From Oscillospiraceae bacterium (GTDB taxonomy: Bacteria; Bacillota; Clostridia; Saccharofermentanales; Saccharofermentanaceae), in NCBI GenBank assembly GCA_902789515.1, contig CADAOK010000017.1, positions 1 to 46,305 on the forward strand: DNA of 46,305 nt, given 5' to 3'. The position numbers and the translations under genes are program-made. The notes beneath the pieces are model-generated. The model saw nothing but the letters and a program-made list of their open reading frames with translations, did not search any database and was not told the DNA's origin. Below are positions 1 to 46,305 of the stretch, piece after piece (position 1 is the stretch's first letter; the number at the start of each line of letters is the position of its first letter).

Positions 1-279
1 CTTGGTAACGGATTTGGAAGCTCCGGAATATCCGTATCCCGGAAGGTCTGCAAAGAGCAGCTTATTGTCCGTAAGGAAGTAGATTATCTGTTTTGTCTTG
101 CCCGGTTTCTGTGACGTTTTTGCCAGTTTTTTGGAGCCGGCCAGTGAGTTGACGAGGGATGATTTGCCGACATTTGATCTGCCTGACATTGCTATCTCAG
201 GCAGTCCGTCCTTAGGAAGATCTGCTGTTTTGGCCGCTGTTATGAAATATCTGGTGTTCTGAAAATTGATCTTATCCAT
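1..279 (-). CDS. engB: Ribosome biogenesis GTPase EngB/YihA/YsxC, 5' part (runs off window start)
   Basis: Not in the ORF track. Manual translation of the - strand from ATG at 279 gives MDKINFQNTRYFITAAKTADLPKDGLPEIAMSGRSNVGKSSLVNSL...KTSQKPGKT...FADLPGYGY, with the G1 (GRSNVGKSS), G2 (PGKT) and G3 (DLPGYG) motifs of EngB. Confidence 0.93.
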   Translation of the reverse strand, partial: MDKINFQNTRYFITAAKTADLPKDGLPEIAMSGRSNVGKSSLVNSLAGSKKLAKTSQKPGKTKQIIYFLTDNKLLFADLPGYGYSGASKSVTK

Positions 280-290
280 CACTTATATCC

Positions 291-328
291 TTTGTCGTTT
301 TTGTCGCTGTTTTGCAGATGATTATCAC
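291..328 (+). promoter_or_regulatory. Tandem TTTGTCG boxes upstream of comEC (putative regulator site)
   Basis: TTTGTCGTT-TTTGTCGCT (9-bp period) followed by TTTTGCA..GATTATC. A similar arrangement lies at 15258-15319. Confidence 0.45.
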
Positions 329-352
329 ATGTATTCAAGCATACCATAAGAT

Positions 353-2611
353 ATGAGAAGGAATTACGGAAACAATGCCGCATTGTTCGCGGAATTAAAG
401 CAGTTTCTTTGCCGGAGGCCGCTCGTGCTGCCTGCGGTTATGTCTGTCCTGATCTGCTGGTCAAGCTATTATTCAGGTTCAGCCCTGCCTGCACTATTGA
501 CCGCTTTGGCTGTCCTTGCTGCCGGTATCGCCTTTGAGCATGCCAGGCCGGCAAATCTTGCCGGTTTTGTGCTTTGTGCTGTTTTGCTCATCTATGCAGG
601 CTGCTCGATATCTGCTGCAGTTACGGCTTTTGCTGATCATGACGGAAACGGGATATATGTGGCCAGGGTCCTGGCAGAGGATTACAAAGCTGACGGTTCT
701 GCTGAATACAAGTGCCGTCTCGAAAACGGGGTTATTGCCAATCTGTATGTTTCCTGCGATATGAACAGATATTTCTGCACCGGTGATGTTCTCAGGGTAT
801 CAGGAAAGCTTGCTGAACCGGAAAAACCGGGTAATCCCGGTGAGTTTGATTTCCGGGAATATCTTCACAGACAGGGCATAACGTATGTGTTGTGGCCGGA
901 CAGTATTACCATGACAGGACATGGGAATGTGCTTGAAGCTTTGCCGGGTAATGCCGGATATGCGGTTTACCTGTTGAAACAGGAGGCCTTGGATGCGTTT
1001 TCCGGTAAAGATGATGAGATAAAAGCGCTTGCCGCAGCGGTCTTTACCGGAGATACGTCCCTGCTTGATTATTCGACGATACATGAATTCAAACTTACAA
1101 ACTGCTCACATCTTCTGGCGGTATCAGGCACCCATTTTGCCGGTTTTCTTCTTGCATTGCCTTATATCTTGAGGGCAATGCGGGTCAGGCAGAGGACGGC
1201 TGTCGTATTCTATGCATCTTTTGCATTTGTGATAGGGCTATTTTCGGGATGGAGTGATTCGGTATTCAGGGCACTTATCATGAGCACATGCTCTTTTGCG
1301 TCAAGAGACGGACCTTCTGCGATGTGCCTGGCTGTACTTATCATGACAGCTGTTGATCCTTTTGCTCCGCTCGGCACGGGTTTTCAGTTAAGTTTTGCTG
1401 CAGCCGGGTCATTGCTGTTTTTCCTTCCTGCGGTAAAAGACAGACTAATAAGGATGGGCATTGGCAGATCGTTTGCCGGGATTATCGCACCGGCGATAAC
1501 GGTATCTGTGGCCATGATCCCTTTTTCCGGATATACGGAGTTCCGTATGCATCCGGCTCTGATCGCAGTACAGATAGGTGCATCAATCATTGTTCAGGCA
1601 GCCTGCATTTTCCTTATACCGGGTTTTGTGTGCGGGATCAATTCTCCGGCAGTGTTTTGTCTCAGGTGTCTTGGCGGGATCACGCATTTCGGTGCGGCCG
1701 CAGTAAAGGCTTCCGGCATAAGATCAGCATCTCCGGATATATTGATACTCAGCTTAACCATGCTGCTCATACTTTTCCTGTTGCCGGAGTGCTTTATAAA
1801 AAGGCATTTTACCATTCCCGTCTGTATGATCGCGGCGTTATCCATAGGATTAAGCTCTGCTGAGATGCTCGTGAGACCAGCAGCACAGGTAATCTTTGCT
1901 GATGTCGGGCAGGGCGACTGCTGTCTGATAATAACGGATGATAAAACCTGTCTAATAGATGCTGGAGTATATGCCGAAGGGGAGACTACCGTGCAGGATA
2001 TCCTTGATCACTATGGGATAGCCGCAGTTGATTATGCTTTTATGAGCCACTGGGATACTGACCATGCAGGAGGAATAGCCGCTTTGTATAAAGCGGGCAG
2101 GATAAAGGCGTTATACACGGGTTTTACCGGCAAGGATCCGGAGGTGGAGGATTTCTATGAAGCCTTGCCGGATAAGGATTTCGAATCTGCATGTATTGAA
2201 GAGGTTGGTGCAGGCGAGGTGTTCTGCCTGAGCGAGGGTGTTACTTTGAAGGTGATCGCCCCCGTGAAAGCAGCCGGCGGAGGAAATGAGGACAGCCTTG
2301 TCATGACACTGGAAGCAGGAGGAAAGACCATTCTGTTTACGGGTGACATCGGTGCCGGTACGGAAGAAGAACTGTTGCAAGCAGGCATTCTTGCCGACTG
2401 TGACATCCTGAAGGTAGCCCATCACGGCTCGAAATACTCTACATCAGATGTTTTCCTGACCGCCGTTTCCCCCGAGACTGCCGTAATCTCAGTCGGAGCC
2501 GGCAACTTTTACGGACATCCGTCACCGGAATGCCTGCTAAGGCTTAAGAACGTAGGATGCACGGTAATGAGAACCGATACAGACGGAGCGGTAATCCTCA
2601 TGCTCGGATAA
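353..2611 (+). CDS. comEC: DNA internalization competence protein ComEC/Rec2
   Basis: NPGEFDFREYL, SHLLAVSGTH competence-domain motif, GFQLSF, multiple TM segments, C-terminal metallo-beta-lactamase domain (DVGQGD, SHWDTDHAGG, LFTGD, KVAHHGS, YGHP). Start uncertain because no clear SD precedes it. Confidence 0.95.
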   Translation: MRRNYGNNAALFAELKQFLCRRPLVLPAVMSVLICWSSYYSGSALPALLTALAVLAAGIAFEHARPANLAGFVLCAVLLIYAGCSISAAVTAFADHDGNGIYVARVLAEDYKADGSAEYKCRLENGVIANLYVSCDMNRYFCTGDVLRVSGKLAEPEKPGNPGEFDFREYLHRQGITYVLWPDSITMTGHGNVLEALPGNAGYAVYLLKQEALDAFSGKDDEIKALAAAVFTGDTSLLDYSTIHEFKLTNCSHLLAVSGTHFAGFLLALPYILRAMRVRQRTAVVFYASFAFVIGLFSGWSDSVFRALIMSTCSFASRDGPSAMCLAVLIMTAVDPFAPLGTGFQLSFAAAGSLLFFLPAVKDRLIRMGIGRSFAGIIAPAITVSVAMIPFSGYTEFRMHPALIAVQIGASIIVQAACIFLIPGFVCGINSPAVFCLRCLGGITHFGAAAVKASGIRSASPDILILSLTMLLILFLLPECFIKRHFTIPVCMIAALSIGLSSAEMLVRPAAQVIFADVGQGDCCLIITDDKTCLIDAGVYAEGETTVQDILDHYGIAAVDYAFMSHWDTDHAGGIAALYKAGRIKALYTGFTGKDPEVEDFYEALPDKDFESACIEEVGAGEVFCLSEGVTLKVIAPVKAAGGGNEDSLVMTLEAGGKTILFTGDIGAGTEEELLQAGILADCDILKVAHHGSKYSTSDVFLTAVSPETAVISVGAGNFYGHPSPECLLRLKNVGCTVMRTDTDGAVILMLG

Positions 2612-2646
2612 AAACCGCATTTTCGCACTAAAAATAAATCTAACTT

Positions 2647-2669
2647 TGATATACTAGTGCTCGAGGAGG
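2647..2669 (+). promoter_or_regulatory. Extended -10 promoter and RBS for GH25-holA
   Basis: TG-A-TATACT at 2647-2655, AGGAGG at 2664-2669, ATG at 2676. Confidence 0.55.
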
Positions 2670-2675
2670 ATCTGT

Positions 2676-3791
2676 ATGATCTGTAAAAAACAACTGGCTG
2701 TAGTCCTTATCACTCTTTCCGCTGTTATGGCGGCATCTTGTGTGACGGAACGTGACAGGAAAGAGACTGAACCTGATACTGAGGTTTCTGAAGAAGAAAC
2801 GGTCACTGACAGTGAGACATCAGAGGTTACATCTTCTGATACTGAGACTGAAACTACGGAAACCCGTGCTGAGGAGATCATCGACACATCAGCTCCGATG
2901 TGGCTTGAAGCTCCGGATACAATAACTGTCGAATCCGATACTGATTTCGACATTGGGAATTATTTGAGCTATATCGATGATTACGACAGCGTTGTTGATA
3001 TGGATTTAGCCGGTGAGGTCGATACTTCAGTGACAGGCGATTATCCGGTTACGGTATCCCTGACCGACGATGCCGGCAACAGCACTTTCAAAGACATAAC
3101 GGTAAAGGTTATCGAGCCTGTCGAACCGGTTGAAGTGATCGATGACGGCCCCGAACCTGCAACAAACTATTACGATTTCAATGAATTTGTCGTTGATTAT
3201 GCCGGTGAGGGCGCATTGTACGGTATAGACATCTCCAAGTATCAGGGAGACGTTGATTTCGAGAAGGTAAAGGCCGCAGGTTGTGATTTTGTGATCATGA
3301 GGGCTATGGTCTACTATCAGGGCGAACTCAGGATCGATGACAGATTCCAGGAAAACCTTACGGAAGCCAAGGCTGCCGGACTTAAGGTCGGAGTCTATAT
3401 CTACACTTTTGCAAATACACCGGAACTCGTAAAGGAGCAGACGGATGCGCTTTGTGAACTCCTTAACGGTGAACAGCTCGATTTTCCGGTTGTCTTCGAT
3501 TGGGAGAAATTCTCGAACTTCCAGCAGTATAATCTCAGTATGGCGGGTTTGAGAGAACTCTATCAGGTATTCAAGGACGAACTCGCAGTATACGGATATG
3601 ATGCTATGCTCTATTCGAGCAAGTACTATCTCGAGACCATCTGGCAGCCTGAGAATGAGACTGTTTGGCTTGCGCATTATACCGAGAAGACATCTTATGA
3701 AGGTAATTATGTAATGTGGCAGGCAAACTGCAACGGAACGATTGACGGAATAGAGGGTCCTGTTGACCTTGATCTGTATTACGGCGGATAA
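2676..3791 (+). CDS. GH25 muramidase (lysozyme) lipoprotein with acidic Thr/Glu linker and Ig-like domain
   Basis: Lipobox-like MAAS-C, E/T/S-rich linker, DTSAP...VDTSVTGDYPVTVSLTDDAGN Ig-like repeat, GH25 motifs GIDISKYQG, FPVVFDWE (DxE), VWLAHY, MWQ, VDLD. Confidence 0.88.
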   Translation: MICKKQLAVVLITLSAVMAASCVTERDRKETEPDTEVSEEETVTDSETSEVTSSDTETETTETRAEEIIDTSAPMWLEAPDTITVESDTDFDIGNYLSYIDDYDSVVDMDLAGEVDTSVTGDYPVTVSLTDDAGNSTFKDITVKVIEPVEPVEVIDDGPEPATNYYDFNEFVVDYAGEGALYGIDISKYQGDVDFEKVKAAGCDFVIMRAMVYYQGELRIDDRFQENLTEAKAAGLKVGVYIYTFANTPELVKEQTDALCELLNGEQLDFPVVFDWEKFSNFQQYNLSMAGLRELYQVFKDELAVYGYDAMLYSSKYYLETIWQPENETVWLAHYTEKTSYEGNYVMWQANCNGTIDGIEGPVDLDLYYGG

Positions 3792-3793
3792 AT

Positions 3794-4828
3794 ATGGCAA
3801 AACAAAAGGGACCTCCCAAGGGAGTGTTGACAAGCAAAGAATTCTTTCAGAAGCTCAAGAACGATCCGGGCAGTCTGGATCTTGTGCTTTTGTATGGAGA
3901 AGAGACATACTTCTTTGACAGTGCGGTAAATGTCCTTAAGAAGATGTTCATCGAGCCGGGTTCCGAGCAGATGGATGTTTGCTGTCTTGACGGAAGGACC
4001 GGATCGAAGATCAGTATCGACAGTATTGAGGAGATGCTTGCCACACCGCCATGGCTGTCACGCAGGAAACTTGTCATAGTGCGCAAATCAGGACTGTTCT
4101 CGGCTGAAGCTGCGGAAGGATTCATCAAACTGATAAGCGATATACCGGATTCGGTTATTCTTTTGTTCCTTGAAGAAGAGATGGACTGCAGGAAAAAGGT
4201 GTTTAAGGAGTTCGTCTCCAAAGGCACAGTCTGTCTCTGCGATCAGATGTCGGAAGATGAACTGGCGTCATGGATATCAAAAAGGCTGGGCAAATCCGGG
4301 ATTAGCATAACCCCTGAAGCTGCTGCGTCCATGGCTGTCAGATGCAGTCTGTCTCTTACACAGCTCACGAATGAGATTACAAAACTGACGCTGTTCTGCG
4401 AGGGTGAAGGTATTTCTTCTGTTGATACCGATCTTGTGGAACGTTGCTGTCCGCCTGATCTGAGCGGGAAAGTGTTCAGTATCATGGATGCCTGCGGTAC
4501 GGGAAGACCAGAAGCTGCTCTGGATACGCTCAATACGATGATTATTACCAGACAACCGGTAATAATGATCAGGGTTACGGTTATGAACCATATCAAGAAA
4601 ATGATATGTGCCAAGGAGATAACCGACAAAAGGGCGCTTGCCTCCAGACTCGGTATAGGTGATTACTATGCGGAAAAGCTGATAAGACAGGCGGGGAGAT
4701 TCAGTATGGATCGTCTCAGGGATCTGTATCTCGAAGCAGTCAGATCAGACAGTGATATAAAGCACGGTCTTGTGGATGAGCGGACCAGTCTTGAAATGAT
4801 CATCATAAAAGCCTCGGCAAAAGCCTGA
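3794..4828 (+). CDS. holA: DNA polymerase III delta subunit
   Basis: LLYGEETY motif, NEITKL, 344 aa, conserved position downstream of comEC. Confidence 0.9.
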   Translation: MAKQKGPPKGVLTSKEFFQKLKNDPGSLDLVLLYGEETYFFDSAVNVLKKMFIEPGSEQMDVCCLDGRTGSKISIDSIEEMLATPPWLSRRKLVIVRKSGLFSAEAAEGFIKLISDIPDSVILLFLEEEMDCRKKVFKEFVSKGTVCLCDQMSEDELASWISKRLGKSGISITPEAAASMAVRCSLSLTQLTNEITKLTLFCEGEGISSVDTDLVERCCPPDLSGKVFSIMDACGTGRPEAALDTLNTMIITRQPVIMIRVTVMNHIKKMICAKEITDKRALASRLGIGDYYAEKLIRQAGRFSMDRLRDLYLEAVRSDSDIKHGLVDERTSLEMIIIKASAKA

Positions 4829-4834
4829 TAATAA

Positions 4835-4863
4835 TTGACGATATCGAGCCTTTGTCTTAAAAT
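4835..4863 (+). promoter_or_regulatory. Sigma-A type promoter for icd operon
   Basis: TTGACG (4835-4840), 17 bp, TAAAAT (4858-4863). Confidence 0.65.
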
Positions 4864-4895
4864 CTTGTGGTAATTTTTATATTGGAGAATTCAAA

Positions 4896-6092
4896 ATGGC
4901 AAAGATTGCAATGAAGACACCGCTCGTCGAGATGGACGGCGATGAGATGACAAGGATCATTTGGAAGCAGATCAAAGACATCGTTATCGATCCCTATGTT
5001 GATCTTAAGACTGAGTATTTTGATCTCGGCCTCGAGAACCGTGAGGCTACCAAGGACCAGGTTACCATTGATGCGGCTGAGAAGACCAAGGAGCTTGGAG
5101 TCGCAGTCAAATGTGCTACCATTACTCCCAATGCCCAGAGAATGACGGAGTATAACCTTACCCAGATGTGGAAGAGCCCGAACGGCACGATAAGAGCAAT
5201 GCTCGACGGAACCGTATTCAGAGCTCCCATCCTGATCAACGGCATCCAGCCGTTCGTTTCTTGCTGGAAGAAGCCCATCACTATTGCGCGTCACGCTTAC
5301 GGCGATGTTTATAAGAATTCTGAACTCAGGATCGACGGTGCTGCAAGGGCGGAACTGGTCGTCACATATCCTGACGGAAGAAAAGAGAGCAAGACGGTAT
5401 TTGAGTACACTGATCCGGGCGTTCTGCAGGGTATGTACAACACGGATAAGTCCATTTCCGCTTTTGCAAGAGCATGCTTCAACTATGCTCTCGGCGTTAA
5501 GCAGGACCTTTGGTTTGCTACAAAGGATACTATCTCCAAGACATACGACCACCGCTTCAAGGACGTTTTCGCCGAGATCTATGAGAATGAGTACAAGGCG
5601 AAGTTCGAAGCAGCAGGTATTACATATTTCTATACGCTCATAGACGATGCCGTTGCAAGGGTCATGCGTTCTGAAGGCGGCTTCGTATGGGCCTGCAAGA
5701 ACTATGACGGCGATGTGATGAGCGACATGCTCGCTTCCGCATCAGGTTCGCTTGCCATGATGACATCCGTTCTTGTATCACCTGACGGCATCTATGAGTA
5801 CGAGGCTGCTCACGGTACGGTTACCAGACATTACTACAGGTATCTTAAGGGCGAGAAAACATCAACTAACCCGATGGCTACTCTCTTTGCATGGACCGGT
5901 GCGCTCCGTAAGAGAGGAGAACTCGACGGCCTGGATGATCTTGTTGATTTTGCAAATCGTCTCGAGAATGCCTCAATTGCAACGATCGAATCAGGTATAA
6001 TTACAGGTGATCTTGCGTCGCTTCTCGATAATCCTGACAAGAAGATCGTAAATACGGAAGAATTCTTAACAGCTGTCAGAGACAGGCTTTGA
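4896..6092 (+). CDS. icd: NADP-dependent isocitrate dehydrogenase (homodimeric, eukaryote-like subfamily)
   Basis: VEMDGDEMTRIIW, KCATITP, MWKSPNGTIR, NYDGDVMSD, EAAHGTVTRHY. Confidence 0.97.
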   Translation: MAKIAMKTPLVEMDGDEMTRIIWKQIKDIVIDPYVDLKTEYFDLGLENREATKDQVTIDAAEKTKELGVAVKCATITPNAQRMTEYNLTQMWKSPNGTIRAMLDGTVFRAPILINGIQPFVSCWKKPITIARHAYGDVYKNSELRIDGAARAELVVTYPDGRKESKTVFEYTDPGVLQGMYNTDKSISAFARACFNYALGVKQDLWFATKDTISKTYDHRFKDVFAEIYENEYKAKFEAAGITYFYTLIDDAVARVMRSEGGFVWACKNYDGDVMSDMLASASGSLAMMTSVLVSPDGIYEYEAAHGTVTRHYYRYLKGEKTSTNPMATLFAWTGALRKRGELDGLDDLVDFANRLENASIATIESGIITGDLASLLDNPDKKIVNTEEFLTAVRDRL

Positions 6093-6109
6093 TATAACGG
6101 AGGTTAATT

Positions 6110-6634
6110 ATGAGTTATTACGAGACATGGATGAAGCTTTCTGAGGACAATTCCAACCAGCAGGCTTATATTGAATATGTAAAGCGCTACTATGCTATGG
6201 AGAAGAATGCTTATGAGATCATTCTTTCTGCTTATCCCGATAACGGTCAGTTCCTTGAGGGAAAAGCTAAGGATATGGCTCTAAAGCTCGGATTTACTGA
6301 CGATACGATGGACATCTTTGTCGGATTCCTTGACGGCATCAAGTCCAGCCTTACAAATGCAGACAGCCTTGATCTCGAAGCAGTTGTCGATGATACGGAT
6401 ATCAAGCTTGAGCTCGATTACGAGAAGCTTTACTACAACATGAGAGATGCAAAGGCAGACTGGCTCTATAAGATCCCTTTCTGGAAGACAGTCCTTTCTG
6501 ATGAGAAGATGGCTGAGATCACAAGAGAGTACCGTGATGCCAATATTGCTCATTCCGATCATGTCGGAAGAAATGATCCCTGTCCCTGCGGTTCAGGAAA
6601 GAAGTATAAGAATTGCTGCGGTAAAAGAAGCTGA
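6110..6634 (+). CDS. SEC-C metal-binding domain protein (conserved clostridial family)
   Basis: GFLDGI, EKLYYNM..AKADWLY, C-terminal [26 protein letters not shown] upstream. Confidence 0.88.
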
Positions 6635-6659
6635 TTATCCAAAGGCGGTGTGAGCTGTT

Positions 6660-7553
6660 TTGAAGAAGATCATTACGGCAAAATGGTTCATAGTTACTTC
6701 CGTTTCGCTCCTGATAATAGCCGGAGTCGTGTTAAGTCTCATTCCCGGAAGTCCGCTCGGTTTTCTTAAGGTACCATTCGCGTTGATAGTCACGCCTGTT
6801 CAGGGCTTTGTCAAATCCGCAGGTGATACTGTCTCTGACTTCTGGGCTGCCCTTACGGACGGTATGGCTATCAGACAGGAGAATGAGGACCTGAAGGATC
6901 AGATTGCCGATCTCCAGTACCAGCTTACTCAGAATGAAGAGGCTGCCATCCGGTATGAGGAGCTCAAGGATGCTTTCCATATCCGTGATACGTTCAGCAA
7001 TTACGATATCTATGGTGCTTCCATTATTTCAAGAGAAGCGGATGAATGGTTCTCGGTCATTACGATTGCCGCAGGTGACACTGACGGTGTCGTGCTCGAG
7101 GAAGGTGAATCCTACCCGGTCGTTGATGTTAACATGAACCTGGTTGGACGTGTCATAGAGACATCGTCTTCAGACTCAAAGGTTCTGCCGCTCTTGCATG
7201 AAGGCTTCTCTGTTGCCTGTAAAGTAAATGAGGTCAACGGTGCTTCCATGCTGGTCAGCGGTGATGCTTCCCTGAAGAATTCAGGTTTATGCATTGTTAC
7301 CAACATTGATGAGAAAGCTGTTCTTGAACCGGGTACTGAGATAGTTACCTCAGGTGACGGCGGCCTTTTCCCTGCGGGAATACCTGTCGGCACCATTGTT
7401 GAAGTTGATGATTCAAATCCTCTCCAGATAACTGCGACTCTCCAGCCTTACACTGATATTAAAGATCTGGAAGATGTCTTTGTCATGATACCTTATCTCG
7501 ATGAGACTGCAGAAGATTCCAACGGCGGATCAGCAGAGGGCGAGGACTCCTGA
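6660..7553 (+). CDS. mreC: Rod shape-determining protein MreC
   Basis: N-terminal TM, coiled coil (ENEDLKDQI), LVGRV, IVTSGDGGLFPAGIPVG. TTG start. Confidence 0.93.
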   Translation: MKKIITAKWFIVTSVSLLIIAGVVLSLIPGSPLGFLKVPFALIVTPVQGFVKSAGDTVSDFWAALTDGMAIRQENEDLKDQIADLQYQLTQNEEAAIRYEELKDAFHIRDTFSNYDIYGASIISREADEWFSVITIAAGDTDGVVLEEGESYPVVDVNMNLVGRVIETSSSDSKVLPLLHEGFSVACKVNEVNGASMLVSGDASLKNSGLCIVTNIDEKAVLEPGTEIVTSGDGGLFPAGIPVGTIVEVDDSNPLQITATLQPYTDIKDLEDVFVMIPYLDETAEDSNGGSAEGEDS

Positions 7554-8176
7554 TGGATATCCGTGTAAATGCCAGAAGGATAATCCTCTATACGGTCTAT
7601 CTGCTGTTATTTGCCTGTCTTCAGGTATCTTTCCCTGATGCAATAAGCTTCAGAGGCCAGATTGCCGACCTGATGTTTGTTTTCGTCGTGCTTACGGGTT
7701 ATTTCTTCGGATTCAGAGACGGTGCGGTTATCGGTATCCTTACCGGTATAGTCCGCGACTGTTTCGCTTCGCCCGCAGTCATCGGACTGGACGGCAATGT
7801 CCAGGTCACGGTCGGTATAGGGGTGCTCGTGCTGTTCCTTGCAGGCACTTTCGGTTCCGCCTTTTTCACGAAAAGGATGCACAGGAGCATCCCGTTTGCA
7901 TTTCTTGCCGTGACCGCGGCAACGCTGATCTACAAGACTGCAGGGCATATTGTTGCATTTGTCTGGATCAAGGTCCTGGGGAACGGGATGTACAGTATCG
8001 GTTTTACTGATGTTGTACTTGATTCTGTGCTCCCACAGCTTCTTGTGAATCTCATTGCGGCTCTGCCTATTCTGTTATTGCTCAGATTCTTAGGACCTTA
8101 CAAGAACGGTTACGGCAACGACAAGAAAGAAGATGTAATTGAATCATATGGAGAGAGTTCATGGCTTCGGATCTGA
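7553..8176 (+). CDS. mreD: Rod shape-determining protein MreD
   Basis: Very hydrophobic 207 aa protein between mreC and a class B PBP, with G...G...G...D pattern (GAVIGILTGIVRD). Confidence 0.82.
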   Translation: MDIRVNARRIILYTVYLLLFACLQVSFPDAISFRGQIADLMFVFVVLTGYFFGFRDGAVIGILTGIVRDCFASPAVIGLDGNVQVTVGIGVLVLFLAGTFGSAFFTKRMHRSIPFAFLAVTAATLIYKTAGHIVAFVWIKVLGNGMYSIGFTDVVLDSVLPQLLVNLIAALPILLLLRFLGPYKNGYGNDKKEDVIESYGESSWLRI

Positions 8177-10488
8177 AAAGTGGTGATTATGGTGCTTTTG
8201 ACCGGAATTCAGGTCCCGATGCAGAGAAGAAGGAAGGCCTTTTCTCTTTCATCAAAGGCATCGTCTCAAACAGGTACCTGGTACTTGCCACGATCTTCAG
8301 CGTCTTTGGCGTTGTTATCCTTATAATGACGATGAGACTTCAGTTCTCGGATTACCAGAATAAGATTTCCGAGAGTTCTTCCGGTATTGCAAGAGAATAT
8401 GTGAGTTCGGCACCACGCGGTGATATCGTTGACTGTAACGGCGTGGTCCTTGCATCAACTGTCTCATATAACACGGTCATGCTGGCCAATGCTTATCTTG
8501 ATGACGATGAACTCAATTCGCTCTGCCTTGAACTCAGTTATCTGTTTGACGAATACTACTGTATCAGTGTCAGCGGTCTTGATCAGTATTTTGTTATGGA
8601 CCCGGAACCCAGATTCCTTCTTGAGGAAGAGAAGATAAGACTGTGGCAGACCGATACTAATCTGTTTGCTCTCGAGGATTATTCTCAGGGTGTTATAGTC
8701 ACTTTTACCGATAATTATGTCAAGACAGATCCGGAAGTATTCTTCCTGTATCTGCGTCAGAAATTCGGTCTGGATACAAGTTATTCCGATGACGAGGCAT
8801 ACAGGATCATAAGGATCAGGTATCAGATATTCCAGGATAACTGGTCATTCCTCAAGGGTACTCCGGTAACGATAGCTACGGATGTCCCGGATGAGCTTAT
8901 TACCATGCTAAATGAGCAGAATTATCATTATATGGGGATCGTAACCGGTACCGAGTATGCCAGGACATATTCTCCTGAGGCCTTGTATTGTTGCCATGTT
9001 CTTGGGTATGTAGGAAAGATATCGCAGGAATCTTTTTCAAATCTTGCCCAATTCGGATATACGAGTAATGACATGGTCGGAAAGTCCGGCGTTGAGCTGC
9101 AGATGGAGCGTTATCTCCACGGTTCAGGCGGTATAACCCCATATAACATCTGGACTGCCGACGGGGAAGAAGGTTTGTATGTCTCTTCTTCATATGGAGT
9201 GCAGCCTGAAGCCGGCGCGACAGTATACCTGACGATCGATTCCAAACTTCAGGAAGTCGGTACTGAAGCGCTCAAGGACTATATCAACGAAGCTCAGGCG
9301 GCTGAAGCGCTCGAACAGAAGGGATACGCCACTGCGAGTGCCGGCGCTTTTGTCATGATGGATGTAAATACCGGTGCCATTCTTGCCATGGGTTCTTACC
9401 CTAACTATGACCCGAACGATTTTATCCTTGCCAATTATGGTGACGAACAGGCTGCGGAGCAGGTCAAATATTATCTCGGAATCGATGAATATGAAGAGAT
9501 AACGGCTGCGGATCTTCCTTTGTGGAACCGTGCCATAATGTCTATGTATGCTCCGGGTTCGACATTTAAGCCGATCACGGCTCTTGCAGGTCTTGAGAAC
9601 GGAATAATCACGCCGAATTACAATACCTATGTCTGCACGAGCCCTGTCGATATCGGCGGTTGGATATTCAAATGCCTCGAGTTTAAGGTGGGCGGACACG
9701 GACCGCTTGATCTCAACAGCGCCATGGCAACATCCTGCAATATCTATTTCATGCTCTTAGGCGTAGACACGGGTATCGATGATATCTCGGAGATGGCCTA
9801 TAAATTCGGTTTGGGTGTAAAGACGGGCATTGATCTTCCGGGTGAGATATCAGGCGTTATGTCCAGCCGTGAGACCAAGAGGCTGCTCCATGAATCCGAA
9901 TACGATAAGATCTGGTTCCCGTCAAATACCGCACAGGCGGCTATCGGTCAGTTCGACGACTGTTTTACCATCATGCAGCTCTGCAGATATACCGCAGGCA
10001 TTGCCACAAACAAACTTGTTACTCCGTATGTAATCGACAGTGTTGTCGCAAGTGACGGTTCAATCCTGTATCAGGGTCAGACAGAAGCTGTTGACCTCGG
10101 TATCTCAGAAGACAATATCCAAGCCGTACGCAACGCCATGCGCTGTGTTGTAACCGGTACCTATAAGTGGAGCAGTACGGCTCAGACCCAATTCGAGAAT
10201 TTCCCAATCGAGATAGTTTGTAAGACGGGAACGGCTGAAACCGGTTATGAGGAGCTTCGTAAGGAGTATTCGAACGGTCTGTTTATCTGCTATGCTCCTA
10301 AGGATGATCCGCAGGTCGCCATTGCGCTGGTTGTCGAGAAAGGTGAGTGGGGTTCATCAACTACCGTTATTGCCAAGAAGCTTTTGGCGGCATATTTCGG
10401 GGAGCAGTATGATAATTCCGTGGATGTATTCAATGTTAACCCCATAATCGGAGATTATCTGCCTACAATTAACCCGGAAGCTGACTGA
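8161..10488 (+). CDS. mrdA: Class B penicillin-binding protein (PBP2/MrdA-like transpeptidase)
   Basis: APRGDIVD, GKSGVE, catalytic motifs STFK, SCN and KTGTAE, N-terminal TM anchor. Confidence 0.9.
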   Translation: MASDLKSGDYGAFDRNSGPDAEKKEGLFSFIKGIVSNRYLVLATIFSVFGVVILIMTMRLQFSDYQNKISESSSGIAREYVSSAPRGDIVDCNGVVLASTVSYNTVMLANAYLDDDELNSLCLELSYLFDEYYCISVSGLDQYFVMDPEPRFLLEEEKIRLWQTDTNLFALEDYSQGVIVTFTDNYVKTDPEVFFLYLRQKFGLDTSYSDDEAYRIIRIRYQIFQDNWSFLKGTPVTIATDVPDELITMLNEQNYHYMGIVTGTEYARTYSPEALYCCHVLGYVGKISQESFSNLAQFGYTSNDMVGKSGVELQMERYLHGSGGITPYNIWTADGEEGLYVSSSYGVQPEAGATVYLTIDSKLQEVGTEALKDYINEAQAAEALEQKGYATASAGAFVMMDVNTGAILAMGSYPNYDPNDFILANYGDEQAAEQVKYYLGIDEYEEITAADLPLWNRAIMSMYAPGSTFKPITALAGLENGIITPNYNTYVCTSPVDIGGWIFKCLEFKVGGHGPLDLNSAMATSCNIYFMLLGVDTGIDDISEMAYKFGLGVKTGIDLPGEISGVMSSRETKRLLHESEYDKIWFPSNTAQAAIGQFDDCFTIMQLCRYTAGIATNKLVTPYVIDSVVASDGSILYQGQTEAVDLGISEDNIQAVRNAMRCVVTGTYKWSSTAQTQFENFPIEIVCKTGTAETGYEELRKEYSNGLFICYAPKDDPQVAIALVVEKGEWGSSTTVIAKKLLAAYFGEQYDNSVDVFNVNPIIGDYLPTINPEAD

Positions 10489-10600
10489 CAACTTGTCAAA
10501 AAGGCAATTTTTGAATACGACTTTTGTATCAATGATAAATTGTAGGCAATACTATAATACTGTAAAATTCTAGCATGATTCTTAATTTGGGGTATTTTGG

Positions 10601-11014
10601 ATGAAGATAGTCTTGATGGCTGATAACAGGAAGTCTGAACTTCTTGTCAATTTCTGCATTGCATATAAAGCACTGCTGGAGAAGCATCAGCTCATTTCCG
10701 TATACAATACAGCCAAGCTCCTTAAGGCTTCGGCAGACCTTGATGTATCAGGTCTGTCCGTTGATTATTCAAGCGGCTTCGAGCAGCTTGCTTCCAGAGC
10801 CAAGTTTAACGGTATTGACTGTGTGATCTATCTTCGTGACGGAATTGCGAAGGAAGGCTCAAATCCTGCAGAATTACTGGATGTCTGCGATCAGAATACC
10901 ATACCTTACGCTACGAATATTGCTTCGGCAGAGGTCCTTATAACCGCAATAGATGCCGGTGCTCTTGATTACCGTGAGTGGAATAATTCCGGTTATTCCG
11001 ACGTTATCATCTGA
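10601..11014 (+). CDS. Methylglyoxal synthase-like (MGS domain) protein, catalytic residues degenerate
   Basis: FCIAY, CDQNTIPYATNIASAEVL and LDYRE match clostridial MgsA, and the position after mreCD-pbp is typical. The AHD, ATGTTG and GGDQQ motifs are altered. Confidence 0.8.
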   Translation: MKIVLMADNRKSELLVNFCIAYKALLEKHQLISVYNTAKLLKASADLDVSGLSVDYSSGFEQLASRAKFNGIDCVIYLRDGIAKEGSNPAELLDVCDQNTIPYATNIASAEVLITAIDAGALDYREWNNSGYSDVII

Positions 11015-11018
11015 TACG

Positions 11019-11642
11019 ATGACGGTATTCCAGATACCTTACGGTCCTTTAAATTCCAACCTGTATGCAGTAATAACCGGAGACGGCGCTTTTGTCGTTG
11101 ATCCGAGTGTGTCTCCTGATCTCGTTATAGACAGGATCGAAGGTCTGGAACCCGGTAAGATCAGATGCGTTTTGGCGACACATGCGCACTATGACCATAT
11201 ATGCTGCGTTGATGAATGGCGCAATATGCTGCCCGGCGTGTCTTTTTATCTCGCAGCTGAAGACAGGGCTCTTTTGGGAGATGCTTACGGCAACTGTTCA
11301 GCCTTAATTGGCCGTGAACACCTTTTTGAAGATGTTTTCGATGATGCCAAAGGAAAGATAACTGCCGGTAATACCACGATCGAAGTCATCAGTACCCCCG
11401 GACATACAAAAGGATCTGTTTGCTATCTTTTCAGTTCCGAAGGCGGGAGAGCCCTGTTTACGGGAGATACGGTCTTTGCGGGTTCTGTCGGCCGGACTGA
11501 TTTTAAGGGCGGTTCCGCTGCTGAATTATCCGAATCCGTAAAAACGATTAAGGTCCTTGATCCGGAACTGACTATTTATCCGGGACATGGTCCGTCATCC
11601 AATGTCGGAGAAGAGATCAAAACTAACCCTTATTTTGCGTAA
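11019..11642 (+). CDS. MBL-fold metallo-hydrolase (glyoxalase II-like)
   Basis: THAHYDH, TPGHTKGS, FTGDT, GRTDF, PGHG motifs. ATG at 11019 preferred over the overlapping ORF-track start at 10953. Confidence 0.9.
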   Translation: MTVFQIPYGPLNSNLYAVITGDGAFVVDPSVSPDLVIDRIEGLEPGKIRCVLATHAHYDHICCVDEWRNMLPGVSFYLAAEDRALLGDAYGNCSALIGREHLFEDVFDDAKGKITAGNTTIEVISTPGHTKGSVCYLFSSEGGRALFTGDTVFAGSVGRTDFKGGSAAELSESVKTIKVLDPELTIYPGHGPSSNVGEEIKTNPYFA

Positions 11643-11665
11643 TTACCCGCGCATTATTTATATAT

Positions 11666-11676
11666 TGTGCTACAAT
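11666..11676 (+). promoter_or_regulatory. Extended -10 promoter for pheST
   Basis: TGTG-C-TACAAT at 11666-11676, SD GGGAGG at 11705-11710. Confidence 0.55.
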
Positions 11677-11717
11677 AGTCCCGTTTGTGAAAAATAACCC
11701 TTACGGGAGGTTTGTAT

Positions 11718-12749
11718 ATGAGTGATATCAAAGAATCCTTGAATTCGATACGCGAGGAATTTGATAAGGCATTGGAGCAGGTTAAGGACTCCCAGGCTGC
11801 TGAACAGCTCAGAGTATCTTTCCTTGGCAAGAAAGGTCAGCTTACCCAGGTTCTCAAGGGCATGGGCGGACTTACGGCTGAAGAGCGCCCCGTTATCGGA
11901 AAGATCGCCAACGATGTCCGTTCCCACATGGAATCAAGACTTGAAGAGATCGTTGCCAAGATCAAAGAAGAAGAGAAGGGCCACAAGCTCAGAAGAGAAG
12001 TCATCGACGTAACCATTCCTTCGGACAGGAAGGGTGCAGGCAGCCGTCATCCTCTTAACATGGCAATCAACGAGATCTGCGATATCTTCCTCGGACTCGG
12101 CTATTCAATTGCTGAAGGTCCTGAGGTCGAGTACGACAAGTATAATTTCGAGCTTCTCAGAATACCTGAGGGCCATCCGGCAAGAGATACACAGGACACT
12201 TTCTATTTCAACGATAAGGTCCTTCTCAGAACTCAGACTTCCGGTATGCAGATCCGTGTTATGGAGCAGCAGAAGCCGCCGCTCAAGGTCATCTGCCCGG
12301 GTAAGGTTTACCGTTCTGATGCTCTTGATGCAACACATTCACCTGTATTCCATCAGATCGAAGGCCTCGTTGTAGATAAGGGCGTTACGATGGGTGACCT
12401 GGTCGGTTCCCTGAGACTTTTCGCGAAGAAGCTCTTTGGTGAGAACACAGAGATCAGGCTCAGACCTCACCATTTCCCGTTTACGGAGCCTTCCGTTGAG
12501 GTTGACCTCACATGCTGGAAGTGCGGCGGTAAGGGCTGCAACGTCTGCAAGGGCGAGGGCTGGATCGAAGTTCTCGGTGCAGGTATGGTACATCCCGAGG
12601 TTCTTCAGAACTGCGGTATCGATCCCGAGGTTTACAGCGGATTCGCTTTCGGAATCGGCGTTGAGAGAACCGCCATGGGCAGATACGGAATTGATGACAT
12701 CAGACTTCTGTATGAGAACGATGTCAGATTCTTAGAGCAGTTCAAGTAA
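11718..12749 (+). CDS. pheS: Phenylalanyl-tRNA synthetase alpha subunit
   Basis: [35 protein letters not shown], CxxC...CxxC insert, [13 protein letters not shown] at 11718 lies 7 nt after the SD. Confidence 0.98.
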
Positions 12750-12769
12750 GGAAAGGCAGGCAATTAGCA

Positions 12770-15190
12770 ATGAAAGCACCGATAATCTGGCTTAAGGATT
12801 TTACGGATATAGATGTTGAACCCAAGGTATTGGGGGATGCAATGACAATGACGGGTTCCAAGGTAGAGGAACTCATTACTTCCGGCGATGACATCAACGG
12901 AGTATACACAGGTAAGGTTCTGGAGATGGCTGATCATCCCGATTCAGATCACCTCCATGTGCTCAAGGTTGATACAGGCAGGGACGACCTCGGAAGAGAC
13001 CTTCAGATCGTATGCGGAGCTCCGAATGTATATGTCGGCATGATCTGCCCCGTAGCTGTCGAGGGGGCAAGCCTTCCCGGCGGCGTTCACATCAAGAAGG
13101 GCAAGTTAAGAGGTGTGGAGAGCTTTGGAATGTGCTGCTCTGCAGAAGAACTTAACGTTCCTGCAGAAGGTCATCCGGGCGCTGAGGAATACGGTCTTTG
13201 GAATATGCCGCAGGATACTCCTCTCGGTGTTGATATCAAGGAGCTCCTCGGTCTCGGCAATACGACCATAGACTTTGAGATCACATCCAACAGGCCTGAC
13301 TGTTTCTCGATCGAAGGTCTGGGAAGAGAAGCTGCTCTTTCCATCGGCAAGGAATTCAAGCCCTGCACGCCTTCCATCAAGCAGGAAGGTTCACTCAATA
13401 CAGAAGATATCGTTAAGCTTCAGATAGATGCACCCGATCTCTGCTACCGTTACACAGGCAGACTGGTCGAGGATGTTAAGATCGGTCCTTCTCCGGCATG
13501 GATGGCTGAGAGGCTTACTGAAGCAGGCATGAGACCCATCAATAATATCGTTGATATCACTAACTATGTATGTCTTGAACTCGGACAGCCTATGCATGCT
13601 TTTGATCTGAACTATCTTGCAGGCAAGCACATCATTGTAAGAAGAGCTGCTGAAGGAGAAGTCATCAAGACTCTTGACGGCAATGACCATACACTGGACA
13701 GCTCCATGCTCGTTATTGCCGATGAGGAGAAGGCTTGTGCCATTGCAGGCGTCATGGGCGGTGAGAATTCAGAAGTCCTGCCCGAGACAACAACGATCCT
13801 CTTCGAGTCTGCTGTATTCAATGCAGTTTCCGTAAGAAGGACGGCAGTAAGCAACGGCCTCCGTACAGAGGCTTCCTCAAGATACGAGAAGGGACTTGAT
13901 CCCGAGAATGCTCTTAGGGCATTAGACAGGGCCTGTGAGCTTGTCGAAATGCTCGGCTGCGGTAAGGTATCCAAGGGTGTCGTAGACTGCTATCCGACAA
14001 AGCGCGAAGTAAAGCATATCGAGTTCAGACCTGCAAAGATCAACAGCTTCCTCGGCATCGAGGCTGAGGAGTCGTTCATGAGGGATATTCTCACAAAGCT
14101 CGGATGCTCTTTTGTTCAGGAGAACGGAAAGGAAGTCATAGTTCCTCCCACATACAGGCCTGACCTTGAGTCTGAGGCTGATATCTCTGAAGAAGTAGCA
14201 AGATTCTATGGCTACAACAAGATCGAGGCAACTCTTCTCTCCGGTAAGGAAACAACATTAGGCGGACGCACAAATGAGCAGAAGATCGTCGAGAAGATCC
14301 GCGATACACTTGTTTACTGCGGTTTCTATGAGGCTATCACATATTCATTCGAATCACCTTTAGATCTCGACAGGCTCCTGATTCCTGCTGACAGCATCCT
14401 GCGTAACCAGCTCAAGATCTCTAATCCTCTCGGTGACGATACATCTGTCATGAGAACAACAATGCTGCCTTCCATGCTGAAGATCGCTGCAAGAAATTAC
14501 AGCCGCGGCGTTGGAGAGGCAAAGGTTTTCGAGGTTGCATATGTATACCTGCCTTCAAGCGTTGAAGGTGAGCTTCCCGAGGAGAGAAGGACTCTCGCGG
14601 GATTCACATACGGCACAAAGGATGGTGCTGCGCTGTTCTATGATACAAAAGCTTCCATCGAGGAGCTCTTTAAGGTGCTCGGCATCAGGTCTTACGGCTT
14701 CGAGCCTCTGACAGATGATCCTTCATTCCATCCCGGCCGTACTGCGTCCATCATAGTTAACGGCAAGGTCTGCGGTAAGCTCGGCATCATCCATCCCGAT
14801 GTTGCAGCAGGCTTTGAGACACCTTCCGAGACATGCGCTTTCGAGATCTATGTACCTCAGCTCGTTGCAGCTTCAAAGAAGGACAGGGTCTACAAGCAGC
14901 TGCCCAAGTTCCCGGGTATCTCCAGAGACCTCGCAGTTACGACTGAGAGCAAGGTTACGGTTGCTGACATCATCAAGACTGCTAAATCTGCCGGCGGCAA
15001 GTACCTCCGCGATGTCAAGATGTTCGATGTATATACAGGCGATAAGCTCGGTGAAGGTCTTAAGTCAGTTGCCATCTCTCTGTCATTCAGGGCTGATGAC
15101 AAGACACTGTCTGATGATGACATCAAGAACGATATCGATAACATCATCAGCAAGCTCGAATCCAAGCTTGGCGCGAAGCTCAGAAGCTAA
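12770..15190 (+). CDS. pheT: Phenylalanyl-tRNA synthetase beta subunit
   Basis: QIVCGAPN, EITSNRPDC, RPINNIVDITNYV, FHPGRTA, KFPGISRDLA. Confidence 0.98.
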   Translation: MKAPIIWLKDFTDIDVEPKVLGDAMTMTGSKVEELITSGDDINGVYTGKVLEMADHPDSDHLHVLKVDTGRDDLGRDLQIVCGAPNVYVGMICPVAVEGASLPGGVHIKKGKLRGVESFGMCCSAEELNVPAEGHPGAEEYGLWNMPQDTPLGVDIKELLGLGNTTIDFEITSNRPDCFSIEGLGREAALSIGKEFKPCTPSIKQEGSLNTEDIVKLQIDAPDLCYRYTGRLVEDVKIGPSPAWMAERLTEAGMRPINNIVDITNYVCLELGQPMHAFDLNYLAGKHIIVRRAAEGEVIKTLDGNDHTLDSSMLVIADEEKACAIAGVMGGENSEVLPETTTILFESAVFNAVSVRRTAVSNGLRTEASSRYEKGLDPENALRALDRACELVEMLGCGKVSKGVVDCYPTKREVKHIEFRPAKINSFLGIEAEESFMRDILTKLGCSFVQENGKEVIVPPTYRPDLESEADISEEVARFYGYNKIEATLLSGKETTLGGRTNEQKIVEKIRDTLVYCGFYEAITYSFESPLDLDRLLIPADSILRNQLKISNPLGDDTSVMRTTMLPSMLKIAARNYSRGVGEAKVFEVAYVYLPSSVEGELPEERRTLAGFTYGTKDGAALFYDTKASIEELFKVLGIRSYGFEPLTDDPSFHPGRTASIIVNGKVCGKLGIIHPDVAAGFETPSETCAFEIYVPQLVAASKKDRVYKQLPKFPGISRDLAVTTESKVTVADIIKTAKSAGGKYLRDVKMFDVYTGDKLGEGLKSVAISLSFRADDKTLSDDDIKNDIDNIISKLESKLGAKLRS

Positions 15191-15230
15191 AGATTAGCTG
15201 TAACCCAATAAAACAAGCCGTTTGAGGCAT

Positions 15231-15260
15231 ATGAAGACGTCCTTTGGGGCGTCTTTATTT
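15231..15260 (+). terminator. Intrinsic terminator after pheT
   Basis: AAGACGTCC-TTTG-GGGCGTCTT stem-loop followed by TATTTT. Confidence 0.7.
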
Positions 15261-15319
15261 TGTCGGTTTTTGTCGGTTTTTGTCGGGTTTTTCGGGGGTG
15301 TTTGCATAGTAAGATTATC
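15257..15319 (+). repeat. Three tandem 10-bp units containing TTTTGTCGG in the pilin operon promoter
   Basis: ATTTTGTCGG TTTTTGTCGG TTTTTGTCGG GTTTTTCGG, then TGTTTGCA, a TAAGAT -10 candidate (15310-15315) and SD AAGGAGG (15325-15331). Confidence 0.7.
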
Positions 15320-15340
15320 CCAAAAAGGAGGTAACTAGCT

Positions 15341-15646
15341 ATGTCAACATTAGAGACGGCTTTTGCTTTTACGGTGATCATTACCTTCCTGACTTTCCTT
15401 ATAACAGGTCCTGAGGAACTTGTTTTGGACTGTATTGAGGATGTAAAGGCAGGAGATGAAGAGATTGGTTTCTTTATAGATGATTCCGGATTGATCGACA
15501 GTACCGATATTGGGGGCAACGTGTCATATAACACTTCTCCGGAAAAACTGTGCACATATGTTACAGGAATATCGGACAATTACCGGATCATATATGGAGC
15601 CGTAGCGTCAGGAGGTGCCGCAGATGAGACGGATTCACAGGAATAA
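15341..15646 (+). CDS. Small TadE-like/Flp-type minor pilin lacking a leader peptide
   Basis: Strong SD. The N-terminus MSTLETAFAFTVIITFLTFLI is a pilin hydrophobic helix with Glu at position 5. First gene of a pilin cluster. Confidence 0.65.
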   Translation: MSTLETAFAFTVIITFLTFLITGPEELVLDCIEDVKAGDEEIGFFIDDSGLIDSTDIGGNVSYNTSPEKLCTYVTGISDNYRIIYGAVASGGAADETDSQE

Positions 15647-16997
15647 AAGCGGTGCGATGACAATGTTTCTCGCGATTATCCTTTCAGCCCTGATATTGGT
15701 GGAATGCACTTTTGTACTCTTCGTCTGGGATCTGGATTACAGGATGGCATTTGACAGTGCTCTTAGGGCAGAAGTGGAAACTATCCTGGCGGAATATGAC
15801 AGGCAGCTGTTCGATACATACGGAATCTATGCCGTAACGCTGAATGATGTCGACGATGAAGTGTTCAGGAAGGCCATATCGACACATGGCTATACGGGTG
15901 ATTCGGATATTGAGATATACGGGGTAAAGGCACTTGGTGTTGATGATCTGAAAGCCGCTATCAGTGTTTATTACGCCAACCGTGCCGGAGGCATTTTGTT
16001 TGAGAATGCACTTGTTCAGTTTGAGGGATTGATGGAAGGGACCGGTGCCGGTGATGTGCTGGATGCTTTGAGGGAGTACACATCCAGTGATGCCGCCGGC
16101 TATCTCGAAGATCTTCTTACCGGGGCTTCATCAATTGCTGAATGGCTGGATGATGCAGAACAGTCCGGTGATGATTTATCTTCTGAGGATTTCCGTCAGG
16201 AGATATCCGACTTTGCCAAATATAAGAAGACCATAACGGCCGCAGACAATGATCTTGAAGATCTGGATATCGGTATCGATCTAACTGATCTGAGCTCTAT
16301 TGCTGAAGGTGCGGATAAGCTCATAGACCTTCAATACGGACTGGCTGATACGGCCATGATCGCAGCATTTCATCCGGCATGTGCTTATTATGCCGCCAAT
16401 AATTTTGACTGCTATCTCTCAAATGATAACGATCTTTCCATAAACGGGACTGATTTCTCAAGCATTCATGAAGGTAATCTGTACGACGCGGAATATATAA
16501 TGTGCGGTCTTGACGGAAGGGTAGGGGTTGCAGAGACAGCAGTGCTTGTGTTCACGGTCCTGTTCATCGTAAATGCAGTTGAGAATTTCGCTGATCCCGA
16601 TCTTGAAGCAACCCTTAACGGAATATCCACGGCAGTTTCCGCCATTGTCCTTGGCGTTACAGAAGGAATAGTCTACATAGATCCCGAGATACTGACAACA
16701 GTGATGATACTTATCAAGAGTGCGGCAGACAGTGTTGGCAGCCTGATCGATGTTCTCAACGGCGAGAAGATCGCACTGGTGGATTATGAAGGAACTGAAC
16801 TTGTTTATGTCGGATACAGGGACTTCCTGTTCCTGCTTATGTTCCTTGTCCCTGATGAAGATATGCTTACAAGAATGATCGAAGTCCTTAACAGAGACTT
16901 TGGAGAGTTGTATTCGGGCGTTGGAGCGACAGGTATCTACAGAGGTCAGCAGTATACACAGGAGAAGACTTATCAATTGTACAAGCAAGGAGGATGA
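15624..16997 (+). CDS. Tad-associated pseudopilin (DUF5702/TadG-like)
   Basis: Class III signal RRIHRNKSG|AMTMFLAIILSALILV, LAEYDRQLFDTYGIY, EYIMCG and YRDFL motifs as in clostridial Tad-locus proteins. ATG at 15624 follows GGAGG at 15611. Confidence 0.75.
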   Translation: MRRIHRNKSGAMTMFLAIILSALILVECTFVLFVWDLDYRMAFDSALRAEVETILAEYDRQLFDTYGIYAVTLNDVDDEVFRKAISTHGYTGDSDIEIYGVKALGVDDLKAAISVYYANRAGGILFENALVQFEGLMEGTGAGDVLDALREYTSSDAAGYLEDLLTGASSIAEWLDDAEQSGDDLSSEDFRQEISDFAKYKKTITAADNDLEDLDIGIDLTDLSSIAEGADKLIDLQYGLADTAMIAAFHPACAYYAANNFDCYLSNDNDLSINGTDFSSIHEGNLYDAEYIMCGLDGRVGVAETAVLVFTVLFIVNAVENFADPDLEATLNGISTAVSAIVLGVTEGIVYIDPEILTTVMILIKSAADSVGSLIDVLNGEKIALVDYEGTELVYVGYRDFLFLLMFLVPDEDMLTRMIEVLNRDFGELYSGVGATGIYRGQQYTQEKTYQLYKQGG

Positions 16998-16999
16998 TC

Positions 17000-17992
17000 A
17001 TGAAGAACAAACACGGTTCCGTAACAATCGAATCTGCTGTAGCTTTTACGGCGGTACTTGTTTTCCTGGCGGCAATCATCAGCGTCATCAATATTTACAG
17101 GACAGATATCCTCATGAGACGTGCGCAGGAACAGACCTGTGAGAAGGTTGCAATGCTCTGCCCGTTAACAGTCACTGCTTCAGATGTTTTTTCGACTGCT
17201 GTAAATGCTTTCCCGGACATCGGTATCGACGGAACGAACGGCGGAGAGGCGGTAACTTATGTGGCCAAACTGATTACCGGAGCGGATTTTGCCGGCGGCT
17301 ATACCATCGAGAATCTGGTTCTTGAGGGCGCGCTCGGAGGATACATGGCTAATGATATTGCTGAAGGGTACATTAGCCGTAACGGCGGTTCCGATTTTAT
17401 GATGCCTGACGATATCAACGTTACCTTCGAAGTGAATCCTGATAAGAGCATTATTGAAGTCAGCACGACATATTCGGTTCTTACGCTTGCCGGCAGATAT
17501 GAGAGGAGTATCTACAACATTATCCCGGTATACGGCAAAGGAGATCTGTTTCTGCTTGCTTCAGAAGAACAGAAGAAGGAAAACGATATCTGGAGTGAAG
17601 ATAATTTCACGCGTGGGGATTATTTCCGGGAAGAATACGGCGGCAATCTCCCGAAAATGTTTCCCGTAATAGATGCATATGAGGACGGGACGGCCACTTC
17701 AATAATGAGCATTGATCTGACGGCCCCCACATATGCTGATGAATCTGAGATACTTAAGAAAATAGGGGAGAATATTGACCAGTTATCCGGCTTTGAAGGA
17801 GCGGACAAAAATATCGGAGGAACGCAATACAGTATCGGCCCTGTAACCAAGCGTCAGCTGATCGTTATAATACCGTCTAATTCAAGCGATGAAGCCAAGG
17901 ATTCCGTATACGGGATGGTCAGTTATGCCGCATCAAACGGAATAAGCATGTCCGTTGAAGAATACGGCACCAGTCTTAAGTATTCAGAATAG
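17000..17992 (+). CDS. TadE-like pilin with C-terminal CdiA-CT (EC869-type) nuclease-like domain
   Basis: KNKHG|SVTIESAVAF prepilin motif. C-terminal IWS..F.RG...GGNLPKMFPVID.YEDG.ATSIMSIDLTAPTY...KRQLIVIIP. ATG at 17000 follows AGGAGG. Confidence 0.75.
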   Translation: MKNKHGSVTIESAVAFTAVLVFLAAIISVINIYRTDILMRRAQEQTCEKVAMLCPLTVTASDVFSTAVNAFPDIGIDGTNGGEAVTYVAKLITGADFAGGYTIENLVLEGALGGYMANDIAEGYISRNGGSDFMMPDDINVTFEVNPDKSIIEVSTTYSVLTLAGRYERSIYNIIPVYGKGDLFLLASEEQKKENDIWSEDNFTRGDYFREEYGGNLPKMFPVIDAYEDGTATSIMSIDLTAPTYADESEILKKIGENIDQLSGFEGADKNIGGTQYSIGPVTKRQLIVIIPSNSSDEAKDSVYGMVSYAASNGISMSVEEYGTSLKYSE

Positions 17993-18012
17993 TCTTTGGT
18001 AATTCCTTTTTA

Positions 18013-18041
18013 TTGTATTAAAATATGAAATGCGTTAATAT
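18013..18041 (+). promoter_or_regulatory. Sigma-A type promoter upstream of the small ORF-yerC-secA block
   Basis: TTGTAT (18013-18018), 17 bp, TAATAT (18036-18041), in an AT-rich intergenic stretch. Confidence 0.55.
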
Positions 18042-18068
18042 ATTACGGTTATTATGGAGGTAGTCTGA

Positions 18069-18302
18069 GTGAAACACAACAATCAGGTAAGGCGACCTGA
18101 ACTGGCGAATTCGGCAATTCTTACTGACAGGAATTCCGCGCTTTCGATTGGGGATACTTTGAGGAAAGCCAAGAGTGATCTTTTCTTTTCCAGGTGTCTG
18201 ATTGCAATACTAATTGTTCTGCTCATTACGACTGCCGCAGTAATGATCTATCTCGGGTATGTCCAGCAGTTGTTCAATTTCGTGACGAATGCTGTTAATT
18301 GA
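18069..18302 (+). CDS. Small single-pass membrane protein of unknown function
   Basis: GGAGG SD 8 nt before GTG, one hydrophobic segment LIAILIVLLITTAAVMIYLG, fills the gap between promoter and next gene. Confidence 0.65.
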   Translation: MKHNNQVRRPELANSAILTDRNSALSIGDTLRKAKSDLFFSRCLIAILIVLLITTAAVMIYLGYVQQLFNFVTNAVN

Positions 18303-18324
18303 TCTTGTTTTGTAAGGTGATGTA

Positions 18325-18771
18325 ATGATCGACAGAAATAGTGCGCCGTCTTTTGGAGATGATGAGATTACAGAACTTACCGATCTTTACGAAGCTATTC
18401 TGACAATGGAAACGGCTGAGGAGATGCACAGGTTCTTTACTGATCTCTGTTCGGTCAATGAACTTCATTCACTGCTTCACAGATGGCAGATAGTCCGCAG
18501 GATCGAACAGAATAAGAGTTACGAAGAGATAATAAACGAACTGTCGCCCAAGGATACTGAGGATATCAGTAATGATACCAAGTCCTCTGAAGACAGCGGC
18601 AAACGCAGATCCGGCAGGACCAAAGGCAAATCAAGAGCAAGTACAAAAGTGAGTTCAACTACCATTACGCGCGTCAAGAAATGCTATGTCAATCCGGAAG
18701 GCGGATACAGAACGGCTCTGGACCGTCTGAAGAGCAAAACTGAAAAAGAAAAGAAAATAATTAAGGAGTAA
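18325..18771 (+). CDS. TrpR-like (YerC/YecD family) DNA-binding protein with internal insertion
   Basis: LYEAIL...FFTDLCSVNEL...RWQI...SSTTITRV...GGY matches the YerC family. Confidence 0.85.
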   Translation: MIDRNSAPSFGDDEITELTDLYEAILTMETAEEMHRFFTDLCSVNELHSLLHRWQIVRRIEQNKSYEEIINELSPKDTEDISNDTKSSEDSGKRRSGRTKGKSRASTKVSSTTITRVKKCYVNPEGGYRTALDRLKSKTEKEKKIIKE

Positions 18772-18776
18772 TATTG

Positions 18777-21543
18777 ATGGGTTTATTTCCAACACACAGT
18801 GAGAAGGAAGTCAAAAGGATCAGACCGATAGTCAACAAGGTTTTGGCTTTGGATGAGCCTTAAGGATCCTGAACTTGTAGCCAAGACTCAGGAATTCAAG
18901 GACAGGCTTGCGGCAGGTGAGACACTCGATGATATCCTTCCGGAAGCGTTTGCTACTGTAAGGGAGGCTTCCAAGCGCGTTCTCGGCATGAAGCCTTATG
19001 AGGTTCAGATCATCGGCGGCATAATCCTCCATCAGGGAAGAATTGCTGAGATGAAGACCGGTGAAGGTAAGACACTCGTTGCCACGATGCCTGTATATCT
19101 TAATGCTTTGACCGGAAAAGGTGTTCATGTCGTTACTGTAAATGACTATCTTGCAAAGCGTGACTCCGAATGGATGGGTAAGGTCTACCGCTTCCTCGGA
19201 CTGTCAGTCGGACTCATCATTCATGACATTCCTCAAAATCAGAGGAAAGACATGTATTCGCGTGACATCGTGTACGGAACCAATAACGAATTCGGTTTCG
19301 ACTATCTCCGTGACAACATGGTAATCAGCAAGGAGAGACTTGCGCAGCGTGAACTCAATTTTGCCATTGTCGATGAGGTCGACTCGATCCTTATCGATGA
19401 GGCTAGAACCCCGCTTATCATTTCGGGAAGAGGAGTCGAGTCCTCCGATCTTTATGTCAAGGCCGATGCCTTCGTAAAGACATTGAAGCCTTATGTCGTT
19501 GTCGAGACTGACGATAAGGTCGATATGGACGATATCGTTGGTGATTCAGACTATGTTATCGATGAGAAGGCTAAGACTTCTGTACTTACAGCTAACGGTA
19601 TAGCAAAGGCAGAGAAGTACTTTGCGATCCAGAATCTTTCAGATCCCGAGAATTTCGATCTGCAGCACTATATCAATAATGCGCTCAAGGCAAACGGTAA
19701 CTTCAAGAAGGATCAGCAGTATATTGTTCAGGAAGGCGAGGTAATCATCGTAGATGACTTTACCGGACGTCTTATGCCGGGTCGCCGTTACAGTGACGGT
19801 CTCCATCAGGCAATTGAAGCTAAGGAAGGCGTTAAGGTCGCAAGCGAGAATAAGACTCTTGCGACAATTACATTCCAGAACTTCTTCAGAATGTATACAA
19901 AGCTTTCCGGAATGACAGGTACAGCTTTTACAGAGGAAGCGGAGTTCAGACAGATCTATAATCTTGATGTTATCCAGATCCCGACAAACAAGCCTGTTCA
20001 GCGTATCGATGAAGTTGACGCTGTGTTCAAGACCGAGAACGGCAAATATTCTGCTGTCCTCAAGACGGTCAAGGAAGCTCATGAGAAAGGTCAGCCTGTA
20101 CTTGTCGGTACGGTAAATGTCGATAAATCCGAGCTCCTGTCCAGGATATTCACAAAATACGGCATCAAGCACAATGTCCTTAACGCTAAGAACCATATGC
20201 GCGAGGCTGAGATCGTTGCACAGGCCGGTCGTAAAGGTTCAGTTACGATCGCAACAAACATGGCCGGCCGTGGTACTGATATCATCCTCGGCGGTAATGC
20301 AGAGTTCCTTGCGATCCAGGAGATGAGAAAGCTCGGTTATACCGATGAGCTGATCGATGCTTCCACAGCTCACAATGATACGGATGATGAGACTATCCTT
20401 GAAGCTAGGAACAGATTCTCTGAACTTGAGCAGAAATTCAAGGAAGAGCTTGCTCCTGAAGCCGAGGAGGTTAGGAATCTCGGCGGTCTCTTTATCGTTG
20501 GTACGGAGCGTCACGAATCCAGACGTATCGACAACCAGCTTAAGGGCCGTGCAGGCCGTCAGGGTGACCCCGGAAGATCCAAATTCTTCCTTTCACTCGA
20601 AGATGATCTTTTGAGGATCTTCGGCGGCGACAGGGTAACTGCTATCGCTGAGAGCTTCGGTATGGATGATTCCATGGAGATTCAGGTAAGGACTCTCGGA
20701 AAGCTCATAGACAGTTCCCAGAAGAAACTCGAGGCTATGCATTTCGGTGCAAGAAAGAATGTCCTTGAATACGACGATGTCAATAATATCCAGAGAACTA
20801 TTACATATGAGCAGAGAAGAAAGATCATTGACGGCGAGGATGTCCATGACATCTTCCTCGGAATGATCGACAAGGTAGCCGAGAGGATCGTGGATAATTT
20901 CTCACTCGACGGCTCAATCTCTCCTTCCGAGAGATATACTCTCGGCCTGCAGCTGGAAGAGGTTTTCGGAGAGCTGCCGTTTGTGCTTAAAGTAAAAGAC
21001 GAATCAGTCGATATCGGTTCCAGTGATTCTGTAGCCGAAGCAGTTGCGGCTGAAGCCAGGACAGCGCTTGCAAGCAAAGAGGAAGAGATTACTTCCGAAA
21101 TATTCCGCCAGACTGAGCGCCAGATCCTCCTCAGAACTGTTGATCTCAAGTGGATGGATCATATCGATGCTCTTGATCAGCTGTCCCAGTCTATAAGAAT
21201 GAGAAGTGTCGGTCAGCACGATCCTGTAGTTGAGTATAAGCTCGAAGGTTCCGCGATGTTCGAAGAGATGAACGAAGCAATCCAGAATGATGCGGTTAAG
21301 TTCATCATGAGGGCAAACTTCTCTCAGGACAAACAGGTCGAGGCAAAAGAGACCGTAAAGGCTACAAGTGAGAAGCATGCCAGCGTAACTCCCATGGCTG
21401 CGGCTAAGCCTATACAGGGAAGTACAGGAAATGACAAGCCTTCACAGCCTGTCAAGAGAGATGCTTCTGATGTCGGCAGGAACGATATGTGTCCCTGCGG
21501 TTCAGGAAAGAAATACAAGCATTGCTGCGGAAAGAATAAATAA
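18777..21543 (+). CDS. secA: Preprotein translocase subunit SecA (frameshifted near 5' end in this sequence)
   Basis: MKTGEGKT, VDEVDSILIDEARTPLIISG, IATNMAGRGTDI, C-terminal SEC-C. The native N-terminus MGLFPTHSEKEVKRIRPIVNKVLALDE starts at 18777 after SD AAGGAG but stops at 18861. The rest is in the +1 frame (ORF 18853-21543). Confidence 0.96.
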
Positions 21544-22382
21544 TGATCACTGATTCTGCCGGTTATCTGAAGAAAGTTGATACTGCCTGTGATTACATCA
21601 GGCAGCATCTTAGCGGATGCGAAGTCCCAAAGATATGTATTGTCCTTGGTTCAGGCCTTGGTCCTCTGGCTGATCTTTGTGAAGAGTCAGCCGAGATCCT
21701 GTATTCCGATATTCCCGGTTTTCCCTCATCAACGGCTCCCGGTCATGAAGGTAAACTGATAATCGGAGAGCTTTCCGGAAAGCTTGTCTTCATGATGAAG
21801 GGAAGATTCCATTATTATGAAGGCTATGCTCCTGAGGATATTACTTTCTATGTAAGGGTTATGGGAAGGCTCGGAGTAGAGACTCTCGTTCTTACAAACG
21901 CGGCAGGCGGTATAGGCGAGGACTTTACACCTCCGGAGCTGATCTCCATTGAAGATCATATTTCCTTTATGGCCGAACCCGTATTAAGAGGTCCTAATAT
22001 TGAAGAATTTGGTCCGAGATTTCCTGACCAGAGCTATGTTTATGACAGGGAATACCTTGCTCTTATGTCCGAATGTGCGGAAAGACTCGGTATCAGGATC
22101 AGAAAGGGCGTTTATGCATATACCAAAGGACCTCAGTATGAGACTCCTGCCGAGATAAGGGCTCTTCGAAGCCTCGGTGCGATATGTGTGGGAATGTCGA
22201 CTGTTCCTGAGGCTATAGCGGCCAGCCATATGGGAATCCGAATCGCCGCTTTATCCTGCGTAACCAATATGGCCGCAGGTATTACGTCCGCCAAGCTGTC
22301 GGGCGAGGAAGTCATTGAGGTTGCCGGCCAGGCTTCCGAGAAAATGTGTGCATTAGTATCAAGTTTTATAAAGAACCTTTAA
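21543..22382 (+). CDS. punA: Purine nucleoside phosphorylase (trimeric, inosine/guanosine type)
   Basis: VLGSGLG, GRFHYYEG, TNAAGG, GPRFPD, GPQYETPAE, VGMSTVPE, VTNMAAG. Confidence 0.93.
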   Translation: MITDSAGYLKKVDTACDYIRQHLSGCEVPKICIVLGSGLGPLADLCEESAEILYSDIPGFPSSTAPGHEGKLIIGELSGKLVFMMKGRFHYYEGYAPEDITFYVRVMGRLGVETLVLTNAAGGIGEDFTPPELISIEDHISFMAEPVLRGPNIEEFGPRFPDQSYVYDREYLALMSECAERLGIRIRKGVYAYTKGPQYETPAEIRALRSLGAICVGMSTVPEAIAASHMGIRIAALSCVTNMAAGITSAKLSGEEVIEVAGQASEKMCALVSSFIKNL

Positions 22383-22392
22383 GGAGGGCACT

Positions 22393-23649
22393 ATGGCAGT
22401 ACCTGATTATGATGTAAAAGATCTGAGTCTTGCACCTTACGGAATGGAGAAGATCGAGTGGGCTTACCGTAATATGCCCGTTCTCCGCGCTATCGAGAAA
22501 GAACTGATCGAGGAACAGCCTTTCAAAGGACTTAAGATCGCTGTATCTGTCCATGTTGAAGCAAAGACGGCTTGTCTTGCCCGGGCTTTAAGCAGAGGCG
22601 GCGCTGATGTTGCTCTTACGGGATGCAATCCGCTCTCGACCCAGGATGATGTAGCTGCTGCTCTGGCAAGCACCGGAATGCACGTATACACGATCCACGG
22701 GGATAATGAAGAACAGTATATCGCTCATCTTAAGATGGCTCTGGATTTCGGTCCTGATATCGTTATTGATGACGGAGGAGATTTCGCAATGCTCCTGCAT
22801 TCCGAATTGAAGGATCTTGCTCCCAATATCATGGGCGGATGCGAAGAGACAACAACCGGTGTTCACAGACTGGAGATCCTCAAGAAACAGAATCAGCTCT
22901 CTTATCCTGTTATTGCAGTAAATGATGCAAGATGCAAGCATCTGTTTGATAACCGTTTCGGTACAGGCCAGTCTGTCTGGACTGCGATAATGGCAACAAC
23001 GAACCTTGTCGTTGCCGGAAAGACTGTAGTCGTTGCAGGCTACGGTATGTGCGGCAGAGGCGTTGCCATGAGAGCCAAGGGCCTCGGAGCCAAGGTCATC
23101 GTTACTGAAGTTGATCCGGTTAAGGCTTGTGAAGCTCTTATGGAAGGCTACAGTGTAATGACAATGGATGAGGCTGCTCCTCTCGGTGATTTCTTTGTTA
23201 CCGTTACGGGTTGCAAAGATGTCATTGTTGGACGTCACTTCAATATGATGAAGGACGGCGCTGTATGCTGCAATGCAGGTCACTTTGACTGCGAAGTCAA
23301 TGTTAAGCAGCTTTCCGAGCTTGCAGTATCTTCAAAGGAACTCCGCAATAACATCATCGGTTATGAACTTTCCAACGGCAATACGGTATGTATTATTGCC
23401 GAGGGCAGACTTGTAAACCTTGCTTCAGGCGACGGTCATCCGGTAGAAATCATGGACATGAGCTTTGCTCTCCAGGCACAGTCTGCAAGATACATCGCAT
23501 CCCAGAAGGAAAGACTCCCGGTCGATGTTTATCAGACTCCCCAGGTCATCGATGACAGGGTAGCCGAGATCCTGCTCGAGACCAAGAACATCAACTATGA
23601 CAAGCTTACAGAGGAGCAGTACAGGTATATCAATTCCTGGGACTTCTAA
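22393..23649 (+). CDS. ahcY: Adenosylhomocysteinase (SAH/SIH hydrolase)
   Basis: CNPLSTQD, EETTTGV, KHLFDNRFGTGQS, GYGMCGRG, NAGHFD, EGRLVNL, GHPVEIMDMSF. Confidence 0.96.
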   Translation: MAVPDYDVKDLSLAPYGMEKIEWAYRNMPVLRAIEKELIEEQPFKGLKIAVSVHVEAKTACLARALSRGGADVALTGCNPLSTQDDVAAALASTGMHVYTIHGDNEEQYIAHLKMALDFGPDIVIDDGGDFAMLLHSELKDLAPNIMGGCEETTTGVHRLEILKKQNQLSYPVIAVNDARCKHLFDNRFGTGQSVWTAIMATTNLVVAGKTVVVAGYGMCGRGVAMRAKGLGAKVIVTEVDPVKACEALMEGYSVMTMDEAAPLGDFFVTVTGCKDVIVGRHFNMMKDGAVCCNAGHFDCEVNVKQLSELAVSSKELRNNIIGYELSNGNTVCIIAEGRLVNLASGDGHPVEIMDMSFALQAQSARYIASQKERLPVDVYQTPQVIDDRVAEILLETKNINYDKLTEEQYRYINSWDF

Positions 23650-23652
23650 GTA

Positions 23653-25278
23653 ATGGATTATATCCTTGATTATCCCGATATCTCAGTTTATGAGATGTTA
23701 TCTGTCAGTGCTTCGAAGTATCCTTCTCACACGGCGGTCAATTATTACGGCAACAAGATATCTTACAAAGAACTCATCTCTGAGACCGACAAGTGCGCAG
23801 CATCCCTTAAAGAGCTGGGCTTAGGTCTTGGAGACCATGTTGCGGTCATACTTCCGAATATCCCTCAGGCTGTTATGCTCTTCTATGCATGCAGCAGGAT
23901 TGGCGCTGTATGTGACATGATCCATCCGCTTTCCGCGGTCAACGAACTTGAAGCATATATATCGTCTTCAGGTGCAAAAGCGGTATTTGTGTTTGAGGAT
24001 CTTATCCCTAATATTTCATTTCTGAGGGATTCGGGACGAAAGGTATTCCTCGTCAGCGCGAAAACATATCTTCCGGCTCTTGCTAAAATAGGGTTCACCC
24101 TTAAGCAGAAACAGGACAGGGACGGAGACGGTTACGGGGATTTCAAAGAATTTATCAGGCTTGGCGAGAACTCCGTGCAGATACTTCAGGATGTGGGATA
24201 CACAGATCAGGATGAGCCTTGCGCTATGCTCTATACCGGCGGAACCACAGGTAAGAGCAAAGGTGTCCTTCTGACATCAAGGACATTCAACTATACTGCA
24301 ATTGAGGCTATTGACAGCTGCGGATGTCTTCTGCCGGGGGACAAGCTCCTTGCGGTCCTTCCTGTTTTCCACGGGTTCGGCCTTGGCGTAGGTGTTCATA
24401 CCGTTATGGCTTTCGGCGGCACTTCTGTGCTCCTTCCGATATTCAAGCTTAAGAGATTCCTTAAGCTGATAGAAAAGTACAAACCGGAAGTTATCGCCGG
24501 TGTTCCGGCTATCTTCGGCGCCATGATCGCAAATGAGACCGATGTCGATATGAGCTTTGTAAAACTCGTTATATCCGGTGGAGACAGGCTTCCTCCGGAA
24601 ATGCAGTGTAGCTTTAATGAACTCCTTAAGCGGCATGGCTCAAAAGCTGTTATCAGGCAAGGCTACGGACTTACCGAATGCCTGTCGGGTGTATGTCTTA
24701 TGCCGCCGGACTGTCTGAAGGAGAATTGTCTGGGTATACCGTATAAAGATAATACGATCAGGATCATTGATCCCGTAACTGACAGTGAATTACCCGCAGG
24801 TAAAGCCGGTGAGATCATAATATCGGGTCCGTCACTAATGCAGGGTTATTATTCGGAACCTGAAGAGACAGATAAAGCACTCCGTATACGCGATGACGGA
24901 AGGATTTGGCTCTATACAGGTGATATGGGACATTTGGATGAAGAGGGATATCTGTATTTTGACTCACGTATAAAGCGGATGATTGTTACAAATGGGTATA
25001 ATGTGTATCCTGGAATACTTGAAGATATCATACTGTCATGCGGCGGTGTAAAAGAATGTGCTGTCGTCGGAGTCCCTGATGATCTAAGAGGCGAGATCTG
25101 CAAAGCCTATATTGTTCTGGATGAAGGACAGGAAGACGAGGTATTACAGCAGATCAAGGCCGAATTGGCTCTTAATGTCTCCAAATTCGCCCTTCCGAAG
25201 GCTTATTCGGTAATCGGTTCGCTCCCGAGAACTGCTTTGGGCAAAGTTGATTACGATTCATTGTCCGGGCTTTCCTGA
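23653..25278 (+). CDS. AMP-dependent acyl-CoA synthetase (long-chain fatty acid-CoA ligase-like)
   Basis: YTGGTTGKSKG, QGYGLTE, TGDMG, GYNVYP, GKVD adenylate-forming motifs. Confidence 0.9.
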   Translation: MDYILDYPDISVYEMLSVSASKYPSHTAVNYYGNKISYKELISETDKCAASLKELGLGLGDHVAVILPNIPQAVMLFYACSRIGAVCDMIHPLSAVNELEAYISSSGAKAVFVFEDLIPNISFLRDSGRKVFLVSAKTYLPALAKIGFTLKQKQDRDGDGYGDFKEFIRLGENSVQILQDVGYTDQDEPCAMLYTGGTTGKSKGVLLTSRTFNYTAIEAIDSCGCLLPGDKLLAVLPVFHGFGLGVGVHTVMAFGGTSVLLPIFKLKRFLKLIEKYKPEVIAGVPAIFGAMIANETDVDMSFVKLVISGGDRLPPEMQCSFNELLKRHGSKAVIRQGYGLTECLSGVCLMPPDCLKENCLGIPYKDNTIRIIDPVTDSELPAGKAGEIIISGPSLMQGYYSEPEETDKALRIRDDGRIWLYTGDMGHLDEEGYLYFDSRIKRMIVTNGYNVYPGILEDIILSCGGVKECAVVGVPDDLRGEICKAYIVLDEGQEDEVLQQIKAELALNVSKFALPKAYSVIGSLPRTALGKVDYDSLSGLS

Positions 25279-25290
25279 TCTGCACTTAAC

Positions 25291-25319
25291 TTGCCCGCAT
25301 GGCGCTCGGGCTCTATAAT
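25291..25319 (+). promoter_or_regulatory. Sigma-A type promoter for the def-fmt operon
   Basis: TTGCCC (25291-25296), 17 bp, TATAAT (25314-25319). SD AAGGAG before def. Confidence 0.65.
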
Positions 25320-25363
25320 ATACAAAGTAATAAATTAGGCCTTTATGCCAAGGAGTAATATAT

Positions 25364-25840
25364 ATGGCACTTAGAAATCTTGTTATTGAAGGGGACGAAC
25401 TTCTCCGCAAGAAGTCCAGACCCGTGGAAGAGATCTCTCCAAGGATAATCAAGCTCCTCGATGATCTCGCTGATACGATGTATTACGATAACCGTGGTAT
25501 CGGTATTGCCGCACCTCAGGTCGGTGTTCTGCGCAGAGTCTTTATAGTCGATGTCGGAGATGAGCACGGACTGATCGAATTTATCAATCCCGAGATCGTT
25601 GAGAAATCAGGTTCGCAGGTTGGAAGCGAAGGATGTCTGTCCGTTCCGGGCAAGACATGCGAAGTAGACCGTCCGAATCATATCGTTGCCAAGGCTCTGA
25701 ACCGTAACGGTGAAGAGTTTACGATCGAGGCTGAAGGCCTTCTTGCCCGCTGCATATGTCATGAATACGACCATCTTGAAGGTGTTCTCTTCATTGACAG
25801 ATCAGTTGACGGCAAAATCTACAGTACTGAAGAGGAGTAA
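25364..25840 (+). CDS. def: Peptide deformylase
   Basis: GIGIAAPQVG, EGCLS, CHEYDHLEG. Confidence 0.97.
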   Translation: MALRNLVIEGDELLRKKSRPVEEISPRIIKLLDDLADTMYYDNRGIGIAAPQVGVLRRVFIVDVGDEHGLIEFINPEIVEKSGSQVGSEGCLSVPGKTCEVDRPNHIVAKALNRNGEEFTIEAEGLLARCICHEYDHLEGVLFIDRSVDGKIYSTEEE

Positions 25841-25844
25841 CCGT

Positions 25845-26792
25845 TTGTCTGACAGATCTGATATCAGGATTGTTTTTATGGGTACACCGGATTTTGCATC
25901 CGTGTGTATGGATTCTCTGGTAAATAACGGATATAACGTTGTTCTCGCAGTCTGCCAGCCTGATAAACCCGTCGGAAGAAAACATATCCTTACACCCCCT
26001 CCGGTCAAGGTGCTTGCCGGAGAAATGGGCATCGAATGCTATCAGCCGGACACTCTTAAGACGGAAGAGGCATTCGGGAAGATCAGTTCGGTTAAGCCTG
26101 ATCTGATCGTAACGGCTGCATACGGCAAGATCCTTCCGCAGAATATTTTGGATATTCCCGCATATGGCTGTCTTAACTGTCACGGAAGCCTTCTGCCTGC
26201 AAGAAGAGGTTCTGCTCCCGTGCAGAGAGCTATCCTCGAAGGCGATACCGTTACCGGTGTTACCATCATGAAGATGGATGCCGGCATGGATACCGGAGAT
26301 ATTCTTGACAGAGTTGAAGTTCCGATAGATCCGGATATCCATACGGACGGACTGATGGCTGAACTTGCAGATAAGGGCTCCAAGCTCCTTGTTGCAATGC
26401 TTGATGATTATCTTGCAGGAAAGATTACACCAACACCTCAGGACAGTTCAAAGGCTACCGTGTGTCCGCCTATCCGTCCCGAGGAAGGTCATTTCGAGTG
26501 GACAGAATCTGCCCTGAGCATCCATAACCGTATCCGCGCTTTGAGTTCCTGGCCAGGTGCCAGCACAATATCAGGCGGAAAGAAGCTTAAGATCTATGAT
26601 TCTTCAGTCGTTCCGGATGAAGGCTATGTTGAAGGGCCGGCAGGCACAGTTGTTGCCGCACATAAGTCGGATCTTATCGTAAGATGCGGCGAAGGCTGCC
26701 TTAAGATCAATACACTTCAGGCAGAGGGCGGCAAAAGGCTCAATGCATCCGACTGCGCGCACAATTACAAGGTCGGACAGAGTCTGAACTGA
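25845..26792 (+). CDS. fmt: Methionyl-tRNA formyltransferase
   Basis: IVFMGTPDFA, QPDKPVGR, HGSLLP, MDAGMDTGD. Probable TTG start at 25845 after AGGAG. Confidence 0.96.
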   Translation: MSDRSDIRIVFMGTPDFASVCMDSLVNNGYNVVLAVCQPDKPVGRKHILTPPPVKVLAGEMGIECYQPDTLKTEEAFGKISSVKPDLIVTAAYGKILPQNILDIPAYGCLNCHGSLLPARRGSAPVQRAILEGDTVTGVTIMKMDAGMDTGDILDRVEVPIDPDIHTDGLMAELADKGSKLLVAMLDDYLAGKITPTPQDSSKATVCPPIRPEEGHFEWTESALSIHNRIRALSSWPGASTISGGKKLKIYDSSVVPDEGYVEGPAGTVVAAHKSDLIVRCGEGCLKINTLQAEGGKRLNASDCAHNYKVGQSLN

Positions 26793-26802
26793 GGTATACC
26801 TG

Positions 26803-28218
26803 ATGAGCAATGATATCAGATACAAGAAGAAAGAGATAACGAATCTCATCGAAACCGGCAATGAGAGGGAACTTTGTTTCCTCATGCTCTATGAGGTGTA
26901 TGAGAACGGCGCTTTCTCCAATCTCGTGATAAAGAAAGCCGATAAGATAGCGTCAGGACTGGGCAAGAACCTGAGCTTTGTAAGGGCAATGCTGTACGGA
27001 ACTCTGACGTATTCATTTGCCATTGATTTCCTCGTGAGACACATTACCAAAGAAGCTCCCGAGGAGATGGATCCTGTATCAAGGACTATCATAAGAATGT
27101 CCGTTTGGCAGCTTCAGTTCGGCAATGACATTCCCGATTATGCCGTATGTGATTCTGCCGTTGAGATAGCCAAGAAGTATAACGGCAAGGCATCGGGTTA
27201 TGTTAATGCCGTTCTCCGTAAATACTGTAAGGCCCCTGAAGCAAAGAAATACCTTGATCAGTACAAGCCGGGCATAAGAGTATCTCTCAAACCTGAGATA
27301 TACGGTGTGCTGAAGAAGGATTTCGGCAAGCAGAGAGCTTTTGAGATCGGACAGGCATTCCTGGATCCCGTCAAGACGAAGGTCAGGTTCAATCCTGCCA
27401 GGATATCAAAGGATGAACTCGTTGAGAGCCTTGCAAAGGACGGCTTCGGTGCCGTTCCCTCAAGCTTTATGCCCAACTGCATTGCCATAGACGGCGGTGT
27501 CAGGGGTATCGAGCAGACTGATGCTTTTACCAAATACGGCGCTTTCATACAGGGTGAGGCCGCTATGCTTGCTTCGATAATCGCTGATCCGCAGGAAGGG
27601 GATAAGATCCTTGACTGCTGTGCTGCACCCGGAGGCAAGACTACTCACATGGCTGAATTATGCGGCGGCAACTGTGAGATCACTTCGCTCGACATCAATG
27701 AGTCGCGTGCCGAGCTTATTAAGGAGAACTGCGCACGCCTCGGACTTGACTGTGTTACGGTCAGATGCATGGATGCATCCAAGATATCCAAGGACAAGGA
27801 GTCCAGAAAGACATACGATCTCGTCCTCTGCGACGTGCCCTGCAGCGGCCTGGGTCTCATAGGCAAGAAGCCTGATATCAGGCTCAACATAACTTATGAT
27901 GATATTGAATCCCTGCTTTCTGTGCAGGCTGACATTCTTGAGCATGCTTCGAAAATGGTCCGCCCGGGCGGAACCCTTGTCTACTGCACATGTACCCTTA
28001 ACAGCGATGAGAACGGGGAACAAGTAGACAGTTTCCTCGAGAAGCATAAGAACTTCCATACAGTACCGATAAGGTCCTATCTGCCTGAATCCCTGTCTGT
28101 GGATGAAGAGAGGGAGGAAGAGCTTGCTGAAGGCCGTATCACTCTTTTCCCGGATACTGACGGCTGCGAAGGGTTCTTTATCTGCAGGATGGAAAGAGAC
28201 AAGAAGGATAAGGATTAA
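26803..28218 (+). CDS. rsmB: 16S rRNA (cytosine967-C5)-methyltransferase RsmB/Sun
   Basis: NusB-like N-terminus (YVNAVLR), DCCAAPGGKT, DVPCSGLG, YCTCT. Confidence 0.94.
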   Translation: MSNDIRYKKKEITNLIETGNERELCFLMLYEVYENGAFSNLVIKKADKIASGLGKNLSFVRAMLYGTLTYSFAIDFLVRHITKEAPEEMDPVSRTIIRMSVWQLQFGNDIPDYAVCDSAVEIAKKYNGKASGYVNAVLRKYCKAPEAKKYLDQYKPGIRVSLKPEIYGVLKKDFGKQRAFEIGQAFLDPVKTKVRFNPARISKDELVESLAKDGFGAVPSSFMPNCIAIDGGVRGIEQTDAFTKYGAFIQGEAAMLASIIADPQEGDKILDCCAAPGGKTTHMAELCGGNCEITSLDINESRAELIKENCARLGLDCVTVRCMDASKISKDKESRKTYDLVLCDVPCSGLGLIGKKPDIRLNITYDDIESLLSVQADILEHASKMVRPGGTLVYCTCTLNSDENGEQVDSFLEKHKNFHTVPIRSYLPESLSVDEEREEELAEGRITLFPDTDGCEGFFICRMERDKKDKD

Positions 28219-28221
28219 GCT

Positions 28222-29252
28222 GTGGGAAAGTTCTGTCTCGATCTGACATTGGAAGACCTTAAGACATGGTGCGAAGAACAGCATGTTCCTTCGTTCAGAG
28301 CAAAACAGATATATAAGTGGCTGTCTTCGGGCGTAATTGATACAGCCGAGATGACCAATATCCCCAAAGATCTCCGCGCAAGATTGGAAGAGGATTTTAT
28401 CTTTAACGGCATGACCGTCATAAATGAGTTTGTTTCCAAGATTGACGGCACGATTAAGCTCGTATACAGGCTTTACGACGGTAATGTGATCGAGACCGTA
28501 ATAATGCGCTATAAGACAGGTCCTTCGATATGTATCTCTTCGCAGGCCGGATGCAGGATGGGGTGTACTTTCTGTGCGTCAGCCAAACTCGGATTCGGAA
28601 GATCCCTTACTTCAGGCGAGATGCTGGCGCAGGTGGCTCTGTCGCAAAAGCATATAGGCGAGCGCATTCACAGTGTTGTAGTGATGGGTATAGGTGAGCC
28701 TTTCGATAACTATGAGAACACATTGGGCTTTGTAAGACTTGCCACGGACAGCGAAGGGTTCGGTCTCGGGGCAAGACACATCACTATATCGACATGCGGT
28801 CTTGTCGATAAGATCGACGAGTTCACCTTGACCTGCAGGTTAATCTTGCTATATCGCTGCATGCACCTGACGATACATTGCGCAAAGAGCTTATGCCGAT
28901 AGCGAACAAGTATCCGATCACGGATCTTATTGCCGCATGCAGGAGATACACAGAGACCACCCACAGAAGGATAACCTTTGAATATAGCTTATTCGCGGGG
29001 AAGAATGACTCGGAGGCACATGCCAGGGCCTTGGCAAGGCTTATCTCGGGCATGCTCTGTAATGTGAACCTGATAGCTGCGAATGAATTTCCCGGAAGTG
29101 ATTACAGAAGAAGTTCCAAGGATCATGTCAGAAAATTCCAGCAGACTCTTGAATCAGGCGGCATCAACGCAACTTTGAGGCGCGAGATGGGAACAGATAT
29201 CATGGCTGCCTGCGGACAGCTCAGAAGAAGTGTCGAGGAGAACAAGGGATGA
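28222..29252 (+). CDS. rlmN: 23S rRNA (adenine2503-C2)-methyltransferase RlmN, split by a frameshift near 28826
   Basis: CISSQAGCRMGCTFC and VMGIGEP in the first frame. LAISLHAP, ITFEY and IMAACGQL continue in the -1 frame from 28827. Confidence 0.93.
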
Positions 29253-29986
29253 TCTGTTTCGGTATGTCTGACAAAGGTCCGGTAAGAGAGAAGAACGAGG
29301 ACTCCTTTGGGTACGAACAGATTGGCGAATGCCTTTGCATGGCAGTTGCGGATGGTCTCGGCGGTGAGGTTTACGGTGAGATTGCCAGTTCGTTGGCAGT
29401 GGAGACCGCATTGTCTGAACTTAAAGAGAATCTTCCTTTTGTCAAAGACGAAGATCTCGGCTCTTATCTTTCAACCCTGTTCAACAAGGTCAATGTCAAG
29501 CTCCTGCTTGATTGTGCTGAGCACAGGGAAAGGCTGGGAATGTGCACGACACTGACTGTTGCCGTGATAAAGGGACAGAGGCTTACGATAGGACATATCG
29601 GTGATACCAGATGTTATCTGTGCCACGGCAGGGAGATCAGAAGGCTGACGGAAGACCACAACAAAGCCGCAGAACTGGTAAGGACCGGAGCCATATCAGG
29701 CGAAGAGGCAAAAGTGCATCCCGGTCGAAACAGACTGGTAAAAGTGGTAGGGGAAAATCAATTTTTAAATCCTGACATTTATAGTTATAATATAATTTAT
29801 GGCGATTTGGTGGTCATGTGCTCTGACGGGCTCTATGCCTTCCTCAGTGACAGTGACTGGTCGTCAGCATTGAAGGACAGATCGGGTCTCGAACCTATCT
29901 GCCGGAAGATGATAGAGTCTGCTTGCTCCAACAGGAGCTCCGATAATATGACTGTTTTGATAGCGAACACTAGTCTTAAAGTATAA
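29249..29986 (+). CDS. stp: PP2C-family Ser/Thr phosphatase (Stp1/PrpC)
   Basis: REKNED, VADGLGG, HIGDTR, CSDGL, DNMT. Lies directly upstream of the kinase. Confidence 0.93.
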   Translation: MICFGMSDKGPVREKNEDSFGYEQIGECLCMAVADGLGGEVYGEIASSLAVETALSELKENLPFVKDEDLGSYLSTLFNKVNVKLLLDCAEHRERLGMCTTLTVAVIKGQRLTIGHIGDTRCYLCHGREIRRLTEDHNKAAELVRTGAISGEEAKVHPGRNRLVKVVGENQFLNPDIYSYNIIYGDLVVMCSDGLYAFLSDSDWSSALKDRSGLEPICRKMIESACSNRSSDNMTVLIANTSLKV

Positions 29987-30007
29987 AGACGGGAGTTAGG
30001 AAAGAAA

Positions 30008-32134
30008 ATGGCAAACCAGATGCACGGCCCTGAGGGCATGGTATTTGCAAATAAATACAGGATCGTACGCCTGATAGGCAGCGGCGGAATGGCTAATGTC
30101 TATCTGGGAATAGATATGGAGACCGGCAGCAATGTTGCGGTCAAGATACTGAAGCCCGAGTTCTCATCAGATGAGGACTTTATCAGAAGATTCGATACTG
30201 AGGCCAAGGCAGTATCCTCACTCAAGCAGAATAACATTGTCAAGGTCTTCGGTGTCGGGCATGAGGGAACCTACCGTTATATCGTTCAGGAGTATGTTGA
30301 CGGTATTACTGTTAAGGACCTTATCAACCAGAACGGCCACCTTGACTGGAAGCATGCCGTCCCGATCGTCATCCAGATCGGTATGGCTCTCGATTATGCA
30401 CATACCAACGGTATCGTTCACAGGGATATCAAACCCCAGAATATACTTATCACAAGAGACAAGATTGCAAAGATAACGGACTTCGGCATTGCACGTGCCG
30501 CTTCCAGCACAACGATTACAATGACAGGCGGTGCTATGGGTTCCGTTCACTATTTCTCGCCCGAGCAGGCCAGAGGCAGCAATGTCGGCCCTCAGTCTGA
30601 CATCTATTCATTAGGCGTCACGCTTTTCGAAATGGTTACGGGACGAGTTCCTTTCGACGGAGAATCAAATGTAGCCATAGCCGTTAAGCATCTGCAGGAG
30701 ACGCCTCCGGTCGCATCCTCGATCATGCCGGGCATACCCGCAGGTCTTGATGCTATCATCAACAAGTGCATGCAGAAGTCGCCCGAGAAGCGCTATACGA
30801 CCATGCGTCAGATGGTTACCGAGCTCGATTCGCTCCTTGTTGATCCTAACGGTGTTTACGGTGTTGTAGCCAATACTCCGGATCCCGAGCCGACCGAGAC
30901 GAATATCTCTTTCAGACAGGAACCCAGCTACAACAAGATAAGTGATATCGAGAAGAGTGCCGAGTCGAGAAGACTATCCAGACTCCGCGACAACATTATC
31001 CTCATCCTTATTATTGTTGCCATTATCGGTGTTCTTGTTGCTCTCGGATCACTTGTCATCAATGCGGTTCAGAACAATACGACCATTACAGAGAATATGG
31101 ATTATGTTGTCGGCAATTATGTCGGCATGACTGTCGATGAGGTTACCAAAGAACTTGATGCCAATTCAGTTAAATATGAGATCAAGTACGAGGAGAATGA
31201 CAGTATGGAAGCGGGCATAGTTACCGCACAGAGCATCGCTGAAGGCGTGACCATCTCAAAGGACAGCACACTCAGCGTTATCCTCCTTACGGTATCTGCT
31301 ACATCTGATTCCATTATCCTTTCTGATTATTCAACGATGAACTATCAGGATGCGTATACTGCGCTGACGAATCTCGGACTCAATGTATCCCTAAGATCCG
31401 AGACATCAGAAGCAGTTGAGCCGGGTCTTGTTATAAGGACTGAACCTGAGGCAGGTTCACAGGTTGCACCCGGTGATTCGATCGTAATCGTATATGCGAC
31501 CGAGCCTACGAGCAGTGTTGTTCCTGATGTATCGGGCATGAGTGTCGAGGAAGCTTCCTCGATCCTCGGCGAAGCAAGCATCAACTACAGTTTCTCTGGA
31601 AGTCCGGAAGTAATGGTGCTGCCTGATTCACAGAAGATAATCATGTATTCCGATCCTGTTCCGGGCACTTCAGTTGCAAGGAATTCGACCATCCTGCTCT
31701 ATATCGGAACGCAGGAAGACTATAACAACGGCGGTACACCAACCCCGACGCCTCCGCAGGCTGTTATCAATATCAATACTAACGGCAGCGGATCCGCAAC
31801 CGGTGCAGGCCAGTATGATCAGGGTACACAGGTTACTCTTACTGCCACGCCCGGTGAAGGGTATGAGTTCGATTACTGGACAGACGGATTCGGCAATACT
31901 GTCGCATATTCGAATACTTACACGTTTATAGCGCAGGCAGGCGAGACGACTTATACGGCAGTATTCAAGGCTGCGCCTACGCCGACTCCTACGCCTACCC
32001 CTACACCAACACCGACTCCTACTCCGTCACCGGTGCCTGATCCTCAGCCTGATCCAAATCAGTCTGACCCGAATAATCCGAATCCCAACCCGGATCCTAA
32101 CCAGGATCCGAATGCCGGACAACCCGGATTGTGA
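30008..32134 (+). CDS. pknB: PASTA-domain Ser/Thr kinase (PknB/PrkC/Stk1) with extra C-terminal extracellular domains
   Basis: IGSGGMANVY, HRDIKPQN, DFGIA, GSVHYFSPEQ, TM segment, three PASTA-like repeats, an InlB B-repeat-like domain and a Pro-rich tail. Confidence 0.95.
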   Translation: MANQMHGPEGMVFANKYRIVRLIGSGGMANVYLGIDMETGSNVAVKILKPEFSSDEDFIRRFDTEAKAVSSLKQNNIVKVFGVGHEGTYRYIVQEYVDGITVKDLINQNGHLDWKHAVPIVIQIGMALDYAHTNGIVHRDIKPQNILITRDKIAKITDFGIARAASSTTITMTGGAMGSVHYFSPEQARGSNVGPQSDIYSLGVTLFEMVTGRVPFDGESNVAIAVKHLQETPPVASSIMPGIPAGLDAIINKCMQKSPEKRYTTMRQMVTELDSLLVDPNGVYGVVANTPDPEPTETNISFRQEPSYNKISDIEKSAESRRLSRLRDNIILILIIVAIIGVLVALGSLVINAVQNNTTITENMDYVVGNYVGMTVDEVTKELDANSVKYEIKYEENDSMEAGIVTAQSIAEGVTISKDSTLSVILLTVSATSDSIILSDYSTMNYQDAYTALTNLGLNVSLRSETSEAVEPGLVIRTEPEAGSQVAPGDSIVIVYATEPTSSVVPDVSGMSVEEASSILGEASINYSFSGSPEVMVLPDSQKIIMYSDPVPGTSVARNSTILLYIGTQEDYNNGGTPTPTPPQAVININTNGSGSATGAGQYDQGTQVTLTATPGEGYEFDYWTDGFGNTVAYSNTYTFIAQAGETTYTAVFKAAPTPTPTPTPTPTPTPTPSPVPDPQPDPNQSDPNNPNPNPDPNQDPNAGQPGL
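31976..32125 (+). repeat. Coding low-complexity repeat: (Pro-Thr)8 then P/N/D/Q-rich tail
   Basis: CCNACN x8 at 31976-32023 with varied third positions, followed by PDPQPDPNQSDPNNPNPNPDPNQDPN. Confidence 0.85.
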
Positions 32135-33048
32135 TCGTGTCTGATCCTGTATACGGAATAATCACAAAAGGTATCGGCGGCGCGTACAGCGTCCGTATTG
32201 ACGGCGGAAAGACAAGAGTCTCCTGTCAGATCAGGGGCGGTCTGCGTCTTGGCAATATCGTACCGGAACCCGGAGACAGGGTAATGATCGAACCTTCCGG
32301 AGATCCTGATCTTCCGTACGTTATATCTGAGATCCTGCCCCGGAAAAACAATCTTGTGAGACCTCCGGTTGCGAATGTTGATTATCTGATACTTACATTC
32401 TCTGTTACCGACCCGGAACCGGATCTTAAGCTTCTTGATAAACTGCTAATTATCTGTGCCAACCTTGATATCACGCCTTTGATAATCTTTACCAAGGAGG
32501 ATCTCGGAAGGGAAGCTGCCGCCAGATACTATGATGTTTATTCAGGCTGCGGCTATAAAGTGTTTATCTCTTCTAAAGACTCACCGGTTACCGCCGAAGA
32601 CCTGAGAAGCATTACCGGCAGCGGGATCGCTGCATTCGCAGGTCCTTCCGGCGTTGGAAAGAGCACGCTCTGCAACAGGATAATCGGCAGGGAACACATG
32701 GAGACGGGTAATATCTCCAGGAAACTCAAGCGCGGAAGGCATACAACCAGGCATGTTGAGCTTATTGATTTTGGAGACGGATTCATTACCGATACTCCCG
32801 GTTTTACGTCTCTTTCTCTCTTGCAGCTGGGTATAGGTTACAGGGACGTGCCTGCCGGGTATCCTGAGATCTATAAGTTTGCCGGCAAGTGTAAATACGA
32901 TGACTGCAGACACATTAAAGAAGAAGGTTGTGTCGTTAGGGATGCGCTTTCTATGGGACAGATCAGCGAAGAGCGGTATAATCGTTACCGCGAGTTCAGT
33001 GAAGAGTTATATAATGAACGTAACAATTACAAGCGGAGGAAAGCCTGA
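32131..33048 (+). CDS. rsgA: Ribosome small subunit-dependent GTPase A
   Basis: RPPVANVD, TKED, GPSGVGKST, RGRHTTR, DTPGF, CKYDDCRH..E.GC zinc finger. Confidence 0.96.
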   Translation: MIVSDPVYGIITKGIGGAYSVRIDGGKTRVSCQIRGGLRLGNIVPEPGDRVMIEPSGDPDLPYVISEILPRKNNLVRPPVANVDYLILTFSVTDPEPDLKLLDKLLIICANLDITPLIIFTKEDLGREAAARYYDVYSGCGYKVFISSKDSPVTAEDLRSITGSGIAAFAGPSGVGKSTLCNRIIGREHMETGNISRKLKRGRHTTRHVELIDFGDGFITDTPGFTSLSLLQLGIGYRDVPAGYPEIYKFAGKCKYDDCRHIKEEGCVVRDALSMGQISEERYNRYREFSEELYNERNNYKRRKA

Positions 33049-33707
33049 TGGCGGATTTTGAGTTGGCACCGTCGCTGTTGGCGGCGGATTTCGGATATTT
33101 GATGAGGGATATCAATGCGGTGGAAGGCAGCGTAAAGTATCTGCATTTCGATGTGATGGACGGCCACTATGTTGATAATATCTCATTCGGACTTCCTGTC
33201 ATCCAATCTATCCGTAAATATACAGATCTTAAGTTCTATACACATTTGATGATAACGAATCCCGAGAAATACATTAAGGCATTTGCCGATGCCGGATCCG
33301 ATATAATCACTTTCCATGTCGAATGTGCAGATGATCCGACAGCTCTGATCGACGAGATCCATTCTTATGGCTGTGAGGCAGGTGTTGCGATACATCCCGA
33401 TACGCCGATAGATGTGATTCTCCCGTTTGCCGATAAGTGTGAGCTTCTTCTCGTAATGACCGTCAGACCCGGCTTCGGCGGACAGGACTTTATGCCTGAG
33501 TCTCTATCCAGGATCAAGACAGTGCGCAAAGCTATCGATGAAGCCGGCTCTTCTGCCTGGCTCTCAGTTGATGGCGGCATCAATAAAGATACCATCAAGA
33601 CAGTTTATGATGCAGGTGCAAGTATGTTTGTTACCGGAAGTGCCGTTTTCGGTGCTGAAGATCCGGCAAAGGCCTGCTGTGAATTATCGTCATGCATTAC
33701 TGCATAA
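33048..33707 (+). CDS. rpe: Ribulose-phosphate 3-epimerase
   Basis: APSLLAADF, HFDVMDGH, MTVRPGFGGQ, VDGGIN. Confidence 0.96.
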   Translation: MADFELAPSLLAADFGYLMRDINAVEGSVKYLHFDVMDGHYVDNISFGLPVIQSIRKYTDLKFYTHLMITNPEKYIKAFADAGSDIITFHVECADDPTALIDEIHSYGCEAGVAIHPDTPIDVILPFADKCELLLVMTVRPGFGGQDFMPESLSRIKTVRKAIDEAGSSAWLSVDGGINKDTIKTVYDAGASMFVTGSAVFGAEDPAKACCELSSCITA

Positions 33708-34333
33708 TCACAAGCGGTCCGGTTAAAGATGAAGCCGCTAAAGAGATCAGCGGAACCGTCATTTGTGCTGACGGCGGTACTGATTTTGCGAAGAAACACG
33801 GCATTATTCCGTCAAAAGTCATCGGCGACCTGGATTCCGTTTCTGAATCAGGACTTGCTTTCATAAGTGAGAATAATATTCCCGTAGAGAAGTATGATGC
33901 GGAGAAGGACTGGACCGATACCGAGATTGCACTTATAGGCATACCGGACGGATCTGATGTAAAGATGGTATGTCCGCTCGGCAGCAGGATTGACCACATG
34001 ATAGGAAACATTCAGATTGCATCAGAACATGCCAAAAGACTTGGGAGCATTATGCTTACTGACGGCATAACCCGTGTTTATGTGTTGAACGGAAAAGGCA
34101 GCATTGAAGTCCATGGTCTCGATCCCGATACTGCAGTATCGCTGGTTCCGCTCAACTTTGATACGGGCGTTGCCGGAGTAACAACTCAAGGTCTGTATTA
34201 CAGATTGGAAGATGCAACGCTGACAGCCGGCAAGACGCTTTCTTTCTGCAACAAACCTGAAGATGGTGCGGAAAGCATCTCCGTTTCTATCGAAAACGGC
34301 CGTCTTGCCGTTATCGTAACAAAAGCCGTCTGA
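33692..34333 (+). CDS. thiN: Thiamine diphosphokinase
   Basis: ICADGG, IGDLDS, EKDWTDTE, RIDH. Conserved position after rpe. Confidence 0.92.
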   Translation: MHYCIITSGPVKDEAAKEISGTVICADGGTDFAKKHGIIPSKVIGDLDSVSESGLAFISENNIPVEKYDAEKDWTDTEIALIGIPDGSDVKMVCPLGSRIDHMIGNIQIASEHAKRLGSIMLTDGITRVYVLNGKGSIEVHGLDPDTAVSLVPLNFDTGVAGVTTQGLYYRLEDATLTAGKTLSFCNKPEDGAESISVSIENGRLAVIVTKAV

Positions 34334-34398
34334 AGCCCGTAATCATTGGGATACGGACAATTTTCCGTGAAGCAATTTGTATTTTTACCCCCTTAAAT

Positions 34399-34442
34399 TG
34401 AGACTTTGGCGTATTGAATGAGACTTGATATGCCAATATGAT
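34399..34442 (+). promoter_or_regulatory. Promoter with flanking TGAGACTT direct repeats
   Basis: TTGAAT (34414-34419), 17 bp, TATGAT (34437-34442). TGAGACTT at 34399-34406 and 34419-34426. Confidence 0.55.
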
Positions 34443-34460
34443 TAAACTGAAGTATCAAAT

Positions 34461-34495
34461 AAACGCACCGGTATCCTTCCGGTGCGTTTTTTGTT
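34461..34495 (+). terminator. Intrinsic terminator hairpin directly upstream of the DUF5688-like gene
   Basis: AAACGCACCGG-TATCCTT-CCGGTGCGTTT perfect 11-bp stem followed by TTTGTT. Confidence 0.8.
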
Positions 34496-34522
34496 GCGAT
34501 TTTTTATTAAGGAGGCACAAAA

Positions 34523-35485
34523 ATGCTTAGTTACGCGGAATTTAAGGACAGGGTAATGAACGAGTTTCTGGATTATCTTCCCTCAAAGTACAAAGATTGT
34601 GAGTTGAAGATCCATGAAGTTCCAAAGGTCAATAAGGTTTTGACAGGAATCGTCATTGCACCCAAGAAAAAGAGTCGGAAAGGAACGGTAATGCCTATCT
34701 TCTATATGGAGAGGCTGTATGAACAGTACCTGGAGACAGGCAATTTTGAGAGCATGATGGCAAACCAGGCTATCTACCTTGAACAGTCCAGAAGTTATGC
34801 GCCCAAAGACCTGTGCGGAACAAAACTCGAAGACTATGTAGACCGAATAGTCTTCCAGCTTGTTAACCCCATCTCGAATCTGGAACTCATTACCAGATGT
34901 CCGCATCGTGATTTTGAAGATCTCAGCATTATTTATAGGGCAATAACGGCTACGGGCAAAGAAGGAGTATCAGGCTTTCTCATTACAAATGAATTAGCTG
35001 AATCCCTCAAGTGGAACGAAGAGTTCCTGTATGAGAAGGCCTTGAAAAACACGAGAAGAGTTTTCCCGTTCATGCACCTCAGGATAGAGGACATGATGAT
35101 GAAGATCATAGGGGAGAACGGTTCCGGAGAAAGTGTCTCGAAGCTTTTCCCGGATTACGACAAGATGAGTGCGGAAGACTGTGTATATGTGATAACTAAC
35201 AGATCCCAGTTCTACGGTTCTTCTGCTCTCCTTTATCCGGAAGTCATTGGCAGGGTGGCAGACAAGATAGGCACAGATTGTTATGTTCTTCCTTCATCTC
35301 TTCATGAGATCATCGTGCTTTCAGCCAAGACTTATTCAGACAGGAACAAGCTGGTCAGTATCGTCTGCGGCACGAATGCAAAACATGTCAGGGAAGAGGA
35401 ACGACTGTCAGACAGTCTGTACTTTTTTGATATCAAAGAACGCCGTGTCAGGCGGATAGATGCTGATGATTCCATGGCATCGTGA
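34523..35485 (+). CDS. DUF5688-like family protein
   Basis: YAEFK...V.KVN..LTG, FQLVN, YVITN...YGSSALLY, YVLPSSLHEII, LSDSLY motifs. SD AAGGAGG. Confidence 0.75.
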   Translation: MLSYAEFKDRVMNEFLDYLPSKYKDCELKIHEVPKVNKVLTGIVIAPKKKSRKGTVMPIFYMERLYEQYLETGNFESMMANQAIYLEQSRSYAPKDLCGTKLEDYVDRIVFQLVNPISNLELITRCPHRDFEDLSIIYRAITATGKEGVSGFLITNELAESLKWNEEFLYEKALKNTRRVFPFMHLRIEDMMMKIIGENGSGESVSKLFPDYDKMSAEDCVYVITNRSQFYGSSALLYPEVIGRVADKIGTDCYVLPSSLHEIIVLSAKTYSDRNKLVSIVCGTNAKHVREEERLSDSLYFFDIKERRVRRIDADDSMAS

Positions 35486-35511
35486 AAGATTGTTCAAAGA
35501 AAGGAGAATCT

Positions 35512-38500
35512 ATGAATAAGATCAGCAATAAACTGAAAGTAGGTACTTTCATCCTTTCCGTACTAATGCTGTTTTGCTTTATTGGTATCAATTCGGTTAA
35601 TGCAGCAACGGAATACACTCCGTTAGTACATAAAGATGATTATGATTTTACCGTTAATAGCGGTTGTATAGAAGAATGGTTTACTTATACTGCTGAAGGA
35701 GAAGTAACTTCACATATTATCCAGGCAGCTTCCAGTTACAGCGGCACTCCATACTCCAGCATGGATTGCGCACAGTTTGTAGCCAAAGTCCTTCTTGATG
35801 CCGGAAGCATCGATTTTGGCGGTTATCTGGCATGTGACGGTAACATGCAGGTTGCAGAATTCCTCAAATTGTTTGCCGGAGAGATCCCGACGGGGATCGA
35901 TGGACGTACCGTTAGTCCCGTCAAAGGTTCTGAAGTAATCGATGCTGCCAGCATGAGTTCACAGTTTATAAATGAGTGGTGTGCCGTGAACTGTAAGCCG
36001 GCAGATATTCTTGTGTTCTATGGCGAGGACGGAAATGATCTGCATATCGGTATCTTCTCCGAAGTCAGAGACGGAGTCGCATATATGTGGCATTCAGGTT
36101 CTTCGCGTGGTGTTTGTGAGATCGCAGTGAGCAATATCATCAGATCAGGAAAAGTCGGTCATACAATCACTTATATGCAGAGTTTCAGGGCTTCCGCTGA
36201 TACAAAGGCCTATACGACACTTTGGATCAATAAGATTGCCGGTGATGGTAATTATATGGGAGGAGCCGAATACGGTGTTTACTCAGATCAGGGACTTACA
36301 AATGAGATAGGCCGGCTTATAGATGATAATTATAACGGAACACTGTCAACACCTTTTGAACTGACCAGGGATGGTTCTGATTTTGTCGGAACATTCTATA
36401 TAAAGGAGATCGTGGCACCGACTCAGCTTCTGACAGGTAATGGCAGTATCGACCTTACATGCGGAGAAGGCGGACTTCCTGATGAATACAACTTTTTGGA
36501 CGATACCGTTTATAAAGTCGATATGAGGATCTCGGGTGTGAACGGTTCGGCAGGAACTATGAATTATACTGTTTCAAAGATAACCGGAGCCGGGGAAGAA
36601 CAGATGTATAACGATGTCATATATGATTATCCGCTGACAGGTTCAGAGATTATTGTAGGCAACCAGCCGTATTCCGGGTCGGGAATGGTCGATGCGCCTG
36701 TGATCAGTCTCGAGAAAACGACTGTTACATCATTTGATACCACGAATACGGTATTTACACTCAAGAGCAGCTATAAACTCGTTGCTACTTATTCTTATGA
36801 GAACGGAAAATGGATCTGGAAGGACAAGAACGGTAATGACTGGGGAACAGGTTCGTTCCCTGTCAAAGCAAACACTGAGTACACAATTGAAGAAAGCAGT
36901 ATCCTTCCTGAGTTCTCCTGTTATGACGGCAACAAGATCGTATATCAGGTGGTAAATAACGGAAGCGGATGGAACCAGACGTCAGAGAATACATATGAGA
37001 TGAGCTTCAGCACAGGAGGACTTGGAGATTCTTTAAAGTATGAGTTCAGTGCACAGAATGATACTGAGGAAGCGTTATTCAGTCTGACAAAGGATGTTGT
37101 TGAAGCAAATGATACAAAAGACGGATTCCAATTTGAATTATGGAATACAGAAGGAAGTATCCTATTGGCAAAAGGCGAATCTGATGCATCGGGCAAGGTG
37201 CTATGGGATACCGGAAACCTGAGTGGTGCGGAAGAATTTGCACTTCCGGCGGGACAGTATCAGCTGAGGGAACTGATTCCGGAAAACAAGACTTACGGTG
37301 CAAGCAAAGCGGTATATACATATGATGTACCATCAGGGTTCAGCACCTCATCAGACGGTAGTTATTGGTATAAGACCATTTTTGCTTCATCAGGAACCAC
37401 TATTGCCCAAAATATCAGTAACGACAGATGCCAGGCAAGTATTAAGGTAACAAAGATCGCACAGGATGGTAAAGACGAAGGTCTTGAGTTCGAGATCTAT
37501 TATGGCGGTAATGGTGAAGAACCCGTTTGGAGTTATGAGACAGTGGAGACCGCTGTTACGGATTCTGACGGATATGCTGTATTTGAAGAACTTCCGCTCG
37601 GCTGGTACAAGATAAAGGAAAATGTGCCTGAGAATTATAAGGGCATATGGGTAGGAAAATATAATGGGATATATAAAGAAGTCCGTCTGACGGAAGCGAA
37701 TGATAACCAGACAGTCGGTGTTACTGCACTCAATCTGATTAACACGCAGATCATTATCGAAAAGACTGACGCATGGACAGGAGAAACTATTTCCTCTTAC
37801 ACAGGAAGCCCGGTAAAGTTCAGGGTATATGAGGATAATAATGGCAACGGAATCCTGGACGGTAAAGAAGCGGAGTCTTATATCGAGATTACGGATTCTG
37901 ATCTTGATGGTGTCCTTAGAGTCGAAGATGTAGAGTACGGATGCTATCTGCTTGAGGAACAGTACCCTCCGTGCGGATATTACAAGACGGAAGATTTGAT
38001 TCAGGTTATAGTAGACAGCGCGGAGAAAGTGCAGGTAACAGTGCCACAGGTACCATATGCTGAGACCGCAGTAATCTTAAAGACGGATTCAATAACCGGT
38101 AAACCCGTCAAGGAAGCTGAGTTTACTGTGTATGCAGATACTAATAATGATGGAATACATCAGGATAATGAACCGGAAGCCCTGACATTCGATCAGGCAA
38201 GCGGGTCGATGAGAAATGCGGCTGTAACTGAAGTGTCGGACGGCAAGTATGAATCAGATCCGTTACTGGCAGGCAATTATGTGATAGTAGAGACCGGCCT
38301 GCCGGACGGTTATTTTTATTGTGGCAAGGACGGAAAGTCTTCTTCGGAGGCAAATTCATTTGCATTTACTGTCGTCCCTGAGGATACGGAAGCAGACGGT
38401 TTTTGCCTGACAAGTAAAGAGTTTGATGCCATGAATGTACCCGGAGGCGTAGTTGTCTATAAAGTTAATGATTCCGGTGAATTGCTTGAAGGCGCTGCTT

Positions 38501-39993
38501 TCTCGGTCTTTGAAGATAAGGCTTGCAGTAAGCTGGCCGGAATACTAAACGATGAAGGCAACGGATGCTATTCCTATTACGGACTTGGTGCAGGTACATA
38601 CTATCTGATGGAGACCAATGCTCCGGAAGGATACATCTGTGATAAGACTGTATATAAGTTTGTTATCAACAGCGACAAGAGTACCGCTGTTATTACAAAT
38701 GCATTTGCATATGAACTTGGCAAGGAAGACAGCTTCTGCGATCCTGTACCAATAACAGGAACAGTACTGATAGATACTTCTTCAGAAGATGTAAGTAAGA
38801 CCAAGCTGCTTTCGTATGGAGAGAAAGTTGAATTGACGGATTATGTAGCCTGCTCCGGTCTTAATGAAGGAGAGACATACAAACTGACAGGAACTCTGGT
38901 AAAAAAGAGCAACGGAGAAGAGCTGTTAACAACGGAGACTGAATTTATCGCCGATTCTGCATTTATGACTGTTGAGGTTGGATTCAAGATCGATACCACA
39001 GAATTGTACGGTGAGGCAATTGTGGCATTTGAAGTCCTGGAAGACCAGGATGGCAATGAATACCGCCATGAAGACATTGATGACGAGGCTCAGACGCTTA
39101 CAATGCCGCAGATCGGCACATCTGCTTCTGATGCTGAAACAGGAACTAATGTATTTATGTGTTCGGATATTGTCTCCATCATTGATGAAGTGTCATATGA
39201 AGGTCTTACTAAGGATCTGAATTATAAAGTAACCGGAATGCTTATGGATAAGTCAACCGGAGAACCTGTCAAAGATAAGGAAGGCAACCCGGTTGTGGCA
39301 GAGACTGATTTTACTGTGACAAGCACATCAGGCAGTGTAACAGTAGAGTTTGAAAATGTGTGTATTCCTTATGAGATAACTGAAGTAGTTGTTTTCGAGA
39401 AACTATATGCAGATGATGTGTTGCTGGCTGTTCATGAGGATATAGAGGATGAAGAGCAGACAATAGTAAGAGCTCAGCTTGAGACGAATGCAGAAGCTGA
39501 GAATACCGGCAAAGCGCTTATGCCTGATACAGTTGCGACTATAGTCGACACGGTAGAGTATTCAGGTCTTATACCGGGAACCTGCTATGTTATCGAAGCA
39601 ACTCTATATAAGAGCACCGGTGAACAGCTTACGGCAAATGGTCAGCCGATCATTAACTGTGTTGAGTTCATTCCCGATACAGCTGATGGAACCATTAGTG
39701 TACCGGTAACTTTTGACACTCAAGGACTAAAGGAAGGAGAAGTAATTGTAGTCTTCGAGAGCGTCAAGGATGTTGCGACTCAGGAAGAAAAAGAATCCGG
39801 ACAGCAACAGGAAAATGTTGAAGTAAGCAGACATACCGATCTCAGCAGTAAATCGCAAAGTCTCACGGTCAAAGCACTTCCGGCTACAGGTGAGGACATA
39901 TCCCGATATGCCGTTACAGGTGCAATTACTGTTTTTGCAGGAGGAGTTATTGCCGTTATTGTATTCTTAAGAACAAAGAAGAAGGAGGAATAA
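35512..39993 (+). CDS. Sortase-anchored surface protein: NlpC/P60-like head, SpaA/CnaB-type domains, three VaFE (Thr-Gln ester bond) repeats
   Basis: Sec signal (..NSVNA|A), YYLMETNAPEGY-type SpaA motifs, VAFE/VVFE with HxDxxDxxQ motifs, LPATG (39877-39891), TM and KKK tail. ATG at 35512 follows AAGGAG. Confidence 0.88.
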   Translation: MNKISNKLKVGTFILSVLMLFCFIGINSVNAATEYTPLVHKDDYDFTVNSGCIEEWFTYTAEGEVTSHIIQAASSYSGTPYSSMDCAQFVAKVLLDAGSIDFGGYLACDGNMQVAEFLKLFAGEIPTGIDGRTVSPVKGSEVIDAASMSSQFINEWCAVNCKPADILVFYGEDGNDLHIGIFSEVRDGVAYMWHSGSSRGVCEIAVSNIIRSGKVGHTITYMQSFRASADTKAYTTLWINKIAGDGNYMGGAEYGVYSDQGLTNEIGRLIDDNYNGTLSTPFELTRDGSDFVGTFYIKEIVAPTQLLTGNGSIDLTCGEGGLPDEYNFLDDTVYKVDMRISGVNGSAGTMNYTVSKITGAGEEQMYNDVIYDYPLTGSEIIVGNQPYSGSGMVDAPVISLEKTTVTSFDTTNTVFTLKSSYKLVATYSYENGKWIWKDKNGNDWGTGSFPVKANTEYTIEESSILPEFSCYDGNKIVYQVVNNGSGWNQTSENTYEMSFSTGGLGDSLKYEFSAQNDTEEALFSLTKDVVEANDTKDGFQFELWNTEGSILLAKGESDASGKVLWDTGNLSGAEEFALPAGQYQLRELIPENKTYGASKAVYTYDVPSGFSTSSDGSYWYKTIFASSGTTIAQNISNDRCQASIKVTKIAQDGKDEGLEFEIYYGGNGEEPVWSYETVETAVTDSDGYAVFEELPLGWYKIKENVPENYKGIWVGKYNGIYKEVRLTEANDNQTVGVTALNLINTQIIIEKTDAWTGETISSYTGSPVKFRVYEDNNGNGILDGKEAESYIEITDSDLDGVLRVEDVEYGCYLLEEQYPPCGYYKTEDLIQVIVDSAEKVQVTVPQVPYAETAVILKTDSITGKPVKEAEFTVYADTNNDGIHQDNEPEALTFDQASGSMRNAAVTEVSDGKYESDPLLAGNYVIVETGLPDGYFYCGKDGKSSSEANSFAFTVVPEDTEADGFCLTSKEFDAMNVPGGVVVYKVNDSGELLEGAAFSVFEDKACSKLAGILNDEGNGCYSYYGLGAGTYYLMETNAPEGYICDKTVYKFVINSDKSTAVITNAFAYELGKEDSFCDPVPITGTVLIDTSSEDVSKTKLLSYGEKVELTDYVACSGLNEGETYKLTGTLVKKSNGEELLTTETEFIADSAFMTVEVGFKIDTTELYGEAIVAFEVLEDQDGNEYRHEDIDDEAQTLTMPQIGTSASDAETGTNVFMCSDIVSIIDEVSYEGLTKDLNYKVTGMLMDKSTGEPVKDKEGNPVVAETDFTVTSTSGSVTVEFENVCIPYEITEVVVFEKLYADDVLLAVHEDIEDEEQTIVRAQLETNAEAENTGKALMPDTVATIVDTVEYSGLIPGTCYVIEATLYKSTGEQLTANGQPIINCVEFIPDTADGTISVPVTFDTQGLKEGEVIVVFESVKDVATQEEKESGQQQENVEVSRHTDLSSKSQSLTVKALPATGEDISRYAVTGAITVFAGGVIAVIVFLRTKKKEE

Positions 39994-40030
39994 AAACAGG
40001 GGGACGGATCTTACCGTCCCCCATAATTAT
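39992..40030. terminator. Terminator between convergent genes
   Basis: GGGGGACGG-ATCTTA-CCGTCCCCC (39999-40022). The T-tract is on the - strand, and the + side is followed by AT-rich sequence. Confidence 0.75.
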
Positions 40031-40044
40031 TCAATAATCTCGGA

Positions 40045-41235
40045 TCAGAGTTCGGCTCTGTGTTCAATACCGAGTTCTTCCGCGACTTTGAAGAATGCCT
40101 GTCTTGAATTCTTTATGCATGTCTCAGATACGCAGAATGCAAGCCTGCAGTAACCGGGGCAGGAGAATGAAGCTCCGGGTACGAGGAGAAGGTTGTATTT
40201 CGCGCAGACGGCAGCAAAGTCCTTGTCATCCATGCCGTTGGGTGTGTTCATGAAGATGTAGAGTGCGCCGTTGGGCTTAACGGAATCAAAGCCTGCATCG
40301 ATGATGTTTGAATAGAGAAGATTCCTTCTGTGCTCGTAATTGGCAACATCGACCTTTGCATTGATGGACTTCTCGATGACCTTCTGCCAGATGGCAGGAG
40401 CATTAACACTGCCCAAAGTCCTGTGAGACAGGACGATTGCATTTGTCAGGTCTTCGTAGTCTTCGTTGTTGGGAGATACGAGTGTATAACCGATCCTCTC
40501 GCCGGGAAGGGAGAGTGATTTGCTCCAAGAGAAGCAGATGATAAGGTTATCAATATACTTGAGTGCGCAAGGTACTGTAAGTCCATCATACACGAGATCG
40601 ATATACGGCTCATCAGAGATGACATGGATCGTGTGGTCAAATGATTTAAGCATATCGTTGAGTTCTGTGAGAAGAGACTCGGGATAGACAACGCCGGAAG
40701 GGTTGTTGGGGGAGTTGATGATGATTGCCTTGGTCTTGGGAGTAACCGCTTCCTTGATTCTGCTGATGACAGGCATAAAGTTCTCATCTGTAGGAACGAT
40801 TACAGGCACACCGTTGTGATTCTCAATGTAGCCGTTGTACTCCATGAAGAACGGTGCGAGAACGATAACCTCATCACCGTCGTCAAGAAGGGAGTGAAGT
40901 ACATCATTCATTGCAGATGCTGCGCCGACAGTCATGCATACTGCGCCGGGTTCAATGGCAAGACCGGATTCTGCAGCACGTTTGTCGGCAACTATCTTTC
41001 TGGTGGATTCGTAACCGCTGTTGCTCATATAACCGTGCATGCCCGGAGTCGGATTATCAGCAAGCTCTTTGAGTGCATCAGATACTTCGTGCGGAGGTTC
41101 AAGGTCTGGGTTTCCGATAGAGAAATCGAAGACATTATCGGCTCCATAGATAGCCTTAAGGCGGTTGCCTTCCTCGAACATCTTACGGATAGCTGAACCG
41201 CCTGCCAATTTTGCTTTAATCTTTGTTGAGATCAT
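40045..41235 (-). CDS. PLP-dependent aminotransferase class I/II (aspartate aminotransferase-like)
   Basis: FDFSIGNP, INSPNNPSG, SDEPY, SWSKSLSLPGERIGY. Confidence 0.92.
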   Translation of the reverse strand: MISTKIKAKLAGGSAIRKMFEEGNRLKAIYGADNVFDFSIGNPDLEPPHEVSDALKELADNPTPGMHGYMSNSGYESTRKIVADKRAAESGLAIEPGAVCMTVGAASAMNDVLHSLLDDGDEVIVLAPFFMEYNGYIENHNGVPVIVPTDENFMPVISRIKEAVTPKTKAIIINSPNNPSGVVYPESLLTELNDMLKSFDHTIHVISDEPYIDLVYDGLTVPCALKYIDNLIICFSWSKSLSLPGERIGYTLVSPNNEDYEDLTNAIVLSHRTLGSVNAPAIWQKVIEKSINAKVDVANYEHRRNLLYSNIIDAGFDSVKPNGALYIFMNTPNGMDDKDFAAVCAKYNLLLVPGASFSCPGYCRLAFCVSETCIKNSRQAFFKVAEELGIEHRAEL

Positions 41236-41236
41236 A

Positions 41237-42892
41237 TTACTGCCTCCTGGTGATTATCCTGTCTTTAAGACGCTTCTCGAAGAACCTCTCGGTAAGGGGT
41301 TTCTCATAGAAGAATGACTGGAAATGTTTGCATCCGCACTGGATGAGACGTTTGATGTCTTCCTCTTCGTGAGCGCCGTCACAGATTACTGTATAGCCGA
41401 GTTTGTCGGCGAGAGTGATCATGTTCTCAAGAATGATCATGCCTCGCTCGTCATCAGATGTAATAACATTGCGGTTGATCTTAACGAAGTCCAATTCGAC
41501 TTCCTGAAGCAATCTCAGCGTGGTAAGACCGGATCCGAAATTATCGATAGTGATGATAACACCGGTCTCCTTAAGCTTCTTTGTGCATTTCTTAAGCTGA
41601 AGGAGTTCGTGACGGTTGTTCGGTTCGTTGAACTCGACTCCGATATATTTGTGATCAATGCCATGTGAATCGATCACACTGATGATCTCGTCGGCAAGAC
41701 CCTCGTTGATGAGATTCAGATTAGAGAAGTTGCAGGTAACGGGAACAACATCGAATCCCTTATCCAGCCATTCTTTTACTTTTCTGCACACGGTGTCCAA
41801 CACATAGAAATCGATCTTTGTCATTAGACCTGACTCAGTAGCGGTGTTAATGAATTCCTGCGGCATACATATCTCGCCGTTGTGTATCCATCTGGCCAGA
41901 GCCTCTGCAGCAAAGACAGTTACTTCATCTCCGGTGCTGAACATAGGCTGGAAATACACCAGGAATTTCTTCTTCTCAAGTGCATCCCTGATGGCATTTG
42001 TGTATTCCTTGTGAGTGACTTTCTCAGATGCAATATGTCCGGAGAAGATAACAACATCCTCGCCGCTCTTTCTGGCAGTGCCAAGGGCCTGCATGCAGTC
42101 GGTTATAAGAGCCATAGCCTGCGGATAAGTGTCGTCATACATAACGATACCAGCGCGTGCGGAGAGGGTATAAACAATGCTGTCACCGTTGTAATTGGCA
42201 TTGATGTTGATGCTGGAAAGGAATTTCTTAAGATCTTCGAGCCTTTCTTTACGGAATACCGCAACAAAATTATCTCCGCCCATATGGGTGGCGTATTCGC
42301 CAAGATTGCTGTCGGCAAAAGCATAAAGCTTCTTAGCAAAATCCGAAAAGGCACTGGAGGCAAGATTAGAACCGAAGAAATGATTGAATCTTGCACTTCC
42401 TTTGATGTTGATCAAAGCACAGAGATATGAGCTTGCAGTACCTTTTGCTATGTACTCATTGAACTTCTTGGCATAGTAATTAAGATTGGGAATGCCCATC
42501 TCGCGGTTATAGTACTTTAGTTTCTCGACAGCATGTTCGAGATACCAATAGGAAAGGACAAGATTAACCGAACTGGAGAAGAATCTGAATTGCTGTTTTT
42601 GCTGGTCATCGGTAAGCCCGGGAAAGAATTTCTTGAAGTAGAATCTTGTAATCCCGCGCTTGTCATCAGACAGATCCTTAGAGAGCTCATAATACTCGGA
42701 CTCATGTTCATCCTGGGTTACATAGACGATGTTCTGTCTTTCCAAAGATCCGGAAGAATAAATCAGGTGTTCGATGCGGCAGCATCCGACTGAATCGGCG
42801 AGAGCAGTAAAAGCCTTGCCTGAGAAATGCTCGCCATCGAAATTGCTTAAAGAATCAAAATACCCTTGAATATCGGTTGAGATGTTTTCCAT
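41237..42892 (-). CDS. GGDEF-EAL domain protein with degenerate motifs
   Basis: HMGGDNF, VYFQP..AEALARW, IDNFGSG, FVKIN. Start probably ATG at 42892 (ORF track extends to 42940). Confidence 0.88.
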   Translation of the reverse strand: MENISTDIQGYFDSLSNFDGEHFSGKAFTALADSVGCCRIEHLIYSSGSLERQNIVYVTQDEHESEYYELSKDLSDDKRGITRFYFKKFFPGLTDDQQKQQFRFFSSSVNLVLSYWYLEHAVEKLKYYNREMGIPNLNYYAKKFNEYIAKGTASSYLCALINIKGSARFNHFFGSNLASSAFSDFAKKLYAFADSNLGEYATHMGGDNFVAVFRKERLEDLKKFLSSININANYNGDSIVYTLSARAGIVMYDDTYPQAMALITDCMQALGTARKSGEDVVIFSGHIASEKVTHKEYTNAIRDALEKKKFLVYFQPMFSTGDEVTVFAAEALARWIHNGEICMPQEFINTATESGLMTKIDFYVLDTVCRKVKEWLDKGFDVVPVTCNFSNLNLINEGLADEIISVIDSHGIDHKYIGVEFNEPNNRHELLQLKKCTKKLKETGVIITIDNFGSGLTTLRLLQEVELDFVKINRNVITSDDERGMIILENMITLADKLGYTVICDGAHEEEDIKRLIQCGCKHFQSFFYEKPLTERFFEKRLKDRIITRRQ

Positions 42893-43015
42893 CAACAATA
42901 TGAACCGCCTATAAAATATTAAGAGAATTTTAAGGTACAAACAGGCTCAATGCAACGAAAATGACAAATAACAAAAAATACGATAATTCTAAAAAAATAA
43001 TGACAAGGAGATATT

Positions 43016-43390
43016 ATGGATACAGATAACAGGACCGAGAGAAGAAAGACAGGCGACAGGGCGGAGGATACCGTCATAGAAATCCTTAAGAATAAAGGTT
43101 ACAAGTTGATCGAACGCAATTTTGAAGTGCATGGTGTGGGTGAATTGGATTGCGTTTTCGAGAAGGCCAAAGAGATATATGTGGTCGAAGTCAGATCCAG
43201 AAGGAATACCGGACCGTATCCGACGTCAAGCGAGACTGTCGATCGTGCCAAAAGAAGAAAGATACATAAGACCACGGGATTCATTATTGCCAAATACAGC
43301 TGGTACGACAGAAATATAAACTTTTTGATAGCAGAGGTAACGCATAACAGTGCCGGAATGGTACAAAATGTAGAATTTATTCCTTTTTAG
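43016..43390 (+). CDS. yraN: YraN family endonuclease (UPF0102)
   Basis: G..AE...L..KGY.LIERNF...GELD...VVEVRSR...ETVD..KRRKI. SD AAGGAG. Confidence 0.88.
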   Translation: MDTDNRTERRKTGDRAEDTVIEILKNKGYKLIERNFEVHGVGELDCVFEKAKEIYVVEVRSRRNTGPYPTSSETVDRAKRRKIHKTTGFIIAKYSWYDRNINFLIAEVTHNSAGMVQNVEFIPF

Positions 43391-43486
43391 AAAACACCAA
43401 TGAAATTTGATTGCCAAACGGCATGCCTTGTGATATTTGCAAGAATGGGCTTCGTAAATTTCATTTTGAAAGAAGGAACACTCGAT

Positions 43487-44782
43487 ATGAGTTATTTGAA
43501 CATGTCTGCTGCTGAGCTCGAGTCTGAGCTTAATTCGCTTAAGGCTCGCTATGAAGAATACAAGGCCATGAACCTTAACATCAACATGAAGCGCGGCCAG
43601 CCTTCACCTGAGCAGCTCGACCTTTCCAATCATATGTTTGACGGTATTGCTGATTCGGGCTATAGAGCTCAAGACGGCGGTGATGTCAGGAACTACGGCA
43701 ATCCTGCCGGATTGGCAGAGGCACGTAAGGTCTTTGCCGATATAATCGGAACAGAAGCAGACAATATCTTCCTCGGAAATTCTTCGAGCCTCAATATGAT
43801 GTTCGATACACTCATGCGTGCCATGGTCTTCGGTGAGATCGATTCCGATAAGCCCTGGTCGCAGATTGAAGGACGTAAGTGGCTTTGCCCTGCGCCCGGA
43901 TATGACAGACACTTCAGAGTAACCGAGACACTCGGCTTTGAACTCATTACTGTTCCCATGACAGAGAAAGGTCCCGATATGGATATCGTTGAGAAGCTTG
44001 TCGCTGAAGACGATAAGATCCTCGGTATCTGGAACGTTCCCGTATATACCAACCCTGAGGGTGTTGTCTACTCTGAAGAGACCTGCAGACGTATGGCTTC
44101 GATGAAGACTGCTGCCAAGGATTTCAGGATCATCTGGGATAACGCTTATGTATGCCACCATCTCTTTGATGACGAGTCCGAGAGGGGAAGGGTACCCGAT
44201 ATGCTCACACTCTGCGCTGAAGCGGGATATCCGAACAGGGTATATGAGTTTGCTTCTTCTTCAAAGGTTACTTTCGCAGGCGGTGGACTTTCCTGCTTCG
44301 CAGCTAATAAGGATAACCTCGAGCGCGCTAAGAAGTATATGGGCGTTCAGGCTATATGCTCAAACAAAGTAAATCAGTTTGCTCATGTAAGATTCCTTCC
44401 TGATGCAAATGCCGTCAATGAGATCATGAAGAAGCACGCAGCTATCTTAAGACCTAAGTTCAAGACGGTTATCGATATCCTTACAGAGGAGTTCGAAGGC
44501 AATACTGACATCTGCCGTTGGACCAATCCTAAGGGCGGGTATTTTGTCAGCTTCTATGCAATGCCCGGTACGGCTGCCAAGACTGTATCCATGTGTGCAG
44601 ACATCGGAATCGCTCTGACACCCGCAGGTGCCAGCTATCCTTACGGCAAGGATCCTGAAGACACCAATATCAGACTTGCTCCGTCTTTCCCTCAGCCGGC
44701 AGAGATCGAGAAGGCTATCAGGATACTCTCCGTCTGTGCTAAAATTACCGCAGTAGAAAAACTCCTGAAGGAGAAGCAGTAA
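43487..44782 (+). CDS. PLP-dependent aminotransferase (Rv3722c-like putative aspartate aminotransferase)
   Basis: MKRGQPSPEQLDLS, CPAPGYDRHF, WDNAY, SSSKVTF, PKGGYF, NIRLAPS. ATG at 43487 follows AAGGA. Confidence 0.88.
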   Translation: MSYLNMSAAELESELNSLKARYEEYKAMNLNINMKRGQPSPEQLDLSNHMFDGIADSGYRAQDGGDVRNYGNPAGLAEARKVFADIIGTEADNIFLGNSSSLNMMFDTLMRAMVFGEIDSDKPWSQIEGRKWLCPAPGYDRHFRVTETLGFELITVPMTEKGPDMDIVEKLVAEDDKILGIWNVPVYTNPEGVVYSEETCRRMASMKTAAKDFRIIWDNAYVCHHLFDDESERGRVPDMLTLCAEAGYPNRVYEFASSSKVTFAGGGLSCFAANKDNLERAKKYMGVQAICSNKVNQFAHVRFLPDANAVNEIMKKHAAILRPKFKTVIDILTEEFEGNTDICRWTNPKGGYFVSFYAMPGTAAKTVSMCADIGIALTPAGASYPYGKDPEDTNIRLAPSFPQPAEIEKAIRILSVCAKITAVEKLLKEKQ

Positions 44783-46221
44783 TGAAAAATATTTATGAGA
44801 GCCCTTTGAATTCAAGATATGCCAGCCCCGAGATGCAGTATATCTTCTCGCCTGACAAGAAGTTCACAACATGGAGAGAACTCTGGATCGCACTTGCTGA
44901 AGCTGAGAAAGAACTCGGTCTGAACATCACGGATGAGCAGATCGCTGACCTCAAGGCTCATAAGAATGACATCGATTATGAAGATGCCGCTGCAGAGGAG
45001 AAGATCCGCCGCCACGACGTAATGGCTCATGTTCATTCATACGGCAAGCAGGTCAAAGGTTCCGGTGCTGATGCCATAATCCATCTTGGCGCTACATCAT
45101 GCTATGTCGGCGACAATACGGACATCATCATCATGCGCGAGGCTCTGACACTCATCAGAAAGAGACTTGTAGTAGTTATCAGCAAGCTTGCTGAATTCGC
45201 TGAAGAATACAAGGCTATGCCTACATTGGGCTTTACTCATTTCCAGCCCGCTCAGCTTGTAACAGTAGGTAAGAGGGCAACACTCTGGCTCCAGGATCTC
45301 GTATTTGATCTTGAGACTGTTGAGAACGCCATCGCCTCTTTAAAGCTTTTGGGATGCAAGGGTACAACAGGAACACAGGCTTCATTCCTCGATCTGTTCG
45401 ACGGTGATCATGCCAAGTGCGTTGAGCTCGATAAGAAGATATGCGCAAAGATGGGATTCGAGTCCTCGTATTATGTATCGGGCCAGACTTATTCCAGAAA
45501 GATCGATTTCACAGTTCTTTCAGCACTTGCAGCCATCGCTCAGAGCGCTCACAAGTTCTCCAATGATATCAGACTTCTCCAGCATTTAAAGGAGATCGAA
45601 GAGCCTTTCGAGAAGAACCAGATTGGTTCCTCCGCAATGGCATATAAGAGAAACCCGATGAGATCTGAAAGGATCGCATCTCTGTCCAGATATGTAATAG
45701 CAGACCTTCTCAATCCTGCCATGACTTCTTCTGAGCAGTGGTTTGAGAGAACACTCGACGATTCCGCAAACAAGCGTATCTCAGTACCTGAGGCATTCCT
45801 CGCTGTTGATGCTATTCTTGGTATCTACACCAATGTTGCATCCGGACTTGTCGTTTATCCCAAGATGATCGAGAAGCATGTCCTTGACGAACTCCCGTTC
45901 ATGATGACAGAGAACATCATGATGGAAGTTACAAAGAAGGGCGGCAACCGTCAGGAACTCCACGAAGAGATCCGCCAGCTTTCCATGCAGGCGGGTTCTG
46001 TAGTAAAGAACGAAGGCAAGCCCAACGATCTTCTTGAAAGGATCGCAGCTGATCCGAAGTTCGGCATTACAATGGATGAGCTCATTTCCTTGAGAGATCC
46101 CAAGCTCTATATCGGAAGATGCCCTGAGCAGGTTGATGCATTCCTTGAAGAGTGTGTTAAGCCGGTTCTCGCTTCTCACGCTGATGACTTAACTGTCGGC
46201 GAGACCGAGATCAAAGTCTGA
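44782..46221 (+). CDS. purB: Adenylosuccinate lyase
   Basis: SRYAS, RHDVMAH, FTHFQPAQ, GSSAMAYKRNPMRSE, WFERTLDDS. Confidence 0.97.
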   Translation: MKNIYESPLNSRYASPEMQYIFSPDKKFTTWRELWIALAEAEKELGLNITDEQIADLKAHKNDIDYEDAAAEEKIRRHDVMAHVHSYGKQVKGSGADAIIHLGATSCYVGDNTDIIIMREALTLIRKRLVVVISKLAEFAEEYKAMPTLGFTHFQPAQLVTVGKRATLWLQDLVFDLETVENAIASLKLLGCKGTTGTQASFLDLFDGDHAKCVELDKKICAKMGFESSYYVSGQTYSRKIDFTVLSALAAIAQSAHKFSNDIRLLQHLKEIEEPFEKNQIGSSAMAYKRNPMRSERIASLSRYVIADLLNPAMTSSEQWFERTLDDSANKRISVPEAFLAVDAILGIYTNVASGLVVYPKMIEKHVLDELPFMMTENIMMEVTKKGGNRQELHEEIRQLSMQAGSVVKNEGKPNDLLERIAADPKFGITMDELISLRDPKLYIGRCPEQVDAFLEECVKPVLASHADDLTVGETEIKV

Positions 46222-46242
46222 TATTAAGGTCCTGTTGCAGAA

Positions 46243-46305
46243 ATGATCTATTTTGACAACAGTGCCACCACTTTTCCCACTGAACGCGTAAGAGCTGCAT
46301 GTTCG
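46243..46305 (+). CDS. Cysteine desulfurase family protein, 5' fragment (runs off window end)
   Basis: Manual translation MIYFDNSATTFPTERVRAACS matches the IscS/NifS-type N-terminal motif YxDxxATT. Confidence 0.75.
   Translation, partial: MIYFDNSATTFPTERVRAACS

Follow-up and report, generated by a model that had tools for sequence, protein, structure and literature searches.

A TadE-like minor pilin of a clostridial bacterium carries a CdiA-CT-type nuclease fold and may form the tip of a competence pilus

In the 46,305-nucleotide stretch of DNA analyzed here (the window), which comes from a rumen bacterium, one gene encodes a protein in which a TadE-like minor pilin is joined to a PD-(D/E)xK domain of the CdiA-CT EC869/TA271 type. 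Together with the two pilins encoded upstream, this protein may well form the tip of a clostridial Tad competence pilus on which the domain would hold incoming DNA uncut, a reading to which we give an even chance. A nuclease fold with replaced cutting residues and a control signal common with DNA-uptake genes suggest such a non-cutting, DNA-catching tip; both the lack of catalysis and the co-induction of the pilus and uptake genes are predicted from sequence. The target gene comprises the following features:
17000..17992, + strand: target open reading frame (330 aa), TadE-like minor pilin with a nuclease-fold domain
17000..17581, + strand: N-terminal part of the target (residues 1-194), with prepilin leader, hydrophobic helix, and pilin body
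17582..17992, + strand: CdiA-CT EC869/TA271-like PD-(D/E)xK domain of the target, with the columns R210, D225, S234, and M236

The translated target begins with MKNKHG↓SVTIE and continues with a hydrophobic helix, indicating a class III signal, and residues G6 and E11 were present without exception in the aligned close homologues (109/109), in agreement with the prepilin start proposed in the first-pass annotation. The Pfam TadE match was weak in the target itself (E 0.076, below the cut-off) and above the cut-off in the orthologues L088 and L096. The prepilin signal, the TadE matches of the orthologues, and the Tad gene context described below uphold the earlier assignment as a Tad minor pilin.

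The C-terminal part (residues 214-319) matched the Pfam family PF21111 (CDI_toxin_EC869_like) with 41.2 bits against a cut-off of 27 (E 2e-10). In phmmer searches, the target matched the CdiA-CT chains 4G6U (E 2e-5) and 4ZQU (E 8e-4), and the profile of the target family matched 4G6U with an E value of 1e-12. The AlphaFold2 model had a mean pLDDT of 74.5, with values of 83-93 across the nuclease-fold domain, and matched 4G6U both by Foldseek (E 7e-8) and by VIA-align (Z 16.7, rmsd 1.8 Å over 127 residues; next unrelated row, Z 7.2); structural alignment with 4ZQU, the YPIII DNase toxin, gave a Z of 14.8. The CdiA-CT/PD-(D/E)xK fold previously suggested for 17582-17992 was thus confirmed. The fold and the motifs W..RG, P..FP, S.D, Y, and P are common to the target, CdiA-CT EC869-o11/TA271 and YPIII (4G6U, 4ZQU), and the Rhs toxins that have this domain. 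The target has no CdiA/Rhs delivery stalk, and the region N-terminal of the toxin-type domain is the prepilin segment and pilin body. Longer fused forms were not found among 359 candidates (proteins of 579-2000 aa retrieved with query residues 195-330), which is weak evidence. Apparent DUF5702-target fusions of 800 aa most likely arose from translation past stop codons and are not claimed as fusions.

The catalytic site in CdiA-CT, a Zn-dependent DNase, is described as E177, D198, S209, and K211 (PMC9086364). In the phmmer alignment, D225 (17672), S234 (17699), and M236 (17705) of the target correspond to D198, S209, and K211, a mapping that uses a +5 numbering offset fitted to the D/S/K spacing. 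R210 (17627) falls in the E177 column, as mapped indirectly via the family alignment, and the structural alignment, judged by its end points, agrees with this position. The catalytic E-D-S-K reads R-D-S-M in the target, which supports a disarmed active site with Glu replaced by Arg and Lys by Met.

The extent of this replacement was assessed in a family profile search of 1.84 billion representatives, which returned 2077 matches at E <= 0.001; the best 150 of the 2077 were analyzed. The domain alignment comprised 156 domains: 134 with a prepilin start, 7 from Rhs-type controls, and 15 that were fragmentary or could not be classified (a domain-less protein and one of the 150 are omitted). The combination E+D+K was complete in 0/134 pilin-fused representatives from the best 150 matches, versus 67/88 non-pilin relatives, a comparison that is biased in that relatives enter the control search through exact word matches that include the catalytic motifs and the pilin-fused set is ranked by a profile of the target's own lineage. 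The non-pilin relatives had Asp, Ser, and Lys in 88/88 and Glu in 67/88. Among the 134, the Glu column held Arg in 110 and Glu in 4, the Asp column was mostly Ala or Ser with Asp in 16, and the Lys column held Lys in 70 and Arg in 25. The earlier statement that the Asp is kept and the Lys lost describes the lineage of the target (D225 and M236 in the target itself) and does not extend to the family. Complete E+D+K was also found in none of 45 related Saccharofermentans-type genomic loci; in the close homologues of the target, Asp was present in 100/109 and Arg occupied the Lys column in 67. Among the 57 distinct genome-derived pilin fusions with an aligned domain, taken from the loci fetched, Glu and Asp occurred together in 11 and all four residues in one, L099. 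Loss of the triad across Clostridia, a point that the first-pass annotation had proposed to check, holds for the 134 representatives among the best 150 matches but not for one genus that reads E-D-S-K.

Other cleft positions were strongly conserved in the pilin fusions (W198 99%, N202 93%, R205 100%, R210 82%, K/R236 71%, and D239 98%), and G206, S237, and Y245 were also kept; N294 and a C-terminal G.S.RY are conserved features specific to the pilin-fused domains. It is quite improbable that the domain retains a weak or nicking nuclease activity with which incoming DNA would be trimmed on the pilus tip; for the clade with the intact site, such trimming is likely. D225 and S234 are kept, with Asp and the Lys-column Arg frequent in close homologues, the E-D-S-K genus carries its domain in the same gene slot, and PD-(D/E)xK sites are described as tolerating change, with Lys replaced by His in one CdiA-CT (PMC9086364). 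Against this, the helix Glu and the Lys are both replaced, the residues in the active-site columns vary freely, and none of the 45 loci or of the 134 representatives has E+D+K.

In one clostridial genus (L099:3368-4606 in G180, L138-L142, and L151-L155), this pilin fusion lies inside a Tad operon and its E-D-S-K site is intact. The fusion was present in 6/8 genomes of this genus and on 5 metagenome contigs; all 11 sequences (10 distinct) read E-D-S-K, and an A24 prepilin peptidase was the next gene in all 10 distinct loci. These proteins are candidates for an active DNase on a pilus tip.

The gene 3' of the target varies by family (the 77-aa membrane protein, an A24 peptidase, secA, a gyrase-like gene, and others). 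The first-pass annotation had noted that no immunity-type ORF follows and had taken this as a sign of disarming. The observation stands, the next gene encoding a membrane protein, but its use as a sign of disarming does not: the missing immunity gene says nothing on disarming because the intact-site members also have none, the A24 prepilin peptidase taking its place. An exported nuclease would need no cytoplasmic immunity protein, and the absence of an immunity gene would therefore be uninformative in this respect. The 77-aa protein (18069-18302) is a single-helix membrane protein of no known family, found in 44/45 Saccharofermentans-type loci; it was considered and rejected as an immunity protein or Flp pilin, as it has no Pfam match at the cut-off and occurs only in Saccharofermentans-type loci. 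The promoter of its own that had been ascribed to this gene was not recovered: the only sigma70-like match (17996-18024) does not exceed chance level.

That the domain is an antibacterial toxin delivered on contact by the Tad pilus is highly improbable. The fold derives from CdiA/Rhs toxins, and contact killing by Tad pili has been described in Myxococcus (PMC12075869); however, the domain has lost the catalytic residues, it is kept in one gene slot by vertical descent rather than exchanged, and there is no conserved downstream partner, whereas the Rhs controls L105 and L114 have similar 174-184-aa ORFs starting 13-15 bp downstream. The target differs from the CdiA/Rhs toxins as a membrane-anchored pilin fusion with replaced E177 and K211 equivalents, no immunity gene, and a place in a pilus gene slot. 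The domain is a PF21111 member and, judged by its residues, immunity gene, and stalk, would not qualify as an active CdiA/Rhs toxin.

Trees of 91 and 90 rows, both unrooted, split the pilin-fused from the toxin domains cleanly (99; 95/83), with the intact clade nearest the toxin domains. When the four catalytic columns were left out, this split was lost, and a quick tree needed two changes. A single origin of the fusion is at best compatible with the trees, and the direction would be from toxin to pilin. Outside Clostridia, PF21111 was matched in 2/300 sampled genomes of the phylum, one with Rhs toxins and one with a sub-threshold match in an unrelated gene.

The target is preceded by two further pilin genes:
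15341..15646, + strand: small TadE-like minor pilin (101 aa), leaderless, with Glu at position 5
15615..16997, + strand: TadG-like DUF5702 large pilin, KSG↓AMTMF, without E5; pilin core plus large helical insert

The small pilin gave no Pfam match; its E5 was found without exception in 39 rows, and its position is that of the TadE genes in complete Tad operons. The Glu is residue 5 counted from the start Met or, in relatives, from the Gly that follows Met removal. Since this pilin has no leader peptide, it may not need prepilin peptidase. PF18960 was matched weakly by the DUF5702 pilin of the host and strongly by an orthologue; its fold search gave middling pilin-fold matches (best Z 6.6), and a literature search for DUF5702 returned no papers.

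The three pilins were predicted together with alignments. The co-fold reached a score of 0.72, compared with 0.00 for the best of three controls; this mark is met by 116/157 solved complexes and 2/215 mismatched pairs and is a rough guide for a three-chain job. Contact agreement between runs was at least 91%, and the pLDDT of the partners was at least 74. The confident interface of the target comprised residues 8-179, with the DUF5702 pilin in contact with the target, indicating that the target is predicted to bind within a three-pilin complex; the score may also reflect likeness to solved minor-pilin complexes. Residues 195-330, the nuclease-fold domain, were not among the confident contacts, which fits a free domain but is no proof of one.

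The net charge of these proteins was calculated in the host lineage and amounted to -13 for the nuclease-fold domain, -11 for the pilin body, -52 for the DUF5702 pilin, and -15 for the small pilin. The caveat about an acidic domain raised earlier is thus warranted, and charge is the main objection to a DNA grip and argues for caution on the receptor role. Across the family, the nuclease-fold domain is near neutral (median net charge -0.5). The target cleft is less basic than that of most members, with Met at K236 and D225 in a position where it could pair with R210. The DNA-binding domain of the host ComEA is itself acidic (-5, vs -2 to +7 in 14 other genomes), which softens the objection and leaves it standing.

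The strong acidity of the domain in the host lineage speaks for another reading, in which the Tad pilus does serve competence, DNA is caught by the Flp filament or by the DUF5702 pilin, and the dead domain acts as a cap with a structural or protein-docking role. We regard this as unlikely, although the DUF5702 pilin might take the place of the target as DNA receptor: it has no E5 and a large helical insert, as expected of the topmost tip subunit, a TadG-like subunit of Myxococcus is described as bearing a variable tip domain (PMC12075869), and in the related TadE pilins of the Tad loci L135 and L136 no nuclease domain was detected. On the other hand, the former substrate cleft is where conservation is concentrated, its metal site now bearing an Arg, and the DUF5702 pilin is more acidic still.

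The gene context was compared across genomes. Of the genomic loci returned for close homologues of the target, 45/46 were Saccharofermentans-type, with a conserved arrangement in which the small pilin is followed by the DUF5702 pilin, the target, the 77-aa membrane protein, a TrpR-like gene, and secA. The family profile matched 92/301 Clostridia genomes, many of the weaker matches covering only the TadE part. In several families, the target gene lies within a complete Tad operon, as in L088-L090 (TadZ-like, TadA, TadB, TadC, Flp1, TadE, DUF5702, target, A24 peptidase, and DUF6382-FHA); in others, the host included, the pilin trio stands as a unit of its own. The host genome has its Tad core on contig C91, two A24 peptidases, and two type IVa pilus loci on contigs C13 and C1, and TadA was present in 22/22 chosen carrier genomes. 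The Tad platform of the host is a single 525-aa protein (C91:7042-8619 of G000), and relatives have separate TadB and TadC genes. Widespread tad operons in Clostridia have been described (PMC3244431); the word "nuclease" does not appear in the main text of that paper. As a separate observation, the identity of pheS/pheT to those at 11712-15190 is only about 50% and 38% in many same-genus loci among L005-L035, versus 72-99% in others, and some same-genus loci in this set have no pheS/pheT at this position; divergence and absence suggest replacement of the phenylalanyl-tRNA synthetase genes.

Two repeat arrays were found in the window:
15258..15296, + strand: tandem 10-bp direct-repeat array with the unit TTTTGTCGGN in 3-4 copies, before the pilin trio; predicted activator site
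290..320, + strand: second repeat array, before comEC (score 29.6)
353..2611, + strand: comEC (DUF4131, Competence, and metallo-beta-lactamase domains), behind the array at 290..320

In the host genome, arrays of nearly the same sequence lie upstream of the Tad core, comEA, comEC, comM-dprA, and recA. With a hand-weighted scorer for three copies and a threshold of 27 (below 24, real and control counts merge), the 1.93-Mb host genome contained 9 sites scoring at least 27, all intergenic, and the reversed genome contained 0. The sites besides those in the window are C91:10728, C8:12607, C24:17608, C158:6250, C60:3363, C71:6512, and C151:142. Six of the nine precede the pilin trio, Tad core, comEC, recA, comEA, and comM-dprA (identities by Pfam; the sites at comEA and comM-dprA span 99-bp contig overlaps), and three precede genes of no assigned function. 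The array was absent from the type IVa loci, where six upstream regions scored 8.8-15.6 (vs 35.9-38.4), and from the scored prepilin peptidase gene on contig C67. In related loci, an array scoring at least 27 preceded the small pilin in 35/44, with 0 in five control sets of neighboring genes; this count is circular because the scorer weights came from those loci, and the competence-gene matches are independent of it. An exact-pattern search in relatives, whose figures refer to the loci listed at 30 per search, found the array at all five of tad, pilin trio, comEC, comM, and recA in G268, at at least four of them in G062, and at at least three in G171; G119 had it at least at tad, comEC, and recA, and G029 at least at comEA, comM, and the pilin trio. 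The competence and Tad promoters of the 11 other clostridial families sampled gave no array with this scorer (scores up to 23, except 26.1 at the pilin trio of G184), nor was it recovered with the same scorer in G092, of the same order as the host, or in G290, so the competence link is supported for two families only. These results suggest that the array defines a likely competence regulon in the host's family and a sister family, and the previously proposed link of the target to competence gains weight from this motif.

Alternatively, the pilus might mainly attach cells, with the domain as an adhesin that binds a different anionic ligand (polysaccharide of plants or cell walls, teichoic acid, or biofilm eDNA), which we consider improbable. 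Adhesion is a classical property of Tad pili (PMC6668835), DNA uptake could be served by the two type IVa loci of the host, and the array was not seen in most clostridial families sampled; the array that the pilin trio and Tad core have in common with comEA, comEC, comM-dprA, and recA, and that the type IVa loci lack, argues against it.

The array unit resembles the Spo0A box. A 178-aa protein on host contig C32 (L158:1246-1782) has Spo0A_C as its sole Pfam match and no detected receiver domain; an array lies upstream of its homologue in G029 and none upstream of the host's own copy. This receiver-less protein is a candidate activator of the array regulon. Two proteins of about 260 aa (L319:190-963 and L320:257-1039, on host contigs C71 and C151) lie behind arrays and have no Pfam match; their family has homologues in G062, G171, G268, and G119, a nuclease-like PDF...E motif was seen by eye, and the Atlas matches were hypothetical Bacillota clusters. 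A 192-aa protein without a Pfam match (L318:1277-1852, host contig C60) lies behind a top-scoring array, and in G029 a strong array (34.0) precedes a gene identified by eye as ParA/Soj-like (L190).

If the target indeed belongs to a DNA-catching tip, one activator, possibly the receiver-less Spo0A-C-domain protein, would turn on the pilus and uptake genes together. Prepilin peptidase would cut after G6 of the target, and the trio would cap the Flp pilus. The old DNA-binding cleft, with its metal-binding carboxylate changed to Arg beside the invariant R205, would grip the phosphate backbone, and retraction by the TadA motor would hand the DNA to ComEA/ComEC and then to DprA/RecA/ComM. A wider scenario, doubtful when all of its parts are taken jointly, would have an ancestral clostridium place a polymorphic-toxin DNase on a Tad minor pilin that stayed active in one genus and became a non-cutting DNA receptor in most lineages, the host's included; the Tad pilus would then be the chief pilus for competence in many Clostridia, not recognised as such until now, and a receiver-less Spo0A-type regulator would turn it on in the host's order.

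Neisseria ComP and Legionella FimT are minor pilin DNA receptors of type IVa pili. To our knowledge, none of the pilin DNA receptors ComZ, ComP, and FimT has a nuclease fold. Thermus ComZ is described as a tip minor pilin that acts as DNA receptor (PMC6561018), a role that can be likened to that proposed for the target, and it differs in belonging to a type IVa pilus and in having a beta-solenoid insert. For Tad pili, tad genes are reported to be required for transformation in Micrococcus luteus (PMC4322843), Tad is also tied to DNA uptake in Micrococcus by PMC6668835, and a Tad motor mutant of Liberibacter crescens is reported to have reduced DNA uptake (PMC8513845), a tie like that proposed for the target. 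The Tad genes of M. luteus are split over two clusters, as in the host (PMC4322843). The abstracts on M. luteus and L. crescens, which belong to other phyla, name no DNA receptor, and the link of the target to uptake comes from the promoter motif alone. The Myxococcus KilLMN system resembles the target trio in its three minor pilin genes, predicted heteromeric tip, and variable extra domain (PMC12075869). As that source describes it, the target differs in that its extra domain is of the toxin-nuclease fold and sits on an E5-bearing TadE-like pilin rather than the TadG-like one, and in that its locus is tied to competence, not predation. Titles and the beginnings of abstracts, with subscription journals and supplements outside the scope, contained no description of a pilin-nuclease fusion or of the array, and the fusion is likely undescribed so far. 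A DNA receptor of a Tad pilus is not named in the Tad literature considered.

Intact, half-lost, and fully switched active sites of the fusion, as judged from their residues, all appear to be extant in nature. If the proposed role is true, these findings would identify, for a group of rumen and gut Clostridia, the pilus used in uptake, a candidate for the DNA receptor, and a promoter signature of natural competence. The gene exchange of these bacteria would become testable, with a route to genetic tools, and the target would clearly exemplify the reuse of a domain from an interbacterial weapon in DNA uptake.
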